Made by a program: the position numbers and the translations under genes. 64,000 bases of DNA from Minisyncoccota bacterium. GTDB lineage: Bacteria > Patescibacteriota > Minisyncoccia > Phycocordibacterales > Zambryskibacteraceae. The stretch spans positions 14,524-78,523 of the forward strand of contig DATDVZ010000009.1 of the NCBI GenBank assembly GCA_036517475.1, in the 5' to 3' direction. Shown piece by piece: positions 1 through 64,000 of the stretch (its first letter is position 1; each line of letters starts with the position of its first letter). Under the pieces are notes generated by a model. The model ran no database searches. It was given only the letters and a program-made list of their open reading frames with translations, and was not told the origin of the DNA.

Positions 1-221
1 TCAGGAATAAGTTTAAAAAGATCTTTTACAAAACCCCTGCCGATTTCAATATCCACCAATTTACCTTCCTTGGATTTGCCTGAGCTTAGAGAATAATCCC
101 AATGAGGCAATGAATCCAAAAAATAATGGCTAGCGATTCCGGCAAAAAGGGCGCCCACTGGATTTAAGCTGAATACTTTTACCACTGCAGCACCGACAAC
201 TTGATGAGTGGTTAAAACCAT
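1..221 (-). CDS. Partial ORF (N-terminal part, runs off the left edge): membrane-bound metal-dependent hydrolase-like protein (DUF457/YdjM-like)
   Basis: Minus-strand ATG at 221 preceded by a TATAAT-like box. Translation begins MVLTTHQVVGAAVVKVFSLNPVGALFAGIASHYFLDSLPHWDY, which is hydrophobic and has an H..D..H motif. Not in the supplied ORF track because it is truncated. Confidence 0.4.
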   Translation of the reverse strand, partial: MVLTTHQVVGAAVVKVFSLNPVGALFAGIASHYFLDSLPHWDYSLSSGKSKEGKLVDIEIGRGFVKDLFKLIP

Positions 222-258
222 AACGCGAATTATAACGAATTAGATCGAATGATACGAA

Positions 259-957
259 TTACCTCACTGGAATAGTTACCGCTAACTGCTCTAGTAATAG
301 TTTCACTGACGGCGATCGGTCTTCAAGATAACTTTTTGCTTTCATAACTTCACTGAGAATAGATACTGAATCGGGTTCCTGTATTTGATGGCATAGTTCA
401 ATTTCAACTCCATTCAACAGATCGCGAGCCATATTTTTACTCTCTTGTGATGATAACTCTGAATCCTTACCGGCGATTTCCTGTATTTGCTCTAACCTCT
501 CACTTATTTTCGCATCAATAAATTTTCTGCCGATTGTCTTAAGTTTTTTGGAGTCACCACTGAATCTACCGGCAAAAATCAATCTTGAACGCAGAGTTGG
601 TAGAAGTCTTTCGTAAGAATTCAAAATCAAAAAGAAGTGCGTTTCGGATGCAGGTTCTTCAAACACTTTCAATAGTGAGTTCTGGGCCTCAACAGTTATT
701 GAATTTGAAGTGATAATAAAAATCTTCTTCCCTCCGGTAAAAGACCTGTTTGCCTGCCTCTGTGCTATTTCTCTTGCCTCATCAATGCCAAAAGTATCAT
801 AGCTAAGAAGGCTGTAATCCGGATTGCCGGAAATTTCTATCTCAAGGCTATTTTTTAAAAAATCATTTAAATTCTCTAGAATTAATTCCTTTTCTCCCTC
901 AAAGGCATAAGCATGATGGAGATTCCCTTGTTTCCATGAATTAGTTAGTAAATCCAT
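259..957 (-). CDS. holB: DNA polymerase III delta' subunit (clamp-loader HolB)
   Basis: 232 aa. KVFEEP and SRL/SRC-type motifs of clamp-loader delta' are present, and the N-terminus has an NLHHAYAF P-loop-degenerate region. Confidence 0.8.
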   Translation of the reverse strand: MDLLTNSWKQGNLHHAYAFEGEKELILENLNDFLKNSLEIEISGNPDYSLLSYDTFGIDEAREIAQRQANRSFTGGKKIFIITSNSITVEAQNSLLKVFEEPASETHFFLILNSYERLLPTLRSRLIFAGRFSGDSKKLKTIGRKFIDAKISERLEQIQEIAGKDSELSSQESKNMARDLLNGVEIELCHQIQEPDSVSILSEVMKAKSYLEDRSPSVKLLLEQLAVTIPVR

Positions 958-1057
958 AATCTAATTATCTTATTTTTTTTCATCTTTAATAATCTTGACA
1001 ATTAATTATAAAGTGATATATTTTTCAAAGAACTAACCAACTCAACGTGGAGGAATA

Positions 1058-1363
1058 ATGGACTCAACTGATTTGATTGCTGAACTAGAAAAGCAACTTA
1101 AGGCTCTTGGTTTACCGACCAACCCACATGATATCATCGGCCAGCTTTTCCGTTTTGAATGCAAATTGTATACTGAATCGCATATTCTAATTGGACGTAT
1201 TCTTGGTATAGATTTCAGGCCTGGCACTCTTAGACTTCAAGTTTCCAATACTACTGTCGGTCTTTTCACACTCATTGCCATCTACTACGAGGGTGGAAAA
1301 TGGGCTTCATTTATTAAGGCATACAGACATGGTTTCCATGAAGGAAAGTTTCAACTCCTCTAA
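1058..1363 (+). CDS. Hypothetical protein (101 aa)
   Basis: ORF with an AGGAGG-like SD (ggaggaataATG), followed by the rho-independent terminator at 1370-1395. Confidence 0.5.
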   Translation: MDSTDLIAELEKQLKALGLPTNPHDIIGQLFRFECKLYTESHILIGRILGIDFRPGTLRLQVSNTTVGLFTLIAIYYEGGKWASFIKAYRHGFHEGKFQLL

Positions 1364-1369
1364 TCTTCA

Positions 1370-1395
1370 GGCGTGCGTAAGCACGCCTTTTTGTT
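1370..1395 (+). terminator. Rho-independent terminator (GGCGTGC-GTAA-GCACGCC followed by a T-run)
   Basis: Perfect 7-bp GC stem followed by TTTTTGTTT. Confidence 0.7.
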
Positions 1396-1446
1396 TAAAC
1401 TTTTAATACAAACGTTTTAATTTAAAATTTAATTTAAACTCCATTT

Positions 1447-1480
1447 GTAAACATTTTATACGATCGTATAGAATGTTTAC
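1447..1480. promoter_or_regulatory. 34-bp palindrome gtaaacattTTATACGATCGTATAGaatgtttac (operator-like); first of three copies of this family
   Basis: Near-perfect dyad symmetry. The core TATACGATCGTATA recurs at 44718-44749 and 45280-45319. Confidence 0.6.
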
Positions 1481-1540
1481 ATTGCATCTTTATTCCCCAT
1501 TCGTCATTCATCACTCGCTACTCGTTATTCGTCATTCCCT

Positions 1541-1576
1541 TTCTATTCTAATGTTCTCAAGAACATTAGAATAGAA
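1541..1576. repeat. 36-bp perfect inverted repeat (16-bp arms, 4-nt spacer) 50 nt downstream of mreB
   Basis: ttctattctaatgttc-tcaa-gaacattagaatagaa. There is no flanking U-run on either strand, so it is not a canonical terminator. Confidence 0.6.
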
Positions 1577-1625
1577 AATTCGTGTCATTCTTCCGCCAGC
1601 TGACGGATCGTTCACAACACTCGCG

Positions 1626-2639
1626 TCATCGCTTAGCAATAATGCTCTTTTTATATGTGTCTAAGTGCTCCAATGCAATTCCAGTTCCTCTAGCTACACA
1701 ATATAAAGGCTCTTTTGCAAGGACTGCCTTTACTCCAGTTCGGCGAAAAACTAATTCTGGAAAATTCGGAAGCTGTGATGTGCCTCCTGTCATAATAATT
1801 CCCCGATCAATTATGTCAGAAGAGAGTTCCGGCGGAGTATCCTGTAGAACATCTTTAATGGCTTTTATAATTTCCCGCAATTCCCTGCTAATTGCCTTTA
1901 CCACTTCATTGGTCTTTATATCCACCGAGCGCGGAAGCCCAAGTACATAGTCCCTGCCTTTAATAGTCATTGTAAGCTCCTCATCAAGAGGTATAGCTGA
2001 ACCTATTTTAATTTTAATTTCCTCCGCTGTCCTATCGCCTATTGCCAAGTTATAAGTTCTTTTAATATGATCTGCTATTGCAGAATCAATTTTATTCCCG
2101 GCAACTTTAACAGAAGTTGATGCCACTATCCCACCAAGCGATATTACTGCAACATCCGTTGTTCCTCCTCCAATATCAACAATCATATGTCCTATTGGTT
2201 CATGAATAGGAATACCGGCGCCAATTGCAGCCAAAATCGGCTCTTTGACAACATAAGCGCTTTTTGCTCCCGCTTTTATCGCCGCCTCTACCACGGCGCG
2301 CCTCTCTGTTGAAGTGACTCCTGCTGGAACAGAAATTAAAACTTCTGGCTTGGCAATACTCCATTTGCCCAAAGATTTATTTATGTAATAGCGTAGCATT
2401 GCCTCGGTTACCCTGTAGTCTGCAATTACTCCGTCTTTCATTGGTCTGTAGGCAACGATTGAATCGGGAGTCTTGCCTATCATTTTCTTAGCATCAAGCC
2501 CGATTGCCAGAATTTTATTGTCCTCCTCTGAAATAGCCACAACGGACGGCTCGTTTAGAACAATCCCCTTTCCGGGAACGAATACCAATACAGAGGTTGT
2601 GCCCAAATCAATCCCTAATTTTTTAGACAGAATAGCCAT
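1626..2639 (-). CDS. mreB: Rod-shape-determining protein MreB (actin homologue)
   Basis: 337 aa. The GIDLGTTS phosphate-1 motif, the DIGGGTTD adenosine/phosphate-2 motif and overall MreB architecture are present. Confidence 0.93.
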   Translation of the reverse strand: MAILSKKLGIDLGTTSVLVFVPGKGIVLNEPSVVAISEEDNKILAIGLDAKKMIGKTPDSIVAYRPMKDGVIADYRVTEAMLRYYINKSLGKWSIAKPEVLISVPAGVTSTERRAVVEAAIKAGAKSAYVVKEPILAAIGAGIPIHEPIGHMIVDIGGGTTDVAVISLGGIVASTSVKVAGNKIDSAIADHIKRTYNLAIGDRTAEEIKIKIGSAIPLDEELTMTIKGRDYVLGLPRSVDIKTNEVVKAISRELREIIKAIKDVLQDTPPELSSDIIDRGIIMTGGTSQLPNFPELVFRRTGVKAVLAKEPLYCVARGTGIALEHLDTYKKSIIAKR

Positions 2640-2740
2640 TAATATTGCATTTAGCTTACCGTGCCCGTTAGAAATTTGCCAGAGGGTAAATTTCTTTCGG
2701 GAAGCTTAAAGCTTCAAATTTCAAGTTATTATATTAGATA

Positions 2741-2945
2741 TGAATCCCGTTAGAGATTATTTGGTTGATAAACTTAGTTATATTAATAATAATTAACATC
2801 ATCTATTATTTAATAGGTATTACAATCATTTACGGAAGTGCTTAAAAATTAAATCATTTTATTTATTAAATAGTCGCTTAATTTTTTGAGAGAAAAGTGT
2901 TTAATATAAACTATAGTGAGCACTTTCTATCTCTAACGGGATGAA
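2741..2945. mobile_element. MITE-like segment bounded by inverted 19-20 nt termini (tgaatcccgttagagatta ... ctatctctaacgggatgaa); copy A
   Basis: The termini are identical to those of the segment at 21960-22137 but in opposite order. The interior is AT-rich and non-coding. The right terminus contains the priA ATG. Confidence 0.45.
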
Positions 2946-4839
2946 ACTCTACGAGGTAATTCCAATTGCAAAAGGAATCAGCAGAGAAACGTTGTCATAT
3001 TTTGGTGGAGACAACATAGAGCTTGGAGCTTTGGTATCAATACCTCTGCGTAAAAAAAATATAAATGCTCTTGTAGTTGGGAGTAGTGAGGTAGTAAATG
3101 AAAGAGCAAAAATTAGAACTTCTCCATATAAACTGCGAAAAATAGAAAAAGTTCTTTCAAAGAATTTTATAACTCCAGCATTTTTTGAGTCAGCAAAAGA
3201 AACTGCGCAATATTTTGGAACAACTACTGGCGCGGTACTCGGACATGTCCTGCCAAAACAAATAATAGAGGAATCAATCAGGAAAAATGGAAAGGAGAAA
3301 AGCGAAAGGAGAAAAGAGAATTTAACCAGGGAGCCACTAGTTTTTCAGACAGAAAATGAGGAGAGAATTGCGCACTATAAGAGTCTTATCAGAGAAGAAT
3401 TTGCTAGAAACTCATCAGTATTCATCTGCCTACCAACAATAGAAGATATAAATTTTTACAAAATATTACTCGGAAAGGGAATAGAGAAATACACAGCAAT
3501 CCTTAATAGCTCTCTCACAAAAAAAGAATTCGCTAATCAGATAAAAAAAATTCACGACGAGGATCACCCTGTTTTGATACTCGGAACTCCTCCATTTTTA
3601 TCAATCCAGAGGAAGGATATTTCTACAATAGTTCTAGACAGAGAAAACTCGCGCGGATACCGCACACAATCAAGGCCATTCATTGACTTGAGATATTTTG
3701 TTGAAAAATTCGCCAAGAACCACAAAAACAGACTGATTCTGGCTGACTGCGTGCTTTCCATTGAGACAATGTTTAGATTCAAAAATGAGCAATTTCAAGA
3801 ATATTTTTCTGTAAAAACCAGATATCCCTCTCAGGCAAATGCAATGCTCATAAAAATGAATAAAAAACGAGATGACACTGAAAAGGAGAAAAGTGAATTT
3901 AAGATATTATCTAGAGAATTGGAATCATTAATTGATAGGAATATTGCCGACAATGAAAAACTTATTATTTTTGGAGCCAGAAAAGGACTCTCCCCCATCA
4001 CCCTTTGCGGTGATTGCGGGCAGAGTGTCTCGTGTCCGCGTTGCCAAACGCCTATGGTTTTATACGGCAAAGAGGCGGCAAATTACTTTAAATGCAACCG
4101 ATGCACAGAAACGCTCTCAAGCGACCAAAAGTGCTCAAACTGCGGCGGTTGGAGGCTGATGACATTGGGAGTTGCAGTGGAAAATGTTGAAAAAGAAATA
4201 AAAAAGAAGTTTACTGAAGCAAAAATTTTTAGATTGGACAGGGAAAATGTAAAAACAGATAAGAAGGCCAGAGACTTGGTAAAAAAATTTATAGCGGAAC
4301 CCGGCTCAATACTTCTTGGCACGGAACTGATGCTGCTTCAATACAAAGGCAAGACAGAAAATGTTGCTGTGGCTTCAATTGATTCCCTAATATCTTTACC
4401 TGATTTTAGAATAAATGAAAGAATTTTTTATTTGTTAATTGCTCTTCGTGCGCGCGCGCAGAATGTTTTTGTAATTCAGACCAGAAATCCGGAAAATAAA
4501 ATCTTTGAGCATGCTCTAAGCGGAAATCTCAACGAATTTTTTAATCAGGAAATCAAGGATAGGAAAGAATTTAATTATCCGCCTTTTTCCTTGATTATTA
4601 AATTGTCCCTGGAGGGAAGGAAACCGACAGTCTCAAATGAGGCTCAAAAGATTGCTTTGCTTTTAAACAAATGGAGTCCCACCCCTTTTCAAGGTGAGCC
4701 CAGTAAACGGGGAAATGCAGTTATGAATATATTACTGCGTCTCAAACCCGAAAATTGGCCAAACGAAGAGCTTTTGAGAATTTTAATATCATTGCCTCAG
4801 CAAGTCGCAATTCGTATTGATCCTGAAAGTCTACTGTAA
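2941..4839 (+). CDS. priA: Primosomal protein N' (PriA-like) with a Cys-rich zinc-binding region; no recognisable Walker A
   Basis: 632 aa. The CGDCGQSVSCPRCQ...CNRC...CSNCGG zinc ribbon pair and a C-terminal region typical of PriA are present, along with an N-terminal 3'-DNA-binding-like segment. No GxGKT motif was found. Confidence 0.7.
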   Translation: MKLYEVIPIAKGISRETLSYFGGDNIELGALVSIPLRKKNINALVVGSSEVVNERAKIRTSPYKLRKIEKVLSKNFITPAFFESAKETAQYFGTTTGAVLGHVLPKQIIEESIRKNGKEKSERRKENLTREPLVFQTENEERIAHYKSLIREEFARNSSVFICLPTIEDINFYKILLGKGIEKYTAILNSSLTKKEFANQIKKIHDEDHPVLILGTPPFLSIQRKDISTIVLDRENSRGYRTQSRPFIDLRYFVEKFAKNHKNRLILADCVLSIETMFRFKNEQFQEYFSVKTRYPSQANAMLIKMNKKRDDTEKEKSEFKILSRELESLIDRNIADNEKLIIFGARKGLSPITLCGDCGQSVSCPRCQTPMVLYGKEAANYFKCNRCTETLSSDQKCSNCGGWRLMTLGVAVENVEKEIKKKFTEAKIFRLDRENVKTDKKARDLVKKFIAEPGSILLGTELMLLQYKGKTENVAVASIDSLISLPDFRINERIFYLLIALRARAQNVFVIQTRNPENKIFEHALSGNLNEFFNQEIKDRKEFNYPPFSLIIKLSLEGRKPTVSNEAQKIALLLNKWSPTPFQGEPSKRGNAVMNILLRLKPENWPNEELLRILISLPQQVAIRIDPESLL

Positions 4840-4918
4840 TAACTACTATTGACATAAAGATAAATTGTATGGTAGAAAGAAAGCGGATTTATTAGGTTCT
4901 TTCACATAAGGAGGAGAA

Positions 4919-6067
4919 ATGAAATACCTGCTCTGCGCTCTTGCCTGCTTTGGCGTCTTTTCCATTAATGCCTGCAGTGATAATGATGACCCCTGCTCCG
5001 TGCACTCTTCTGAAGACAATTTGACCGATGATGAAAGAGATGCTCAGTGCGGTGGCCAGCTGGCTGAAGTTCCTGAAAGTGAAATTTACACTTACGCGGA
5101 AAAGCCGGTAAATGTAGCAACAAAAGTGGAGGACAGCACTCCGGCAGATCCCGTAAAGCAATATCAAAGAGCTGCGTTACTAACATCCGAGGCTCTAAAT
5201 ACAATTGATGAGTATCAAAAAGCTGACAGACTAGTTGAAGCCATCAGACTCTATCTTTTGGCGGCGCGTGAAATGCCCAGAGAAGTATCATCTGATCTAA
5301 AACAAACGATCGATGCTTTGTTTGCGATCGACAGTCTGATGGACAGTAACTTTGGGACCACTTCCTACGGTCCGCATGGAGAAGTACTCAAATACTTGCT
5401 TGAGGCGTGGGACGAGGGTGTTGATACCAAGATTACTCGTCCTCTTCTTAATCGGTATATGCGAGCAAATTTGGCGATAGTGAGAAGGACGGGATTTAAT
5501 CCAGCTCTGCGTTACCGTGATGAGGACGAGGCTAAGCGGAGTTATAAGCAGCAGTTCCCTGCTTGTCATTACATTGTCGGAGAGATTGTGGCTATCTATG
5601 AGATCACGCGTCGTCTTCAGACTTCTGATGCAAAACTTTGGAAACGCCATAACGTGGATCTCTTAACTACAGACAATATATGCGAGGGCAACAGAAGCAA
5701 TGTTGATGAAGAAGCCAGAGAAGCGGGTTACCACGAGTACATTGAAATGAATCTTATTGAAGATGCGCAGCGTGTATCACGTGAAGCTGCTGCTCACTAT
5801 CTCTCGAAATTCGCAATGGGACACTACAGTGATTTTTCCGGAAAAGTTTTTCCGCCCCCAGGTGATTCAATGTTTTTTGAAAAAGCCAAGATGTGGCTTG
5901 AAAGGATTACTAACAAAGCCACACGACTAAAACTCATTAGATATCAAGCAAGACATACCGAGAGCTTCAAGGAGTTCAAGACAGCATCAATCCTCTACGA
6001 AATGCTTGGCGATTCAGTGAACACGCGCCGCATGCGAATGCTTGCGGAGGCAAATCTTTCGAGATAA
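4919..6067 (+). CDS. Hypothetical lipoprotein/secreted protein (382 aa), GC-rich relative to neighbours
   Basis: Signal peptide with a lipobox-like LCALACFGVFSINAC. Strong SD (aaggaggagaaATG). Terminated by the hairpin at 6079-6106. Confidence 0.6.
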   Translation: MKYLLCALACFGVFSINACSDNDDPCSVHSSEDNLTDDERDAQCGGQLAEVPESEIYTYAEKPVNVATKVEDSTPADPVKQYQRAALLTSEALNTIDEYQKADRLVEAIRLYLLAAREMPREVSSDLKQTIDALFAIDSLMDSNFGTTSYGPHGEVLKYLLEAWDEGVDTKITRPLLNRYMRANLAIVRRTGFNPALRYRDEDEAKRSYKQQFPACHYIVGEIVAIYEITRRLQTSDAKLWKRHNVDLLTTDNICEGNRSNVDEEAREAGYHEYIEMNLIEDAQRVSREAAAHYLSKFAMGHYSDFSGKVFPPPGDSMFFEKAKMWLERITNKATRLKLIRYQARHTESFKEFKTASILYEMLGDSVNTRRMRMLAEANLSR

Positions 6068-6078
6068 TAGCTTTATCG

Positions 6079-6106
6079 GCCCCGACTTTGCAATCGGGGC
6101 TTTTTT
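6079..6106 (+). terminator. Rho-independent terminator (GCCCCGA-loop-TCGGGGC followed by TTTTTT)
   Basis: 7-bp GC stem, 8-nt loop and a T6 run. Confidence 0.7.
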
Positions 6107-6129
6107 CTTAATAAGTTTATGATAAAGTT

Positions 6130-6663
6130 TTGCCAATGGTTAGAATAATCCAAAAAGAAAATAAAATTCTAAGACAGACAGCAAAAGAGGTCTCAAAAAG
6201 TGAAATTGGGACTTTCAAACTGAAAAAAATTATTTCCGATATGAAAAAGGCACTCAAAACTCAAGGCGACGGGGTTGCTTTGGCTGCCCCACAGATTGGT
6301 ATATCAAAAAGAATATTTGTCGTATCAGGAAAAGTTAGCGCATACACAAAAGGAGAGGATGTTACAAAACACAATTACCCCGATTCGGTTTTTATTAACC
6401 CAAAAATTATTAAACTTTCAAAAGAAAAAAGTGAGATGGAAGAGGGTTGTCTTTCAGTAAGATACCTTTACGGAAAGGTGAAAAGATCCGTCAAGGCAGT
6501 TGTTACTTACACTGACGAGAGTGGTAAACAACATCAAAAAGGTGCCTCAGGACTGCTTGCCCAGATTTTTCAGCACGAAACTGACCATCTCAACGGGGTG
6601 CTTTTTACCGACAAAGCAAAAGATTTAAAAGAGATACCACCAGAATTATTAAATAAAAAATGA
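6130..6663 (+). CDS. def: Peptide deformylase
   Basis: The three PDF motifs are present: GVALAAPQIG, EGCLSV and HETDHLNG. Confidence 0.93.
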   Translation: MPMVRIIQKENKILRQTAKEVSKSEIGTFKLKKIISDMKKALKTQGDGVALAAPQIGISKRIFVVSGKVSAYTKGEDVTKHNYPDSVFINPKIIKLSKEKSEMEEGCLSVRYLYGKVKRSVKAVVTYTDESGKQHQKGASGLLAQIFQHETDHLNGVLFTDKAKDLKEIPPELLNKK

Positions 6664-6753
6664 AAAAGTAAAAATAAAAATTACAATGCAAAAATCAAAA
6701 AATTTTTTATTTTTAATTTGTATTTTTGATATTTGAATTTTAATTTTTAATAT

Positions 6754-7608
6754 ATGAAATTTATCTTCTTCGGTACAACTGATTTTTCTATAAAAATTCT
6801 TGAGAAACTCAAGGAGAAAGATTGGTTGCCAAAATTAATTGTCACAAAAGAAGATAAACCCAAAGGAAGGAATCTCACTTTGACTGCCCCAGCCGTTAAG
6901 ATGTGGGCAACTACTAACAACATTGACTACTTACAACCGACAACACTTAAGAACACCGAATTCATAAAGAATCTGTCAGTTGTTAGTTGTGAGTTATATG
7001 TTGTTTGTGATTTTGGTAAAATAATTCCAAAAGAGGTTCTAGACATACCAAAACACGGAGTTATTAACGTCCACCCTTCCCTTCTGCCAAAACTTCGTGG
7101 CGCTTCCCCCATTGAAAGCGCAATACTTTATGAAAATGAAACGGGAGTTTCAATAATGAAAATGGACGAGGAAATGGACCATGGACCAATACTTTCACAA
7201 AAGAAAGTTATAGAGTGGCAATCTGATAATCCTCCGTATGCAGGAGTTTTAGAGAAAATTTTAGCTGAAGAAGGAGGAAACCTTCTTATTGAGACACTGC
7301 CAAAATATTTAACAGGAGAAATCAAACCCACAATACAAGATGAAAACAAAGCAACATTCACAAAGAAAATAATAAAAGAAGACGCCTTAATAAATCTTGA
7401 GGAGAGCCCCCAAGACAATCTAAGGAAGATCAGGGCATATCATATTTGGCCGAGAGCTTACATATATTTTGAATCAAAAGGAAAAAAAATAAGGACAATA
7501 ATTTCAAAGGCAAAAATTGATAATGGTGAACTGGTTATAGAAAAAGTTATACCTGAGGGGAAAAAAGAGATGGATTTTATTGATTTTAAAAACGGCTATT
7601 TGAGATAA
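6754..7608 (+). CDS. fmt: Methionyl-tRNA formyltransferase
   Basis: The Fmt HPSLLPKLRGASPIESAIL motif and N-terminal formyltransferase fold pattern are present. Conserved def-fmt synteny. Confidence 0.92.
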   Translation: MKFIFFGTTDFSIKILEKLKEKDWLPKLIVTKEDKPKGRNLTLTAPAVKMWATTNNIDYLQPTTLKNTEFIKNLSVVSCELYVVCDFGKIIPKEVLDIPKHGVINVHPSLLPKLRGASPIESAILYENETGVSIMKMDEEMDHGPILSQKKVIEWQSDNPPYAGVLEKILAEEGGNLLIETLPKYLTGEIKPTIQDENKATFTKKIIKEDALINLEESPQDNLRKIRAYHIWPRAYIYFESKGKKIRTIISKAKIDNGELVIEKVIPEGKKEMDFIDFKNGYLR

Positions 7609-7631
7609 AGTAATTCGTTGTTAGTTGCTCG

Positions 7632-7699
7632 CCCTGTTAAATAACCCAGCACTTAGTAAGCTAAGTGCTGGGTTCCCGCATTAGCGGGATTTAACAGAG
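7632..7699. repeat. Nested-palindrome micro-element, copy 1 (CCCTGTTAAATAA-[hairpin]-TT-CCCGCattaGCGGG-ATTTAACAGAG)
   Basis: Same framework as 41118-41173 with a different inner hairpin. Lies downstream of fmt. Confidence 0.55.
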
Positions 7700-7859
7700 T
7701 AAATTGTTAGTTGTTTGCTACTGGAATTACAGGATAATATGAGGCCTGAACTTTTTCCTCTGTTTTAACAAGAAATTGCAATATCAAAATCAGCCCGAGA
7801 ATGCCAATAAGAATTCCTAATGATATTTGTGAATTGATTTTTTTATTGAGGTCCATATT

Positions 7860-8231
7860 CTATTTCCAAAAATCCAAACCTTTGATTAAATTTTTTATTT
7901 TCAATGCGCCCTTTTTCATTATCGTAATCCTCTTTTCTTTATTAGATTTTAGCTTCTGAAGTATTTCATCTTTTACTTCATCAATTGCAGAATATAAATC
8001 ACTCTTTTCTGAAACCGCATAGAAATTTTTACCCCCGCATGTAAGGTTCACTTCTGCCTTAAAGACGTTTCCTGACTTATGATGCTCTGTGGTTTTGCCA
8101 ACTTCCACCTCACAGAGTGAATTCATACTGTCCCTGCCCAAAAATTTATTAAATGCTCCTAAACGTTTTTCAATATATTTCTCAATTTCAGGAGTTAATT
8201 CAATATGAGTGGTCTTTATGTTAATCCGCAT
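7860..8231 (-). CDS. hpf: Ribosome hibernation-promoting factor (HPF/RaiA/YfiA family)
   Basis: MRINIKTTHIELTPEIEKYIEKRL ... EVEVGKT..H... is typical of HPF. The start was moved to the internal Met because the upstream 36 nt form a terminator hairpin. Confidence 0.85.
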   Translation of the reverse strand: MRINIKTTHIELTPEIEKYIEKRLGAFNKFLGRDSMNSLCEVEVGKTTEHHKSGNVFKAEVNLTCGGKNFYAVSEKSDLYSAIDEVKDEILQKLKSNKEKRITIMKKGALKIKNLIKGLDFWK

Positions 8232-8244
8232 ATATTTATATTTT

Positions 8245-8279
8245 ACTAAAATAAGCGCTCTTCTCAAAGAAGAGCGCTT
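8245..8279 (-). terminator. Hairpin terminator between the small upstream ORF and hpf (AAGCGCTCTTC-loop-GAAGAGCGCTT)
   Basis: 11-bp perfect stem. On the minus strand it is followed by ATTTT. Confidence 0.5.
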
Positions 8280-8288
8280 GCAAGGAGT

Positions 8289-8435
8289 TTATTTCGATTT
8301 CTTCTCTGCCTCGGCAGCATCCTTTTTAGCTGCTTCAGCGGCTTTCTCATGAACTTCGGCTTCCCCCTTCTTTGCTTCCGCTAGGTCCTTCTGTACTTCC
8401 TTGACTCTTTCGGCCGCTTTTTGTTCTTCTGACAT
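8289..8435 (-). CDS. Small Lys/Ala/Glu-rich protein (48 aa), below the ORF-track cutoff
   Basis: Perfect SD (aggaggatatATG). Translation is MSEEQKAAERVKEVQKDLAEAKKGEAEVHEKAAEAAKKDAAEAEKKSK. Followed by the hairpin terminator. Confidence 0.4.
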   Translation of the reverse strand: MSEEQKAAERVKEVQKDLAEAKKGEAEVHEKAAEAAKKDAAEAEKKSK

Positions 8436-8600
8436 ATATCCTCCTGGATTTTAGAAGTCTACCAATAATACATGAAAAGTAAATGAGAATACACTTCATT
8501 AAGTATTCATTTTTTAAATTCAAAATGTAATTAAAGAGTTTATTAATTCGTCATAAGCAATGGTCGCACTTAGGATTTAATGGTTTAACCGCCGAAAATT

Positions 8601-9032
8601 TTGTTTTACAAAATTATATCGGGTAAAAAAATGAAAAAAATAATTTCTTCACTGCTTATCGCCTCAGTATTAACTGTTGGTTTACCAGCTCAAAATGCGC
8701 ACGCCCTTACTCGTAATGAAGTAGTAGCGATTGCGCCAGCCCTTAGCATCGCTCTATCACAGATGCTAGTTGTCCTAAATCAAGAACAAATAAAAATGCA
8801 GCAAGAAAATATGACCCTTGCCCAAGCTTCAATTTCATTAAGTTTGGCTTCAACCAGACTTAACCAAGTCAAGGATAGCGCCACTGAAAGCGATCTCCAA
8901 TCAATTTGGAATATTCTGCAACCGGTAAAATTACAAGTTGATGTAATTGCTCAAAGACGCGCCGCATTCAGTGCAGCCCTTGATAAGATTGGTGTAATAC
9001 TTGTAACAATTACTAATGGGATCAGTTCTTAA
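8601..9032 (+). CDS. Hypothetical secreted protein (signal peptide; probable start at MKKIISS, about 8631)
   Basis: N-terminal signal peptide KKIISSLLIASVLTVGLPAQNAHA. The hairpin aaccttgcaa-gtta-ttgcaaggtt plus T-run follows the stop. Confidence 0.55.
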   Translation: MFYKIISGKKMKKIISSLLIASVLTVGLPAQNAHALTRNEVVAIAPALSIALSQMLVVLNQEQIKMQQENMTLAQASISLSLASTRLNQVKDSATESDLQSIWNILQPVKLQVDVIAQRRAAFSAALDKIGVILVTITNGISS

Positions 9033-9417
9033 AAACTAAAAACCTTGCAAGTTATTGCAAGGTTTTTAGTTTTTTACCACTCATTTTTTAGAGATAGTTT
9101 CTTTTCTTTAATAGGAACTTTTTTCTTTTTCTTAACGGTTCTCATCATTGCATTCTTTACCTTCCCCTCTAACCTTGGCGGAACAGTTTTTCGTAATTCT
9201 TTTTCTTTTTTATAATATTTCATAATTATGCAACAGTATAATATTGTTTATTAATTGAATATGAATTAGTAATGTTTAAAATCAGAGAATACTACAGTCT
9301 AGCTGAAATAATCGGATTTGTAATTTCTCTTGCCATAGAAGCCGCCCTGACAAATTAATAAAGATTAAATTCAATGCAATAAAAAACCGCTCATTGGTAA
9401 TTAACGAGCGGAGATAT

Positions 9418-9651
9418 CTATAAATCTTTGATTATTTGCTCAGCCCTACTTACAAGGTTTTTTTCCCTCAAAGTTAAACGCTTTTTTCTTAAAACACTAA
9501 TGAGGTTAGCCAATATTCTTTTATCAGCTATTCGCTTCTTTCTCGCATTTTCAATTTGTAGTTGTTCTATCCTCTCTTGACCCTCTCTAATCCTGTCTGC
9601 AGTTTCGGGGTACTTATCGCTTAAATCACTCATTTGCTCAGCAAAACCCAT
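9418..9651 (-). CDS. Hypothetical protein (77 aa)
   Basis: ORF with a downstream minus-strand hairpin and U-run at 9387-9415. Confidence 0.4.
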   Translation of the reverse strand: MGFAEQMSDLSDKYPETADRIREGQERIEQLQIENARKKRIADKRILANLISVLRKKRLTLREKNLVSRAEQIIKDL

Positions 9652-9783
9652 ATTTCACCAAGAGTAAAATCTTTTGAAGATTATAATCATGTGTTGTTGA
9701 ATGTCAATAATAGTTACGAACTCAATAATGTCTTCTTAGCAAAACTATTAGGACGTAAAATGCAAATTTATTGATGTCACATC

Positions 9784-9858
9784 TGGCTCCGCGGGTAGGA
9801 TTCGAACCTACGACCAATCGCTTAACAGGCGACCGCTCTACCACTGAGCTACCGCGGA
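9784..9858 (-). tRNA. tRNA-Asn (anticodon GUU), CCA encoded
   Basis: Reverse complement reads UCCGCGGUAGCUCAGUGGUAGAGCGGUCGCCUGUUAAGCGAUUGGUCGUAGGUUCGAAUCCUACCCGCGGAGCCA. It has a 7-bp acceptor stem, D, anticodon (CU-GUU-AA loop) and T arms. Confidence 0.9.
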
Positions 9859-9860
9859 AT
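9846..9860. repeat. 15-bp direct repeat copy A (gagctaccgcggaat, tRNA-Asn 5' end plus 2 nt)
   Basis: Identical 15-mer at 10134-10148. The two copies flank the GIY-YIG ORF. Confidence 0.7.
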
Positions 9861-10100
9861 ATATTTTCTTACAAACTCACGACCGCGATAGCTTTTCAAC
9901 TGTTTTTCACGTCGTATAACAGCTTCACGATCAGCAGCTTGCTCTGTGTAAATTACCATCCATTCGCCAGAAAATCTAGCGGTATAAGAATTTTTAAAAA
10001 ATTTTTTCAAATGTAATTCTAACCGGTCACCCATATCCTTAGTTTGACCTATGTAGATTTTACGATGTGTAGAATTATATAGAGCGTAAACTGTATACAT
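9849..10100 (-). CDS. Small GIY-YIG nuclease (YhbQ/UPF0213-like); ORF runs into the tRNA-Asn 5' end and uses a TAG formed by tRNA nt 8-10
   Basis: YTVYALY...IYIGQT...RL.EH...REK.LK matches the GIY-YIG core. The stop codon lies inside the tRNA gene on the same strand. Confidence 0.75.
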   Translation of the reverse strand: MYTVYALYNSTHRKIYIGQTKDMGDRLELHLKKFFKNSYTARFSGEWMVIYTEQAADREAVIRREKQLKSYRGREFVRKYIPR

Positions 10101-10133
10101 ATTTGAGCCGCTCAACCTCCGCCAGCTGGCGGA

Positions 10134-10148
10134 GAGCTACCGCGGAAT
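10134..10148. repeat. 15-bp direct repeat copy B (gagctaccgcggaat)
   Basis: Exact duplicate of 9846-9860. Immediately preceded by the 18-bp perfect palindrome ctccgccagctggcggag (10117-10134). Confidence 0.7.
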
Positions 10149-10278
10149 GGATTTAAAATATACCAGAAAAATTTTCTATGTAAATTAGTAGTGATTTAAA
10201 GACCTGACTTATTTGACTATTATTTTCAGTTGAAATAAAGTACCAATAGAAACAATCATTAAACAAGGAGGTGTTATT

Positions 10279-10647
10279 ATGGCAGATATCCGTCTTATAG
10301 GTATTCATCGGATTAGACGCAAGAAAGACGCCTTGATTCTCTATTCTGTAACGACTATTGTGCCGGGCTATCCGAATGAGGAAAGCCAGAGAAAAGGCGG
10401 GAAAAGAACTGTTGCTATCTGCACTACTCTAAAAAGAGCCAGAGAAATTATTGAGAGTAATGAAGGTGATATTTTCGAAACTTCTTATCGTTATGTGGTA
10501 ATTGAAGGAATTACAGCAGATGCGCTGTATTGTTATCATCCTGGAAAGCAGTATTGGTACCATTGGAAAGGAACGAGCGAAAAAGGAAAATATATCCGCG
10601 GCAGAAGGCCGAAGGAATTCGGAAGAATTATTGGATGGTGGGAGTAA
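10279..10647 (+). CDS. Hypothetical protein (122 aa); first gene of the GC-richer plus-strand block
   Basis: Strong SD (aaggaggtgttattATG). Terminator at 10648-10673. Confidence 0.55.
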   Translation: MADIRLIGIHRIRRKKDALILYSVTTIVPGYPNEESQRKGGKRTVAICTTLKRAREIIESNEGDIFETSYRYVVIEGITADALYCYHPGKQYWYHWKGTSEKGKYIRGRRPKEFGRIIGWWE

Positions 10648-10673
10648 AAAGAGCACGAATGTGCTCTTTTTTA
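10648..10673 (+). terminator. Rho-independent terminator (AAAGAGCAC-gaat-GTGCTCTTT followed by TTTT)
   Basis: 9-bp stem and T-run. Confidence 0.7.
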
Positions 10674-10741
10674 ATTTAAAAACTTGATTTTTTAGAGGGA
10701 TTTGCTATAATAACGAGAAGAAATTCTCAAAAGGAGGAGAT

Positions 10742-11047
10742 ATGAACGACAGACTAATTGTTGTCGTGAAGTGCGATGAAGGAGTGTGTAATCGTATCTT
10801 TCGTATCGGTGTTTCATTTAAGTTCGCAGGAAAAACCATTCCAGTAAACTGCCCCGGATGTCTAAAACAGCTCCATGCAAAAGTACCAAAAGTACCTGAA
10901 GCAGAACAAAGAGAAGTGGGAGGATCACCTATCAGTGGTGTTGAAGAAGCAATAAATAAAATCGGAGAGAGAATAGGTGAAACTGTTGACTCGATTGTTA
11001 CAAAAACCGGAGAGTTCATTCTTGGAAAGGACGAAACGCCCAAATAG
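10742..11047 (+). CDS. Hypothetical protein with N-terminal MJ0042-type zinc ribbon (C-x4-C ... C-x2-C)
   Basis: VKCDEGVCNRIFRIG...NCPGC. SD aaggaggagatATG. Terminator hairpin at 11034-11058. Confidence 0.55.
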   Translation: MNDRLIVVVKCDEGVCNRIFRIGVSFKFAGKTIPVNCPGCLKQLHAKVPKVPEAEQREVGGSPISGVEEAINKIGERIGETVDSIVTKTGEFILGKDETPK

Positions 11048-11232
11048 GGCGTTTTTTTCTTTTATTTTCTTCTGTGAAAATTTTTCTTGCGCGCCACATA
11101 TATGGCCCGAATTAAAAATTCGAGAAGTAGAGTCAGTAGAAAAATATTCAGGAATGCTTTTATAAGTATGTCATTCGTCATTTTATTCTCATCTTTATAG
11201 AATAAAATATAATTATCGGTAGTGAAGTTGGA

Positions 11233-11583
11233 ATGAATATATTAAGTGATAATGTAATAGTATTAATCGTTATTAATTTAAAGACTTTTATGATCATCGT
11301 ACACGATATTTTTGTTTGCAAGCCGGGCAATGCTTCTAAACTTGCCAAGATGTTTAAAGAGACCATGAAAATTTCACCTGAAATGAAGCATGTAATGACT
11401 GATATGACCGGCCAATGGCATCGAGTGATAATGGTGAGTCAATTCGAGAGTCTCTCTGCTTTTGAAGAAAACTGGAAGAGATTAGAAAACCCAACTGAGG
11501 AGATAAAGAAGGATATGGAAAGATATAAAGATATGAATGATATGTATGTTTCAGGATCGCGGGAAATTTATAGAGTTTGGTAA
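11233..11583 (+). CDS. Hypothetical small protein (possibly a dimeric alpha/beta-barrel type); true start may be the internal Met at 11290
   Basis: ORF with a hydrophobic N-terminal extension that is likely untranslated. Followed by the 34-bp palindrome at 11599-11632. Confidence 0.45.
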   Translation: MNILSDNVIVLIVINLKTFMIIVHDIFVCKPGNASKLAKMFKETMKISPEMKHVMTDMTGQWHRVIMVSQFESLSAFEENWKRLENPTEEIKKDMERYKDMNDMYVSGSREIYRVW

Positions 11584-11598
11584 TTTTGTAACACTTAC

Positions 11599-11632
11599 AA
11601 CATTCCAACATTCTGCAGAATGTTGGAATGTT
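11599..11632. repeat. 34-bp perfect palindrome aacattccaacattctg|cagaatgttggaatgtt (twin of 30585-30620)
   Basis: Perfect dyad. The second copy differs only by a compensatory C/G to T/A pair. Confidence 0.7.
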
Positions 11633-12347
11633 GTTTCAATTTGACTTTCTCGCAAAGATAGTTAGTCTTTTTTCAGAAACTTGCAGAGAGACGGGTTTGC
11701 CAAGAAAATTATATATTGCTCTGGATACAGAGGCTGCGGGTCCCGAGTTGGGAATTCATAGCACCATTTCAATTGGAGCCGTAGTAATAACTCGTGACTT
11801 GCTTAAATACAGGGATTACGAGGAAAGAGGCTGGGTCTTTTATTCTGAATTAAAACCTCTTTCATATAGATTTTCAGCTGAAGCAATGAAAATTGCATGC
11901 TCTCAACTTGACTGTATTCAGGAAAGCTGGGAAGTCAATCCTGTATTTGTCACAGGGCACAAAGATTTCAAACCTGATTTAGTCCTTAAACTAATGAGAA
12001 AGATTTGTCCGCATCCAGATGCTGTAATGCGACAGTTTTACAATTGGATTCAGGAAAGAAGAGTCGAAGCAAGCGCTGAAGAAATAGTCGGCGTAACTGA
12101 TACTGTATTTTTTGACAGTGGCAGAATAAGTCTACTATTCGGTCAGCATTGCCCATTTCCGTCTCCTTTTGGATGGAGGGGGCTTGATTTGACTTCTCTT
12201 TTCAAAGGGTATACCGGATTGCCGGATGCAAGTTTGTCCGAGCTAGGAGTTCCAGATATACGTGAGAAACCCCATAGGGCAGATCATGACGCAGTTTATC
12301 TTGCACAGATGGCAAGAAAACTTTTGTTTGAAACACTTGGATGGTAA
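11628..12347 (+). CDS. DEDDh-family 3'-5' exonuclease (DnaQ/RNase T-like fold)
   Basis: Exo I motif LYIALDTEAAG. Exo III motif HRADHDAVYLAQM (H-x4-D). Strong terminator at 12346-12384. Confidence 0.7.
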   Translation: MLFQFDFLAKIVSLFSETCRETGLPRKLYIALDTEAAGPELGIHSTISIGAVVITRDLLKYRDYEERGWVFYSELKPLSYRFSAEAMKIACSQLDCIQESWEVNPVFVTGHKDFKPDLVLKLMRKICPHPDAVMRQFYNWIQERRVEASAEEIVGVTDTVFFDSGRISLLFGQHCPFPSPFGWRGLDLTSLFKGYTGLPDASLSELGVPDIREKPHRADHDAVYLAQMARKLLFETLGW

Positions 12348-12384
12348 CCCCAACATCCGCCAAATGGCGGATGTTGGGGTTTTA
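12346..12384 (+). terminator. Rho-independent terminator (AACCCCAACATCCGCCA-aat-GGCGGATGTTGGGGTT followed by TTTAT)
   Basis: 16-bp perfect stem. Confidence 0.8.
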
Positions 12385-12482
12385 TAAAAATTATCAATAT
12401 TGAGCGGATCTTGACAAATTTAAGTTTTTATAGAGAATCTGATCAGAAATATCGGCACAAACCCTGAAGTTGGGAGGATAAA

Positions 12483-12995
12483 ATGAAATACACCTGCTAC
12501 ATAGGTGAAAAATTTTATGAGGCTGACGATATCAGATCTTTAATGCTTGGTCTCGAAATAAAAGACTTAGCAAATGCGATGACTTTAGTAATAAATCTAC
12601 CAATCGATTTGGAAGCTAAGTTGCGTCGTCGAAGGAGAGGATTAGAAGGTCTAAGAGAAGAAATCTGGCTTACTGGTGGCAGAGCTTCTCACACCCGCAT
12701 GTGTTTAAGGAAGACTGATGATCACCCAGAGCATGAACTTGGTGTCAGTTGTAGTCCAAATGGTTTTGAAGTTCCAGTGGACTCTATCAACCTTCCATTC
12801 CGAAACATTGACGATATTTTGACTGACCGCGGTCTTGTTTGGGTAAAGCCCGGGCGACCAGCGACTGCAATGCTCATTGTAAACCTCGTCCAGTTTAAGA
12901 ACCTAGGAGGTGTAGTGAAAATTGTTGAGGAAGCAGAAAATGTTGTGGAAGAAAAAGTGCTCTCACACTTTCAACAGAATGTCAGCTGTAATTAG
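12483..12995 (+). CDS. Hypothetical protein (170 aa)
   Basis: SD gggaggataaaATG. TTGACA promoter upstream. A hairpin (ttccaattcc-gcta-ggaattggaa, about 13017-13044) follows. Confidence 0.55.
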   Translation: MKYTCYIGEKFYEADDIRSLMLGLEIKDLANAMTLVINLPIDLEAKLRRRRRGLEGLREEIWLTGGRASHTRMCLRKTDDHPEHELGVSCSPNGFEVPVDSINLPFRNIDDILTDRGLVWVKPGRPATAMLIVNLVQFKNLGGVVKIVEEAENVVEEKVLSHFQQNVSCN

Positions 12996-13061
12996 CTGGC
13001 ATTTTTAATCATAAATTATTCCAATTCCGCTAGTGGAATTGGAATGATTTATTTAATATTT

Positions 13062-13679
13062 TTATATTTTGTGAGTTTTCCAGACAGTTAGTTTGCCAGC
13101 TTTTATTTCAACCGGATCAGCTTTGCGAAGTTTTTTAATTGCTGATTTAGATAAAAATTGAATATGTTTTGTTTTGTTTAATGCTTTGTCTATGTGCCAG
13201 ATCCCCCTTTCATCAGTTACCCAATTTCTTTTTATTTTATTTAAATTAAAAACTGCATAGCTGCGCAGAGTTTTCTTGCCATCATTTTTAAAATATTCAT
13301 GGAAATATGAGAAAGCAACTGCCCGAGGTGAGTCATAAATCGGATCTCTAAAACGCAGTACCGCGTGATTGGTTTTACTTATCGCCCCCCACTTACTCCC
13401 CTCTTTAAATAATGCAACAACATGACTATCGTCATTATGTTCTGTTACTAAATCAAGAATTATTGCTGGCTTACCATTATAAAGTAGTGCGGATGCAGCA
13501 AATAAAGCGCCTTCAAAACAATGGGCAGTTTTATTTTTTAAGACAAGGCAAGGCGAATAAAGAGTTTCATTAAAATTTATAGGTAGAGTTTCCAAAAAAT
13601 TTTGGATTTTAACCGGAGTATTAAGTTTTTTTAAAATCCGGATCTCAGATTTACTTAAAACTTCAAAAAATTTAGTCAT
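13062..13679 (-). CDS. Hypothetical protein, possible papain/transglutaminase-fold Cys-His peptidase (conserved TAHCFEGALFAAS ... DSHVVA)
   Basis: Only minus-strand gene in the block. A Cys in a G-x-C-x-x-G/A context is followed by a His about 40 residues later. The family assignment is tentative. Confidence 0.45.
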   Translation of the reverse strand: MTKFFEVLSKSEIRILKKLNTPVKIQNFLETLPINFNETLYSPCLVLKNKTAHCFEGALFAASALLYNGKPAIILDLVTEHNDDSHVVALFKEGSKWGAISKTNHAVLRFRDPIYDSPRAVAFSYFHEYFKNDGKKTLRSYAVFNLNKIKRNWVTDERGIWHIDKALNKTKHIQFLSKSAIKKLRKADPVEIKAGKLTVWKTHKI

Positions 13680-13803
13680 TTAAATATTTTAACTTTTTAA
13701 GATGATATCTGTCCTAAATTTAAATCTTGACAACATAGGTTTTTACAGTTAAATTACTGGCAGAATGTTCGTTAATAATTAACTTGCAATAAGGAGACCT
13801 GAG

Positions 13804-14535
13804 ATGATAAAGGGTGGAACCACCAAAGAATGCTTCTTGGATTATGCGAGAAACTTTTGGCCCCAAAAAGGGTCAAAAATGTCAAGTAACGCAAAGAGAC
13901 CGTTAGCGGAATTTGTCGGTGTAAGTACTGATGCAGTTAACACTTGGCTTGCAGAAAAAGGTAAGCCAAACGGTATTCATCTTCTGAGATTAAGATTTTA
14001 TCTTGATAGGGTCGGATATAGCCTTATTGAGCTTATCAGTCTCCGGCGTACGAGTCCTAATTATGCTTTGGCAGAAATGCTGGCGCTTGGAGTATTGCCG
14101 ATTGGTGAAGCTGTAAGGCAACTTAAGTTAAGCGGTGGCAACTCCTCGGTCCTAAGAATAGCTTTAGGGAAAGCCGGAACTTCTCGTGACAGAGCCGAGC
14201 AAATCATCAGAATGAAGGAATCTCGTAAAAAATCGATCACTGAAGCCGTTGAACATCTGAAAGAAGTGATACGCAAAGCTGACGCAAGAAAAGAACCTGA
14301 AGTCACGGAAACACCTGTACAAAAGAAGACTCCAACTGGTAAAGAAACGTCAGTTGAAATTCTTGCTCATCTCGTGCTTGCCATTACTCCGCTTCTTGAG
14401 AATGCTGTGAGTGGCACTAGAGAAGAGCGCAATGAGCTGCGCAAACTTACTGGATCTGATGGAATGTTTCGTCTTTCCAAAGCTTCAAGTCGCCTCTGCA
14501 GTGAAAAAGCACTGGAGGTGATGAATGGCCATTAA
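13804..14535 (+). CDS. Hypothetical protein with probable helix-turn-helix (243 aa); overlaps the start of the downstream GHKL ATPase gene
   Basis: SD aaggagacctgagATG. TTGACA -35 at about 13726. The segment AEFVGVSTDAVNTWLAEKG is HTH-like. The 11-nt overlap with the next ORF implies translational coupling. Confidence 0.6.
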   Translation: MIKGGTTKECFLDYARNFWPQKGSKMSSNAKRPLAEFVGVSTDAVNTWLAEKGKPNGIHLLRLRFYLDRVGYSLIELISLRRTSPNYALAEMLALGVLPIGEAVRQLKLSGGNSSVLRIALGKAGTSRDRAEQIIRMKESRKKSITEAVEHLKEVIRKADARKEPEVTETPVQKKTPTGKETSVEILAHLVLAITPLLENAVSGTREERNELRKLTGSDGMFRLSKASSRLCSEKALEVMNGH

Positions 14536-16318
14536 TCCTAAATCAAACGGAGGAAAAATGGACAAAAGACCCTTCGGTTTCCATGAAGGTAGGACGCTAC
14601 TTAAGGTCGCCGGCAACTATCCGCGACTCTTAGATGTTCTGCTTGAATGTGTTCAGAATTGCATCGATAAGGGCGCGCAGTCAATAACTATCGTCATAAA
14701 TCAGAAGCAGAGAAATATCTCAATTCGAGATGATGGTGACGGTGTTACTGTTGCGGAATTTGACAAAGCGATTTCAAAAATCGGATTCTCTTTGAAAAAA
14801 AGGGATAAGCTTGGAAGGTTTGGCTACGGTCTGATTTCCGCACTTGGAAAGTGCGTGGACCTTATCTTTATCTCAACTCCCAAGCATGATCCACGGGACT
14901 TTAAGCAATGGACATTCAACACAAAAGAACTAGAAGCTCAAGAAAAGATTGAAGGAATACCAATGCAGACTCGGCCTGATTTGGTTTTTGCCAGAGATGG
15001 CGGAACTAGTTCACGAGGAGTGACATTTGTTCCATGGCGGACTGAGTATCGGATTCATAATTACACTTCTGACCGACAGATTAATCGCGTAACGATTGAT
15101 TCGCTGCGAGAGGAAATCCTAGTTAGATTCGGTCATGCAATGCGGAAAAACAAGACTCTCGTCCTGATTACCATCATTGATGAGGATGGAGAGCGGTTAC
15201 ATCAGGAGTTCCGTGCAAAGGAGTTTGAGGGAGTAAAGCTGCCGGAGACAGAGATGCAAGAAAAAGATTGCGGAAAGACAATTTTCCGTCTCTTTCTTGC
15301 CAAGAAGATTGGCAAGCATCGCAGGGGTAAAGTCCTCATCGGTGAAACGGGAAATGATTTCCGTCTTGACTGGGGCGCTTTCAATCGATCTTTACCTGAG
15401 GTCTGCCATCTCAGCGATGAGGTGATTTCTGCTCTGAGGTCCGGTACCTTTGAGGGTGAGGTTCTCAACAGCAGAATCAGACTTCACGTCAGTCGTCGTG
15501 GATTTGAAGAGGACGATGCTCTTGTGGGATTCTGCTGCGTAATTGAGAAGTGGTTTGAACAGGAAGGTTCAAAACATTTTGAAGAATCGCAGGAAGAACA
15601 AAAGGAAGAGCGGTATCAGAATCTGGGTATTCGCTCCATGAAAGTGATTGAGGACATACTGCAAAACTTCCCCCATCTCTTTGCCGGCCTGAAGACCTTC
15701 AAAAAAGGTTCTACGGGACAAGGACATATTGAGAGAAAGGGAAAGAAAAGCGATGAAACCTCAGTTGCGGTTGTGACTGGACAAGAAGGTCACACTGGTG
15801 GAGATAATGCAGAGAAAAAAGAACCTGAAGTTGAAAAAGTGGATCATACCCCTTACACGGTTTCAGGACCAAAGGGTAAGAGACGCACTATTGTCTCCAA
15901 AGGCAGTTTGGGGTTGCAGCTCACACATGATCCAATGCAAGGTTCTGACAGGTTGTGGGACCTTGATGAGGATTATGGAGTTTTAAGGATTAACATACTG
16001 CATCCTCTCTGGAGACAGTGTGAGGATCATTCCGACAGAACGCTGATGCGTTTTCAGGAATACATAATGCTCCAGGCTCTCCAGTTACATTCAACGGAGC
16101 AGTCTGATTGGGTCAATTTCGCTCGTCCTGTTTTGGATGAGTTGAACGGCCCCTACGTTTACATGCTGGTTCACGGCGATGCGTTGGCCGGTCGCCAACC
16201 AGGTCGGACAAAGTCTTCATCAGATGAATCCAAACCGAAACTCACTTTGGTCAAGCCAAAGATGGCACGAACAAAGAGGGTAAAAAGTTTGGGTAAAAGA
16301 AGTTCAAAAGCGAGTTAG
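14525..16318 (+). CDS. GHKL-superfamily ATPase (MORC/MutL-like HATPase_c_3 type) with long uncharacterised C-terminal region and Lys-rich tail
   Basis: Bergerat-fold motifs are present: N-box LECVQNCIDKGA (ExxxNxxD), G1 box IRDDGDGV (DxGxG) and G2 box GRFGYGLISALG. The 597-aa protein ends in KPKMARTKRVKSLGKRSSKAS. Confidence 0.7.
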   Translation: MAINPKSNGGKMDKRPFGFHEGRTLLKVAGNYPRLLDVLLECVQNCIDKGAQSITIVINQKQRNISIRDDGDGVTVAEFDKAISKIGFSLKKRDKLGRFGYGLISALGKCVDLIFISTPKHDPRDFKQWTFNTKELEAQEKIEGIPMQTRPDLVFARDGGTSSRGVTFVPWRTEYRIHNYTSDRQINRVTIDSLREEILVRFGHAMRKNKTLVLITIIDEDGERLHQEFRAKEFEGVKLPETEMQEKDCGKTIFRLFLAKKIGKHRRGKVLIGETGNDFRLDWGAFNRSLPEVCHLSDEVISALRSGTFEGEVLNSRIRLHVSRRGFEEDDALVGFCCVIEKWFEQEGSKHFEESQEEQKEERYQNLGIRSMKVIEDILQNFPHLFAGLKTFKKGSTGQGHIERKGKKSDETSVAVVTGQEGHTGGDNAEKKEPEVEKVDHTPYTVSGPKGKRRTIVSKGSLGLQLTHDPMQGSDRLWDLDEDYGVLRINILHPLWRQCEDHSDRTLMRFQEYIMLQALQLHSTEQSDWVNFARPVLDELNGPYVYMLVHGDALAGRQPGRTKSSSDESKPKLTLVKPKMARTKRVKSLGKRSSKAS

Positions 16319-16324
16319 TTAATT

Positions 16325-16352
16325 ACCGTCCCACAGTTATGGGACGGTTTTT
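16325..16352 (+). terminator. Rho-independent terminator after the GHKL gene (ACCGTCCCA-cagtta-TGGGACGGT followed by TTTTT)
   Basis: 9-bp stem and T-run. Confidence 0.75.
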
Positions 16353-16359
16353 ATTTTTC

Positions 16360-16390
16360 TTGACAAAAAGTTAATAGAGTATATAGTACT
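16360..16390 (+). promoter_or_regulatory. Sigma-70-like promoter (TTGACA, 17 nt spacer, ATAGTA/TATATA)
   Basis: Consensus -35 and a good -10, located 35-60 nt upstream of ATG 16425. Confidence 0.55.
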
Positions 16391-16424
16391 TGTGGATAGC
16401 ATTTTTCTTAACCAGGAGGCAGTA

Positions 16425-16907
16425 ATGCCCGCAACACACAAGTCAGCAGGAAGCCGGTCCCAGAAACCCACCAAGGACCAATTGAAGGCGTTTGTGAAGG
16501 ATCTATTGAATAAGGTCAAAGATTTGGCACAGCCAATTAGCACGTTTGACCTGCATGATGTCCTTCGCGCGCACTTTGGTACCGGTGCAAAAGTGCGTAA
16601 TTTTCGAAAGTACTTCAAACCTGTTAGGGGCAAGAATCGCAAGAATGCCCGGTTTTATCGAGCACTTGCTCCTTTGACGAAACTCGTATCTTCCGAAGTA
16701 ACTGGAACTGAAGAGACTGAAAAGAAGGGCCGCGGAAAGAAGCGGAAGACTCGTAGCTCCCGCGCTCCTCGATTACAAACAGTGTTAGAAAAGAAGGCCA
16801 GTGCTACGGTAAAGATGGCAAAAGCTCAAGCCCTCTTCATTGAGAGAGATAACCTTCAGAAGAGACTTACTGAGGTAAACTCCGAGCTTCAAAGAATCTT
16901 TTCGTAA
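16425..16907 (+). CDS. Basic (Lys/Arg-rich) hypothetical protein, possible nucleic-acid-binding (160 aa)
   Basis: Start assigned to MPATHKS with SD accaggaggcagtaATG. Contains KKGRGKKRKTRSSR-type tracts. Terminator at 16927-16957. Confidence 0.55.
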   Translation: MPATHKSAGSRSQKPTKDQLKAFVKDLLNKVKDLAQPISTFDLHDVLRAHFGTGAKVRNFRKYFKPVRGKNRKNARFYRALAPLTKLVSSEVTGTEETEKKGRGKKRKTRSSRAPRLQTVLEKKASATVKMAKAQALFIERDNLQKRLTEVNSELQRIFS

Positions 16908-16926
16908 GTTCGAAACGCGCCCCGAT

Positions 16927-16957
16927 ATACATCGGGGCGCTTTTTTCTTGACAAAAT
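16927..16957 (+). terminator. Rho-independent terminator GCGCCCCGAT-atac-ATCGGGGCGC followed by TTTTTT
   Basis: 10-bp GC-rich stem. Same stem family as 17934-17963 and 30552-30581. Confidence 0.8.
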
Positions 16958-17011
16958 TAATTTTTAGGGTTATTTTTATCTTAGAATTTTGCTCTATCAA
17001 AGGAGAAGACA

Positions 17012-17926
17012 TTGCTGACAGAAACCCAGTTACAGTTAATGGTAAGAATGTTGAGGGAAACAATTAGAAACGGCGGTAAAATCCGAGTCTTTGGCTGGCG
17101 CGATAAAAGTCACGATGAAATGACAAGAGCCTTTGAAAGATCTGGTATTGTTTTTACGAACGTAAGGCCCATTTCAGCAAATGCTAGAGATTACTGGCTC
17201 CTAACTGAGCAAAGTAATAAATCCGCATTACGTTCTTTGCAAAGTAAGGGTGCGCGAGTAAGTTCCTTCATTCTTAATACTGCAGTAATAAAACAACTTT
17301 TGAGCCATCTGATGGATTTACTTTCCCTGCAGGAGCAAAAGAAAGCTGAACAGGCTCGTCATAGGGTGGAACTAGCGGGAGCTCAAGGTAAAAGAGAACC
17401 GAAAGTACTATCTCCTCCAGGAGAGAAAGTGGGAATAATGAACATATCAAGAGGAACTGCCTTTACAGATACAGACAGGAATTTTATCAACGAATTCTTC
17501 AGAGCAGTTGGTAAAAATCTGGTAGGAACATTAACAAGAGTTGAATCAGCTAGAATTACCAGAAAGTACTATGGACCCAAAACAAATCCAAGCCAAATGA
17601 AAAGTTTGCTTGAAGGTGTCAAAAAGGAAGGTGGTAAAAGAATTGGCAATTATAAGCTGACGAGAAGTGCATTGGAATTTGTTTCATCTCCAGATATTGA
17701 ACCGACTGATCGCCTTGAAAAGCTTCGCTGGCTGATTTCACGCAGAGAATCTCTACTTTATAGGCGTAAAGAGATTACTGAAAGAAGTAATACCCAAGTC
17801 GCAGAACTTGATCAAAGGCGGCAACAGATAATCTCGGACAGAGACGATGAAATCAATAAGATAGATTTTGAACTTGAAAGAGCGAATGAAGCAGAGAAGT
17901 TGCTTGAACAAATCGATAAAATCTGA
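17012..17926 (+). CDS. Hypothetical protein with C-terminal coiled coil (304 aa; TTG start in the ORF track)
   Basis: SD aaaggagaagacaTTG. TTGACA promoter immediately after the previous terminator. Terminator at 17934-17963. Confidence 0.5.
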   Translation: MLTETQLQLMVRMLRETIRNGGKIRVFGWRDKSHDEMTRAFERSGIVFTNVRPISANARDYWLLTEQSNKSALRSLQSKGARVSSFILNTAVIKQLLSHLMDLLSLQEQKKAEQARHRVELAGAQGKREPKVLSPPGEKVGIMNISRGTAFTDTDRNFINEFFRAVGKNLVGTLTRVESARITRKYYGPKTNPSQMKSLLEGVKKEGGKRIGNYKLTRSALEFVSSPDIEPTDRLEKLRWLISRRESLLYRRKEITERSNTQVAELDQRRQQIISDRDDEINKIDFELERANEAEKLLEQIDKI

Positions 17927-17933
17927 GTATGGT

Positions 17934-17963
17934 GCGCCCTGATACATATCAGGGTGCTTTTTT
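17934..17963 (+). terminator. Rho-independent terminator GCGCCCTGATA-cat-ATCAGGGTGC followed by TTTTTT
   Basis: GC-rich stem and T-run. Confidence 0.75.
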
Positions 17964-18021
17964 GTCCAAATTTTCCCAAGAAAACTTTTGGCGAATATTA
18001 AATGTGTTAGAATAGCTCTTT

Positions 18022-18873
18022 ATGTTTTTCAAGCAAAAAAAAAATATTGCTTTTATAATTTTTCTTCTGATAGCGGGCCTAGGTTTTTTGGGTTGGAAAT
18101 ACTGGCAACTATCAAAAGAAAATAATTTTATTCAGAACACTTTGAGTGAAAAAGAAAGTGCATTATTGCAGACAGGTCATGAAAATACGGATTTGATTTA
18201 TAGACTTGAAACGGAAAAACAAAGAAATGATTCATTTGCATATCAAATCGAAGAGATTGCTGGGACAGTGGGAATTCTTAAGAAATTAAAAGAGACAGAC
18301 GAAGAACTATTACAAAAATACTCAAAAATTTATTTTTTGAATGAAAATTATATCCCCTCTTCTCTTTCAGAAATTGACGAAAACAACACTTTTGGATCAA
18401 GGATAGTAAGAGTGCATGCCAAAATTGAACCTTTTCTAAATAATCTTATACAGGCTGCAAAATCAGATGAAATGAATTTACTTGTAATTTCCGGATACAG
18501 ATCTTTCAATGAACAAAATGTTCTCAAAGATAGTTATGCCTTTACATACGGATCAGGTGCAAATAAATTCTCAGCAGACCAGGGGTACTCTGAACACCAG
18601 TTAGGTACTACAATTGACTTTACAACTTTGAAAGTGGCTGATACTTTCTCCGGTTTTTCCAAGACTCCAGAATTCAAATGGCTTCAAGAAAACGCTTATA
18701 AATACGGCTTTATTCTCTCCTACCCTGAGGGTAATAGTTATTATCAGTTTGAACCGTGGCACTGGAGATTTGTCGGCACGGCTCTTGCCAAAACTCTACA
18801 TGAAGAAGGCAAAAATTTCTATGATCTAGACCAGCGTGAAATAGACAAACACCTCGTCAATATTTTTGATTAA
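18022..18873 (+). CDS. Membrane-anchored D-alanyl-D-alanine carboxypeptidase, VanY/peptidase M15B family
   Basis: N-terminal TM segment. ISGYRS, SEHQLGTTIDF and EPWHWRF are the zinc-ligand motifs of the VanY/M15B family. Confidence 0.8.
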   Translation: MFFKQKKNIAFIIFLLIAGLGFLGWKYWQLSKENNFIQNTLSEKESALLQTGHENTDLIYRLETEKQRNDSFAYQIEEIAGTVGILKKLKETDEELLQKYSKIYFLNENYIPSSLSEIDENNTFGSRIVRVHAKIEPFLNNLIQAAKSDEMNLLVISGYRSFNEQNVLKDSYAFTYGSGANKFSADQGYSEHQLGTTIDFTTLKVADTFSGFSKTPEFKWLQENAYKYGFILSYPEGNSYYQFEPWHWRFVGTALAKTLHEEGKNFYDLDQREIDKHLVNIFD

Positions 18874-18936
18874 CTAAAGTTTGACACAGAAAATTAGCTG
18901 AGTAGGATAAACACCGGAAACCACAAAGGAGAAAGA

Positions 18937-19401
18937 ATGCACGCCACGAAGCATGCCGCAAACTCCGCTGAACAATTTGGTGGAAAACCCGAAGATTACA
19001 TTGAAATCCATAAGTTCTTGGATTCAAGTAAAAGTCATATGAACGATGCGAGGCACCGTACTCTGACGCACAACTCGTGGTTTATCAGAGAGGTTGTACC
19101 CTTGAAGTTCGGTGATTTCATCACCAACTCGGATGGACACAAGGTTTCAGTGGTAGATATTGCGGAGCGACATGTGCTTGAAGATTACGATATGCTTTTT
19201 GTACCGACTCTTCAGGACTTTCTTTCTTCAATGACTATTGAGGATTGGATGGATAATGCCAGAGGAGGAGCTCTCCCTCCAAGCAGAGCAAAGGTTGGTA
19301 ATAAAGTTGAAGTACCTTCAGTGCCTTCTGTAACTCCTAGACCTCAGGGTTGGGAACATAGACCGCACGCAGGTCGGGCAGGAAAAGGAATATTGGATTA
19401 A
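18937..19401 (+). CDS. Hypothetical protein (154 aa), GC-richer than its flanks
   Basis: SD aaaggagaaagaATG. The terminator ccaccattaaggtgg followed by TTTTTT comes after the stop. Confidence 0.55.
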   Translation: MHATKHAANSAEQFGGKPEDYIEIHKFLDSSKSHMNDARHRTLTHNSWFIREVVPLKFGDFITNSDGHKVSVVDIAERHVLEDYDMLFVPTLQDFLSSMTIEDWMDNARGGALPPSRAKVGNKVEVPSVPSVTPRPQGWEHRPHAGRAGKGILD

Positions 19402-19512
19402 AGATACTGCCACCATTAAGGTGGTTTTTTATTTTCTTAAATAAAGTAATAGTAAAATTATCAAATCAATTATTTATTATTTGTTAATTCGAACGAATTA
19501 ACAAATAATGAT

Positions 19513-20058
19513 TTATTTAAATTTGTTTTTTAAAAGATCGGCAAATTCTTTTTGTACTTTTTGAAGTTTTGGGTTTATGACAATTTCGCAATACGGACTG
19601 TTTTGATTGTTTTCATAAAAATCCCTATGGTAATTTTCTGCCTCGTAAAATTTTGTAAGGGGTTCAAGTTCGGTAACTATGGGCTTGCCGGATTTACTTG
19701 ATTCATTCAGTTCTTTAATAAAATTCTTTGCATTCTCTTTCTGCTTTTCATTAGTATAAAAAATTACAGAGCGATATTCGGTTCCAATATCAGCCCCCTG
19801 CCTATTTAGAGTTGTTGGGTCATGTGAGGCAAATAGAACAGTAAGCAAGTCTCTATAAGTGATTTGCTCTGGATCATATTCAATATAAATTACTTCAGCG
19901 TGTCCTGTGTTACCACTATAAACTTGTTCGGATGTCGGATTCTCCACCGTACCGCCCGCATATCCAGGTAAAACTTTTTCAACTCCTCTTAACATTTTAA
20001 AAACCGCCTCCGTGCACCAGAAGCAACCACCTCCGAAAACAGCGATTTCATTTTTCAT
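19513..20058 (-). CDS. msrA: Peptide methionine sulfoxide reductase MsrA
   Basis: The active site GGGCFWC and the MsrA fold signature are present. Confidence 0.92.
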   Translation of the reverse strand: MKNEIAVFGGGCFWCTEAVFKMLRGVEKVLPGYAGGTVENPTSEQVYSGNTGHAEVIYIEYDPEQITYRDLLTVLFASHDPTTLNRQGADIGTEYRSVIFYTNEKQKENAKNFIKELNESSKSGKPIVTELEPLTKFYEAENYHRDFYENNQNSPYCEIVINPKLQKVQKEFADLLKNKFK

Positions 20059-20133
20059 TTTTAAATTATAACATTGACACTATATAATTTTCTGCTAATT
20101 TAATTCTAGAGTTCTAGTTATGGGGGTATAATA

Positions 20134-20328
20134 ATGAAAATCTGCCCAGAGAGGATGCAAAAGGATTTATCTGAAGCAGCTCAACTCAAAGGTTGGCCAA
20201 TTGAAGATGCTTGGCAAAAAGTAATTAAAGTAGCGACAATACTCCAAATTCCTCCTGAAGAAGCTCTAGCTTTTATTCTGGAAAATGCAAAAGTAATGAA
20301 GAGGCTTGAAACCCAAGCGAACCAATAA
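20134..20328 (+). CDS. Small hypothetical protein (64 aa)
   Basis: GGGGGT SD-like element 6 nt upstream. The hairpin CGAACC-aataa-GGTTCG followed by T7 comes after the stop. Confidence 0.45.
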   Translation: MKICPERMQKDLSEAAQLKGWPIEDAWQKVIKVATILQIPPEEALAFILENAKVMKRLETQANQ

Positions 20329-20472
20329 GGTTCGTTTTTTTATTTATTTGACAGGATTCACCCTGTCGAATCCTGCTTTGCAGGAACTCCATAAAATGGA
20401 GTTATTTGACAGGGTGAACTCTAGTTCACTATAATATTAACCTACAACTTACAACCAACAACTAACTACAGA

Positions 20473-21738
20473 ATGCCGAAACTTTTGTCTATAAGAAATC
20501 TGCCGAAAGCTATTCTTCATATTGATGGAGACTCATTTTTTGTAGCAGTTGAAGTTTCAAAAAATCCCAAATTGCGAGGTAAACCAGTCGTGACGGGAGA
20601 GGAGAGAGGAATTGCCTCTGCCCTATCATATGAAGCAAAGGCTCTCGGGCTCATCCGTGGCACGCCAATTTACCAAATCCGCAAAAAATTTCCGCAGGTC
20701 ATAGTACTACCGGGAGATTATGAAAGTTATGAAATCTATTCGCAAAAAATGTTTGACATCGTACGCCGATATACAGACACAGTGGAAGAATATTCAATTG
20801 ATGAATGCTTTGCGGATTTAACCGGCTGGCGCAAGCCCTTAAAAATGACATATTTGCAAATTCTAGAAAATGTAAAGAAAGATATTCGCAATGAATTAGA
20901 CATTAGTGTCTCGGCAGGCCTTGCACCAAACAAAGTTCTGGCAAAAGTTGCTTCTAATTGGCAAAAACCTGACGGTCTTACAATAATTCCGGGCCGCCTA
21001 TCTCATAAATATTTACAGAAAACTGCCATAGAAAAAATCTGGGGAATTGGGCCAAATACGTCAGAATTCTTGAAGAAAAAAGGAATTAAAACTGCATATG
21101 ATTTTGCAATTAAAGATGAGAATTGGGTAAAAAATAACCTTACAAAACCATTTTTTGAAATTTGGGGGGAACTTAACTGCCAAGAGGTTTACAAAATTAA
21201 TCCAATACCTAAGGAAACTTACGCCTCAATACAAAAGACTAGAACTTTTACTCCCCCATCATCTGACAGATCATTTTTAATTTCTGCTCTTTCAAAAAAC
21301 CTGGAGGAAGCCTGCGCCAAAGCAAGGGCGTATAACCTAGCAGCTAAAAAAATTTCATTTTTCCTTAAAACCCAAAGTTTCTCCTTTCGCACTTCACTGA
21401 TTACATTTGATTCTCTACTTAACTTGCCGGAGATGATAATGCCTGCCATAAGAGAAGAATTTGACAAGATTTATGTAAAAAGTGAACTGTATAGGACTAC
21501 TGGGGTTATTCTTCAGGATTTAACCGATCAGAAAATTTCACAGCTTGATTTATTCGGCGAAAACGAAAAACAAGAAAAATTCAAAGTAATACATGAACAA
21601 ATTGATAATTTGCAGGCAAAACATGGAAATAAAATAGTGCATCTGGCATCTACTAACACTGCCCTAATCCGCCAACTGGCGGATAAAAGAAGCGGGACTG
21701 AAATAAAGAATGATGGAAGAGATCTATTGTTTCTGTAA
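20473..21738 (+). CDS. dinB: Y-family DNA polymerase IV (DinB)
   Basis: ILHIDGDSFFVAVE has the catalytic Asp residues, and SIDECFADLTG, together with the little-finger region, matches the Y-family. Confidence 0.9.
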   Translation: MPKLLSIRNLPKAILHIDGDSFFVAVEVSKNPKLRGKPVVTGEERGIASALSYEAKALGLIRGTPIYQIRKKFPQVIVLPGDYESYEIYSQKMFDIVRRYTDTVEEYSIDECFADLTGWRKPLKMTYLQILENVKKDIRNELDISVSAGLAPNKVLAKVASNWQKPDGLTIIPGRLSHKYLQKTAIEKIWGIGPNTSEFLKKKGIKTAYDFAIKDENWVKNNLTKPFFEIWGELNCQEVYKINPIPKETYASIQKTRTFTPPSSDRSFLISALSKNLEEACAKARAYNLAAKKISFFLKTQSFSFRTSLITFDSLLNLPEMIMPAIREEFDKIYVKSELYRTTGVILQDLTDQKISQLDLFGENEKQEKFKVIHEQIDNLQAKHGNKIVHLASTNTALIRQLADKRSGTEIKNDGRDLLFL

Positions 21739-21742
21739 ACAA

Positions 21743-21945
21743 CTTATCCACTAGCGAGCGAATATTCCTTTTAAAAAATCTTGCAAAGCGCTTGGGCGCA
21801 AGCAAAGAAATTTTCAGCAGAAAATTATGCGGACTTTTCCGATTATCCACTAGCGAGCGAATATTATTTCGGAAAAGGCTACGGAGTATGACGATACGAG
21901 TCTTGAGCAAATTTTCAGCAGAAAATTATGCGGACTTTTCCGAAA
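21743..21945. repeat. Two tandem ~100-bp direct repeats with conserved 23-nt and 35-nt ends and divergent centres
   Basis: ttatccactagcgagcgaatatt ... aaattttcagcagaaaattatgcggacttttccga occurs twice (units about 21743-21842 and 21843-21945). Confidence 0.6.
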
Positions 21946-21959
21946 TAATACGAGCGAGC

Positions 21960-22137
21960 CTTCATCCCGTTAGAGATAGGAAACGCTTCAATATATTGGC
22001 GATGTGTTACTAAAGTTATCTTGTTTAAGGCGTTTCCGTGAATATTTAATGATATCAGTTTATTAATCTCTATTTTTATTACTTCGTGTTATAGATGATA
22101 ATCTATAACAATGTAATCTCTAACGGGATTCATGAAG
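21960..22137. mobile_element. MITE-like segment, copy B (cttcatcccgttagagatag ... taatctctaacgggattcatgaag)
   Basis: The 19-20 nt termini are identical to the termini of 2741-2945 but in swapped order. AGCCTTCAT is present at both outer flanks. Confidence 0.45.
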
Positions 22138-22320
22138 CCTTCATCTTCATAAAAGGACAATTAGGTATAGAATTATTGGTAAAATCATAAATATGAGTCC
22201 CATACGAAGCCGCGGTCACGGTTTCAAAAAGGGACTAAATCAAATAGACAATAGTCGGCACACTTAATAATAATTTATTTAAAAGCAGATTTTGTTGACC
22301 GCGACCTGCTTCGTAACAGG

Positions 22321-22995
22321 ATGAGAATTTTATTGGTAGAAGATGAAGAAAAGCTTGCCAATACTTTAGCCAAAGGGCTGGAGCAAAAGGGATATGCTGT
22401 GGACGTGATTTATGAAGGCGATAAGGCTTTTGATAGAATCTCACTAAATCACATTGATTACGACTTAATAATTCTTGATCTAATGCTTCCCGGAAAAGAT
22501 GGGGCCACCATTACAAAAGAAGTAAGAGCCAGAGACATCACAGTGCCCATATTAATCCTTACTGCCAGAGATGAGACTGAAAATAAGGTTGATCTTCTTT
22601 TATCCGGCGCGGATGACTACCTCGTAAAACCCTTTTCATTTGACGAATTAAACGCCAGAATTACTGCACTTCTGCGCCGGCCGGAAAATATGGTATCTAC
22701 TGTTCTTCAGATTCGTGATATAAAATTAAATCCCGCCGAAAGAGTGGTAACTAGGGGCGATGTTGTTATTCCTCTTACATTAAAAGAATTCGGCTTACTG
22801 GAGCATTTTATGCGCAATCCAAACAAGGTAATTAACCGTGAGGAGCTCCTAAGCCACCTGTGGGATTTTAATTACGATTCATTCAGCAATGTCGTCGATG
22901 TTCACGTTAAAAACCTTAGAAGAAAGCTCGATTATTCAGACCGCGAAAATATACTTGAAACGGTTCGCGGCGTGGGTTACCGGCTTAAGGAATAA
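22321..22995 (+). CDS. OmpR-family two-component response regulator
   Basis: Receiver domain (LVEDEE, DLIILDLMLPGKDG) plus a winged-helix output domain (VHVKNLRRKL, GVGYRL). Confidence 0.9.
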   Translation: MRILLVEDEEKLANTLAKGLEQKGYAVDVIYEGDKAFDRISLNHIDYDLIILDLMLPGKDGATITKEVRARDITVPILILTARDETENKVDLLLSGADDYLVKPFSFDELNARITALLRRPENMVSTVLQIRDIKLNPAERVVTRGDVVIPLTLKEFGLLEHFMRNPNKVINREELLSHLWDFNYDSFSNVVDVHVKNLRRKLDYSDRENILETVRGVGYRLKE

Positions 22996-23014
22996 ATACA
23001 GAACGGACGCATTT

Positions 23015-24064
23015 TTGCGCACTGAAGTAAACTTAATTGCTCTTAAGCTCCTTTTTGCACTCTCACTTCTGCTTATAATCGCGATTGATTTCAACCATCT
23101 CTATAAAAATGTCACTTATACTATTATTGGTGACATAAGTGATAGTATAAAAAGTGGAAGTTTCACAAGTTTGACCGCAGAACAAATACTAATTTCTGCC
23201 CAAGAAATAAAAAATAGAAATTTTTTTGCAGTCCTAATTTTTACCACACTTGTCACTCTTCTCTTCAGTTATTTTATTTCCAGAGTCACTCTCTCCCCCG
23301 CTCGCAACGCTCTTAAATCACAAAAAAGATTCATAAGTGATGTTGCCCATGAACTTCGTACGCCTATTTCAATAATAAAAACTGACAGCGAGGTAGCACT
23401 CTTTGACAAAGATCTGGATCCGGACACAAGGAAACTGCTTAAAAGCAACATTGAAGAATTAGACAGAGTATCAAATATTATTAACAATCTTTTAAGCCTC
23501 AACAACCTGATAAACCCCGAAAGGATAAGTTTTGGTGGTGTAGATTTAGAACTGGTTATAGATGAGTCAATAAAGAAGCTCGACACGCTGGCAAGAAACA
23601 AAAAAATCGAGATCACCCTTAAAAAGACCCAGCCTTTGATATTATCCGGAAATATAACTGCTTTAGAGCAGATTGTCACAAATATTCTGAAGAATGCAAT
23701 TACCTATACCTCTGCCGGAGGGAAAATTACAATTACCGCTGAACCTGACTTCGGTGGGAATGTGATTTTGACAATAAAAGATAATGGTATAGGAATTGAT
23801 CAAAAAGATTTATATCATATTTTTGAACCTTTTTATCGAGCTGAAAGTTCTCGCAAAAGACACATCGGTGGCTCAAGCGGTCTAGGTCTTACAATAGTCA
23901 GTGAACTGGTAAAACTTCATTCAGGTAAAGTCAGCATAAGAAGCGCAGTCGATAGAGGCACCACCGTCTCAGTTATTTTTCCATACGGTCAAGAATTCTC
24001 TCCTACTGAAAGAAGAAAAGTAAGCGAAGTGTCCTTAAATTTTCTCGACAGAAGGAGTCATTAG
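23015..24064 (+). CDS. Sensor histidine kinase (membrane-anchored, HisKA + HATPase_c); start uncertain (TTG at 23015 or overlapping the RR stop)
   Basis: H-box VAHELRTPIS. N-box NLLKNAITYT. G1 box DNGIGI. G2 box GSSGLGLTIV. Two N-terminal TM segments. Confidence 0.85.
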   Translation: MRTEVNLIALKLLFALSLLLIIAIDFNHLYKNVTYTIIGDISDSIKSGSFTSLTAEQILISAQEIKNRNFFAVLIFTTLVTLLFSYFISRVTLSPARNALKSQKRFISDVAHELRTPISIIKTDSEVALFDKDLDPDTRKLLKSNIEELDRVSNIINNLLSLNNLINPERISFGGVDLELVIDESIKKLDTLARNKKIEITLKKTQPLILSGNITALEQIVTNILKNAITYTSAGGKITITAEPDFGGNVILTIKDNGIGIDQKDLYHIFEPFYRAESSRKRHIGGSSGLGLTIVSELVKLHSGKVSIRSAVDRGTTVSVIFPYGQEFSPTERRKVSEVSLNFLDRRSH

Positions 24065-24437
24065 TTTCACCCAACACCATTTTTAATTAATTTAGTAATT
24101 AATTAAAATAATAAATAAATTATTAGATAAAATTTATAATCCTACATCCATAAAAATAGTGCTGGGTTCATACCTTCTTCATTGAGAGCTGTTAAAATTT
24201 TTACTGGAAACCAGAGCAGTACTCTGGCATTAGAAGTCTAATAAAACACTATGTGATAAAAAGAAATTAAGATGTTTTTATATTGTTAGGAGAAGTGATG
24301 AGGGTCCTGTTTTAAAAGAGCGGGACTCTCATTACTTCTCTTAAACCAAAATTTCAACTCTCTTGTCAGAGTTTTTTTTGTAATTTACCCCGTGAGATAA
24401 TTATCGTTAATATTTATGCCATTGCATTGCGCAATTA

Positions 24438-24465
24438 TATCTCATGGGGTATACCCCGTGAGATA
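24438..24465. promoter_or_regulatory. 28-bp palindrome TATCTCATGGGGTATACCCCGTGAGATA (operator-like) in the 500-bp pilB upstream region
   Basis: Near-perfect dyad. Half-site copies lie at 24386-24399 and 24547-24562, the latter 12 nt before the pilB ATG. A related palindrome lies at 55407-55430 upstream of dnaE. Confidence 0.55.
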
Positions 24466-24573
24466 AAAATCAGTTAGTTATCTGAATGCTTATTTTAAAT
24501 TAAATAATAAAATAATAAATATATATAGGTAGTTATTGCAAATAAATATCTCACGGGGTATATTTTGTTGAAT

Positions 24574-25800
24574 ATGAAAACTACAGTAGGAGAAGACCGC
24601 GTGGAAATTGAGCTAAAAAAGGCTCCGCAAATATCAATAATAGGTCTGATCGACGCACTGATTGAAGATGCAAACGACAAAGGCGCTTCGGATATTCACA
24701 TTGACCCCAATGAAACTGAAATACGTGTCAGATTACGAATTGATGGAGTACTACAAAACGCCTTTAAGTTGCCTCAGAGTATTCATTCTGAAGTTATTTC
24801 AAGAATTAAAATTCTCTCGCGGCTGCGAACAGATGAGCACCAAATGACGCAAGACGGAAGATTCAGGCATATTTTTCTGGACGGGAGTTTTGTTGATGTC
24901 CGTGTTTCAATTGCACCAACTTATTATGGAGAAAATGCGGTGTTAAGGCTTCTTTCCGACAGAGCGGAAAGTTTTACTCTTGAAACACTCGGCTTTAGTC
25001 AAAGTGATCAGGAGAAAATAAAAAAAGCAATGAAGCGTCATGGTGGCATGATTCTTTCCACTGGTCCGACCGGTTCCGGCAAGACCACAACCCTATACAC
25101 AATGGTTAAAATGCTCAACAGAAGCGATATTTCTATTGTCACAATTGAAGATCCTATTGAATACTCAATAACCGGAGTGGAACAGATTCAGGTAAATTTC
25201 CGAACCGGCCTCGCCTTTGCAAGCGGTCTGCGTTCAATTCTAAGGCAGGACCCAAACATAATAATGGTGGGAGAAATAAGAGATGCTGAAACCGCCTCCA
25301 TTTCGGTAAATACCGCACTCACAGGGCACCTGCTTCTTTCAACACTTCATACTAGTGACGCATCCACTACAATACCGCGGCTCTTGGATATGGGAGTAGA
25401 ACCATATTTGGTAGCCTCTACCATAAATATTGCCATTGGACAGAGACTTGTGCGAAAAATCTGCAATCACTGCAAGGAAAAGAGCATTGTTTCAGAATCG
25501 GTCTTAAAAAGTTTTGAAAACTCCCAGCTTTCAAAATATCTCAAAATTGGCGATGTAATTTACAGCGGAAAAGGATGTGAAAAGTGCAATAGCAGCGGCT
25601 ATTCGGGAAGAATTTCCATTAACGAGGTATTGGTTGCTGACGATGAAATCCGCGAGGCTATTTTGCATAAAGCTCAGTCAACTGAGTTAAGAAAGATTGC
25701 TACAAAAAACGGCATGCGAACAATGCTTGAAGACGGTTATAACAAATGTCTGGAGGGAAAAACAACAATAGAGGAAGTTCTAAGGGTAATCCACGAATAA
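24574..25800 (+). CDS. pilB: Type IV pilus/type II secretion assembly ATPase (PilB/GspE family)
   Basis: Walker A GPTGSGKTTT, Asp box, Walker B and His box are present, with the tetracysteine CNHC...CEKC of the GspE/PilB family. Confidence 0.9.
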   Translation: MKTTVGEDRVEIELKKAPQISIIGLIDALIEDANDKGASDIHIDPNETEIRVRLRIDGVLQNAFKLPQSIHSEVISRIKILSRLRTDEHQMTQDGRFRHIFLDGSFVDVRVSIAPTYYGENAVLRLLSDRAESFTLETLGFSQSDQEKIKKAMKRHGGMILSTGPTGSGKTTTLYTMVKMLNRSDISIVTIEDPIEYSITGVEQIQVNFRTGLAFASGLRSILRQDPNIIMVGEIRDAETASISVNTALTGHLLLSTLHTSDASTTIPRLLDMGVEPYLVASTINIAIGQRLVRKICNHCKEKSIVSESVLKSFENSQLSKYLKIGDVIYSGKGCEKCNSSGYSGRISINEVLVADDEIREAILHKAQSTELRKIATKNGMRTMLEDGYNKCLEGKTTIEEVLRVIHE

Positions 25801-25807
25801 ACCACTG

Positions 25808-26902
25808 ATGCAAAAAATAACGCTGTCAAAGTTAAAAAATATTAATTTTTTTGGCTCCCTCACATCTAAAGATCAAATTTTCTTTGCCAAACGGCTTGCA
25901 TTCCTAATTAAAGCAGGAGTGCCAATACATGATGCGCTGAATCTGATTAAAGAGCAGACAAGCTCAAAAAAATACAGGAAAGTTTTAGAAAATCTTGTTT
26001 CTAGGGTTTCCGAGGGTGCTTCCCTCTCAAAGGCAATGTCTGCATCCAAAAGAGATTTTGGCGATTTTTCCATTAATATCATTTCTGTGGGCGAGGAAGC
26101 GGGGGTGCTGGCAGAAAATTTAAACTATCTTTCAGAGGAGCTTGAAAAGAGAGAATCCCTCAGAAAGAAGATTATTGGCGCGCTTTTATATCCATTTTTT
26201 ATTTCAATAGCAACACTTCTGATCACAGTGGTGCTGACTATCTTTATTTTCCCCAAAATTGCGCCCATATTTGCAAGCCTTAACACAAATCTGCCGTTCT
26301 CAACAAAAACAATGATATGGGTGAGTAATTTTCTTTCTGAGAGCTGGTTTATAATTTTCCTTCTTCTTTTTTTAATTACTGTTGGAGCAGCAATAGCTGC
26401 AAAAAAGAGCCAAAAATTCAGGAATCTATTTCACAGAAATCTGCTTCGCCTGCCTTTCATCGGCAAAATACTTTTAAATTACAACTTGGCAAATCTTAGC
26501 CGAACTCTCTCGCTTCTTCTTAAAAGCGGAATGACTCTAGGTGAAGCAGTTGCGATTACATCCAGATCTCTACAGAATGTTTCATATAAGGGCGAGTTAA
26601 AGCAGATTGAGACTTCAGTAAATAGGGGTGAAAAAATTTCCGAGTACATAAAGAAAAATAAAAAATTGTTTCCGGAAATTTTTTCATCACTAATAGCTAT
26701 CGGAGAAAGAAGTGGAAATTTATCCGAAACTCTTTTTTATCTCTCAGAGTGGCATGAAAACGAGGTGAATGAGTCTACAAAAAATCTTTCATCTTTGCTT
26801 GAGCCTGTACTTATGCTTATAATGGGGCTAATTGTCGGCTTTATTGCAGTATCAGTAATAACTCCGATTTATGGCATAACACAACATTTAGGACCAAGAT
26901 AA
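25808..26902 (+). CDS. pilC: Type IV pilus/T2SS inner-membrane platform protein (PilC/GspF family)
   Basis: Duplicated GspF domains with three TM segments. Adjacent to the PilB-like ATPase. Confidence 0.88.
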   Translation: MQKITLSKLKNINFFGSLTSKDQIFFAKRLAFLIKAGVPIHDALNLIKEQTSSKKYRKVLENLVSRVSEGASLSKAMSASKRDFGDFSINIISVGEEAGVLAENLNYLSEELEKRESLRKKIIGALLYPFFISIATLLITVVLTIFIFPKIAPIFASLNTNLPFSTKTMIWVSNFLSESWFIIFLLLFLITVGAAIAAKKSQKFRNLFHRNLLRLPFIGKILLNYNLANLSRTLSLLLKSGMTLGEAVAITSRSLQNVSYKGELKQIETSVNRGEKISEYIKKNKKLFPEIFSSLIAIGERSGNLSETLFYLSEWHENEVNESTKNLSSLLEPVLMLIMGLIVGFIAVSVITPIYGITQHLGPR

Positions 26903-27015
26903 ATCCAGCACCATTTTTTATAATTCTCATTTGGAGATCCTGTTTGATTAAACTTATCTTATGTCTGTTTAGTCAACTCCAATACTAATATAAAAAATGG
27001 TGCTGGGTAAATTTT

Positions 27016-27807
27016 TTACAAGAGAAAGAAAATTATTGCAGCAATTATTAACCTATACCAAATAAAAATTTTGAGACTGTGATTTTTCAAAAACTTAATT
27101 AAAAAGCCTATTGAAAGAAACCCGAAAATAAAAGAAAAAATAAATGCTATAAGTAGCGGGAAACCCAATTGAATAATCTCTCCTCCTATAGAAAGATCAA
27201 TAAATTTCTTAAAACCGGATCCTACAAGTATCGGAAATGAAAGGAGGAAACTAAAAAGTGTGGCATCAATTCTTGTAAGCCCCATAAGCAGACCGCCGGA
27301 AATAGTAGATCCTGATCGTGAAATTCCCGGTATTAAAGAAAGTGCCTGAAATAAACCTATTGCAAAACCAGAACCAAGACTTATTTTCTTGTTTTCTTTT
27401 TTATATTTCTCGGCAAAATACATTAAGAGTGATCCAACAATAAGGGCGATGGCAACAAGACTAGTTGCGCGAAAAACAGTCTCCATTTTATCCTCCAGAA
27501 GTAAACCGAGGAAAAACGCCGGTAGGGTGCCTAAAATTATTGCCCAAACTAAGGTTTTTTCTTCCTCCTCAACATTCCTGCCAGTCAAAAGACGAAAGAA
27601 ATTTACAAAAATTTTCCACAGTTCTCTTCTGAAATAAACCAGTACCGCAAGAGTTGTCGCTAGTTGTAAAATTGCATCAACTGACAGATCAGTTGTGGCT
27701 CTGCCAAAAAATTGATGAACTATAACCAAGTGTCCGGATGAGGAAACTGGAATAAACTCGGTAAGACCTTGAACAATTCCTAGAACTGCGGCCTGAAATA
27801 TATCCAT
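27016..27807 (-). CDS. uppP: Undecaprenyl-diphosphatase (UppP/BacA)
   Basis: MDIFQAAVLGIVQGLTEFIPVSSSGH with the SGxTI/SRSG motifs. Polytopic membrane protein. Confidence 0.92.
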   Translation of the reverse strand: MDIFQAAVLGIVQGLTEFIPVSSSGHLVIVHQFFGRATTDLSVDAILQLATTLAVLVYFRRELWKIFVNFFRLLTGRNVEEEEKTLVWAIILGTLPAFFLGLLLEDKMETVFRATSLVAIALIVGSLLMYFAEKYKKENKKISLGSGFAIGLFQALSLIPGISRSGSTISGGLLMGLTRIDATLFSFLLSFPILVGSGFKKFIDLSIGGEIIQLGFPLLIAFIFSFIFGFLSIGFLIKFLKNHSLKIFIWYRLIIAAIIFFLL

Positions 27808-27907
27808 CAGAAAATTTTACCATGTTTTGATAACCTGCTATAATTGCTTTGAGTTTCAATCTTTGGTTTTGTTTTGTTTAACAATTTTACATTTTAATTT
27901 TACTATC

Positions 27908-28621
27908 ATGCCGCCAGAACAATATAATCAGCCACAAGAAAAAAAAGATCCGATCTGGTTAGTCCCACTCTCAATAATTATCTGCGGAGCTCTTATTGGT
28001 GGAGGTATATATTTCTCCTCTAAAAACCCCAAAGGGGAAATAAAAAACTCTCTTCTCGGTGCTGCATCTGCACAGTTAAACCCCGTAACATCTGAAGATC
28101 ATATATTTGGCAATCCAAATGCTTCAGTCTTTGTGGTTGAATTCGGCGACACAGAATGCCCTTACTGCAAAAATTTCCATCAAACAATGAAAAGAGTAAT
28201 GTCAGAGTATGGTGAAAATGGATCTGTAGCATGGGTATACAGACATGCTCCCCTGCATAAGCGCGCGCCCAAGGAGTCTGAGGCAACAGAGTGTGTTGCT
28301 GAGTTGGGCGGAAATGATAAATTCTGGAAATATTTAGATCTAATTTATACAACGACAAGCGGAAATGATACTTTAAATCCTACAGAACTTCCGAAATTGG
28401 CAGTAAGTGTCGGAATAGATGAAAAAAAATTCAATGACTGCCTCTCAAGTGGTAAATACAGCGTCCAAGTGCTATCTGGTATTGAAGAAATATCAAGGGC
28501 TGGCGGCAGAGGAACGCCATTTAGCATAATTATTACCCGATCCGGAGAAAAAGCCCCCGTTGAGGGCGCTCAGCCATATGAAGTAGTTAAAGCAATAATA
28601 GAAGCCGCCTTAAAGCAATAA
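27908..28621 (+). CDS. Membrane-anchored thiol:disulfide oxidoreductase (DsbA-like thioredoxin fold)
   Basis: CPYC active site in FGDTECPYCKNFH. An N-terminal TM anchor follows the Met at 27908. Confidence 0.8.
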   Translation: MPPEQYNQPQEKKDPIWLVPLSIIICGALIGGGIYFSSKNPKGEIKNSLLGAASAQLNPVTSEDHIFGNPNASVFVVEFGDTECPYCKNFHQTMKRVMSEYGENGSVAWVYRHAPLHKRAPKESEATECVAELGGNDKFWKYLDLIYTTTSGNDTLNPTELPKLAVSVGIDEKKFNDCLSSGKYSVQVLSGIEEISRAGGRGTPFSIIITRSGEKAPVEGAQPYEVVKAIIEAALKQ

Positions 28622-28669
28622 ATTAGAACGCCAGAGGGATTGTGAGTATTTAACCTCAGGCGGACTAAT

Positions 28670-29488
28670 TTATTTATCGATAAGTCCCCATCTGTAAATT
28701 TCAAGTGAATCTTTGCCTTCAAACATATCGGAAGGATTGGGCAAAAAAACTCTGCGAGAGTGAATATCTTCTGTTGCATCTTTGAGCAGCCGGTGAAATA
28801 GGACAAATTCTTTCTCGTGTTTTTTAAAATCAATAATGTGTCTGCGAAGTTGCGGTTTGCCGTCCCGGTTTTTCTTCTTTTTACATTCGTAGACAATAAA
28901 TCTTTTCACTGGTTTTTTGAATTCAGAAAGTACCGTGTAATAGTTAAAAAGAGCCTGAATCATAAAGAGTGGATTATCAATATTGAGACTGCCGTAAGAA
29001 TCAACAAATTTATGATCAACAATATCCACTGATTTTGTATCAGCACTTGAGACAACTACAAGATCTGATATTGCTTTGACAGGAATAGCGATACCAGGAA
29101 TTTGAGCGTGAGTCTTTACCTCAACTCCAAGCACTTTGTGTTTTGGTGGACGCTCCAAATAAAAGAAGACTGCTTGTTTGTATTCAGATTCCATATGAAG
29201 ACGTTTTTTCTTTTTTGCTCGCACATTCACTGCTTTGCCAAAGTTTATTTCAAAATCTGAAATTTGCCTTAGGTAATCGAGCCCCAATTGTGTTGCCTCA
29301 TCAACTGAAAATCCGCCGTAAAAATTCTGCAGAGCAACATGAGCGGCGCGCCCTACAATTGATGCTGGAGTTGCTGGTATGTCATAGACACCTTCAACAT
29401 ATCTCTTGTGCCATGCTAAGGGGTTGCGCAGATATGTAATGAGAGAAGAATAACTCCAGTATTTTATTGGATATCGTCTGCGACTCAT
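28670..29488 (-). CDS. PD-(D/E)XK nuclease superfamily protein (Cas4/RecB-like N-terminal motif, no Fe-S cysteines)
   Basis: N-terminal YSSLITYLRNPLAWHKRY motif. D...(D/E)xK-like VDIVDHK. Confidence 0.5.
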   Translation of the reverse strand: MSRRRYPIKYWSYSSLITYLRNPLAWHKRYVEGVYDIPATPASIVGRAAHVALQNFYGGFSVDEATQLGLDYLRQISDFEINFGKAVNVRAKKKKRLHMESEYKQAVFFYLERPPKHKVLGVEVKTHAQIPGIAIPVKAISDLVVVSSADTKSVDIVDHKFVDSYGSLNIDNPLFMIQALFNYYTVLSEFKKPVKRFIVYECKKKKNRDGKPQLRRHIIDFKKHEKEFVLFHRLLKDATEDIHSRRVFLPNPSDMFEGKDSLEIYRWGLIDK

Positions 29489-29582
29489 AAAAGAAATATT
29501 AACATGTGTTTCTTTTCTTCGTCATTCTACATTCGTTATTCCTCAATTCTTTTTCACTCTTATTTTTAGCCTTGTTTTATTC

Positions 29583-29610
29583 TTGACAAAATCTCTTATT
29601 TATGTATAAT
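29583..29610 (+). promoter_or_regulatory. Consensus sigma-70 promoter (TTGACA, 16 nt spacer, TATAAT)
   Basis: Perfect hexamers at optimal spacing upstream of the 29717 gene. Confidence 0.7.
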
Positions 29611-29716
29611 TGACAGCAAATTTTAATGGCTCGAACAGCGGGAGTCATTAAATATAAGCAGTTTCCGCTGAGGCTCTCGCAATTAGCGAGGCCGACTGTT
29701 CTTTCACAGCTAGCAT

Positions 29717-30538
29717 TTGCTAGCAAAAAGAAAGGGTGTTATGGCAACAGGATTACTGACTCTACTTTCAGCACGAGTCATCAACAACAAGGCTGTTCAA
29801 CTGTCAGCAAGACAGGGTGTAAAAATCACTTTTTACGGCTCATCCATGCTTTGTAGTATTCCCTCTTTACCAGACCAAGTACTGGGAACTCACAGAACGG
29901 TAGATGAACTAACTATCTATCCTGATCCTGATGAGGGTAAGGGTGGAATTATTGCGGTAAGTGTATTAAGTACCGAGCGTGATCATAAAGGCAAGCCATG
30001 GTCTGATACAATTTTTGCATTCTTTGAAGTAATCTGGAGGGGAAACCATCCATTTATCAATCTTGATGAAACATGGACTTCCCCAGAGCGTATTGGTCAG
30101 CTCACACAGAAGGACCAGATTATTGTAACCATCAGGAACCGGCGTTACTGTTCTTACAACCACCACCAGTGGAAGAACGGTGAGAGTCAGCCGACTTTCG
30201 TTCCCGACAGTGATCTTCTCTGCCGTTATTTATACGGCACCGCCTCGGCGGCTGATGTACTTCACGCTGCTGTTCAGCATAAGCTGGAGGAATCAGCCAA
30301 GAGCCGCGTTGAGAAACTCTCGACTGAGGTGGCACGTCTGGAATTAGAGAGGTCTCGATGGGAGACGGATGCGCGTTCAATTGGAACCAAACTTTTTCAA
30401 GCGCGTGAATCCAATGGTCTACTACGAGAGAACCTGCGAAATTTCGCCGACAACGAGCTTTCAGGAAGTTGGAAGCCCTCACACCGAAGAATTGCTCAGC
30501 GAATTCGGGAACTACTTGATAGTTCCCCTCGTCTGTAG
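29717..30538 (+). CDS. Hypothetical protein (273 aa; possibly starting at Met 29741), GC-rich
   Basis: Consensus promoter upstream. Strong terminator at 30552-30581. Confidence 0.55.
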   Translation: MLAKRKGVMATGLLTLLSARVINNKAVQLSARQGVKITFYGSSMLCSIPSLPDQVLGTHRTVDELTIYPDPDEGKGGIIAVSVLSTERDHKGKPWSDTIFAFFEVIWRGNHPFINLDETWTSPERIGQLTQKDQIIVTIRNRRYCSYNHHQWKNGESQPTFVPDSDLLCRYLYGTASAADVLHAAVQHKLEESAKSRVEKLSTEVARLELERSRWETDARSIGTKLFQARESNGLLRENLRNFADNELSGSWKPSHRRIAQRIRELLDSSPRL

Positions 30539-30551
30539 CAAATGACTTTTG

Positions 30552-30581
30552 GGCGCCGATGTATCTATCGGCGCCTTTTTT
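30552..30581 (+). terminator. Rho-independent terminator GGCGCCGAT-gtatct-ATCGGCGCC followed by TTTTTT
   Basis: 9-bp GC stem and T6 run. Immediately followed by the 36-bp palindrome. Confidence 0.8.
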
Positions 30582-30584
30582 ACA

Positions 30585-30620
30585 AAACATTCTAACATTC
30601 TGCAGAATGTTAGAATGTTT
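30585..30620. repeat. 36-bp perfect palindrome aaacattctaacattctg|cagaatgttagaatgttt (twin of 11599-11632)
   Basis: Perfect dyad centred on CTGCAG. Sits between convergent genes (29717+ and rpoD-). Confidence 0.7.
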
Positions 30621-31814
30621 TTAGTATCCGCGCAAGCGATTTATCTTCTCGTGTTGTCGGATTTTTTCATGTGCCTTTGCTTCAATCTGGCGGATTCTCT
30701 CACGAGTAACACCGAATACTTTACCTACTTCTTCAAGAGTGTGAGTATAGCCATCAGTTAGCCCGTGTCTCATTTCAAGAATTTTTCTCTCTTTTGGCGG
30801 TAGGTCAGTTAAAATTTCCTTGACTTGATCGGCAATAATTCGATGAGAGGCTTCCTGATCTGGAGAAAGGATTTTATCATCAGGGACAAAATCCCCAAGT
30901 TTGCTTTTCCCATCATCATCATCTCCCACCGGTGTCTCAAGCGAGACTGTGGCCTGATCAATTTTTTCAATATTATAAATTTTTTCTACTTCCAAATTCA
31001 TTTCAACAGCAATTTCTTCCGGCAGAGGGTCTCTGCCTAAATCCTGCGTGAGTCTTCTTACGACTTGCTTGTATTTGGCAATTGTTTCAACCATGTGCAC
31101 CGGCACCCTGATTGTGCGGGACTGATCAGCCAAGGCTCTGGTTATCGCCTGTCTTATCCACCATGTCGCATAAGTTGAGAATTTAAAACCCTTTGTCCAG
31201 TCAAATTTATCAACCGCCTTGAACAACCCCAGGTTTCCTTCTTGAATCAGATCAAGAAGGGTCAGATCTGGGCTTCTACCGACATATTTTTTGGCAATTG
31301 AAACAACCAATCGCAAGTTGGCCCGGGCCAGAAGATTTTTTGCTTCTTCATCCCCTTTTTCAATCCTTCTAGCAAGTTCTTTCTCCTGCGAGCCGGCAAT
31401 GAGGGGGTACTGGCCAATCTCTTTGAGGTACATTTGGATAGAATCATAGGATGAATCACCTTTGTACTCGTATTTTTTGCCCAGTAAATCTTCTTTTTCA
31501 TGAGGCATCTCCAAAAGCCCGCCACCTTCTAAAATATCAATACCGGCTCTATTTAATTTTTCATATAAATCCTCTAGAAAAAAAATATCCTCCTCAATAT
31601 TGGGAAATTCCTTCAAAATCTCATCATATGTGACAAAACCTTTTTCTTTGCCTTTTAAAGTCAGACGATCAACTTTAGAATCAACTTCCCCAAGTTTAAC
31701 ACTTGCTGGTTTTTTTAATTTTGGAAAAACTTTCTTTACTAAAGCTTTCTTTGGTTTTTTCAAAGGTTTGCTCTTTTTTATTTTCCTTACCTTTGTTTTT
31801 TTAATTTTTTTCAT
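30621..31814 (-). CDS. rpoD: Primary RNA polymerase sigma factor (RpoD/SigA) with Lys-rich N-terminal extension
   Basis: Regions 2-4 are conserved, including DLIQEGNLGLFKAVDKFD, TYATWWIRQAITRA and the 4.2 HTH. Confidence 0.93.
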   Translation of the reverse strand: MKKIKKTKVRKIKKSKPLKKPKKALVKKVFPKLKKPASVKLGEVDSKVDRLTLKGKEKGFVTYDEILKEFPNIEEDIFFLEDLYEKLNRAGIDILEGGGLLEMPHEKEDLLGKKYEYKGDSSYDSIQMYLKEIGQYPLIAGSQEKELARRIEKGDEEAKNLLARANLRLVVSIAKKYVGRSPDLTLLDLIQEGNLGLFKAVDKFDWTKGFKFSTYATWWIRQAITRALADQSRTIRVPVHMVETIAKYKQVVRRLTQDLGRDPLPEEIAVEMNLEVEKIYNIEKIDQATVSLETPVGDDDDGKSKLGDFVPDDKILSPDQEASHRIIADQVKEILTDLPPKERKILEMRHGLTDGYTHTLEEVGKVFGVTRERIRQIEAKAHEKIRQHEKINRLRGY

Positions 31815-31868
31815 AAGTACTAAGATGTAATAAGTTTGTGAAAATAATGTGAAGATTCTTAAATGATC

Positions 31869-33584
31869 CTATAATCTTTTGACTGCTAGTTCTGAGAGTT
31901 CTTTTGTAATTTCCTGGCAGAGATTCAGAAGCTCTTTCGACTTTTTTCCATCCTTCTTTTTTTCTGCCTGATCAAGGGCATGCATTGTTTCGATAAATTT
32001 CTCTCTCAATATATCTTCCTTCAGATTATTTAGTAACTCCTCAACTTCCATCTCAAGATTTTCCCTTCCTTCATAATAATTCTCTGCTTCAAATATCAAT
32101 TCTTCTCTATTCCCTTCTGCTTCAGGAAAATCAGATACAATCTTGCCTGTAATTTCCTTCAGCCTATCAAGAATTTTTGATTCATCAATTATCTTACTTT
32201 TCTCTTCTCTTTGCCATAATATTATTCCCAGAAGGCGTCGTTCAATATGATTTTTCCTTTTTTTTATTTCAGTAGCAGTAGTAACCTTTTCTTTTTTTAA
32301 GTTATCCGTCTGTACATATTTAAGTTTTCTCAAATCAAACCATATAGCTTCTTCCGGAATGGAAGTTTTTTTTGAAATCTGTGAAACAAAGTGTGACTGC
32401 TCTATTGCACTTGTGAGTTTGCCAACATAAGGCAGAACTTTCTCTCCGACTTCTTTGGCAAGTTTCCTCCCTTCAACCCTCTGTGCAAGCAAGTCATCAA
32501 GATAAAAATCTATTAGGTGTCTGGAGTTGCGAAGACACGCTTTAAAATTTAGAGCATCATCCTTTAATAACTGCGCCGGATCACTGCCTTTGGGGAGACT
32601 GGCAAGTTTAACTTCCATTCCCAGATCAAGAGCTAAAACTGCGGATTTGTTGGCTGCCAAAAACCCAGCTTTGTCGGCGTCAAATACAAACATAATTTTG
32701 TTTGATAGTTTTTTTAACTTCAATAAATGACCCTCGGTAAAAGCAGTACCCGATGAAGCAACTGTATTGGTAAATCCGGCCTGATGACAAGCAATTAAAT
32801 CCATTTGTCCTTCAACAAGAATTGAGTAATCTTTTTTGCGGATTTCTGTCTTTGCTCTGTCAAACCCATATAGAGTTTCACTTTTATTGAAAAGTTCAGT
32901 CTCGGGAGAATTGATATATTTCGGCGCATCAGGCACATCGTCAAAAATTCTTCCGCTAAAAGCGATAATTCTTCCATTTTGATCAAAAATCGGAAACATG
33001 ATTCTTCCACGAAACACATCATAGAAACCTTCCTTGCTTTGCTCGCTTTTTTTAATCAAGCCGCACTTTAGCATTTCATTGTCATTTACCCTTAGAACAC
33101 TTAAATGATTCTGGAGATTCCTCCACTCATTTTCTGCATACCCCAGACGCCATAATTTAACAGTCTCTTTTTCAAACCCCCTTTGATTCAGATATTGCAT
33201 TGCTTTTTGATTTTTGGCGAGATTTTCTTCAAAATATTTTGATGCTAGTTCCATAATTTCGTATAATTTGTCTTTCTCGCTTCTTGCTTTCGGATCAATT
33301 TTTTCAAGCTCTATTCCGGCACGATCTGCCAGAAGGCGCAGTGCGCCAAGGAAATCAAGGCCTTCCAATTCCTCCACGAAAGTAAAAATGTCCCCTTTTG
33401 CCCCGCAGCCAAAACAGTAATATGTGCCCCGACCGGGTGAAACAAAAAATGACGGCGTTTTTTCATTATGAAACGGGCACTTGGCCTTATAGCTTGCTCC
33501 GGCTTTTTGCAATTTTATATAAGAACCGACCACCTCGGTTATATCAAGCTTTTCTTTAATTTTTTCTACGGAATTAGATGGCAT
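31869..33584 (-). CDS. dnaG: DNA primase DnaG
   Basis: Zinc-ribbon CPFHNEKTPSF...CFGCGAKGD and a TOPRIM domain (EGQMDLI). Confidence 0.92.
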   Translation of the reverse strand: MPSNSVEKIKEKLDITEVVGSYIKLQKAGASYKAKCPFHNEKTPSFFVSPGRGTYYCFGCGAKGDIFTFVEELEGLDFLGALRLLADRAGIELEKIDPKARSEKDKLYEIMELASKYFEENLAKNQKAMQYLNQRGFEKETVKLWRLGYAENEWRNLQNHLSVLRVNDNEMLKCGLIKKSEQSKEGFYDVFRGRIMFPIFDQNGRIIAFSGRIFDDVPDAPKYINSPETELFNKSETLYGFDRAKTEIRKKDYSILVEGQMDLIACHQAGFTNTVASSGTAFTEGHLLKLKKLSNKIMFVFDADKAGFLAANKSAVLALDLGMEVKLASLPKGSDPAQLLKDDALNFKACLRNSRHLIDFYLDDLLAQRVEGRKLAKEVGEKVLPYVGKLTSAIEQSHFVSQISKKTSIPEEAIWFDLRKLKYVQTDNLKKEKVTTATEIKKRKNHIERRLLGIILWQREEKSKIIDESKILDRLKEITGKIVSDFPEAEGNREELIFEAENYYEGRENLEMEVEELLNNLKEDILREKFIETMHALDQAEKKKDGKKSKELLNLCQEITKELSELAVKRL

Positions 33585-33621
33585 TTATTATTCTCCATTT
33601 ATACCCTTCCGCAATCTTAAA

Positions 33622-36600
33622 CTATCCGGGATTATTCATCTCACTTATCATTTTGTGTTTAATACTTCCCTCGTATCCGGAACCAGCGGGAATAAGACGT
33701 CCGATTATGACGTTTTCCTTTAAGCCGACCAATCTGTCATCTGTTCCGCGGATAGCCGAGGCAATAAGCACTCTGGTCGTATGCTGGAATGAAGCAGCAG
33801 AAAGAAAACTTCTTCTTGAAAGGGAAACTTCTGTTATGCCCATCAATACCGGTTCTGCCTTGGCTTCCGTTTTTCCTTTTTCTTTTGCCATTGCATTTGC
33901 CTCAAGGAGATCCGGTTCATCAACCACTTCGCCGGCCGTGAATTCTGTTTCTCCGGAATCTTTTACTTTTCTTCTTGAAAACATCTGCTTAACAATGACT
34001 TCGATATGTTTGCGGGAAACTGTTTCTCCCTGAAGTTCATATGGTTTGGTAATTTCTCTGATTATATATTCCTGAGCTGCTTCCTTGCCGGCGTATTTGA
34101 ATATTTCATCAATATCAGCAGACCCATCAGTTAAAAGATCGCCCTTTTTCACTTTATCTCCTTCTTTAACAAGAACAGTTCTGGTAGCAATAACCGGATA
34201 TTCAATTTTTTCTTTTGATTTTGATGACCCTTCAGGCAAAATAGAAATCATCTTATCCATTCCCTCTTTCTTTATCGCCATAACAATACCGTCAACATGG
34301 GAAATTACCGCTGGATTCTTTGGAGTACGATTTTCAAAAACTTCTTCCACTCTTGGCAGCCCCGCAACAATGTCCCCGCCGACAGATGCTGTTCCTCCGG
34401 CATGGAATGTTCTCATTGTAAGCTGTGTCCCCGGCTCACCAATTGCCTGTGCTGCCACAGTCCCCACCGCCTCTCCCAAATCCACAGTCTTGTGCAGACC
34501 CAAGTCTTCCCCATAGCATTTGACGCATACTCCTTGGGCCGCCTTGCAGTTAAGCGGAGATCGTACTGACACTTCCTTAATTCCCTTTGATTCAATCAGC
34601 TTGGCATCATTTTTTGAGAGAAGTGTCCCTTTTTTAAAAATGACTTCGCCATCCCCTTGTGCTACATCTTCAGCCAAAAATCTGCCCTTGACGTTTTTTG
34701 AGAGAGAAGTTTCAATTCCTGAGGCTCCGACAGAAGAAACCCTGATAAATTCTTTTGTCCCGCAATCTTCCATACTCACAATAGCATCTTGTGCCACATC
34801 AAAGAGACGTCGTGTAAGATAGCCGGCTTTGGCAGTATTTAGCGCTGTGTCAGTCAAACCCTTGCGGGAGCCGTGTGTAGTAATAAAGTATTCCAAAGGT
34901 GTAAGACCCTCCTTTGAACAAGAAATAATAGGAAATTCAATGGTTTCTCCAATGGTATTAGTAATGAGACCCTTCATTCCCGCCATTTGAGTAAGTTGAG
35001 AATGAGAACCTCTGGCTCCGGAATTTAACATGTCATAGACTGAACCGTTAGGATCTAGAGTCCCCGGAACTAATTTCTCAACATCACTTTTTGCTTTGTG
35101 CCAGATTTCAATATGTTCTCGCATTCGCTCTTCAGTTGAAAGAAGTCCGAGATTATACTGTTCAGTAATATTATCAGATTTAATTCTTGCGGCTTTTATT
35201 ATTTTATCCTTGCCTTCTGGAATTATCACATCATCTATACCCCAAGTTATACCTGAGCGAGTAGTGTACTTGAAACCGAAAACTTTGATTTTATCCAGAA
35301 TCGCCGGCAGCTTCTCAATTCCGTAACGTTCTATCAGATCATCAATAAGAACCGACATTCTCTTTCTGTCAATTTCCTGATTCACATACGGATAATCAGA
35401 CGGCAGGACACTATTAAACATTAGTCTGCCTACTGTTGTCTCAAAAATTTTACCTTCAAATTGTTTGTATTTTTCACTCTCAGTTCCCAGAACTTTTATT
35501 AAAGCGCGCTGTCCCACTATTCCGTAATCGTGTGCTGTTATTGCGCTGTTCGGACTCGGATAAATTCTACCCTCGCCCAAATCATCCTTTACTAGCTTGG
35601 TCATCCAGAAACACCCCAGAATTATGTCTAGTTTATCAATTGAAGCAATGAGATTCCCGCTTCCCGGCTTTAAAAGATTTTTATCAGAAGCCATTATCAT
35701 TTTTGCCTCCAATTGAGCTTCTTCTGAAAGGGGCACATGAACTGCCATCTGATCGCCGTCGAAGTCAGCATTAAATGCTGTACAAACAAGAGGATGAACC
35801 TGAATTGCATTTCCTTCAATTAGCACTGGTTTAAATGCCTGAACTGAAAGACGATGAAGGGTGGGAGCGCGATTGAGCAAAACATATTTTCCCGCAATAA
35901 CATCTTCCAAAATCGCCCAGACTTCTGGGATTCCATCTTCAATCAGCCTGCTTGCCCCGCGAATATTAAATGCAAGTTCTTTTTTCAGAAGCTCAGAAAT
36001 TACGAAGGGTTTGAAAAGCTCAAGAGCCATATGCTTGGGCAGGCCGCACTCATTAATTTTCAAATCAGGTCCAACAACAATTACAGAACGACCGGAATAA
36101 TCTACTCTTTTACCTAAAAGATTCTGCCTGAAAATACCTCTTTTGCCTCTTAGATTATCTGCCAGTGATTTAAGGGGTCGCCTCTGCGCCATAGTTGCTC
36201 CCTGAGATCCGGTGTTGCCATGTCGGATTGAGTTATCAAGCAGAGCGTCCACTGCTTCCTGAAGAATTCTTTTTTCATTTCTTAAAATTACATCCGGCGC
36301 GCCGATTTCCTTTAATTTTTTTAGACGGTTATTTCTATTTATAACTCTTCTGTAAAGATCGTTTACATCGGATGTGGCATATCTGCCGCCATCCAAAGGA
36401 ACCATAGGGCGAAGAGCTGGAGGAATAACAGGAATTCTCAAAAGAAACATCCATTCTGGACGCAAGTTATTCTTTATCATCTGTGTTATGAGGCTGATTC
36501 TTCGATTGAGTTTGGGGGTTTCAAGCGCGCTTGCATCTTTAGTATTTTCCTTGAGCTTCCCGAGTAGTTTCTTTAAATCAGTTTTTTTAAGAAGATTGTA

Positions 36601-37254
36601 GATTGACTCAGCTCCGATACCAGCCTCAAAAAGAGTTGAATATCTCATCGAATGATTGTGAAATTCAACCTCATCAAGCACCTTACCTTCAATAAGCGAT
36701 TCTATTTCACGTTTGGTGCTTGAGAACAGTTCTTTCAGTGCCTCCTTGGATTTATCATCTTTAAGATTTTTTACTTTGGCTTTATATTCTGAATCAAGAT
36801 CCTTAAGAAGGCGCTGTTTTTCATTTTCTGAAACCGCAGTTACGATATACCCTGCAAAATAAATCACTTTTTCCAAATCCCCCGCCGGAATTCCAGTTAT
36901 TAGAGACAAACGCGAAGGTAAAGACTTCAGATACCATATATGACAGATCGGTGTTGCAAGCTCAATGTGACCCATCCTCTCCCTTCGGACAATAGAGCGT
37001 GTAATTTCGACACCACATTTTTCGCAGACAATGCCTTTATATCTTATCCCTCGATATTTTCCGCAATAACATTCATAATCTTTGTCTGGACCGAATATTT
37101 TTTCGTCAAATAAGCCGCTGCGTTCGCTGCGCTGTGTTCTGTAGTTTATCGTCTCAGGCTTGGTAACTTCACCGAATGACCATTCTTTGATTTTCTCCGG
37201 CGATGCCAATCGGATACCGATTCGATCAAATAACGTTGGGTTTGATGATTTCAT
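33622..37254 (-). CDS. rpoC: DNA-directed RNA polymerase beta' subunit
   Basis: NADFDGDQMAVH catalytic loop, zinc-binding CxxC motifs, and the bridge-helix and trigger-loop regions. Confidence 0.97.
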   Translation of the reverse strand: MKSSNPTLFDRIGIRLASPEKIKEWSFGEVTKPETINYRTQRSERSGLFDEKIFGPDKDYECYCGKYRGIRYKGIVCEKCGVEITRSIVRRERMGHIELATPICHIWYLKSLPSRLSLITGIPAGDLEKVIYFAGYIVTAVSENEKQRLLKDLDSEYKAKVKNLKDDKSKEALKELFSSTKREIESLIEGKVLDEVEFHNHSMRYSTLFEAGIGAESIYNLLKKTDLKKLLGKLKENTKDASALETPKLNRRISLITQMIKNNLRPEWMFLLRIPVIPPALRPMVPLDGGRYATSDVNDLYRRVINRNNRLKKLKEIGAPDVILRNEKRILQEAVDALLDNSIRHGNTGSQGATMAQRRPLKSLADNLRGKRGIFRQNLLGKRVDYSGRSVIVVGPDLKINECGLPKHMALELFKPFVISELLKKELAFNIRGASRLIEDGIPEVWAILEDVIAGKYVLLNRAPTLHRLSVQAFKPVLIEGNAIQVHPLVCTAFNADFDGDQMAVHVPLSEEAQLEAKMIMASDKNLLKPGSGNLIASIDKLDIILGCFWMTKLVKDDLGEGRIYPSPNSAITAHDYGIVGQRALIKVLGTESEKYKQFEGKIFETTVGRLMFNSVLPSDYPYVNQEIDRKRMSVLIDDLIERYGIEKLPAILDKIKVFGFKYTTRSGITWGIDDVIIPEGKDKIIKAARIKSDNITEQYNLGLLSTEERMREHIEIWHKAKSDVEKLVPGTLDPNGSVYDMLNSGARGSHSQLTQMAGMKGLITNTIGETIEFPIISCSKEGLTPLEYFITTHGSRKGLTDTALNTAKAGYLTRRLFDVAQDAIVSMEDCGTKEFIRVSSVGASGIETSLSKNVKGRFLAEDVAQGDGEVIFKKGTLLSKNDAKLIESKGIKEVSVRSPLNCKAAQGVCVKCYGEDLGLHKTVDLGEAVGTVAAQAIGEPGTQLTMRTFHAGGTASVGGDIVAGLPRVEEVFENRTPKNPAVISHVDGIVMAIKKEGMDKMISILPEGSSKSKEKIEYPVIATRTVLVKEGDKVKKGDLLTDGSADIDEIFKYAGKEAAQEYIIREITKPYELQGETVSRKHIEVIVKQMFSRRKVKDSGETEFTAGEVVDEPDLLEANAMAKEKGKTEAKAEPVLMGITEVSLSRRSFLSAASFQHTTRVLIASAIRGTDDRLVGLKENVIIGRLIPAGSGYEGSIKHKMISEMNNPG

Positions 37255-37263
37255 ATATTTTTC

Positions 37264-40200
37264 TTATTGTTCTTCTTGGTTATCGCTTTCTACATCTTTT
37301 AATTCAACATCAAGACAAAGTCCCTTGAGATTATTCATAAGAACATTGAAAGAGGCGGGTGCGTTAAGCTGATTAATTCTTTCCCCCTTAACTATTGCAT
37401 CAAATGCTGCTGATCGACCCATAATGTCATCTGATTTTATGGTAAGCATCTCCCGAAGGGTGTATGCCGCCCCGTGCCCCAGAAGTGCCCAGACCTCCAT
37501 CTCTCCAAATCTCTGTCCCCCACCCTGTGCTTTTCCGCCAAGCGGTTGTTGAGTAATTAAAGAATATGGACCAATTGATCGCATATGGATTTTATCCTCA
37601 ACCATGTGGTGAAGTTTCATGATATGCATATACCCGACAGCAATTCTCTGATTAAAAGATTCTCCCGTCCTGCCGTCGTAAAGAACCATTTTCCCGTCTT
37701 CGGCAAATCCGGATTTTTTAAGCTCTTCTTTAATTTCTGTGTCAGTTGCGCCAGCAAATGGTGGAACAATTGCCTGATAGTTGAGAGTATTTGCAGCGAG
37801 CCCTAGATGCATTTCCAATATTTGACCAAGATTCATACGGGAAGGAACGCCAAGGGGCGTGAGAATGATGTCAATTGGCGTACCGTCAGACATATAAGGC
37901 ATTTCTTCAACGGGAAGAATTCTTGAAATAACTCCTTTGTTTCCATGCCTTCCTGCAAGCTTGTCTCCGACTGAAACTGAACGAAGTTGCGCAACTTCTA
38001 TATGAATTCTTTTTATTATTCCTGAGTCAAGCTTATCTCCCTTCTCGCGTGAAAAAATCTGAACATTGATTACTCTTCCTCTTTTTCCTCCCTCCATTCT
38101 CTTTGAAGTGTCCTTAACATCACGAGCTTTTTCTCCAAAAAGTGATCTCAGTAGCCTCTCTTCAGGAGTAAGTTGCGTCTCACCCTTGGGTGTAATTTTT
38201 CCCACAAGAATGTCTCCGGGTCTTACTTCCGCGCCTATTCTTATAATTCCATCTTCGGCAAGATTCCTTAGTTTACTTTCGCCGACATTTGGTATATCGC
38301 AAGTTATGATTTCAGGACCAAGTTTTGTGTCACGCACATTAACGACAAAATCCTCAATATGAATTGATGTAAATTTGCTTTCTTTGATAAGTCTTTCTGA
38401 AACAATGATTGCATCCTCATAATTTGCTCCTGACCAGCTCATGAAAGCAACAAGAATATTTTGCCCCAACGCTATCTGCCCTCTGTCAGAGGTTGAGGTA
38501 TCAGCAAGAAGCTGGCCTCTTTTTACTTTTTCTCCGATTTCAACTGATGGCCGCTGATGAAAAGCTGTGAATCCGTTTGTCTGGCTGAAGTTTATAAGTC
38601 TGTAATCTTTTTCTTTGCCTTTTTCATTCTTTATAACAACGTGTTTGCCGTCTACATGGGTAACGGTGCCCGCCTCCTCAGCGTAAATAAGCCGGCCAGT
38701 ATACTTTGCTGCTGCTTCTTCTATACCCGTCCCAACGAGAGCTGCTTCAGGAATAACACAAGGAGTTGCCTGCTTTTGCATGTTTGAACCCATCAGAGCC
38801 CGATTGGCATCATTGTGATTAAGAAAAGGAATCATTGAGGTTGATACTGAAAATGCCTGATTTGTAGCAACATCAATATAGTGAACGTCCTTTTTGAGAA
38901 CTAAACTTGGTTTTCCACCGACACGGACTTCCACTTCATCAACTGTAATGTTGCCATTTTCATCATAGGGAGTTGCGGCATGAGCAATATTAAACTGCTC
39001 TTCCTCAAGTGCATTAAGATATAGCACCTCCTTGGTAACCTTGCCGTCTTTGACTTTGGCATAAGGGGTTTCTATCATTCCAAAATCATTTACTCTTGCA
39101 TAAACCGCGAGCCGCAAAATTAAACCAATGTTGGGCCCCTCGGGAGTTTGTATTGGACAAAGTCTTCCGTAATGAGAGGAGTGAACGTCTCTTACTTCAT
39201 AACCTGCTCTTGCTCGGTTTAAGCCGCCAGTACCAAGCGCGGATAGAGTTCTGAGACTTTCCAACTCCTGTAGTATATTTTCCTGGCCCATAAATTGTGA
39301 AAGTTGGTTTGTGGTGAAAAATTCTTTCATTCTGGCCTGCAGAGGTTTTGGAGATATAAACTGAATAGGAAGTGTAACGTCCGTATCAACTGTAGACATC
39401 CTGTTCTGAATGTTTCTCTTAATCTGAGCCATACCAACTCTTATTTTCTGTTGGAACATTTCTCCCACAAAACGCACTCTTCTTGAGCCGAGATGATCAA
39501 TATCATCCTCCGTGGCGCCGACAGTGTTATTGAGAGTAATAATGTGATTAACAATCGTAGCGACATCATCTAAGGAAAGAGTTTTTCTCTCCACTTCAGA
39601 AGAAGATATGCTTTTGCCGAAACGGTTGTTGAATCGGAAGCGGCCAACTTTATGCATATCATATCTTTCAGACCCGAAAATTGCCTGAAAGAATTCTCTG
39701 GCGTTATCTTCCGTTGCCAGATCACCGTCACGAAGTCTCTTGTGGATTTCAATATAAGCTTGCCCCTGATCTTTAGAATGATCTTTGGCAAGAGTTTTTT
39801 CTATCTGCTTTCCGTTAGCATTCTTTGAGAAAAGACCAATAATTTCCTTGTCTGTCTTAGCTCCAAAGGCACGCAGAAGAGTTGTTACGGGGAATTTTCT
39901 TTTCTTGTCAATGCGAACATAAACAACGCCCTCATAATCAGTTTCCATCTCAATCCACGCTCCGCGTGAGGGTATAACCTTGGCGCCGAATAGTCTTTTA
40001 CCTCGCAGTTCTTGCGAAGTAAAAAAAACTCCAAATGATCTTGCTAGCTGAGGCACCACTACTCTTTCAATACCGCTGATAATAAAAGTGCCGTGGGTAG
40101 TCATTAGAGGAAAATCAGCCATAAAAATCTCCTGTTCCTTTTCAGTATTGAGAATGTGGTTTTTTAGCTTAACCTTTACTTTAAGAGGGGCTTCATATGA

Positions 40201-40440
40201 AAGTTTATTCTCCTTAGCATAATACTCATCATATTTCGGCTCTGAAAGTTCACATTCCTTAAATTCGAGAGTGAATTTTTTTTCAGAAAAATCTTTGATT
40301 GTTTTGAATTCATCAAATACCTCTTTAATACCCTCATCAATAAGCCATTTGAAAGATTTAATCTGCGGTTCTACCAGATTAGGAATTTCAATAAGGGGTT
40401 TTTTGAATTTTCCAAAAAAACGTTTTGTTGGTGTTTGCAT
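37264..40440 (-). CDS. rpoB: DNA-directed RNA polymerase beta subunit (short, 1058 aa)
   Basis: Conserved beta-subunit blocks are present, including the rifampicin cluster region and the C-terminal GGQRFGEMEVWAL. Confidence 0.97.
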   Translation of the reverse strand: MQTPTKRFFGKFKKPLIEIPNLVEPQIKSFKWLIDEGIKEVFDEFKTIKDFSEKKFTLEFKECELSEPKYDEYYAKENKLSYEAPLKVKVKLKNHILNTEKEQEIFMADFPLMTTHGTFIISGIERVVVPQLARSFGVFFTSQELRGKRLFGAKVIPSRGAWIEMETDYEGVVYVRIDKKRKFPVTTLLRAFGAKTDKEIIGLFSKNANGKQIEKTLAKDHSKDQGQAYIEIHKRLRDGDLATEDNAREFFQAIFGSERYDMHKVGRFRFNNRFGKSISSSEVERKTLSLDDVATIVNHIITLNNTVGATEDDIDHLGSRRVRFVGEMFQQKIRVGMAQIKRNIQNRMSTVDTDVTLPIQFISPKPLQARMKEFFTTNQLSQFMGQENILQELESLRTLSALGTGGLNRARAGYEVRDVHSSHYGRLCPIQTPEGPNIGLILRLAVYARVNDFGMIETPYAKVKDGKVTKEVLYLNALEEEQFNIAHAATPYDENGNITVDEVEVRVGGKPSLVLKKDVHYIDVATNQAFSVSTSMIPFLNHNDANRALMGSNMQKQATPCVIPEAALVGTGIEEAAAKYTGRLIYAEEAGTVTHVDGKHVVIKNEKGKEKDYRLINFSQTNGFTAFHQRPSVEIGEKVKRGQLLADTSTSDRGQIALGQNILVAFMSWSGANYEDAIIVSERLIKESKFTSIHIEDFVVNVRDTKLGPEIITCDIPNVGESKLRNLAEDGIIRIGAEVRPGDILVGKITPKGETQLTPEERLLRSLFGEKARDVKDTSKRMEGGKRGRVINVQIFSREKGDKLDSGIIKRIHIEVAQLRSVSVGDKLAGRHGNKGVISRILPVEEMPYMSDGTPIDIILTPLGVPSRMNLGQILEMHLGLAANTLNYQAIVPPFAGATDTEIKEELKKSGFAEDGKMVLYDGRTGESFNQRIAVGYMHIMKLHHMVEDKIHMRSIGPYSLITQQPLGGKAQGGGQRFGEMEVWALLGHGAAYTLREMLTIKSDDIMGRSAAFDAIVKGERINQLNAPASFNVLMNNLKGLCLDVELKDVESDNQEEQ

Positions 40441-40719
40441 AAATTAAAAAAAACACTGCTCTGTTTGCAGAGTTCCAAATTAAATTAATATGTCATTATG
40501 AAAAGTTGGAGTGCAAGACTAAAACGAAATTATTCCGCAACTAAAACTTCGTTCCTATTGGCCATAACTCAATCTTGCTGAAGTGAAGTGAAGGGACATT
40601 TTACTCCCTGTAAAATTAATGTCAATCTCACAGTTGTCTTATTGTGGATAAAAAGTGGATTACACTCTCTAAAAAACTGCGGCCCTAGCTAATATAATGA
40701 CGAAATAATGAAGATTATC

Positions 40720-41454
40720 TTACCTTTTTTTACCTTTCCACATTTCAATTTTCTTATGATGTCCAGAAAGTAATACTTTAGGCACTTTATAAGATTTTCC
40801 TTTGTACTTTAGGACTTCCGGTCTTGTATATACATCCGAGGAAGAAATGCGTCTTTCTTCAAGAGAGTCAAATTTACCCAATACTCCTTTAATCTGCCTT
40901 GAAACTGCATCCATTACTATCATTGCTGGTAATTCCCCTCCAGTTAAAACAAATGGCCCAACTGAAATTTCTTCCACTTTATAAATTTTCTTAACCCGTG
41001 CATCTATGCCTTCGTATCGTCCGCAAATAATAATTAAGTCAGAAAATTTTTGTGAATAATTTTTTGCTATTAAATTTGTAAATTGTTTCCCAGAAGGGGT
41101 AAGCCAAATTATCTTTACCCTGTTAAATAATTTCACCTTTGGTGAAATTCCCGCCTTGCGGGATTTAACAGGGTGATTTTTAAATTTTGATTTTGCAAGC
41201 GCTACTTCTATCGCTTTAATAACCGGCAGCGCTTGCACGACCATCCCCGGCCCTCCCCCATAAGGTGGCTTATCAATTCGTATTGCTCTCGGGGGCCTGC
41301 CCTGTAGGAAGCTTCGCTTTCCTACGGGGACATAGTCCCGGGGGTTATAGAAATTAACTTTAATTTTCTTATCTTCAATTGCACGTTTAATTATGGATTC
41401 GCCCAAATATGACTCAAAAGCCTTGGGAAATAGGGAAATAATATGGAATGTCAT
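40720..41454 (-). CDS. trmD: tRNA (guanine37-N1)-methyltransferase TrmD, carrying an in-frame palindromic insertion
   Basis: SPOUT-fold motifs PYGGGPGM and CGRYEGID are present with the C-terminal domain. Start assigned to MTFHIISLFP. About 19 extra codons correspond to the repeat 41118-41173. Confidence 0.88.
   Translation of the reverse strand: MTFHIISLFPKAFESYLGESIIKRAIEDKKIKVNFYNPRDYVPVGKRSFLQGRPPRAIRIDKPPYGGGPGMVVQALPVIKAIEVALAKSKFKNHPVKSRKAGISPKVKLFNRVKIIWLTPSGKQFTNLIAKNYSQKFSDLIIICGRYEGIDARVKKIYKVEEISVGPFVLTGGELPAMIVMDAVSRQIKGVLGKFDSLEERRISSSDVYTRPEVLKYKGKSYKVPKVLLSGHHKKIEMWKGKKR
41118..41173. repeat. Nested-palindrome micro-element, copy 2, in-frame within trmD
   Basis: CCCTGTTAAATAA-tttcacctttggtgaaa-TT-CCCGCcttgGCGGG-ATTTAACAGGG. 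It encodes the insert KSKFKNHPVKSRKAGISPKVKLFNR, which is absent from canonical TrmD. Confidence 0.6.
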
Positions 41455-41526
41455 AGAATTAAAATACCATTGACACATCTTTGTTGCAATGATATTTTAG
41501 CATCAGATATTTAACTGGAACGGTCT

Positions 41527-41985
41527 GTGACAATCGAGGAGGAATTTGAACGTCTCAGGTTACTAGCAGCAACAAAGGAAGGTTGGCGACAATTAGAAGA
41601 CGGATGGATGAGAGCTCTTAATCTTCCATTCCCTAACATCACCACTCAAGACTATGATCTAAGTTTGGGTTTCGCAATCGATGCGAAGTTCGGCACATGG
41701 TTGTATGAGATTGGTAAACCTGAAGATAAGTCCCATGGGATGGCCAGGATCAGACTTCGTCTCAAACTGTTGTTCGATAAGGAACTCCCGGTTTGGCACG
41801 AATCAGATTTGGTTGAAGGGAGGTTAGCCAATGTAATAGGCTGGCAATTCCCATTTATCTATCTCATGCGACTATGGGAAAGAAATGAAGAATTAAGTAG
41901 AATTGAAGCTAAATTGATCGAGCAAGGAATCGGGCTTCCTCTCAACTGTTTATGGATTGCTCACACCGAGCAAGAAGAAGTGTAA
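41527..41985 (+). CDS. Hypothetical protein (152 aa), GC-rich
   Basis: ORF with the GC-rich terminator gcgcgtc...gggcgcgc followed by T8. Confidence 0.5.
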   Translation: MTIEEEFERLRLLAATKEGWRQLEDGWMRALNLPFPNITTQDYDLSLGFAIDAKFGTWLYEIGKPEDKSHGMARIRLRLKLLFDKELPVWHESDLVEGRLANVIGWQFPFIYLMRLWERNEELSRIEAKLIEQGIGLPLNCLWIAHTEQEEV

Positions 41986-42089
41986 TTACGCGCGTCTAAA
42001 GAGTGGGCGCGCTTTTTTTTATCCTATATTGCACTTTATGATGATTATTAATTAAAAACCTCGTATTTACAAACACGAGGTAAAGTTAT

Positions 42090-42698
42090 TTATAAATTTG
42101 TAAGCGAAACTAGCTTGCCTTCACTGATACGAGACTCTGCCTTTTTTTCCTTCCTGAGTACAGAACGAAATAGATAAATCATCGTTAGAGTGAGAATTTG
42201 CAAATCAAGCCCTAACCAGTTTTCTTTCATCCGTTCAATAAATTCCAGATCGCTTATTACTGCCTGAATGTTCCCCGGAAGATCATGTGGTTGTCCTCTG
42301 ATTTGAGCCAACCCAGTAACTCCAGGTAAGACAGAAAACCTTATGTCGTAACCGAGGTGTTTGAATTGATCACTGAAAAGTTCCGCCCACTCAACTATTG
42401 TTGCACGCGGACCAACAAGAGCCATGTCACCAATGACGACATTCCAGAATTGTGGCAACTCATCAATTTTCGTCTTGCGCATAAACCCACCACAGAGACG
42501 AATGGGTTCCTGATTATCTTTCCGCAAGGTGCGAAGTTTGATAATTGTAAAAACCAGATTTCCCTTTCCCTTTCTTTTTTGGAGGAGAAAGGGATTACAC
42601 GGATAACATGCAAAAACAGTTATTGATGCCAAAAATACTATTGGCAAGGTAAGTATTGATAGAGCTATTGCAAGAAGATAATGAATAACTCTTCTCAT
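42090..42698 (-). CDS. Undecaprenyl-phosphate sugar phosphotransferase (bacterial sugar transferase, WbaP/EpsL C-terminal domain family)
   Basis: N-terminal TM segment. DELPQFWNVVIGDMALVGPR and the VLPGVTGLAQ motif of the Bac_transf family. Confidence 0.85.
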   Translation of the reverse strand: MRRVIHYLLAIALSILTLPIVFLASITVFACYPCNPFLLQKRKGKGNLVFTIIKLRTLRKDNQEPIRLCGGFMRKTKIDELPQFWNVVIGDMALVGPRATIVEWAELFSDQFKHLGYDIRFSVLPGVTGLAQIRGQPHDLPGNIQAVISDLEFIERMKENWLGLDLQILTLTMIYLFRSVLRKEKKAESRISEGKLVSLTNL

Positions 42699-42842
42699 TT
42701 CATCACTCCTCTGCTTGGTAATCTATAAACACACTAAGTGATTATTCACGATGGTCAATATTTACAAACTTAAATTTTATTTCTTAGTTCTCTAGTCAAA
42801 TGCGTGTTATTATTTTTACAGAAGACAAATAGGATAAATAAT

Positions 42843-43055
42843 ATGAGTTCATTGAAATTGTTTTGGTACACCGCAAGATGTATCCCGGGCATAATCCTAA
42901 ACATTAGTCTACTTTTTCTAGTTCCTATCATGGCTAATTCCGTAGAGCCAATGTGGGCTAAACTAACAACAATATTTGCAACGATTATTTTTGGTGTTGT
43001 GGCTGTAGTCTTTCTTGGGTTATGGGCAATAAACGGATTAAACCGAACAAATTAG
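42843..43055 (+). CDS. Small membrane protein (about 70 aa, two TM segments)
   Basis: Hydrophobic ORF followed by two consecutive hairpin terminators (43040-43105). Confidence 0.4.
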   Translation: MSSLKLFWYTARCIPGIILNISLLFLVPIMANSVEPMWAKLTTIFATIIFGVVAVVFLGLWAINGLNRTN

Positions 43056-43263
43056 TTCGGTTTTTTATTAACAGAAAATCCCGCTTAAGCGGGATTTTCT
43101 GTTAATAAACGAGAACTTTAATTTTTTCACAATTAGCGTAGTTACAATTACAAATTACGATTTTTTTAGCAAAATTCAACTGTTTGACGAGCATGCGGGC
43201 AGTTTCAAATTTTGCGTTAAAAAATGAGTTAATTTGTTTGTAACGAAGCGTTACGTGAAAAAA

Positions 43264-43569
43264 TTAAAGTTTGAGGTCCTCCATAGCCTGATCAAAATCT
43301 TTTACCTGTGAACCTCTGGTGCTGCCTTCCGGCTCATTGATTTTAAGATTAACTCGGGCATTATTTTTCATTCCCACTACTCGCAACAGTGTCCTTATTG
43401 CTTTGGCTGTATTACCCTGTCGTCCGATAATTTTGCCCATATCTGCCGGATTGACATCAAGAGTTATTAGAACTCCCATTTCATCCACTGTTCTGGCAAT
43501 CTTTACATCATCTGGATTGTCAACTAATGTTTTAACAATCACTTCTAAAAACTTTACGTCTTGTTCCAT
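43264..43569 (-). CDS. khpA: KH-domain RNA-binding protein (KhpA/YlqC-like, UPF0109)
   Basis: [13 protein letters not shown]...[26 protein letters not shown] contains the GxxG KH motif. Conserved neighbour of rpsP. Confidence 0.8.
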   Translation of the reverse strand: [101 protein letters not shown]

Positions 43570-43656
43570 TTCTTTGCTTGATTTACTACTAATTCAGCAG
43601 TTCTGTACTGCTGCGAAAAGTATAACACAATATTAAAAAATATGCAACTCTGTTGC

Positions 43657-44181
43657 TTATGCTTTTGATGAATTCTCTGGCGCAGGAGATTCTTCTGGAG
43701 TTTGCTCTACAGGAGTTATTTCCACCCCAGCTTTAACTTCAAGATCTGGTTCGGGAATGGTCATTACTTCTGACTCAATCTCTACTTTTGGAGCTTCGGA
43801 ATCTATTGTGGGTTGTTGGTTGTTTGTTGCTTGTTGTTGGTTTTTAGTTGTTGGTGGTTGGTTACTTGTTGTTGGTTGTGTGTTGTCAGTTGTCTGTTCT
43901 TTAACTGGCGGACTTTTCTTCGGTAATACGTTTATCTTTTTACCCTCGATAATGTTGTGGCTTATGAGAAGATTGTGAACTGTGGGAGAAAGTTTTGCCC
44001 CTTTACTTATCCACTCTTTGATTTTTTCGCCTTCAAATTTCTCTGTAGTTTTTCTCGGATCATAAGAGCCGAGTACTTCAACATAACGCCCGCTTTTGGT
44101 GCTGTTCTTAGAATCAGTTAAAACAACCCTGAATGTGGGCTCGTGTTTTCTTCCTGTTCTTTGTAGACGAATTTTTAACAC
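43657..44181 (-). CDS. rpsP: 30S ribosomal protein bS16 with Thr/Gln/Asn/Pro-rich C-terminal extension
   Basis: MLKIRLQRTGRKHEPTFRVVLTDS is the bS16 N-terminus. The about 90-aa low-complexity tail is encoded by (GTTGTTGGTTGT)-like repeats. Confidence 0.9.
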   Translation of the reverse strand: MLKIRLQRTGRKHEPTFRVVLTDSKNSTKSGRYVEVLGSYDPRKTTEKFEGEKIKEWISKGAKLSPTVHNLLISHNIIEGKKINVLPKKSPPVKEQTTDNTQPTTSNQPPTTKNQQQATNNQQPTIDSEAPKVEIESEVMTIPEPDLEVKAGVEITPVEQTPEESPAPENSSKA

Positions 44182-44245
44182 AATCGAAATATCCTAACAG
44201 ATTTAATAAAAAAGAAAAGATCCGAATAAATTCGGATCAAGGAAG

Positions 44246-44584
44246 CTACCAATGAATATATACATGATTTGGAATGAAACGAGATCCACTTTCTTGGATT
44301 TGGAGCTGAAGCCCCCTTCTTTCGGCCCATTCTTTAAGCCCTTTAACCATACATTCGGAACAATAGGTTTGACGCCCGAATTGATGCTCAAATTCGTAAA
44401 CAAGGCTCGAACGCAACCCATAATCTGCCTCCTGCCGCAGTTTGCTAGGAAGTTTGGAGGTAATGCGTCGAACCTCAAAGAGCGCCTGCTCTTCATCCTG
44501 TTTTTTCCTTTCCTGTCGCCTTATTCCCTCATCTGCCAAAGCCCTCCTCGAGATGGTGCGCAATTCCCGCAGTAGCTTTTGCAT
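44246..44584 (-). CDS. Hypothetical protein (112 aa), GC-rich; the antisense ORF 44252-44575 is the less likely alternative
   Basis: Charged composition typical of a real protein on the minus strand. No homolog was recognised. Confidence 0.35.
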   Translation of the reverse strand: MQKLLRELRTISRRALADEGIRRQERKKQDEEQALFEVRRITSKLPSKLRQEADYGLRSSLVYEFEHQFGRQTYCSECMVKGLKEWAERRGLQLQIQESGSRFIPNHVYIHW

Positions 44585-44717
44585 GTAATTTCTCCACTTC
44601 TTAAAATAAAATCGAATCCAGACGTTTTATACCATAAATAAAACTGAAATCCAATAGTAAAATGCGCTTATATAAAGCAAAGAAATTTGATATAAATTTG
44701 ACATAAAATACACATTA

Positions 44718-44749
44718 TTAACATTTTATACGATCGTATAAAATGTTAA
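44718..44749. promoter_or_regulatory. 32-bp perfect palindrome ttaacattTTATACGATCGTATAAaatgttaa immediately upstream of the wHTH/Cas2-like regulator gene
   Basis: Perfect dyad 11 nt upstream of ATG 44760. Probable autoregulatory operator. Confidence 0.6.
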
Positions 44750-44759
44750 TATTCAAACA

Positions 44760-45251
44760 ATGAGTTTAGTGGATGATATTCTAAATGGGCTTTACCAAGG
44801 CAAATACAGGAATTATCGTTTTCTCTTTGATCTTGTTTACAAAAAAGATGAGAATGGAAATCTGAAAATAAAAGAAAATACTTTTCGTAGCACCTTAAGC
44901 AGATTGGGCAAAAAAGGTTTAGTTCAAAATAAATATGGTGCTTGGAAAATTACTGAAGATGGTTTGGAATTCTTAAATTCAAAAAATAAAAAAATAAAAG
45001 AATTCTTTTATGAAAAACCTAGAAATAAAAATATAGTGAGAAATTTGATAGTGTGTTTTGATATCCCAGAAAAAGAAAGAAGAAGTAGGGACTGGCTGCG
45101 TTCAGAATTAATTGGTTTTGGATTTGAACCAATACAAAAAAGTGTATGGTTTGGACCTCCGTTGCCAAAAGAATTTGTTGAGTTTCTTTCTGAAAGAAAG
45201 ATTCTAGATTACATCCGTTTTTTTAAAGCTGAAAGAGAGGATGTTGAGTAG
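44760..45251 (+). CDS. Winged-helix + Cas2-like (PaaX-like) putative transcriptional regulator
   Basis: The N-terminal 90 aa are wHTH-like. The C-terminal LIVCFDIPEKERRSRDWLRSELIGFGFEPIQKSVWFG follows the Cas2/VapD beta-alpha-beta pattern (hhhhYDI...R.+h...L..aG.R.Q.SVF). Flanked by perfect palindromes. Confidence 0.6.
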   Translation: MSLVDDILNGLYQGKYRNYRFLFDLVYKKDENGNLKIKENTFRSTLSRLGKKGLVQNKYGAWKITEDGLEFLNSKNKKIKEFFYEKPRNKNIVRNLIVCFDIPEKERRSRDWLRSELIGFGFEPIQKSVWFGPPLPKEFVEFLSERKILDYIRFFKAEREDVE

Positions 45252-45279
45252 TTAATTTTATTCTTAAATATACAAATCA

Positions 45280-45319
45280 AATGTTAACAAGTTATACGAT
45301 CGTATAACTTGTTAACATT
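45280..45319. promoter_or_regulatory. 40-bp perfect palindrome aatgttaacaagTTATACGATCGTATAActtgttaacatt in the RNase R promoter region
   Basis: Perfect dyad 38 nt upstream of the rnr ATG. Same core as 44718-44749 and 1447-1480. Confidence 0.6.
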
Positions 45320-45356
45320 CTAAAAATTCATTGTTTTGCTATAATTTAAATAAATC

Positions 45357-47297
45357 ATGTCTAAGACCTATAAAGGCTCTATTTCAGTAAGCTCACGGGG
45401 CGTGGGTTATTTTTCGCATCCGGATTTTAAGGAAGATGTAGAAATCCAGCCTGAAAACATCAATACCGCTATGCATAATGACGAAGTTGAAATTGTCATT
45501 GTGCCTGCTCCAACTACCCTTCTGCAAGAAACCGGCAAAATGCCACGAGTTCAAGGCAAAGTAATAAAAATTATAAAGCGCGCCAAAATTCAATTTATCG
45601 GGACGCTTAACGCCTACAAAGATTTCTTTTTCCTAAAACCAGATGACCGCAGATTATACAAGGATATTTTCATCCATTCCTCTAAAGCAATGGGGGCTAA
45701 GGATGGGGACAAAGTTCAAGCGCAAATTGTCGATTGGAAAGATCCTAGTAAGGGGCCGGAAGGAAAGGTTATAAAAATTCTTGGTAAAAAGGGAGTGCAC
45801 GAGGTTGAAATGCAGTCAATTATCCTTGAAAAAGGATTTGAGCTGGACTTTCCGCAAGAGGTTGAGAAAGATGCGCATAAAATTTTGGATGATTCAAAAA
45901 AAGATTTTGATGAGGAAATTAAAAACAGGAAGGATTTCCGTAATGTGCTCACCTTCACCATTGATCCCTCTGATGCCAAGGATTTTGATGATGCACTTTC
46001 ATTTCAAAAAGTAAGTGACGAATTATTTCAGGTTGGAGTTCATATTGCTGACGTTTCGCACTTTGTAAAAACAGCTGGAATAATCGACAAAGAAGCAAGA
46101 CGCAGAGGAACATCTGTCTATCTTGTAGACAGAACAATTCCAATGCTTCCGGAAATTCTTTCAAATGATCTCTGCAGCCTCAAACCCGACGAAGACAAGC
46201 TAACTTTTTCTGCAGTTTTCGTAATTAATAAAAATGCGGAAGTGAAAGAGCGTTGGTTTGGCAAGACAATAATTCACTCTGACAAGCGTTTCACTTATGA
46301 AAATGCTCAAGAAATTATTGATTCAAAAAATGGCGAGTACTTTGAGGAATTGAGTACTTTGAACGATATTGCAAAAATACTGACAAGAAAAAAACTTGAA
46401 TCTGGAGCAATTGATTTTGAAACTGACGAAGTCAGGTTTGAACTTGATAAGGACGGCAAACCATTGCGAGTTTATAGGAAAGAGCGCCTTGACACTCATA
46501 AATTGATTGAAGAATTTATGCTTCTTGCAAATAAAGAAGTGGCTAAATTTATGACTCCGGAGAAAAAAAGTGTCCAAAATGGAGCATTTGTTTATCGTAT
46601 ACATGATCTTCCTGACAAGGAAAAAATCATGAATTTGAGTATTTTTATAAAAGCCCTCGGATACGAATTACATTCTGAAAATGGTGAAGTAACAGCAAAA
46701 GATATAAATAATCTGCTAAAACAAGTTGATGGCAAACCAGAAGAATCTCTCATTAAAACAGCTGCGGTGCGGGCAATGGCAAAAGCGGTTTATTCAACTC
46801 GCAATATTGGGCACTTTGGTCTCGGCTTTCGTTACTACACGCATTTTACTTCTCCAATCAGACGCTACCCCGACTTGGTGGTTCATCGTCTGCTTTTAAG
46901 ATTTCTGACAAAAGGAAAGATTGAGCAGGGTGAAATGATTAAATATGAAAAACTTATGGAGGATTGTACGGATAAAGAAATTTCAGCCGCAGATGCAGAA
47001 CGTACTTCAGTTAAATACAAACAAGTTGAATATATGTTGAGTCATATTGGGAAGGAATTTGATGCTACGGTTTCAGGAGTTTCCGAATGGGGAGTTTATA
47101 TTGAGGAGATTGAGACCAAAGCCGAAGGAATGGTCAGGTTTAAAAACATGACTGACGATATGTACAATCTGGATGAAAAAAATTACGCAGTAGTCGGGAT
47201 GAAAACTAAAAAGAAATATTCTCTCGGAGATAAAGTAAGAGTAAAACTTACAGATGCGGATCTTGATCGCCGAACCCTAGACTTTATTTTCGTTTAG
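45357..47297 (+). CDS. rnr: Ribonuclease R (RNB family 3'-5' exoribonuclease with cold-shock and S1 domains)
   Basis: RNB catalytic region (TIDPSDAKDFDDALS, the four-Asp motif). C-terminal S1 domain and N-terminal OB folds. Confidence 0.92.
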   Translation: MSKTYKGSISVSSRGVGYFSHPDFKEDVEIQPENINTAMHNDEVEIVIVPAPTTLLQETGKMPRVQGKVIKIIKRAKIQFIGTLNAYKDFFFLKPDDRRLYKDIFIHSSKAMGAKDGDKVQAQIVDWKDPSKGPEGKVIKILGKKGVHEVEMQSIILEKGFELDFPQEVEKDAHKILDDSKKDFDEEIKNRKDFRNVLTFTIDPSDAKDFDDALSFQKVSDELFQVGVHIADVSHFVKTAGIIDKEARRRGTSVYLVDRTIPMLPEILSNDLCSLKPDEDKLTFSAVFVINKNAEVKERWFGKTIIHSDKRFTYENAQEIIDSKNGEYFEELSTLNDIAKILTRKKLESGAIDFETDEVRFELDKDGKPLRVYRKERLDTHKLIEEFMLLANKEVAKFMTPEKKSVQNGAFVYRIHDLPDKEKIMNLSIFIKALGYELHSENGEVTAKDINNLLKQVDGKPEESLIKTAAVRAMAKAVYSTRNIGHFGLGFRYYTHFTSPIRRYPDLVVHRLLLRFLTKGKIEQGEMIKYEKLMEDCTDKEISAADAERTSVKYKQVEYMLSHIGKEFDATVSGVSEWGVYIEEIETKAEGMVRFKNMTDDMYNLDEKNYAVVGMKTKKKYSLGDKVRVKLTDADLDRRTLDFIFV

Positions 47298-47329
47298 AAA
47301 ATCAATAAGTAAAGCGATTATGATTTACT

Positions 47330-47488
47330 TAACCCCGCACCAATTTTGAGCAGAGTAACAAAGCGAAGCGCGAGTGGACAAGTAGCCACATCCTTCGTGA
47401 GGCGCAGCGCTTCGCCTATGACCGGAGGCACCTATTCGGTGCACGCACTGCACAAACAATAACAGAGGCAAAATTGGTGCGGGGTTAT
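47330..47488. ncRNA. GC-rich structured element (candidate ncRNA or complex bidirectional terminator) bounded by a 16-bp perfect outer stem
   Basis: The outer stem aaccccgcaccaattttg ... caaaattggtgcggggtt encloses about 120 nt with nested stems (gcgaagcgc/gcgcttcgc, gcacctattcggtgc). The element is markedly GC-rich in an AT-rich intergenic context between convergent genes. Confidence 0.35.
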
Positions 47489-47546
47489 TATTTTCTAACT
47501 CTCTTCGTTCATAAGAAAAATAATAAAATAAGCCGCATTAAGCGAC

Positions 47547-48656
47547 TTATAGATTCAACTCAGAAACAACTGGAAGTTCCCTTATAACTGGAGGTCCGGA
47601 AATAGGTTCGGCAGCAATTTCAACTTTCTTTCTTCTTCCTACTTTAATCTTAAGACAAAGCTGTTTTTCTGCCTCCATTATTTGTGAGGCAACAACTTCC
47701 ATCATGGCAGGAGCATTTGGAAGACCATCAGGCAATGATTTCAAAAACGGTCTTGCTCCATGACAAGGAAGACAATAGTCACATTTAGCGCAATGCCTAC
47801 CTACATTCTTGGGAAATGAGGCGGCATTGTGGCTATCTATAAAATGATCAATGGCAAGAAACATCTCCTGAAAATCTCTTTCTTCACGGAATGTGAAAAA
47901 CATTTTGTTTGTCCGTAAATGATACCAGAGAAATCCGACAGGCCACTTACCATGCTTCATTTTGTACAGCCACATGTAGAAAGTGGGTTGGAAATATTCA
48001 TGAAGCTCAAATTGTTGTTTAATCCAATCCTTATCAGTTGGATTTACAACTTTTTCGGCGGGGTCAAATGTGGAGAACTCTGTCTTCAAATCCAGAATTA
48101 CAACCGGCGCATATTCAGGATTAAGTATGCCGTTAATTACAAGTTCAGGTCTTTTTTTTGCTATCCAGTCAAGTGAAACATTGTGGACTTGATCAAAAAC
48201 ACCAACCATCCTGACTTGGGGTTTGTAATTCCATCGATATCTTTGTTCAACTTCAACGGGTGCAGGCCTTCCATTCATCATCTCCCAGTAATTTGAAAGA
48301 CATAACATTTCAATACGGAGAAACTTATCGTCATCATCGGCTGAAGGGTCTATGAGCAGACCCTTCCCTTTAGCGTACTCAAGCTCTCTTTGCCATCTGG
48401 CATAGAAAGCATTAAGCGTACTCCTTTTTGTTCTGAAGAAAAAAGGTCGTCCATCTTTTGTTGGATGATGAATCTGGCGAACATGATCATGAACTGCTAT
48501 ACCACCGAGCCTTGGATAATCAACCGGATTTGGAACATCGGGATTATTTTTCCAAAAAAGTAATCTTGGACATGAAAGAAACATCCTCAAGTCAGAGTAA
48601 CTAACATGAAGAACTCTCCCTCTCTGTCTGGTTTTCCCTGATCTAGGCATTAGCAT
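47547..48656 (-). CDS. Cas4-like PD-(D/E)XK nuclease with C-terminal Fe-S cysteine cluster (DUF83/RecB-family)
   Basis: N-terminal YSDLRMFLSCPRLLFWK motif. Core VFDQVH...VVILDLKTE. C-terminal CAKCDYCLPC, which together with the N-terminal Cys forms a four-Cys cluster as in Cas4/AddB. No cas1/cas2 or CRISPR array nearby. Confidence 0.7.
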   Translation of the reverse strand: MLMPRSGKTRQRGRVLHVSYSDLRMFLSCPRLLFWKNNPDVPNPVDYPRLGGIAVHDHVRQIHHPTKDGRPFFFRTKRSTLNAFYARWQRELEYAKGKGLLIDPSADDDDKFLRIEMLCLSNYWEMMNGRPAPVEVEQRYRWNYKPQVRMVGVFDQVHNVSLDWIAKKRPELVINGILNPEYAPVVILDLKTEFSTFDPAEKVVNPTDKDWIKQQFELHEYFQPTFYMWLYKMKHGKWPVGFLWYHLRTNKMFFTFREERDFQEMFLAIDHFIDSHNAASFPKNVGRHCAKCDYCLPCHGARPFLKSLPDGLPNAPAMMEVVASQIMEAEKQLCLKIKVGRRKKVEIAAEPISGPPVIRELPVVSELNL

Positions 48657-49143
48657 CTCCTGAAATAACCCTTCTTAAAGTGTTAATTTCTCCTTTTAAG
48701 TCACTTACAGCCTGATCAAATTCAGAACGAGGGACAAGACTATCTTTCTTAAACATTTTCGTTTTCTCAATTTTATTGAGTGCGATGTGGTGCATATGAA
48801 CAGACCCAACTGCAGTACAAACAATGTACCAAAATTTGAGCCAGGAACTATCGTAGTGTGCAACAAGAGTTGAAAAAACAAAAATATAGAACCCATTACT
48901 ACCTACCGCAGCAAACATGTGAAGCCTCGTATTTGCCATCTGTCTTGCTCTGCTTACCAGAGTAAATGTGGCATTCTGGCCCATCAATAAAATCGTAAGT
49001 TTGATTATTTCATAAGTACCGATTCCAGAAAAAAATCCAACCGGAAAAGAAAATAGAATTATTAATGCTTCTGGCCACAGATGAAACAAAAAATTCAATG
49101 ATTTTCGCATGGACAAATTACGAATAACTGCTGCTGAGGTCAT
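48643..49143 (-). CDS. Integral membrane protein (about 4 TM segments) with charged C-terminal tail; overlaps the Cas4-like gene by 14 nt
   Basis: Hydrophobic N-terminal 120 aa. The C-terminal part RSEFDQAVSDLKGEINTLRRV is coiled-coil-like. The overlap implies co-translation. Confidence 0.55.
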   Translation of the reverse strand: MTSAAVIRNLSMRKSLNFLFHLWPEALIILFSFPVGFFSGIGTYEIIKLTILLMGQNATFTLVSRARQMANTRLHMFAAVGSNGFYIFVFSTLVAHYDSSWLKFWYIVCTAVGSVHMHHIALNKIEKTKMFKKDSLVPRSEFDQAVSDLKGEINTLRRVISGDANA

Positions 49144-49226
49144 GAAAACCTCCTGTGAATAGGATTAAATTACAAAGAGCAAACTTCAATCAAGTTATAC
49201 CTTTACAGTACTCTGTCAAGAAATTT

Positions 49227-49481
49227 TTAAAAAAACAATTCTCTTTCAATCGCTTCAGCCTGTGCGGGATCAATCCCCAGATCATGGGCGATTCTTTCGG
49301 TTAAAGTCAATAATTCTTTATTCCATGGGGTCTTTCCCCCATTTTTTAATCTTTCAAACACTTCTATGTCTATCCCACTAGTATTTTTTGGATCAGTTGC
49401 AATTTCCTCCAATTCAATAAGCAGTTGGCTTAAAAGTCTTTTGAAATTTTCATCAAAACTTCTTGGCTTTTCCGAATTCAT
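49227..49481 (-). CDS. Small acidic hypothetical protein (84 aa)
   Basis: ORF preceded by the low-complexity GTTGTTGGTTGT repeat tract (49498-49530). Confidence 0.4.
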   Translation of the reverse strand: MNSEKPRSFDENFKRLLSQLLIELEEIATDPKNTSGIDIEVFERLKNGGKTPWNKELLTLTERIAHDLGIDPAQAEAIERELFF

Positions 49482-49528
49482 GATTTTAGGTTTTTATCAG
49501 TTGTTGGTTGTCTGTTGTTGGTTGTAAG

Positions 49529-51769
49529 TTATTTTGCCACCTCTACCGCCTCATCAAAATGGATTGAGAGTATTTTTGAGGCCCCAGTTCCCGCCATTGT
49601 CACTCCGTAAATTATACCTGCCCTCGACATAGTTTCTCTATTATGAGTGATAAGTATTAACTGAGAATGTTTTGATAAATTTTCAATCATATCGCTGTAT
49701 TTTTTTGAGTTTGCTTCATCTAATGCGGCATCTGTCTCATCTAAGACAATAAATGGTGGCGGATTGACTTGAGACATTGCAAAAAGTAAAGCTATGGAAG
49801 TCAAAGCCCGTTCACCTCCTGAGAGCATGGCAAGCCCTTTTATTTTTTTTCTTGGAAGCGATACCTCAATTTCAATCCCCCCCTCATTCTCAATTTCTTC
49901 AGAAATTTCATTTACCTCCAACTCCTCATTAAATTCGTCTTGTTTTTTTGTTTTTGATTTTTCATTTTTAATTTTTAATGTTGCTACCCCGCCACCAAAC
50001 ATCAAGGTGAAAAACTCCTGAAATTGCTTGTTAATTTTTTCAATTCCGATATTAAATTCAGTATCAATTTTTTCTCCAAGTTCTTCTATAAGAGAATGCA
50101 AGCTTTGTGCAGATTTATTCAAATCATCAAGTTCACCAGAAAGAAATGAGTCCCTTGAATTTACCTCCTCAAACTCCTTAATGATTTCGGCAAACCCCGA
50201 GGCCCCAGCATCCTCCAGGCGCACCTTTATTTTTTCAATTCTCCTGCGCCTTTCTTCCTGCAAACTTCTTACTTCTTCAGAAACCTGTAATTCAAATGAG
50301 TTGTAATCTAAGATCTCCTTACCAGCAAGGATCGCGCATTCTTCCAATTCCCTTTTAAGATCACCTTCCAAATGCAGAATACTTTCCATCTTTTGTCCGA
50401 GCATCTGCAACTCAAGAGAGATTTTATTCTGTTCCGACATAATCCTGAATACTGACTTTTCCGCATCACGGTTTGAATCCTTTTCTTTTTCAATTGCTTT
50501 TTGCAAAACTTGATATTCTTTTTGCAGATGACTCTCCTTCTCTGATGCACTATTGAGCTTTAAAGTCAGATCATCTTTTTCATTAGTTAATTTTTTGATT
50601 AAGTCCTCTGAATCTTTTAAAGGAATCTTGTTCTTATTTATCTGGCTGCTCAGAAATTCGTTAAATAAAGTTTTGATCTCGGCAAATATTTTTTTGACTA
50701 AATTTATGTCATTTTTTGATTCTCCTTCAGTTATTTTTTCATCAATTTGCGCCTTGAAACCCTCTATTTCCTCCAATGAAACAGCAGAAGAGGCTCCAAT
50801 ACTTGCTTCTTTTTGTTTTTTTAAAATCCTCTCCTCCCCAAGTATTTCACCTTGAATTCTTCCCAATTCCTGCAGACATTTCTCCTTTTCCATTCTTACA
50901 GAATGAATATCACTTTCAAGCACGATCAATTTGTCTGTTTTTTCATCCTTATCTTTTGATTCAAGAATCTTTTTGGCGTTCTCCAACTCCTCGTCCAGTT
51001 TCTTTTTGTTTTTTTCCAGAGGACCTCTGGCATTTTCAATTTCTTTCTTTACGCCTTCTACAAAAAGAGATTCTCTTTTTAAATACTCTTTTGCCAGATT
51101 CAGAAGTTCTTTTTTTAATTCTTCGGCTTTTTCTACTTTTTCAACTTGCCTTTTTAAAAATTTTAAATGTGGGGCAATTTCTTTTCTTAAAGCGTTCACT
51201 TGCTCAATATTCTGCAACGTCTTTTCAAGTTTTCTCTCACTTTCTTGTCTTTTATACTGATATATTTTAAGCCCGAGAGCGTCCTCAAGAATTGTCCTGC
51301 GTTCGCGCATATTGGCATTCAATATGCTGTCCGCCTCGCCTTGCGAAATTATATGGTGTCCTGATGCGCCGATATGAGCATCGGAGAGAAGCTCAATTAC
51401 ATCCCTAAGCCTGACTTGGGATCCGTTTATAAGATAGTCATTAATACCATCGCGATGAACAACTCTTTCAATTATCACTTTATCAAAATCAACATTAAAT
51501 AATTTATCTTTATTATCAAAAGTAACTTTAACTGAGGCACGGTTTGCTCTGGGGGTTTCTCCTGCTCCGTTCCAGATTAAATCCTCTCCCTTTTTGCCGC
51601 GCAAGCTCTTAATTGACTGCTCACCCAATACAAAACGAAATGCCTCCGCAACATTTGATTTGCCAGAACCATTGGGTCCCACTATTGCCGAGATTGGGGA
51701 ATTGAATTCAAATACGCTTTTTTTGGGAAAAGACTTAAAACCTGTTAGTTCGATTGACTTTAACTGCAT
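49529..51769 (-). CDS. smc: SMC-family chromosome-segregation ATPase, unusually short (746 aa)
   Basis: N-terminal Walker A in MQLKSIELTGFKSF...VGPNGSGKSNVAEAFRFVLGEQS. C-terminal LSGGERALTSIALLFAM...FIVLDETDAALD (signature, Walker B and D-loop). Long coiled-coil middle. Confidence 0.85.
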   Translation of the reverse strand: MQLKSIELTGFKSFPKKSVFEFNSPISAIVGPNGSGKSNVAEAFRFVLGEQSIKSLRGKKGEDLIWNGAGETPRANRASVKVTFDNKDKLFNVDFDKVIIERVVHRDGINDYLINGSQVRLRDVIELLSDAHIGASGHHIISQGEADSILNANMRERRTILEDALGLKIYQYKRQESERKLEKTLQNIEQVNALRKEIAPHLKFLKRQVEKVEKAEELKKELLNLAKEYLKRESLFVEGVKKEIENARGPLEKNKKKLDEELENAKKILESKDKDEKTDKLIVLESDIHSVRMEKEKCLQELGRIQGEILGEERILKKQKEASIGASSAVSLEEIEGFKAQIDEKITEGESKNDINLVKKIFAEIKTLFNEFLSSQINKNKIPLKDSEDLIKKLTNEKDDLTLKLNSASEKESHLQKEYQVLQKAIEKEKDSNRDAEKSVFRIMSEQNKISLELQMLGQKMESILHLEGDLKRELEECAILAGKEILDYNSFELQVSEEVRSLQEERRRRIEKIKVRLEDAGASGFAEIIKEFEEVNSRDSFLSGELDDLNKSAQSLHSLIEELGEKIDTEFNIGIEKINKQFQEFFTLMFGGGVATLKIKNEKSKTKKQDEFNEELEVNEISEEIENEGGIEIEVSLPRKKIKGLAMLSGGERALTSIALLFAMSQVNPPPFIVLDETDAALDEANSKKYSDMIENLSKHSQLILITHNRETMSRAGIIYGVTMAGTGASKILSIHFDEAVEVAK

Positions 51770-51852
51770 CAGAGTATTATTTTAACACTTATTAACTTAA
51801 CTGAAAGCTAAAAGTTGACAGCTGATAGCTCTACTGGGCCATTTTTAATCTA

Positions 51853-51880
51853 TTGACTGTAAATGGGTGTGTGATATAAT
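51853..51880 (+). promoter_or_regulatory. Sigma-70-like promoter (TTGACT, 16 nt spacer, TATAAT)
   Basis: Near-consensus hexamers upstream of the small membrane-protein ORF at 51905. Confidence 0.6.
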
Positions 51881-51904
51881 GTTAAGTAGAAATTCAACCC
51901 CAAA

Positions 51905-52087
51905 TTGGGAGGAAAAATGTTTTACAAAATGATGGCGGTAGGTACAGCAGCATTTTCGGGATTGGGTGTAGTCATTTACTTTTCCTTGCACAACCCACTA
52001 TATTTGGGTGGTTCCGTATTTTTCGGACTATTGAGCATTCAGTATAGCTTTTTGATTCTGGGTGAGGAATTGAGTAAAAAACGATAA
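51905..52087 (+). CDS. Small membrane protein (60 aa, two TM segments)
   Basis: SD ttgggaggaaaaATG. Strong promoter upstream. Confidence 0.45.
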   Translation: MGGKMFYKMMAVGTAAFSGLGVVIYFSLHNPLYLGGSVFFGLLSIQYSFLILGEELSKKR

Positions 52088-52192
52088 CTTCACGAACCGG
52101 CGCGTTCTAAAACCGTCTGTCTGCATAATCCTTTGCTCTTTGAAGATCGTTAGGCAGATATATTGCCCCCGACTATCAGTAGTCGAGGTCTA

Positions 52193-52240
52193 AAACCCCG
52201 AGATTGCAATTGCAATCTCGGGGTTTGCCTTTTTATATTC
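52193..52240. terminator. Bidirectional terminator with 14-bp perfect palindromic stem (CCCCGAGATTGCAA|TTGCAATCTCGGGG)
   Basis: Perfect dyad flanked by A-run and T-run. Located between the 51905 ORF (+) and rnc (-). Confidence 0.7.
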
Positions 52241-52266
52241 CACGTTCAACTTTTCACTTTTCACTT

Positions 52267-52998
52267 TCAACTTCTTTGACTATTCCACCCCTTCTCTTCC
52301 AGCGCCCTTCTTGCGGCATCCTGCTCGGCATCTTGCTTACTTTTTCCCTCCCCTGTTGCTACAAGCTCATCTTTGAGATAAACGCCGATTGTAAAATGTC
52401 TGTCGTGATCAGGACCAGTTTCTTTTATTGTTTTATATGACGGAGTTATAGAGACTTCATCTTGGGAACGCTCCTGAAATAATGATTTTGAGTCAATCCA
52501 AGTTTTTTCTTCAATAACCTTCTCAATAAGAGGGGTGATACATTTGTAAACGAATTCCTTAGTTTTTTCATAGCCCAAATCAATGTAAATTGCCCCGATT
52601 ATTGCCTCCATAGTATTCGCAAGAATATATTGACGGGCCCTGCCTGTATCTTTTGCCTCTCCGCGTGAAAGCAGAAGGTAGTCATTTACACCCAAATCAA
52701 CTGCTACAACATATAAAGTGTTGGCGTTAACCACAGCAGAACGTAAAGATGTCATCTCGCCTTCTGTTTTGTCAGTATATTTTCTATAAAGATAATCAGT
52801 AATGACAAGTTCAAGCACTGCATCTCCCAAAAATTCCAGTCTTTCATTGTGTCCCAAAGAGAAACCTCTGTTTTCATTTATATAAGAACGATGAACAAAT
52901 GCCTGTTTAAGCAGGTCTTTGTTTTTAAAATTTAAATTAGTTTTTTTCTCAAAATTATCAATATCTTGAACTTTTTGCATCCCATTAGAAAGCGGCAC
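52267..52998 (-). CDS. rnc: Ribonuclease III
   Basis: RNase III signature ERLEFLGDAVLELVITDYLY. C-terminal dsRBD. Confidence 0.93.
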   Translation of the reverse strand: MPLSNGMQKVQDIDNFEKKTNLNFKNKDLLKQAFVHRSYINENRGFSLGHNERLEFLGDAVLELVITDYLYRKYTDKTEGEMTSLRSAVVNANTLYVVAVDLGVNDYLLLSRGEAKDTGRARQYILANTMEAIIGAIYIDLGYEKTKEFVYKCITPLIEKVIEEKTWIDSKSLFQERSQDEVSITPSYKTIKETGPDHDRHFTIGVYLKDELVATGEGKSKQDAEQDAARRALEEKGWNSQRS

Positions 52999-53090
52999 GA
53001 TAATACGGCGTGCCCATCTTTAAATTAATACTCATAAATTTTCTCATTTTAAAATATTTTTTGTCTTTTCTAACGGGACAGGTAACCAAA

Positions 53091-54005
53091 TTATTTTTTT
53101 ATTTTAATTTTTTGTTTATCGGAAAGAATATTAATTGCTTTAGTAACGAGAGGTAAAATATCATCGTAGAAATTTAGCTCAGCAATTTCAGGTAGTGAAA
53201 ACCATCTCGCATCAGTAAGCCCACCCGTAGTCTCAAGTTTAAGGGGTTCGAAATCCGATTTTGCAAGATAGTAGTGAACTCTTTTTTTCATTTTACCCAA
53301 TTCAGGATGGAATGCTATGTATTCATTTTTACCCAAATCATCTTCAAGAGTCACCTTCAAGCCGATTTCTTCCTTTATTTCACGAATAGTTCCGTCTTTT
53401 ACATTCTCGTCACCTTCAAGTTTGCCTTTTGAAAGAGTCCAGTGCCCAAAAACATCATGAACAAGAGCAATGAAAGTCTTATTCTTATCTATTGCATAAA
53501 CTACTGCTCCGCCGAGGTTTTGTGTAGGCAACTGATCGTCCGGAATATCCTTTATTTTTTTCTTTGATGTCTCGTTCTTGCCAGGCTCACCAAGTTCTTT
53601 ATATATAGCTCCGAGTACACCATTGACGAACTTGCCGGATGTTTCTCCGCCAAATGATTTTGCAAGTTCAATAGACTCGTTTATGGCAACCTTAGGGGGC
53701 ACTTCTTTATGATCTGCGAAAAGAAGCTCATAAAGTCCGATGCGAAGAATATTGCGATCAACAACTGAAATCTTTTCCAGAGGCCAGTCAGGAGCCGCCT
53801 TCTTAATAATATTATCCAGATCTTTGATTTTAGATAAAACTCCTTTTAACAGCTCACCCATGAATGAAAAGTCTTTCATCCCAGGAGCAAATTCCTCTGC
53901 GTCACGTTGTAATATTTCAGTCGCCTCTTTTTCTGATTTATTGTTGAAATCCCACTCAAAGAGTGATTGAAGAACGACAGATCTTGCTAGGTGCCGGTTT
54001 GCCAT
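53091..54005 (-). CDS. nusB: Fusion protein: N-terminal NusB antitermination factor and C-terminal NUDIX hydrolase
   Basis: Residues 1-140 are NusB-like (LFEWDF...VDRNILRIGLYELLF...KFVNGVL). Residues 160-300 carry the Nudix box GHWTLSKGKLEGDENVKDGTIREIKEEIGL (GX5EX7REUXEEXGU). Confidence 0.8.
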   Translation of the reverse strand: MANRHLARSVVLQSLFEWDFNNKSEKEATEILQRDAEEFAPGMKDFSFMGELLKGVLSKIKDLDNIIKKAAPDWPLEKISVVDRNILRIGLYELLFADHKEVPPKVAINESIELAKSFGGETSGKFVNGVLGAIYKELGEPGKNETSKKKIKDIPDDQLPTQNLGGAVVYAIDKNKTFIALVHDVFGHWTLSKGKLEGDENVKDGTIREIKEEIGLKVTLEDDLGKNEYIAFHPELGKMKKRVHYYLAKSDFEPLKLETTGGLTDARWFSLPEIAELNFYDDILPLVTKAINILSDKQKIKIKK

Positions 54006-54092
54006 TATTTCTTTAAAAGAACAATAATTAAATTAACTCATCATCTCAAATTATTTACCCGCGAATCTTGAAAGCGGAACAATAATACTAGA

Positions 54093-54329
54093 TTACTTTG
54101 CTGGTACTGTCTCTTTTTTCTTTTCGGTTTTTTTAGCCTCTTTTCTGGTTGTTTTACCAATTATATCAACAACCTCGCGATTATTATATTTACCGCAATT
54201 CGGGCATACAATATGCTTCAGTTTCATCTCTCCACAATTATCACATGCAATTAAAGAAGGATTCTCAAGCTTTAAATGAGACCTTCTGTTATTTCTATGC
54301 GATTTTGTACTGCGCATCCGTACTACCAT
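54093..54329 (-). CDS. rpmF: 50S ribosomal protein bL32
   Basis: MVVRMRSTKSHRNNRRSH...CDNCGEMKLKHIVCPNCGKY contains the L32 zinc-ribbon signature. Start assigned to the internal Met; the ORF track's upstream extension is unlikely. Confidence 0.75.
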   Translation of the reverse strand: MVVRMRSTKSHRNNRRSHLKLENPSLIACDNCGEMKLKHIVCPNCGKYNNREVVDIIGKTTRKEAKKTEKKKETVPAK

Positions 54330-54390
54330 AACTTCAAGAGTATACATTTTTTTCTCAGTTTGGCAAGAAAAAAGATCGCACTTGAGCGAT

Positions 54391-54657
54391 CTAATGAGTG
54401 TGATTTTGGGACTGTTCCTCATGCCTCGTGAGAAGTTCATTGAGAAGTCCTAAATGTTCTGACCAAGAAATATGGCTTTTTAACGGGGAATCTGGTTGAA
54501 CGAAAAAGAACTTGCCGGTGGTTATGTTATATGCATTACAGGTTTCTCCTTCAATGTTCATATCTTTCCAGAGTTTCATTACTGGAGAGCGATTGCCATC
54601 TTTTTCTAAAATACAAAGCGCGGGGCCACGTAACCATCCGAAAGTTTTACGAATCAA
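54391..54657 (-). CDS. Hypothetical protein (88 aa) upstream of rpmF
   Basis: ORF in the position where DUF177/YceD is often found, but no DUF177 motifs were recognised. Confidence 0.3.
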   Translation of the reverse strand: MIRKTFGWLRGPALCILEKDGNRSPVMKLWKDMNIEGETCNAYNITTGKFFFVQPDSPLKSHISWSEHLGLLNELLTRHEEQSQNHTH

Positions 54658-54693
54658 CGTATATTCTCCGGATGAGTCTTCAAAACATTCTAA

Positions 54694-55302
54694 CTATAAG
54701 TTTTTGTCTGTCAAATTCTTTAAAAAGCTTATTCTGTGTATTTTAGAGGTCCCAAAATGTTTTATTTTTTTTCGGTGTTCTCTAGTTGCATAACCGTTAT
54801 GAGAATCAAATCCATATTGAGGATAAATTAGGGAATATTTTTTCATTTTTTTATCTCTAACGACCTTTGCAATTACTGCCGCCAGAGATATGCAGCGCAA
54901 TTTATCATCGCCCCCGATTATTGTTCGTTGATTATGATATTCATTCGGAGCTTTAAGTGAACCATCAAGATAAACAAAACATTCCCAAGGATTAATCCCA
55001 AGCCTCTTTAGGCATCTTTTTATAGCGCACTCTGTTGCATATGTGATACCTTTTTTATCTATAACTGTATTAGAAACACACGAAACTTTGTATTCAATTC
55101 TTTCCTTAATTTTTTCTATTTTTGCTAATTTAAACCATTGCTCTCTTTGTTTCTTAGACAATTTTTTTGAATCTCTTATACCTGAAAAATACTTCAGGTA
55201 GCTTTTTTTCCTGAATAGTACAGCACCTACTGCAATGGGACCGGCAAGAGGCCCGCGTCCTGATTCGTCAATACCTATAATATATTTATTGATTTTAGAC
55301 AT
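54694..55302 (-). CDS. rnhB: Ribonuclease HII
   Basis: IIGIDESGRGPLAGPIAVGAVLF is the RNase HII N-terminal catalytic motif. Confidence 0.9.
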   Translation of the reverse strand: MSKINKYIIGIDESGRGPLAGPIAVGAVLFRKKSYLKYFSGIRDSKKLSKKQREQWFKLAKIEKIKERIEYKVSCVSNTVIDKKGITYATECAIKRCLKRLGINPWECFVYLDGSLKAPNEYHNQRTIIGGDDKLRCISLAAVIAKVVRDKKMKKYSLIYPQYGFDSHNGYATREHRKKIKHFGTSKIHRISFLKNLTDKNL

Positions 55303-55406
55303 CTAAATGTCATTTTTTTAACAAAGCCCGCACTTCTCGCCCGCCAAAATTTCCTTTGAAATTTTGGCGGGCAAATCGATTCCTATGATAAATTTTCTTT
55401 TGTTTG

Positions 55407-55430
55407 TCATGGGGTATGCCCCGTGAAATA
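55407..55430. promoter_or_regulatory. Palindrome CATGGGGTATGCCCCGTGAAATA, relative of the pilB-region operator, upstream of dnaE; second half-site TTATCTCATGGGGTATAATG at 55466-55486
   Basis: 24 nt nearly identical to 24442-24465. The proximal half-site embeds a TATAAT box 17 nt before the dnaE ATG. Confidence 0.55.
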
Positions 55431-55502
55431 CAGATAATATGAGTAAGAATTGTAATATGGGAATCATTATCTCATGGGGTATAATGTGCCCATAATTTTA
55501 CT

Positions 55503-58500
55503 ATGAGAGACTTTACCCATCTACACACCCATTCACACTACAGTCTCCTTCAGGCTCTGCCAAAAATTCCTGATCTTGTAGCTTCAGCCAAAAAATACGG
55601 AATGCACTCCCTTACTTTGACTGATGTAGGTAATTTGTACGGAGCAATTGAATTTTATAAGGAATGCAAAAATCAGGAAATAAAGCCAATTATAGGAGTT
55701 GATTTTTATCTCTCGGCAAGAAGTCGCTTCGATAAGCAAGCTGGTATTGATAATAGGAGAACGCGACTGATACTACTGGCAAAAGATGAAACTGGTTATA
55801 AGAATTTAATAGAACTTGTTACAAAATCTCATTTGGAGGGATTTTACTATAAGCCCAGAATTGACAGGCAGCTTTTAGAAAAACACCATGAAGGACTTGT
55901 CGCCATCTCTCCGTTATTTGGTGGTGAAATTACCTTAGACTTCGGCAATGAAACTTTGATGGATCAGACTTTGGATTTCTATAAAAGTGTTTTTGGGAAC
56001 GATTTTTATCTTCAACTGACAGTTCATCCTGAAATAGATGGACATGAAGAAAAAATAAAACATGTGACAGAAATTTCAAAAAAATACGAAGTCCCCATTG
56101 TTGCTTCACATGAAGTCTATTACATCTCTCCACAGGATAAGCTCTCAAGAGACACCTTACTTGCAGTACAAAACATCGGTGAAAAGGACCGCGACTACTC
56201 AGAAGGGGGGGAGGATTTTTCTTTTATTTCTTGCGAATTAGCAGAGGATTATTTTAAGAGTTTCCCAGAAGCTTTAAAAAATAACTCGGAAATTGAAAAA
56301 AAATGCAATCTGGAACTCAAACTTGGCTCATGGGTATTCCCCCACTTTGAGGTTCCTAGTGGAAGCAATCATGACAATGAACTGAAGAAATTAGTTTATG
56401 ATGGCTTAAAAAGAAGAAAACTGGATGAAACAGATGAAATCAAGGAAAGGATTGAATACGAACTGAGTGTAATAGCAAAAAAAGGTTATTCGCCCTACTT
56501 TTTAATAGTTGCTGATATATTGCGTTTTGCCCATGAGAATAAAATTATTACCAATACCAGAGGATCTGTTGCGGGCTCGATGGTAAGTTTCCTTTGTGGT
56601 ATTACAACTGTAAATCCAATTGAATATAAACTTCCTTTCGAAAGATTCCTTAATCCTGAGCGGCCATCTGCGCCTGATATTGATATAGATATAGCTGATG
56701 ATAAAAGAGATGGGGTGATTGAATATGCGAGAAAAAAATACGGAGAGGATAAGGTGGCCCAAATTGGAACCTTTGGAACAATGATGGCAAGAGGTGCTGT
56801 GCGAGATATAGCGCGAGCGCTGGATTTCCCTTATTCTCTAGGCGACAGAATTGCAAAATTGATTCCTTTTGGATCTCAGGGCTTTCCAATGACAATAGAT
56901 AAGGCCTTCGAGATAGTCCCCGAATTAAAGAATCTCTATGAAAGTGAGAAAGATGTCAGAGACATAATTGATATGGCAAAAAAGATAGAGGGTTGCGCAA
57001 GACACATCTCTGTTCATGCAGCAGGTGTTGTGATTTCTCCTACAAAACTTACAGACTTTGTACCTCTGCAATATGACCCCAAGGGGGAAAATAAAGTTAT
57101 TACTCAATACGACATGTATTCAATTGAAGATGCTGGGCTTCTGAAATTTGACCTGTTGGGGCTTAAAAATCTGGCAATTATTGCTGACACAATTCATAGG
57201 TTGGAAGCCATAGAAGGAAAAACTATTGATATTGAAAACATACCTTTGGATGATAAAAAAACTTTTGAAATTCTCTCACGGGGTGAGACCGAGGGGGTGT
57301 TTCAATTGAACGGAGACGGTATGACCAGATTTCTTATTGAACTCAAACCTTCATCAATTCATGATATAAACGCAATGGTTGCTTTATATCGCCCAGGACC
57401 GATGGAGGTTATTCCGGAATATATCCGCAGAAAAAATAATCCAAAACTTATAACCTTTCTTGATCCAAGAATGGAGAAATTCCTTAAAGAATCATACGGG
57501 TTAATAGTTTATCAGGATGATTTGCTTTTTTGCGCAATAGATCTGGCCGGATATAGCTGGATTGAAGCTGATAAATTCCGCAAAGCAGTTGGTAAAAAAA
57601 TTCCTGCTGAAATGGCGGCACAGAAGAAAAAATTTATTGATGGTGTTATTGAAAATGGACAAAGTCCCGCATTTGCAGAAAAGCTTTGGAAACTTTTTGA
57701 GCCCTTTCAGGCATATGGATTCAATAAAGCACATGCAGCAAGTTACGGAAGGGTCTCATATCAGACTGCCTATCTAAAGGCTAATTATCCAGCAATCTAT
57801 ATGTCGGCTGTTTTAACTGCTGATTCAGGAAATATTGAAAAAATTGCCACTTTTATTAATGAATGCAAAAGGATGGGGATTCCGGTACTTCCTCCATCAG
57901 TAAATGAAAGTTTCAGAGGTTTTAGTGTTGTGCGCGCAGATAGGGTGCCTGACACAATTAGATTCGGACTTGCAACAATAAAAAACTTCGGCGAGGGAAT
58001 TTCTCGCTCAATAGTTGAGGAAAGAAAACAGAACGGAAAATTTATATCTCTACCAGACTTTATCCAGAGAATTAAGGATAAAAATTTAAACAAAAAATCT
58101 CTTGAATCTCTAATCAAAGCAGGAGCACTTGATGAATTTGAAGACCGGGGGGTGATGTTTGCAAATCTGGAATTATTGCTTGAGTTTCACAAGGAGCAAA
58201 TGATGGGAAGTTCATCCCATGACTCGCTTTTCGGCACAGTAGGAGAAATTTCATCAATTTCCTTGAAACCTGCTCTAATTGCAACAATCAAAGATAAGTT
58301 AGCGTGGGAAAGGGAGCTTCTTGGATTATATATTTCTGGCCATCCGCTTGATAACTTTAAGGACAGAATTGAAAAATCGGGAAATAATATTTTAAAAATC
58401 CGCTCAGATCCGAAGGAGGGTGTAGTGGTAGTTCTGGCCGGCATTGTGGATGAGTTAAGAGAAGTTACGACCAAAGGAAATGAGAGAATGATGTTTTTCA

Positions 58501-58664
58501 AATTATCTGACTTAACCGGCTCTATTGAGGGTGTTGCTTTTCCAAGAACATACGAGGCTCTGAAAGAAATTGTCAAACCGGAAGCATGTATTGCAATCGG
58601 GGGTAAAATTTCAAAAAGAAACGGCGAGGTAAGTATTATTCTTGAGAAAGCCAAGGTTTTATAA
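55503..58664 (+). CDS. dnaE: DNA polymerase III alpha subunit (DnaE)
   Basis: PHP domain HLHTHSHYS. Pol IIIalpha catalytic core, fingers, beta-binding and OB regions. Confidence 0.95.
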   Translation: MRDFTHLHTHSHYSLLQALPKIPDLVASAKKYGMHSLTLTDVGNLYGAIEFYKECKNQEIKPIIGVDFYLSARSRFDKQAGIDNRRTRLILLAKDETGYKNLIELVTKSHLEGFYYKPRIDRQLLEKHHEGLVAISPLFGGEITLDFGNETLMDQTLDFYKSVFGNDFYLQLTVHPEIDGHEEKIKHVTEISKKYEVPIVASHEVYYISPQDKLSRDTLLAVQNIGEKDRDYSEGGEDFSFISCELAEDYFKSFPEALKNNSEIEKKCNLELKLGSWVFPHFEVPSGSNHDNELKKLVYDGLKRRKLDETDEIKERIEYELSVIAKKGYSPYFLIVADILRFAHENKIITNTRGSVAGSMVSFLCGITTVNPIEYKLPFERFLNPERPSAPDIDIDIADDKRDGVIEYARKKYGEDKVAQIGTFGTMMARGAVRDIARALDFPYSLGDRIAKLIPFGSQGFPMTIDKAFEIVPELKNLYESEKDVRDIIDMAKKIEGCARHISVHAAGVVISPTKLTDFVPLQYDPKGENKVITQYDMYSIEDAGLLKFDLLGLKNLAIIADTIHRLEAIEGKTIDIENIPLDDKKTFEILSRGETEGVFQLNGDGMTRFLIELKPSSIHDINAMVALYRPGPMEVIPEYIRRKNNPKLITFLDPRMEKFLKESYGLIVYQDDLLFCAIDLAGYSWIEADKFRKAVGKKIPAEMAAQKKKFIDGVIENGQSPAFAEKLWKLFEPFQAYGFNKAHAASYGRVSYQTAYLKANYPAIYMSAVLTADSGNIEKIATFINECKRMGIPVLPPSVNESFRGFSVVRADRVPDTIRFGLATIKNFGEGISRSIVEERKQNGKFISLPDFIQRIKDKNLNKKSLESLIKAGALDEFEDRGVMFANLELLLEFHKEQMMGSSSHDSLFGTVGEISSISLKPALIATIKDKLAWERELLGLYISGHPLDNFKDRIEKSGNNILKIRSDPKEGVVVVLAGIVDELREVTTKGNERMMFFKLSDLTGSIEGVAFPRTYEALKEIVKPEACIAIGGKISKRNGEVSIILEKAKVL

Positions 58665-58678
58665 AAAAAGAGAGGTAT

Positions 58679-58984
58679 TTATCCTCTCTTCAAGTAATAC
58701 TGATCTTTTGGGTTTCCGACGGGCTCCTGTGGTTGATATTTCTCAGAACTATGATCAAAATCTCCTCTGATTTCACGAATTGATCTTGTGGCCATTTCAC
58801 GAACCTCACGACTTTCATCTACTTTTGCGCACGCTTGAAGAGCAATTATCACATCATTCTGAAGATTGGGCTTTGCTCTTGCCAAACCCCCTAAAGTTCT
58901 TGCAGCAAACCATCTTTGTGAACGATCCTCATGAGAAAGTAAAGCAAGAGTTGTCTTAATGGCTTGTGCGTTCGTAAGAATCAT
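58679..58984 (-). CDS. HEAT/PBS-lyase-like repeat protein (101 aa)
   Basis: Repeated WFAARTLGGLA / VREMATRSIREI helical-repeat motifs. Confidence 0.5.
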   Translation of the reverse strand: MILTNAQAIKTTLALLSHEDRSQRWFAARTLGGLARAKPNLQNDVIIALQACAKVDESREVREMATRSIREIRGDFDHSSEKYQPQEPVGNPKDQYYLKRG

Positions 58985-59069
58985 TTATTACCTCGCCAGG
59001 AACAGTAACTAATCAATATCATACAAGTTATTAGCTAATATTCAACATTTATATAAATTAAAAAACTTG

Positions 59070-59426
59070 CTAGCCTGTAGCAAGTTTTAGACGATCCGGC
59101 AGGGCGCGAAGTTTATCAAGAACTTCATCCATAAGACCAAGCACCATTGCCTGCATGGAATTCATTCTTCCTGGGGAGAAATCCTGAGAGATCTCTAACC
59201 AATTTCTGCCGACGTTGGGAGAAATAAACTTTGAACTATGAAGATACATATGGATATTTGCGACTCTGGTACGTGCTGTAGATTCTGGATCTAGTTTATC
59301 CTCATCACCTAAAGAATGAGAAAGAGCTGACACCATGAGCTTCCAATCAGTAAATGAAATTCGGAGATATTCACAAATAGCATCTGTTGAATGCCTATAG
59401 AGTGACCAATCAAGGACCTCACCCAT
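59070..59426 (-). CDS. Hypothetical protein (118 aa), GC-rich
   Basis: ORF with the minus-strand terminator hairpin aacttgcta-gcc-tagcaagtt plus T-run just downstream (59052-59078). Confidence 0.45.
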   Translation of the reverse strand: MGEVLDWSLYRHSTDAICEYLRISFTDWKLMVSALSHSLGDEDKLDPESTARTRVANIHMYLHSSKFISPNVGRNWLEISQDFSPGRMNSMQAMVLGLMDEVLDKLRALPDRLKLATG

Positions 59427-59567
59427 TTTGCTATCCCTATAAAAATCTAAGTAAACATTATCATAATTCTCAATAAATTAAACTGTGGTAGGATAATTGT
59501 TACCTGTCCCGTTAGAATTAACGGGCAAAATCAAATCTAGCATCTATAATTTTAAATAACCCCAAAG

Positions 59568-61358
59568 ATGCCAAAGCTTAAGAAAAATAACGGGAATTCT
59601 AATGGGATGGCTGATCAAAAACTATCCAACTTAAGGCATTCTTTGTCCCACCTTTTGGCCGCCGCCGTAAAGGAAATCTACCCTGATGCTAAGCCAACTT
59701 TAGGCCCGGCTATTGAAAACGGTTTTTACTATGATTTTGACGATTTAAATATTTCAGATGGTGATCTGCCAATAATTGAGGCAAAAATGAAGGAGATTCT
59801 CCCTTCATGGGAAAAATTTGAGGGTAAAGAAATTACAGAAGAAGAAGTAAGGAATTATTTCAAAAATAATCCATATAAATTAGAACTTATAGATGAAATT
59901 TTAAGCAAAGGAGAAAAAATAACTCTTTACACATCGGGTCCGCCAACTGGCGGATTTACAGATCTCTGCCGCGGAGGACATATTGATAATCCTTCAAAAA
60001 TAGATCCAAGGTCTTTTAAACTTTCCCATATTGCCGGAGCATACTGGAGGGGGAATGAAAAAAATAAAATGTTAACCCGCATTTACGGTCTTGCTTTCAG
60101 CACAAAAGAAGAGTTGAAGGAGTATCTCAAAATGCAGGAAGAGGCAGAAAAAAGAGACCATCGCATACTTGGCAAGGAATTGGGGTTATTTATTTTTTCT
60201 GATCTCGTTGGTCCGGGACTTCCGCTTTACACTCCGAAAGGTAATGTATTAAGAAATGAGATTGTTAATTTTTCTCGTGAGCTCAATAATAAAATCGGTT
60301 ATGAAGAGGTCCACACACCCAATATTAACAAAGCGGAACTTTTTAAAATTTCAGGCCATTATGAAAAATACAAGGAAGACATGCTTGAGGTTAAAACACA
60401 TTACAGCAAAGAGGAATATTTCCTTAAACCAATGAACTGCCCACAACATACTCAAATCTATGCTTCGCAAACTCGAAGTTACAGAGATTTACCCATAAGA
60501 ATTGCTGATTTTGCAAATCTTTACCGTGATGAAAGGCCGGGTGAACTTTCTGGTTTGACAAGGCTTCGCTACTTTGCCCAAGACGACGGGCATTGCTTCT
60601 GTACAGAGGAACAGATTGAAGAGGAATTTTTAAAAATTCTCGGAGTTGTTGAGGAAGCTCTCAAAACTTACAAAATGCAATATACGATCTGGCTTTCTTT
60701 GAGAGATCTTGCCAAAAAGGAAAAATATGTCGGAACAGATGAAGTTTGGGAAGACGCAGAAGAAATATTGCGAAAGATTCTCAAAAAGCAAAAAATTAAT
60801 TTTATAGAAAAGGAGGGAGAGGCCGCTTTTTACGGGCCTAAAATGGATATTGTCGTTAAAGATGCAATCGGCAGAGAGTGGCAGATTTCAACAATACAAC
60901 TTGATTTTAATATGCCAGAAAGATTTGGCTTGAAATTTGCCGATCATGATGGTAAAGAGAAAACTCCAATTATGATTCATCGCGCTCTAGTTGGTTCTCC
61001 TGACAGATTTCTTGGAATTCTAATTGAGCATTACGCTGGAGCATTTCCAGTTTGGCTTTCTCCTATCCAGGTGAAAATTTTACCAATCGGAGAGGCTCAT
61101 CAAAAATTTGCCCAGCAAATTTTTGATGCATTAAAAGAATCAGGCATAAGAGCAGAATTAGATGACAGTAATGAAACACTTGGCAAAAAAATACGAAATT
61201 GGAAAATTGAAAAGATTCCATATGCAATAGTAATCGGAGATAAAGAAGTTGAATCCAAAAAAATTAAAGTTGAATCTCGCGATAAAGGAGATTTGGGACA
61301 AGTATCATCTGAAGAATTTACAAAAAATTTAAAAGAAGAAATATCTGATAAGAAATAA
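59568..61358 (+). CDS. thrS: Threonyl-tRNA synthetase
   Basis: Class II aaRS motifs, the ThrRS zinc-binding catalytic core and a C-terminal anticodon-binding domain. Confidence 0.93.
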   Translation: MPKLKKNNGNSNGMADQKLSNLRHSLSHLLAAAVKEIYPDAKPTLGPAIENGFYYDFDDLNISDGDLPIIEAKMKEILPSWEKFEGKEITEEEVRNYFKNNPYKLELIDEILSKGEKITLYTSGPPTGGFTDLCRGGHIDNPSKIDPRSFKLSHIAGAYWRGNEKNKMLTRIYGLAFSTKEELKEYLKMQEEAEKRDHRILGKELGLFIFSDLVGPGLPLYTPKGNVLRNEIVNFSRELNNKIGYEEVHTPNINKAELFKISGHYEKYKEDMLEVKTHYSKEEYFLKPMNCPQHTQIYASQTRSYRDLPIRIADFANLYRDERPGELSGLTRLRYFAQDDGHCFCTEEQIEEEFLKILGVVEEALKTYKMQYTIWLSLRDLAKKEKYVGTDEVWEDAEEILRKILKKQKINFIEKEGEAAFYGPKMDIVVKDAIGREWQISTIQLDFNMPERFGLKFADHDGKEKTPIMIHRALVGSPDRFLGILIEHYAGAFPVWLSPIQVKILPIGEAHQKFAQQIFDALKESGIRAELDDSNETLGKKIRNWKIEKIPYAIVIGDKEVESKKIKVESRDKGDLGQVSSEEFTKNLKEEISDKK

Positions 61359-61360
61359 TA

Positions 61361-61990
61361 ATGAAAATTACCAAATTCGGACAATGTTGTTTGTTGATTG
61401 AGACAAAAGGGAAAAGAATTCTTACTGATCCCGGGAGTTATAGTATTGAAGCACATTCGAGGCTTAAGAACTTAGATTGTGTGTTTTTCACTCATGAACA
61501 TCAGGATCATTACCATTTGGAATCTCTAAAAATTATTATTGAAAATAACCCTCAAGCTATTATATATACAAATACTTCAGTAGATGATTTGTTGAAAAAA
61601 GAAAATATTATTCACACATTGATTAAGCATGGCGATAGTGTGTCTCTGGGAGAAATTACTATAGTCGGTATAGGAGAAAAGCACGCTATGGTGCATAGTG
61701 AAATTCCATTATCAGAAAACACGGGCTATATGATTGATGATCTTTGGTATCCGGGTGATGCATTCACAAATCCAGAAAGAGAACTCAGAGTTCTTGCTCT
61801 ACCCGTTACTGGACCGTGGCTAAAAATAAGCGAATCGGTGGATTATGCAATTTTACTAAAACCAAAATTTGCTTTCCCCGTCCATGATTTCAAAAGATCA
61901 GGAATTGACCACTCCACTCCAGCAAAAATACTACCATTACATGAAATTGAATTTGTCCCAATGATTGAAGGAGAAACAAAAGAATTTTAA
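61361..61990 (+). CDS. Metallo-beta-lactamase-fold hydrolase
   Basis: HEHQDHYH (HxHxDH) motif. Start is 3 nt after the thrS stop. Confidence 0.75.
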   Translation: MKITKFGQCCLLIETKGKRILTDPGSYSIEAHSRLKNLDCVFFTHEHQDHYHLESLKIIIENNPQAIIYTNTSVDDLLKKENIIHTLIKHGDSVSLGEITIVGIGEKHAMVHSEIPLSENTGYMIDDLWYPGDAFTNPERELRVLALPVTGPWLKISESVDYAILLKPKFAFPVHDFKRSGIDHSTPAKILPLHEIEFVPMIEGETKEF

Positions 61991-62044
61991 TTGACTTTTC
62001 TTGTATTTTATTTAGAATTTTGACCAGATTTAATTAAAGGAGTA

Positions 62045-62359
62045 GTGGTGAAACTTTTATTACTAGTCACGCTTTCATTGCTCTTTTGCATTGCCCAAGT
62101 ATCACTCTTGATTTATTGGTTTAGGAGCTCTATCAAAAAGCCTACGAGGCATTTCTTGTTTGTCTTCTGGGCTTCTCTTACCGCGATTTTTCTTATTGGA
62201 CTACCAGCAATTTTTATTTATGAAACTGATAGGGAGCAAAAAAACCTTTTTGTTTCCATGGATCTCTTGATTCTGGCAGTTTCAATTGTCCTTACCAAGT
62301 ACTATTATCGCAGATACTGGCTAAACCGTCCTCGCAGATTTCGAAGACAGCCCATTTAA
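62045..62359 (+). CDS. Hypothetical membrane protein (104 aa)
   Basis: Three hydrophobic segments. SD aaaggagtagtGTG/ATG region. Hairpin terminator at 62351-62380. Confidence 0.4.
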   Translation: MVKLLLLVTLSLLFCIAQVSLLIYWFRSSIKKPTRHFLFVFWASLTAIFLIGLPAIFIYETDREQKNLFVSMDLLILAVSIVLTKYYYRRYWLNRPRRFRRQPI

Positions 62360-62426
62360 AAAATGGGCTTTTTAATTTTTTAATTTAAAGAAATTAAAAA
62401 ACTCCGAACGCTTAGAGCATTCGGAG

Positions 62427-63044
62427 TTAGCAGTTTTTTGGAAATCTACCAAAGGTAGGAAGAACAAAAACATGAAATGCGTTGGTTACCCTCTCCTCAA
62501 TAGCAATCACCTGATTGCACCTCTGTAGTGCCACAAGATGATTACGCATCCATCGGATCTGCTTTGACGAGAGGCTCTTTTTGGAAATATCAAGCGTTGA
62601 GCCAGTTAAGTGCGGCGAGCACGTCAATGGAGTGTCACATCGTGCCGCATTGACGTTTCTTCGTTGCAGCATTCTTTGATATCCAATAGTACGGACCAGA
62701 GAAGTTACCTTGAATCTTGCTCCAGGAAAGGCGCGGTCGAAGTGGCCACCTTCCCGAGCAAGAAAGTTTGCAACCCAGGGGCGAGCATGTGTTAATGTTC
62801 CCCTCTCCAGTTCGGGATCAATATAAAAACCGACCCCACGAGAAGCAATGGGAACCAGACGTCCGCTTCTTGCCATCTTACGGATCTGTTCCCTGCTTCT
62901 CATTGGAGACAGATCATGTCTCACGGCAATCCTATTTTGCTTCTCGAGCTTGGCACGGCTGCCAAGAAGAGCAATCGGCCTCTGTGCATTCCCATTCGAA
63001 ACATTTCCGACAAGGATTGCAATTATTGCAATGAGGTATCTCAC
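62427..63044 (-). CDS. Secreted LAS/M15-like zinc peptidase candidate (205 aa), GC-rich
   Basis: Signal peptide. CSPHLTGSTLDIS fits the H-x3-6-D zinc-ligand pattern of VanX/DD-carboxypeptidase-like enzymes. Minus-strand terminator at 62395-62426. Confidence 0.45.
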   Translation of the reverse strand: MRYLIAIIAILVGNVSNGNAQRPIALLGSRAKLEKQNRIAVRHDLSPMRSREQIRKMARSGRLVPIASRGVGFYIDPELERGTLTHARPWVANFLAREGGHFDRAFPGARFKVTSLVRTIGYQRMLQRRNVNAARCDTPLTCSPHLTGSTLDISKKSLSSKQIRWMRNHLVALQRCNQVIAIEERVTNAFHVFVLPTFGRFPKNC

Positions 63045-63369
63045 ATTTCCTCCAAGAACTATCTTTTTTATTTATACATCAAAATAATATTTTAGCAAGA
63101 TCTCGTCTTAACATAAAAACATTCAAAAAAGTCAGTTTTTTGAAGTTAGAAAATATTTTCTCAGAAGAAAATTATTTTTTTGTTACTTGTTGCCAGAGCC
63201 AGATGCCGACAAGGATAAGGTCAACTAAAACCACAAGCCAAGTGATAAAACCAAACGATCCTAGTCCCCCGTTCATCATGCCCCAGCTGCCATAATTTCC
63301 CATCATATTAGTTATATTCTAGCATTTTGGTCTCGCTAGTTATACACATATAAGTTATCGAGGACTTGA

Positions 63370-63392
63370 CTTATACCCCCTAGGGGTATAAG
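63370..63392. promoter_or_regulatory. CsoR-type operator: palindrome CTTATACCCCCTAGGGGTATAAG
   Basis: GC-rich dyad (TACCCC...GGGGTA) 12 nt upstream of the csoR ATG, typical of CsoR/RcnR operators. Confidence 0.6.
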
Positions 63393-63403
63393 ATTCAAAA
63401 TAT

Positions 63404-63673
63404 ATGAAACCAGATATCAAAAAGAAAGTTAAAAGGAGGTTAAAAATTATAGAGGGCCAAGTAAGAGGCATACAAAAAATGGTTGAAGATGAAAAATACT
63501 GTGTTGATATTATTACCCAGTCCAATGCAATACGAGAGGCGCTTTCTGGTGTAGAGAACTTTATTCTTGAAAATCACTTGGGCACTCATGTTGTTCACCA
63601 AGTTCATCACGGCAAGACAAGGAAGGCTATAGGTGAAATTATGAAGATTTATAAACTAGCAAAAAAGAAATGA
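63404..63673 (+). CDS. csoR: CsoR/RcnR-family metal-sensing transcriptional repressor
   Basis: [28 protein letters not shown] with the conserved Cys/His ligands of the family. Confidence 0.85.
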   Translation: [89 protein letters not shown]

Positions 63674-64000
63674 GAACAAAAAATGTAATTATTTTCATTT
63701 TGGTTGTAGTAGCCGCTCTTGGATTCATGTTCTTTTACGCTAGACCTGCAGGCGATAATATTGATACGAAAAACTACTCTGAAGCTTCAGTAAATGTTTT
63801 AACTTCTGATAAAACTCTTCACGACTTTGGCACAATTTCAATGAAAGATGGGAATGTAAAAACAATATTTAAAATTAAAAATCCAACAGAGGAAATCCTG
63901 ACTCTAAACAAGCTCTACACTTCCTGCATGTGTACAAGCGCAACTTTAATTGTTGGAAATAAAACTCAAGGCCCATTTGGCATGCCGGGGCACTCTGCTA
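63670..64000 (+). CDS. Partial ORF (runs off the right edge): membrane-anchored DUF1573-like protein overlapping the csoR stop (ATGA)
   Basis: MRTKNVIIFILVVVAALGF TM anchor. LHDFGTISMKDGNVKTIFKIKNPTEE...YTSCMCTS resembles DUF1573 (ASPM/SPD-2-like beta-sandwich). Confidence 0.5.
   Translation, partial: MRTKNVIIFILVVVAALGFMFFYARPAGDNIDTKNYSEASVNVLTSDKTLHDFGTISMKDGNVKTIFKIKNPTEEILTLNKLYTSCMCTSATLIVGNKTQGPFGMPGHSA

Follow-up and report, generated by a model that had tools for sequence, protein, structure and literature searches.

The window, a 64 kb stretch of DNA from a Candidatus Paceibacterota genome, contained two adjacent genes on the minus strand, both annotated in that genome as encoding hypothetical proteins. 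The upstream gene encoded a membrane protein and the downstream gene, here called nucA, a nuclease (Table 1). The two overlapping ORFs given in a preliminary description of the locus, 47547..48656 (369 aa) and 48643..49143 (166 aa), were both present, but the claimed overlap of 14 nt was found to be 8 nt. The second ATG of nucA, at 48650, is the likely translation start, because it is preceded by AGGAG 6 nt upstream, agrees with the 367-aa record HEY4490116.1 and corresponds to the start of the orthologue in the closest relative (locus L121), which lies at the equivalent residue. Translation from this ATG yields 367 aa, compared with 369 aa from the ATG at 48656, and the genes thus share 8 nt; residues of the nuclease are numbered here according to the 369-aa ORF. 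An overlap of identical length was present at L121, and the remaining same-strand pairs in other genomes overlapped or were separated by 6–15 nt. Judged from the sequence, the 8-nt overlap and the AGGAG suggest that the two genes are translationally coupled.

A terminator-like site was located at the 3' end of the putative operon; such sites were no more numerous in the region than in shuffled sequences. No canonical sigma-70 promoter was detected upstream of the membrane-protein gene in a promoter scan. A TTGACA...TATAAC pair with a 14-nt spacer, not a canonical match, was spotted by eye at 49219..49194. An 84-aa ORF upstream of the pair was rejected as a third gene of the module, since it was syntenic in L121 only and was unrelated to the ORF upstream of the pair at locus L009.

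The GC content was 40.3% for the nuclease gene and 36.9% for the membrane-protein gene, versus a mean of 39.3% (sd 3.9) for the long ORFs of the window. Both genes were within the range of the window, and the earlier statement that they are GC-richer than the surrounding genes did not hold. The neighbours of the pair were housekeeping genes (S16, RNase R, SMC, RNase III, RNase HII and DnaE), and integrases, att-like repeats and other phage genes were absent from the vicinity. The absence of a CRISPR-Cas context was confirmed: no interspaced repeat array was present in the 64 kb and no cas operon among the scanned flanks (40.7–58.7 kb). The sole Cas-like item, at a distance of 2.3 kb, was a wHTH protein of the PaaX type containing a Cas2-like domain. 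Scans with PADLOC-DB v2, by which the proposed defence role had been meant to be checked, gave weak matches of the nuclease to Cas4 models (E = 2.5e-4 to 0.02) and no significant match for the membrane protein, its relatives or the nucB nucleases introduced below (one at E = 0.051). Assignment of the two proteins and their relatives to a known defence system was rejected on these scans; the pair lies outside CRISPR and any known defence system.

Table 1. Features of the two-gene locus, in coordinates of the window.
Feature	Position	Strand	Remarks
Membrane-protein gene	48643..49143	−	NCBI VJC12_02580, 166 aa; ORF; exact match to P0013
Nuclease gene nucA	47547..48650	−	NCBI VJC12_02575; PF12705, Foldseek, exact 367-aa record
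Stop/start overlap, 8 nt, ATGCCTAG	48643..48650	−	Sequence
AGGAG before the nucA ATG, spacing 6 nt	48657..48661	−	Sequence
Shine-Dalgarno-like AGGAGG, 5 nt 5' of the membrane gene's ATG	49149..49154	−	Read from sequence
Intrinsic-terminator-like hairpin and T-run, overlapping the nuclease stop codon	47528..47550	−	Operon 3' end
Signature Q56-N-x2-F-T-x-V-S-R-A-R-Q68 (membrane protein)	48940..48978	−	Predicted cytoplasmic end of TM2 and next loop; invariant in 14 close homologues
Juxtamembrane segment E126-K-x-K-x-F-K-K-D-S-L-V-x-R-x-E-F (membrane protein), predicted cytoplasmic	48718..48768	−	Conserved in alignments A1 and A6
C29 codon, putative N-terminal Fe-S ligand, in S19...C29-P-R31 (nuclease)	48570..48572	−	Invariant in alignments A2 and A3
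Predicted catalytic D189-L-K191, (D/E)xK (nuclease)	48084..48092	−	Invariant columns; works with E137, D155 and Q223...Y227
Q223...Y227 motif (nuclease)	47976..47990	−	Conserved alignment columns
Cysteine cluster C289-x2-C292-x5-C298 (nuclease)	47763..47792	−	Invariant columns; C295 lineage-specific
Q332-L-C-L-K-I337 motif in the predicted disordered C-terminal tail (nuclease)	47646..47663	−	Fits the hexameric beta-clamp consensus QLxLxL

The nuclease and its C-terminal tail

The nuclease, a single-domain protein of 367–369 aa, matched PF12705 (PDDEXK_1) with 40.2 bits (cut-off 22, E = 4.8e-10), and all 12 nuclease homologues had a precomputed match to this family. The N-terminal Cas4/RecB motif and the PD-(D/E)XK core (VVILDLKTE) noted in the preliminary description were both recovered. 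Among 13–14 family members, S19...C29-P-R31, E137, D155, D189-x-K191 and Q223 were invariant and Y227 was nearly invariant (≥90%), such that the RecB/Cas4-type catalytic motifs were all kept (the acidic residues of motifs I and II, (D/E)xK and QxxxY). The four-cysteine ligand set stood as C29 with the invariant C289-x2-C292-x5-C298, whereas C295 of the 'CxxCxxCxxC' previously named was not conserved. The sequence thus has the four-Cys pattern of Cas4 Fe-S nucleases, one N-terminal cysteine and a C-terminal Cx2Cx5C, spaced as in Cas4. The PF01930 (Cas4) profile did not match the window nuclease at E ≤ 1, a precomputed PF01930 match existed for the homologue P0003, and PF02646 (RmuC) matched neither protein of the pair.

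The AlphaFold2 model of the nuclease core (residues 16–280) had a pTM of 0.71 and pLDDT values of mostly 85–95, with the cysteine cluster modelled at low confidence. The nearest folds in a Foldseek search with the core were AdnAB (9np6, E = 2.5e-7), ACE1 (9iac, 9iab), Dna2 (5eax), AddAB (4cej) and Cas4 (8d3q), with a probability of 1.00 and E = 2.5e-7 to 6e-4 for 9np6, 9iac, 9iab, 5eax and 4cej. No sequence relatives with solved structures were found by phmmer or profile searches. By profile, motifs and predicted fold, the nuclease is a genuine PD-(D/E)XK enzyme of the Cas4/AddB type, and its predicted RecB-type active site and four-Cys cluster are intact. The earlier reading of a Cas4/AddB-like Fe-S nuclease that shares an operon with a membrane protein, away from any cas context, is supported.

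The best structural matches, the nuclease domains of AdnAB/AddAB, Dna2 and ACE1, have in common with the model an Fe-S-stapled RecB-like fold acting on ssDNA ends or flaps. Unlike AdnAB, AddAB and Dna2, the window nuclease has no fused or adjacent helicase, and no SF1 helicase was present in either position in the window and the related loci. ACE1 is likewise a stand-alone Cas4-family protein with a partner protein; here, no Argonaute is adjacent and the partner is an integral membrane protein. The motifs D, (D/E)xK and QxxxY and the arrangement of the cysteines are also those of solo-Cas4 (COG1468, PF01930) and Cas4-like PF12705 proteins, and the nuclease gene, which stands alone and away from CRISPR loci in a CPR bacterium with a small genome, matches the setting that Hudaiberdiev et al. 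2017 described (PMC5704561). That survey reports an over-representation of solo Cas4-family genes in CPR bacteria and in DPANN archaea, with those in CPR evolving like ordinary cellular genes (PMC5704561). The window nuclease could be distinguished from solo-Cas4 by falling below PF01930, by its weak PADLOC Cas4 scores and by a dedicated membrane partner, which is unmentioned in the survey (PMC5704561). It differs from canonical Cas4 in being approximately twice as long, with a helical insertion and an approximately 85-residue, predicted disordered tail with conserved motifs, and in lacking cas1, cas2 and a CRISPR array.

The tail had pLDDT values below 50 in the AlphaFold2 model, which predicts disorder for the single nuclease subfamily modelled. 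The pattern Q[LM]x[LF]x[LFIMV] was present in 23 of 26 nucA tails, compared with 0.9% of shuffled tails, a contrast to be read in the knowledge that false positives are common among short linear motifs. Both nuclease subfamilies had a conserved motif in this tail, QLxLxL in nucA and QxxLF in nucB: at the equivalent linker behind the cysteines, nucB proteins had QGELF, QGMLF, QRRLF, QGTLF or QLTLF. Six membrane homologues ended in an R-rich stretch and QLELGF, QLDFGF, QLSLGI, QMTLSL, QKEFSF or QQMLPAF; the membrane protein of the window was without the QLxLxF tail found in some relatives. As sequences, the tail motifs of the nucleases and of several membrane partners look like the bacterial sliding-clamp-binding motif, for which the consensus is QLxLF or QLxLxL (PMC4564189). 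The known beta-clamp binders Pol II, Pol IV, Hda and MutS similarly carry a motif of the QLxLF/QLxLxL type in a flexible tail or at the extreme C-terminus, whereas the putative motif is found here on a Cas4-family nuclease and on some integral membrane relatives. To our knowledge, no described clamp partner is a Cas4-family nuclease or an integral membrane protein. It is conceivable, but rather doubtful, that the beta clamp is the docking site, via QLxLxL/QLxLF, of both the membrane protein and the Cas4-family Fe-S nuclease, and that clamp-loaded DNA is brought to the membrane in this way for nucleolysis, which would constitute an undescribed DNA-surveillance module.

The membrane protein and its phage relatives

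In agreement with the earlier description of a membrane protein with about four TM helices and a tail, the AlphaFold2 model (pLDDT 77) consisted of four long helices and a C-terminal helix at residues 139–160. Hydropathy peaks were located at residues ~26, 46, 76 and 104, and TM helices were predicted at ~22–40, 44–63, 73–95 and 100–122. By the positive-inside rule, the protein would have an N-in/C-in topology with a cytoplasmic tail helix (139–160). The conserved juxtamembrane segment beginning at E126 may be considered a candidate docking surface for the nuclease. The conserved polar cluster (QN, SRxRQ, H75, SNG, H116/H118 and E126) would suit an enzyme or a channel just as well.

No family for the membrane protein was found in Pfam, NCBIfam or PADLOC. 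A Pfam scan of 21 family members gave scattered sub-threshold matches only, e.g. to YWFCY and 7TM-7TMR_HD, and a triple-repeat relative matched TauE at E = 0.003, also below threshold. The fold had no significant match in the PDB or BFVD. Since searches by structure and by sequence led to no relative with a known function, the role of an 'anchor' is conjecture. The protein did match phrog_33664 (E = 2.7e-6), as did 32 of its 33 short relatives, and a profile search yielded 319 representatives. The homology extends over the TM2–TM4 core (approximately residues 44–127) with the common signature QNxSFTLVSRxR(N/Q)...YH...SNG...GS..H...EK, the first part of which reads QNxSFTLVSRARN in the phage forms. 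The latter are ~90 aa long with three TM helices, and differ from the window protein in lacking TM1 and the cytoplasmic tail and in not being adjacent to nucleases.

The short form was encoded on 154 IMG/VR stretches, and in Tenacibaculum phage Larrie its gene was flanked by those for DNA polymerase III alpha and for ligase. A more distant membrane homologue (L118) was found in a phage-like stretch with a dUTPase. Together with weak matches of the nuclease to phage exonuclease PHROGs, these relationships are what would be expected of a domesticated phage replication or recombination remnant, with the membrane protein derived from phrog_33664, the nuclease derived from a phage Cas4-like exonuclease and, maybe, no present cellular role. 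We regard such an origin as highly improbable. In none of 72 viral loci did a Cas4-like gene lie 5 kb or less from the short form, and nucA and the 4-TM clade were absent from both IMG/VR and INPHARED. The catalytic, cysteine and membrane motifs are all intact and conserved, indicating purifying selection, and neither the housekeeping flanks nor the lack of nearby phage genes fits the phage remnant suggested in the preliminary description. Judged by eye, the usual neighbours of the short form in the viral loci resembled replication or nucleotide-metabolism genes, and an M15-like peptidase was recognised three to four genes downstream in 6 of the 72. A holin would be expected beside an endolysin in a phage lysis cassette; no lysis gene was found near the CPR pairs.

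Pairing of the genes across genomes

In all 12 distinct loci of the close 4-TM membrane clade, a Cas4-like nuclease (PDDEXK_1) gene was directly adjacent. The two genes were on the same strand in 10 of them, with an overlap or a gap of at most 15 nt. The nuclease downstream of the membrane gene was nucA in the window, L121, L120 and L009/L010, and a second subfamily, nucB, in L007/8, L012, L013, L014, L116 and L117; nucB was divergent from the membrane gene in L005/L011 and L122. The subfamilies had an identity of only 16% (hhalign probability 92%), with the catalytic motifs of nucA aligned to their nucB counterparts, and the core identity of the membrane partners was 46–84% (54–84% without the divergent L122). 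The loci covered at least five distinct neighbourhoods, in MAGs labelled Paceibacterota, Doudnabacteria and Saccharibacteria. L121 kept the order SMC, small ORF, membrane gene and nuclease gene (~60% amino-acid identity), and L007, L012, L014 and L117 formed a CAP...MscS synteny group. A separate RmuC gene was observed near the pair in L009. The membrane-protein clade is thus always encoded beside a Cas4-like nuclease, usually in a tight operon. It is an undescribed family, and the two-gene unit has been kept together in a handful of ultra-small (CPR) bacteria.

Seen from the nuclease, the picture was different: at least 11 distinct loci, with varied neighbours, had nucA but no membrane partner, which indicates that the partner is dispensable for basic nucA activity. 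No conserved gene was adjacent to solitary nucA, and only a HAD hydrolase recurred within a few kb. Co-occurrence of the pair in other genomes, on which the preliminary description had let its proposal depend, was therefore found from the membrane side and not from the nuclease side. The alternative considered there, a conserved core nuclease with varied neighbours, applied insofar as nucA was mostly solitary in varied surroundings; given its rarity, however, nucA is not a core gene. Approximately 26 membrane-protein clusters and 12 nucA clusters were found among 5.8 billion proteins. The solitary loci with their unrelated neighbours would also be compatible with a stand-alone repair enzyme upstream of which the membrane gene lies by chance. 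This reading was already disfavoured, and we give it the least credence of all those considered, since a Cas4-like gene accompanied every membrane-clade gene despite differing flanks and two nuclease subfamilies, mostly at the close same-strand spacing described above.

Function of the pair

The reading to which we give most weight, tentatively and at somewhat less than an even chance, is that the pair is a membrane-associated, probably clamp-coupled, DNA-end-processing module encoded in a chromosomal two-gene operon. The membrane protein and the nuclease would act together, with the 4-TM inner-membrane protein holding or regulating the cytoplasmic nuclease on the cytoplasmic side of the membrane, probably via its conserved juxtamembrane segment and tail helix. 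The disordered QLxLxL tail would dock the nuclease onto the beta sliding clamp. Once there, the enzyme would act on clamp-loaded DNA, i.e. DNA under replication or repair near the membrane, by trimming or cleaving its single-stranded 5' ends or flaps. In RmuC proteins (PF02646), a PD-(D/E)XK nuclease that acts on chromosomal DNA is joined to a membrane anchor through a coiled-coil or helical linker. The pair would follow this overall logic; RmuC differs in that one polypeptide carries all parts, with one TM helix at the N-terminus, in lacking an Fe-S cluster and in having no sequence relationship to the pair.

A role in anti-phage or anti-plasmid defence, or in abortive infection as previously proposed, is possible, although we consider it rather improbable. 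The membrane protein would sense DNA injection, conjugation or envelope perturbation and then release, recruit or activate the nuclease against invading DNA, which may be recognised while it replicates and is clamp-loaded. Such a logic would be analogous to that of Kiwa (KwaA/KwaB), described in the cited text as a membrane-embedded defence complex (PMC11785009), or Zorya (ZorAB with ZorC/D). Like these systems, the pair is a small operon for a multi-pass membrane protein and a cytoplasmic protein that would target DNA; unlike them, it belongs to other protein families, has no PADLOC match to any of their components and lies in no defence island. The patchy, rare occurrence of the module is in line with defence, as is the retention of the pair across at least five neighbourhoods while the nuclease was swapped between subfamilies; module shuffling of such a kind is typical of defence systems. 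ACE1, among the nearest solved folds, is a Cas4-family nuclease that boosts Argonaute immunity (PMC12094033), and defence or repair roles were suggested for solo Cas4 in small genomes by Hudaiberdiev et al. (PMC5704561). However, no PADLOC model matched the membrane protein or nucB and the nuclease had only weak Cas4 matches, the housekeeping flanks are neither a defence island nor a mobile element, and no toxin-like or abortive-infection signature was evident. DNA maintenance, i.e. repair or replication-linked end processing, was ranked slightly above defence because of the native composition, the core-gene setting, the synteny between relatives and the slow evolution of the membrane partner. 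Composition and synteny point to a native, vertically inherited module, and they speak against defence, as does the strong conservation of the membrane 'sensor'. The rarity of the module is unusual for maintenance and more typical of accessory or defence genes; the pair is an accessory module and not a core function.

CPR bacteria have reduced biosynthesis and depend on the uptake of DNA or nucleotides. In an epibiotic CPR cell, the membrane protein might accordingly bring the nuclease to the machinery for DNA uptake, where imported ssDNA would be trimmed or degraded to nucleotides. The link of the nuclease to a membrane protein would suit this role, as would the activity of Cas4-type enzymes on ssDNA ends, as described in the cited text (PMC3466216). 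We nevertheless consider scavenging or competence very unlikely, if marginally less so than a phage remnant: com or pil genes were adjacent in none of the 12 loci, the module is too rare for a general nutritional role and the clamp-binding-like motif would be left unaccounted for.

What solo Cas4-family proteins do has been under discussion since at least 2017 (PMC5704561). For the nuclease subfamily described here, the pair provides two handles: an obligate-looking membrane partner, from a family without annotation that has hundreds of phage and CPR relatives, and a conserved tail motif that, from its sequence, predicts recruitment to the sliding clamp. If dual clamp docking is true, the pair would, for bacteria, comprise the first clamp partner tethered to the membrane and the first Cas4-like nuclease coupled to the clamp, and the membrane protein would found a new family common to phages. 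If either link is true, it would reveal the substrates of these nucleases in organisms whose repertoires for repair and defence are minimal, and would provide a first function for membrane proteins of the phrog_33664 type.

Layout and surroundings of the gene pair

Translation of the nuclease ORF can start at either of two in-frame ATGs. The one at 48650, the second, is preceded by AGGAG at a distance of 6 nt and yields the 367-aa product recorded by NCBI (HEY4490116.1, 'hypothetical protein VJC12_02575', from a Candidatus Paceibacterota MAG). With this start, the overlap of the two genes is most likely 8 nt (ATGCCTAG), not 14 nt as in the preliminary description; an identical 8-nt overlap was present in the orthologous locus L121, whose nuclease begins MSRSGKTRQRGR. 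The pair is surrounded by housekeeping genes: TrmD, a sugar transferase, S16, a PaaX-like regulator and RNase R on one side, and the 84-aa ORF, SMC, RNase III, a NusB-NUDIX fusion, L32, RNase HII and DnaE on the other. With 40.3% (nuclease) and 36.9% (membrane gene) GC versus 39.3 ± 3.9% for the long ORFs of the window, the two genes are not GC-richer than their surroundings, contrary to what had been thought. The array scan of the 64-kb window found no CRISPR-like array, in agreement with the CRISPR-free context described before.

Features of the pair and its surroundings (positions in the window)
Feature	Position	Strand	Basis or remark
Membrane gene, 166 aa	48643..49143	minus	ORF; NCBI HEY4490117.1 / VJC12_02580
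Shine-Dalgarno-like AGGAGG	5 nt upstream of membrane gene ATG	minus	sequence
Nuclease ORF, 369 aa	47547..48656	minus	ORF; overlaps membrane gene
Terminator-like hairpin over nuclease stop codon	47550..47528	minus	sequence scan
GC-rich intergenic element, 156 nt	47331-47486		between convergent RNase R and nuclease genes; 54.5% GC vs 38% in window
84-aa ORF	49227-49481	minus	no known family; between membrane gene and SMC-like gene
Short SMC-like protein, 746 aa	49529-51769	minus	
PaaX-like protein, 163 aa	44760-45251	plus	winged-helix N-terminus, PaaX-type Cas2-like domain; PF20803 E=5.6e-14, PF09827 (Cas2) E=2.8e-5, TIGR01573 just above cut-off
Ribosomal protein S16	43657-44181	minus	~110-residue C-terminal low-complexity extension, T/Q/N/P-rich
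Imperfect 14/21-nt tandem repeats	43812-43902		encode S16 extension
NusB and NUDIX hydrolase domains in one 304-aa ORF	53091-54005	minus	
Overlapping ~100-aa ORFs	44200-44600	both	between S16 and PaaX-like genes
Two ~100-bp repeat copies	21744-21959		86% identical; intergenic, downstream of ORF 20473..21738
Short direct repeats	20344-20422, 24386-24471		

The sole Cas-like item near the pair was the PaaX-like gene, 2.3 kb from the nuclease gene with RNase R in between; its product probably acts in regulation and not as part of a CRISPR system. Locus L121 keeps the order SMC, small ORF, membrane gene, nuclease gene, with the small ORF 61% identical; this ORF was missing from the remaining pair loci. 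The 156-nt element has a perfect inverted repeat of 18 bp at its ends (AACCCCGCACCAATTTTG and its complement), contains internal hairpins and has a folding z-score of about −4 on either strand. It matched no Rfam family, had no second copy in the window, and may represent a structured small RNA, an element of the MITE type or an elaborate terminator acting in both directions. The 400-bp stretch 44200-44600, which may hold a small gene or an RNA, gave no Rfam match at gathering thresholds, and the one ORF scanned there (44246..44584, minus) no Pfam match.

Association of the membrane protein with Cas4-like nucleases

In the close 4-TM clade (near relatives of the window membrane protein), 12 distinct loci had usable flanks, and every one of them carried, immediately adjacent, a gene for a PF12705-type four-Cys nuclease, a positive outcome for co-occurrence from the membrane-protein side. 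The window's own nuclease subfamily, nucA, lay directly downstream of the membrane gene in the window and at loci L121, L120 and L009/L010. A second subfamily, nucB (about 440–506 aa), was directly downstream at L007/L008, L012, L013, L014, L116 and L117 and divergently transcribed at L005/L011 and L122. The subfamilies are homologous over the whole core with 16% identity (hhalign probability 92%); their membrane partners share 46–84% core identity whichever nuclease they accompany (54–84% without the divergent L122). The flanks varied by locus group, e.g. SMC/RNase R, YqeY/TraG-like, CAP...MscS and ClpP/queuosine synthesis. The MAGs bearing the pair were labelled Paceibacterota, Doudnabacteria and Saccharibacteria, apart from one Acidobacteriaceae-labelled contig, which is probably mis-binned. 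The two genes are very probably functionally coupled, as proposed earlier, and chance adjacency is less likely. The association did not extend to the distant membrane homologues L118 (a phage-like stretch with a dUTPase) and L119, nor to the viral loci of the short (~90-aa) form, where a nuclease neighbour was found in 0 of 72.

For the nuclease, in contrast, the partnership is optional: the membrane gene was absent from at least 11 distinct nucA loci whose flanks were adequate (L001-3/L034, L004, L018, L019/20, L023, L025-28, L029, L030, L032, L033, L035). The neighbours at these loci varied. The nuclease is rare, with homologues in only 12 clusters at 34–54% identity among 5.8 billion proteins searched. 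Membrane-linked nucA proteins are mutual closest relatives (50–54% identity to the window protein) and have C-terminal ends of the type ...RELPV/FPL..., while solitary ones end in ...RNLPWDE.

An extra C-terminal module of nucB, lacking in the window nuclease, has conserved G-x-C-P-C ... C-P-x3-C-P-R cysteines and looks like a small zinc ribbon (L012:5594-7114, L013:801-2300, L014:5311-6813). One 49-kb CPR contig with a solitary nucA homologue has, a few kb downstream of that gene, a run of twelve consecutive small genes with T4SS_pilin/TrbC domains (L001:15389-20999).

Properties of the two proteins and a clamp-binding-like motif

The nuclease passed Pfam PF12705 (PDDEXK_1; 40.2 bits, cut-off 22), had no match in NCBIfam or in PDB sequence searches, and scored weakly against phage exonuclease PHROGs and PADLOC Cas4 models; that it belongs to the Cas4 profile family in the strict sense was not confirmed. 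Invariant in the family alignment (numbering of the 369-aa ORF) were S19, C29, R31, H56, E137, D155-Q156, D189-x-K191, Q223 and C289-x2-C292-x5-C298, with Y227 nearly so (at least 90%), which amounts to the RecB/Cas4 motifs together with the set of four Cys ligands. The CxxCxxCxxC cluster described for the window stands for C289, C292 and C298, but C295 varies across the family. In the AlphaFold2 model, the core (residues 16–280) was confident and pLDDT was <50 from residue 283, Cys cluster included. Foldseek matched the core to nuclease domains, namely those of AdnAB 9np6 (E=2.5e-7), of ACE1 (9iac, 9iab), a Cas4-family enzyme associated with Argonaute, and of Dna2 5eax, AddAB 4cej and Cas4 8d3q. 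Family, invariant residues and core fold confirm the initial assignment as a Cas4-like Fe-S PD-(D/E)XK nuclease. The protein is probably an active Fe-S RecB/Cas4-type enzyme and represents a new, rare subfamily of solo Cas4-like proteins.

The membrane protein was modelled as four long helices and a C-terminal helix (139–160), in agreement with the hydropathy peaks, and the positive-inside rule suggests an N-in/C-in topology. This would place the invariant polar residues (Q56-N57, S64-R-A-R-Q68, H75, S82-N-G84, C109-T110, G113-S-V-H116, H118, E126) at or near the cytoplasmic face. No family was found in Pfam, NCBIfam or PADLOC and no structural neighbour in the PDB or BFVD; the TM2–TM4 core matched phrog_33664, a phage family of unknown function (E=2.7e-6). 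An exhaustive profile search gave 319 representatives, including many ~90-aa three-helix proteins, triple-unit proteins of about 370–440 aa and long coiled-coil-tailed forms. The short form is frequent in viral contigs (154 IMG/VR stretches), mostly beside replication- or nucleotide-metabolism-like genes, as judged by eye; in Tenacibaculum phage Larrie, it is flanked by the genes annotated as DNA polymerase III alpha and as ligase. Three tandem ~90-aa units occur in single proteins (P0038, P0043, P0055, P0056 and others; e.g. L015:3401-4588 and L016:3987-5276), with Saccharibacteria and Paceibacterota MAGs among the sources. The existence of these triple-unit proteins suggests a trimeric assembly of the short forms, which would then comprise nine helices and a conserved polar cluster; a channel, a transporter or a membrane enzyme would be as compatible with this as an anchor.

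The most conserved element of the disordered nucA tail was Q-L-x-[LF]-x-[LFI], which 23 of 26 sequences contain, the other three being near-misses (0.9% in shuffled tails); it reads QLCLKI in the window and QLRLKL, QLKLKF, QLTLGL or QLRLGI elsewhere. At the matching position after the Cys cluster, nucB has QGELF, QGMLF, QRRLF, QGTLF, QLTLF or QQDLL. Six membrane-family proteins, most of them nucB-linked, have at the C-terminal end an Arg-rich stretch and then QLELGF, QLDFGF, QLSLGI, QMTLSL, QKEFSF or QQMLPAF. By sequence, all three sets conform to the motifs with which bacterial polymerases bind the beta-clamp, in their pentameric (QLxLF) and hexameric (QLxLxL) forms (PMC4564189). Because the motif is found on both partners and on solitary nucA, it more likely targets a third, universal protein than mediates binding between nuclease and membrane protein. 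We put clamp binding itself at about even odds, judging from the motifs.

Proposed mechanism and biological role

In the mechanism we consider most likely, the membrane protein would hold or regulate the nuclease at the inner membrane face, and the nuclease would also be recruited to clamp-loaded DNA to trim 5' single-stranded ends or flaps, the activity of Cas4, AddB and Dna2. Membrane recruitment of the nuclease may equally hold or fail.

The initial observation holds for the most part, with the Cys pattern, the overlap and the GC content corrected, and the initial interpretation holds in part. As biological role, we rank DNA maintenance slightly ahead of defence. Maintenance would be in line with the native composition, the housekeeping context, the synteny kept between relatives, the slow evolution of the membrane partner and the candidate clamp motif. 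Also on the side of maintenance, solo cas4 genes, documented in CPR genomes with their function left open, are reported to evolve like ordinary genes; that survey excluded PF12705 proteins and made no mention of a membrane partner (PMC5704561). The defence or abortive-infection role first proposed draws on the rarity of the module, its portability across genomic contexts, the exchange of the nuclease partner and, by analogy, the precedents ACE1, Kiwa and Zorya, but the defence-HMM search returned no match and the pair lies outside any defence-island or mobile-element context. The phage remnant also proposed is less likely, as is scavenging through DNA uptake.

Among maintenance proteins, the closest architectural analogue of the pair is RmuC, a single polypeptide that joins a membrane anchor to a coiled coil and a PD-(D/E)XK domain; among defence systems, Kiwa and Zorya come closest. 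The pair proteins did not belong to RmuC, Kiwa or Zorya by sequence. To our knowledge, the strict association of the new membrane clade with Cas4-like nucleases, the clamp-binding-like motifs on both proteins and the phrog_33664 link are undescribed, and literature searches returned nothing on them.
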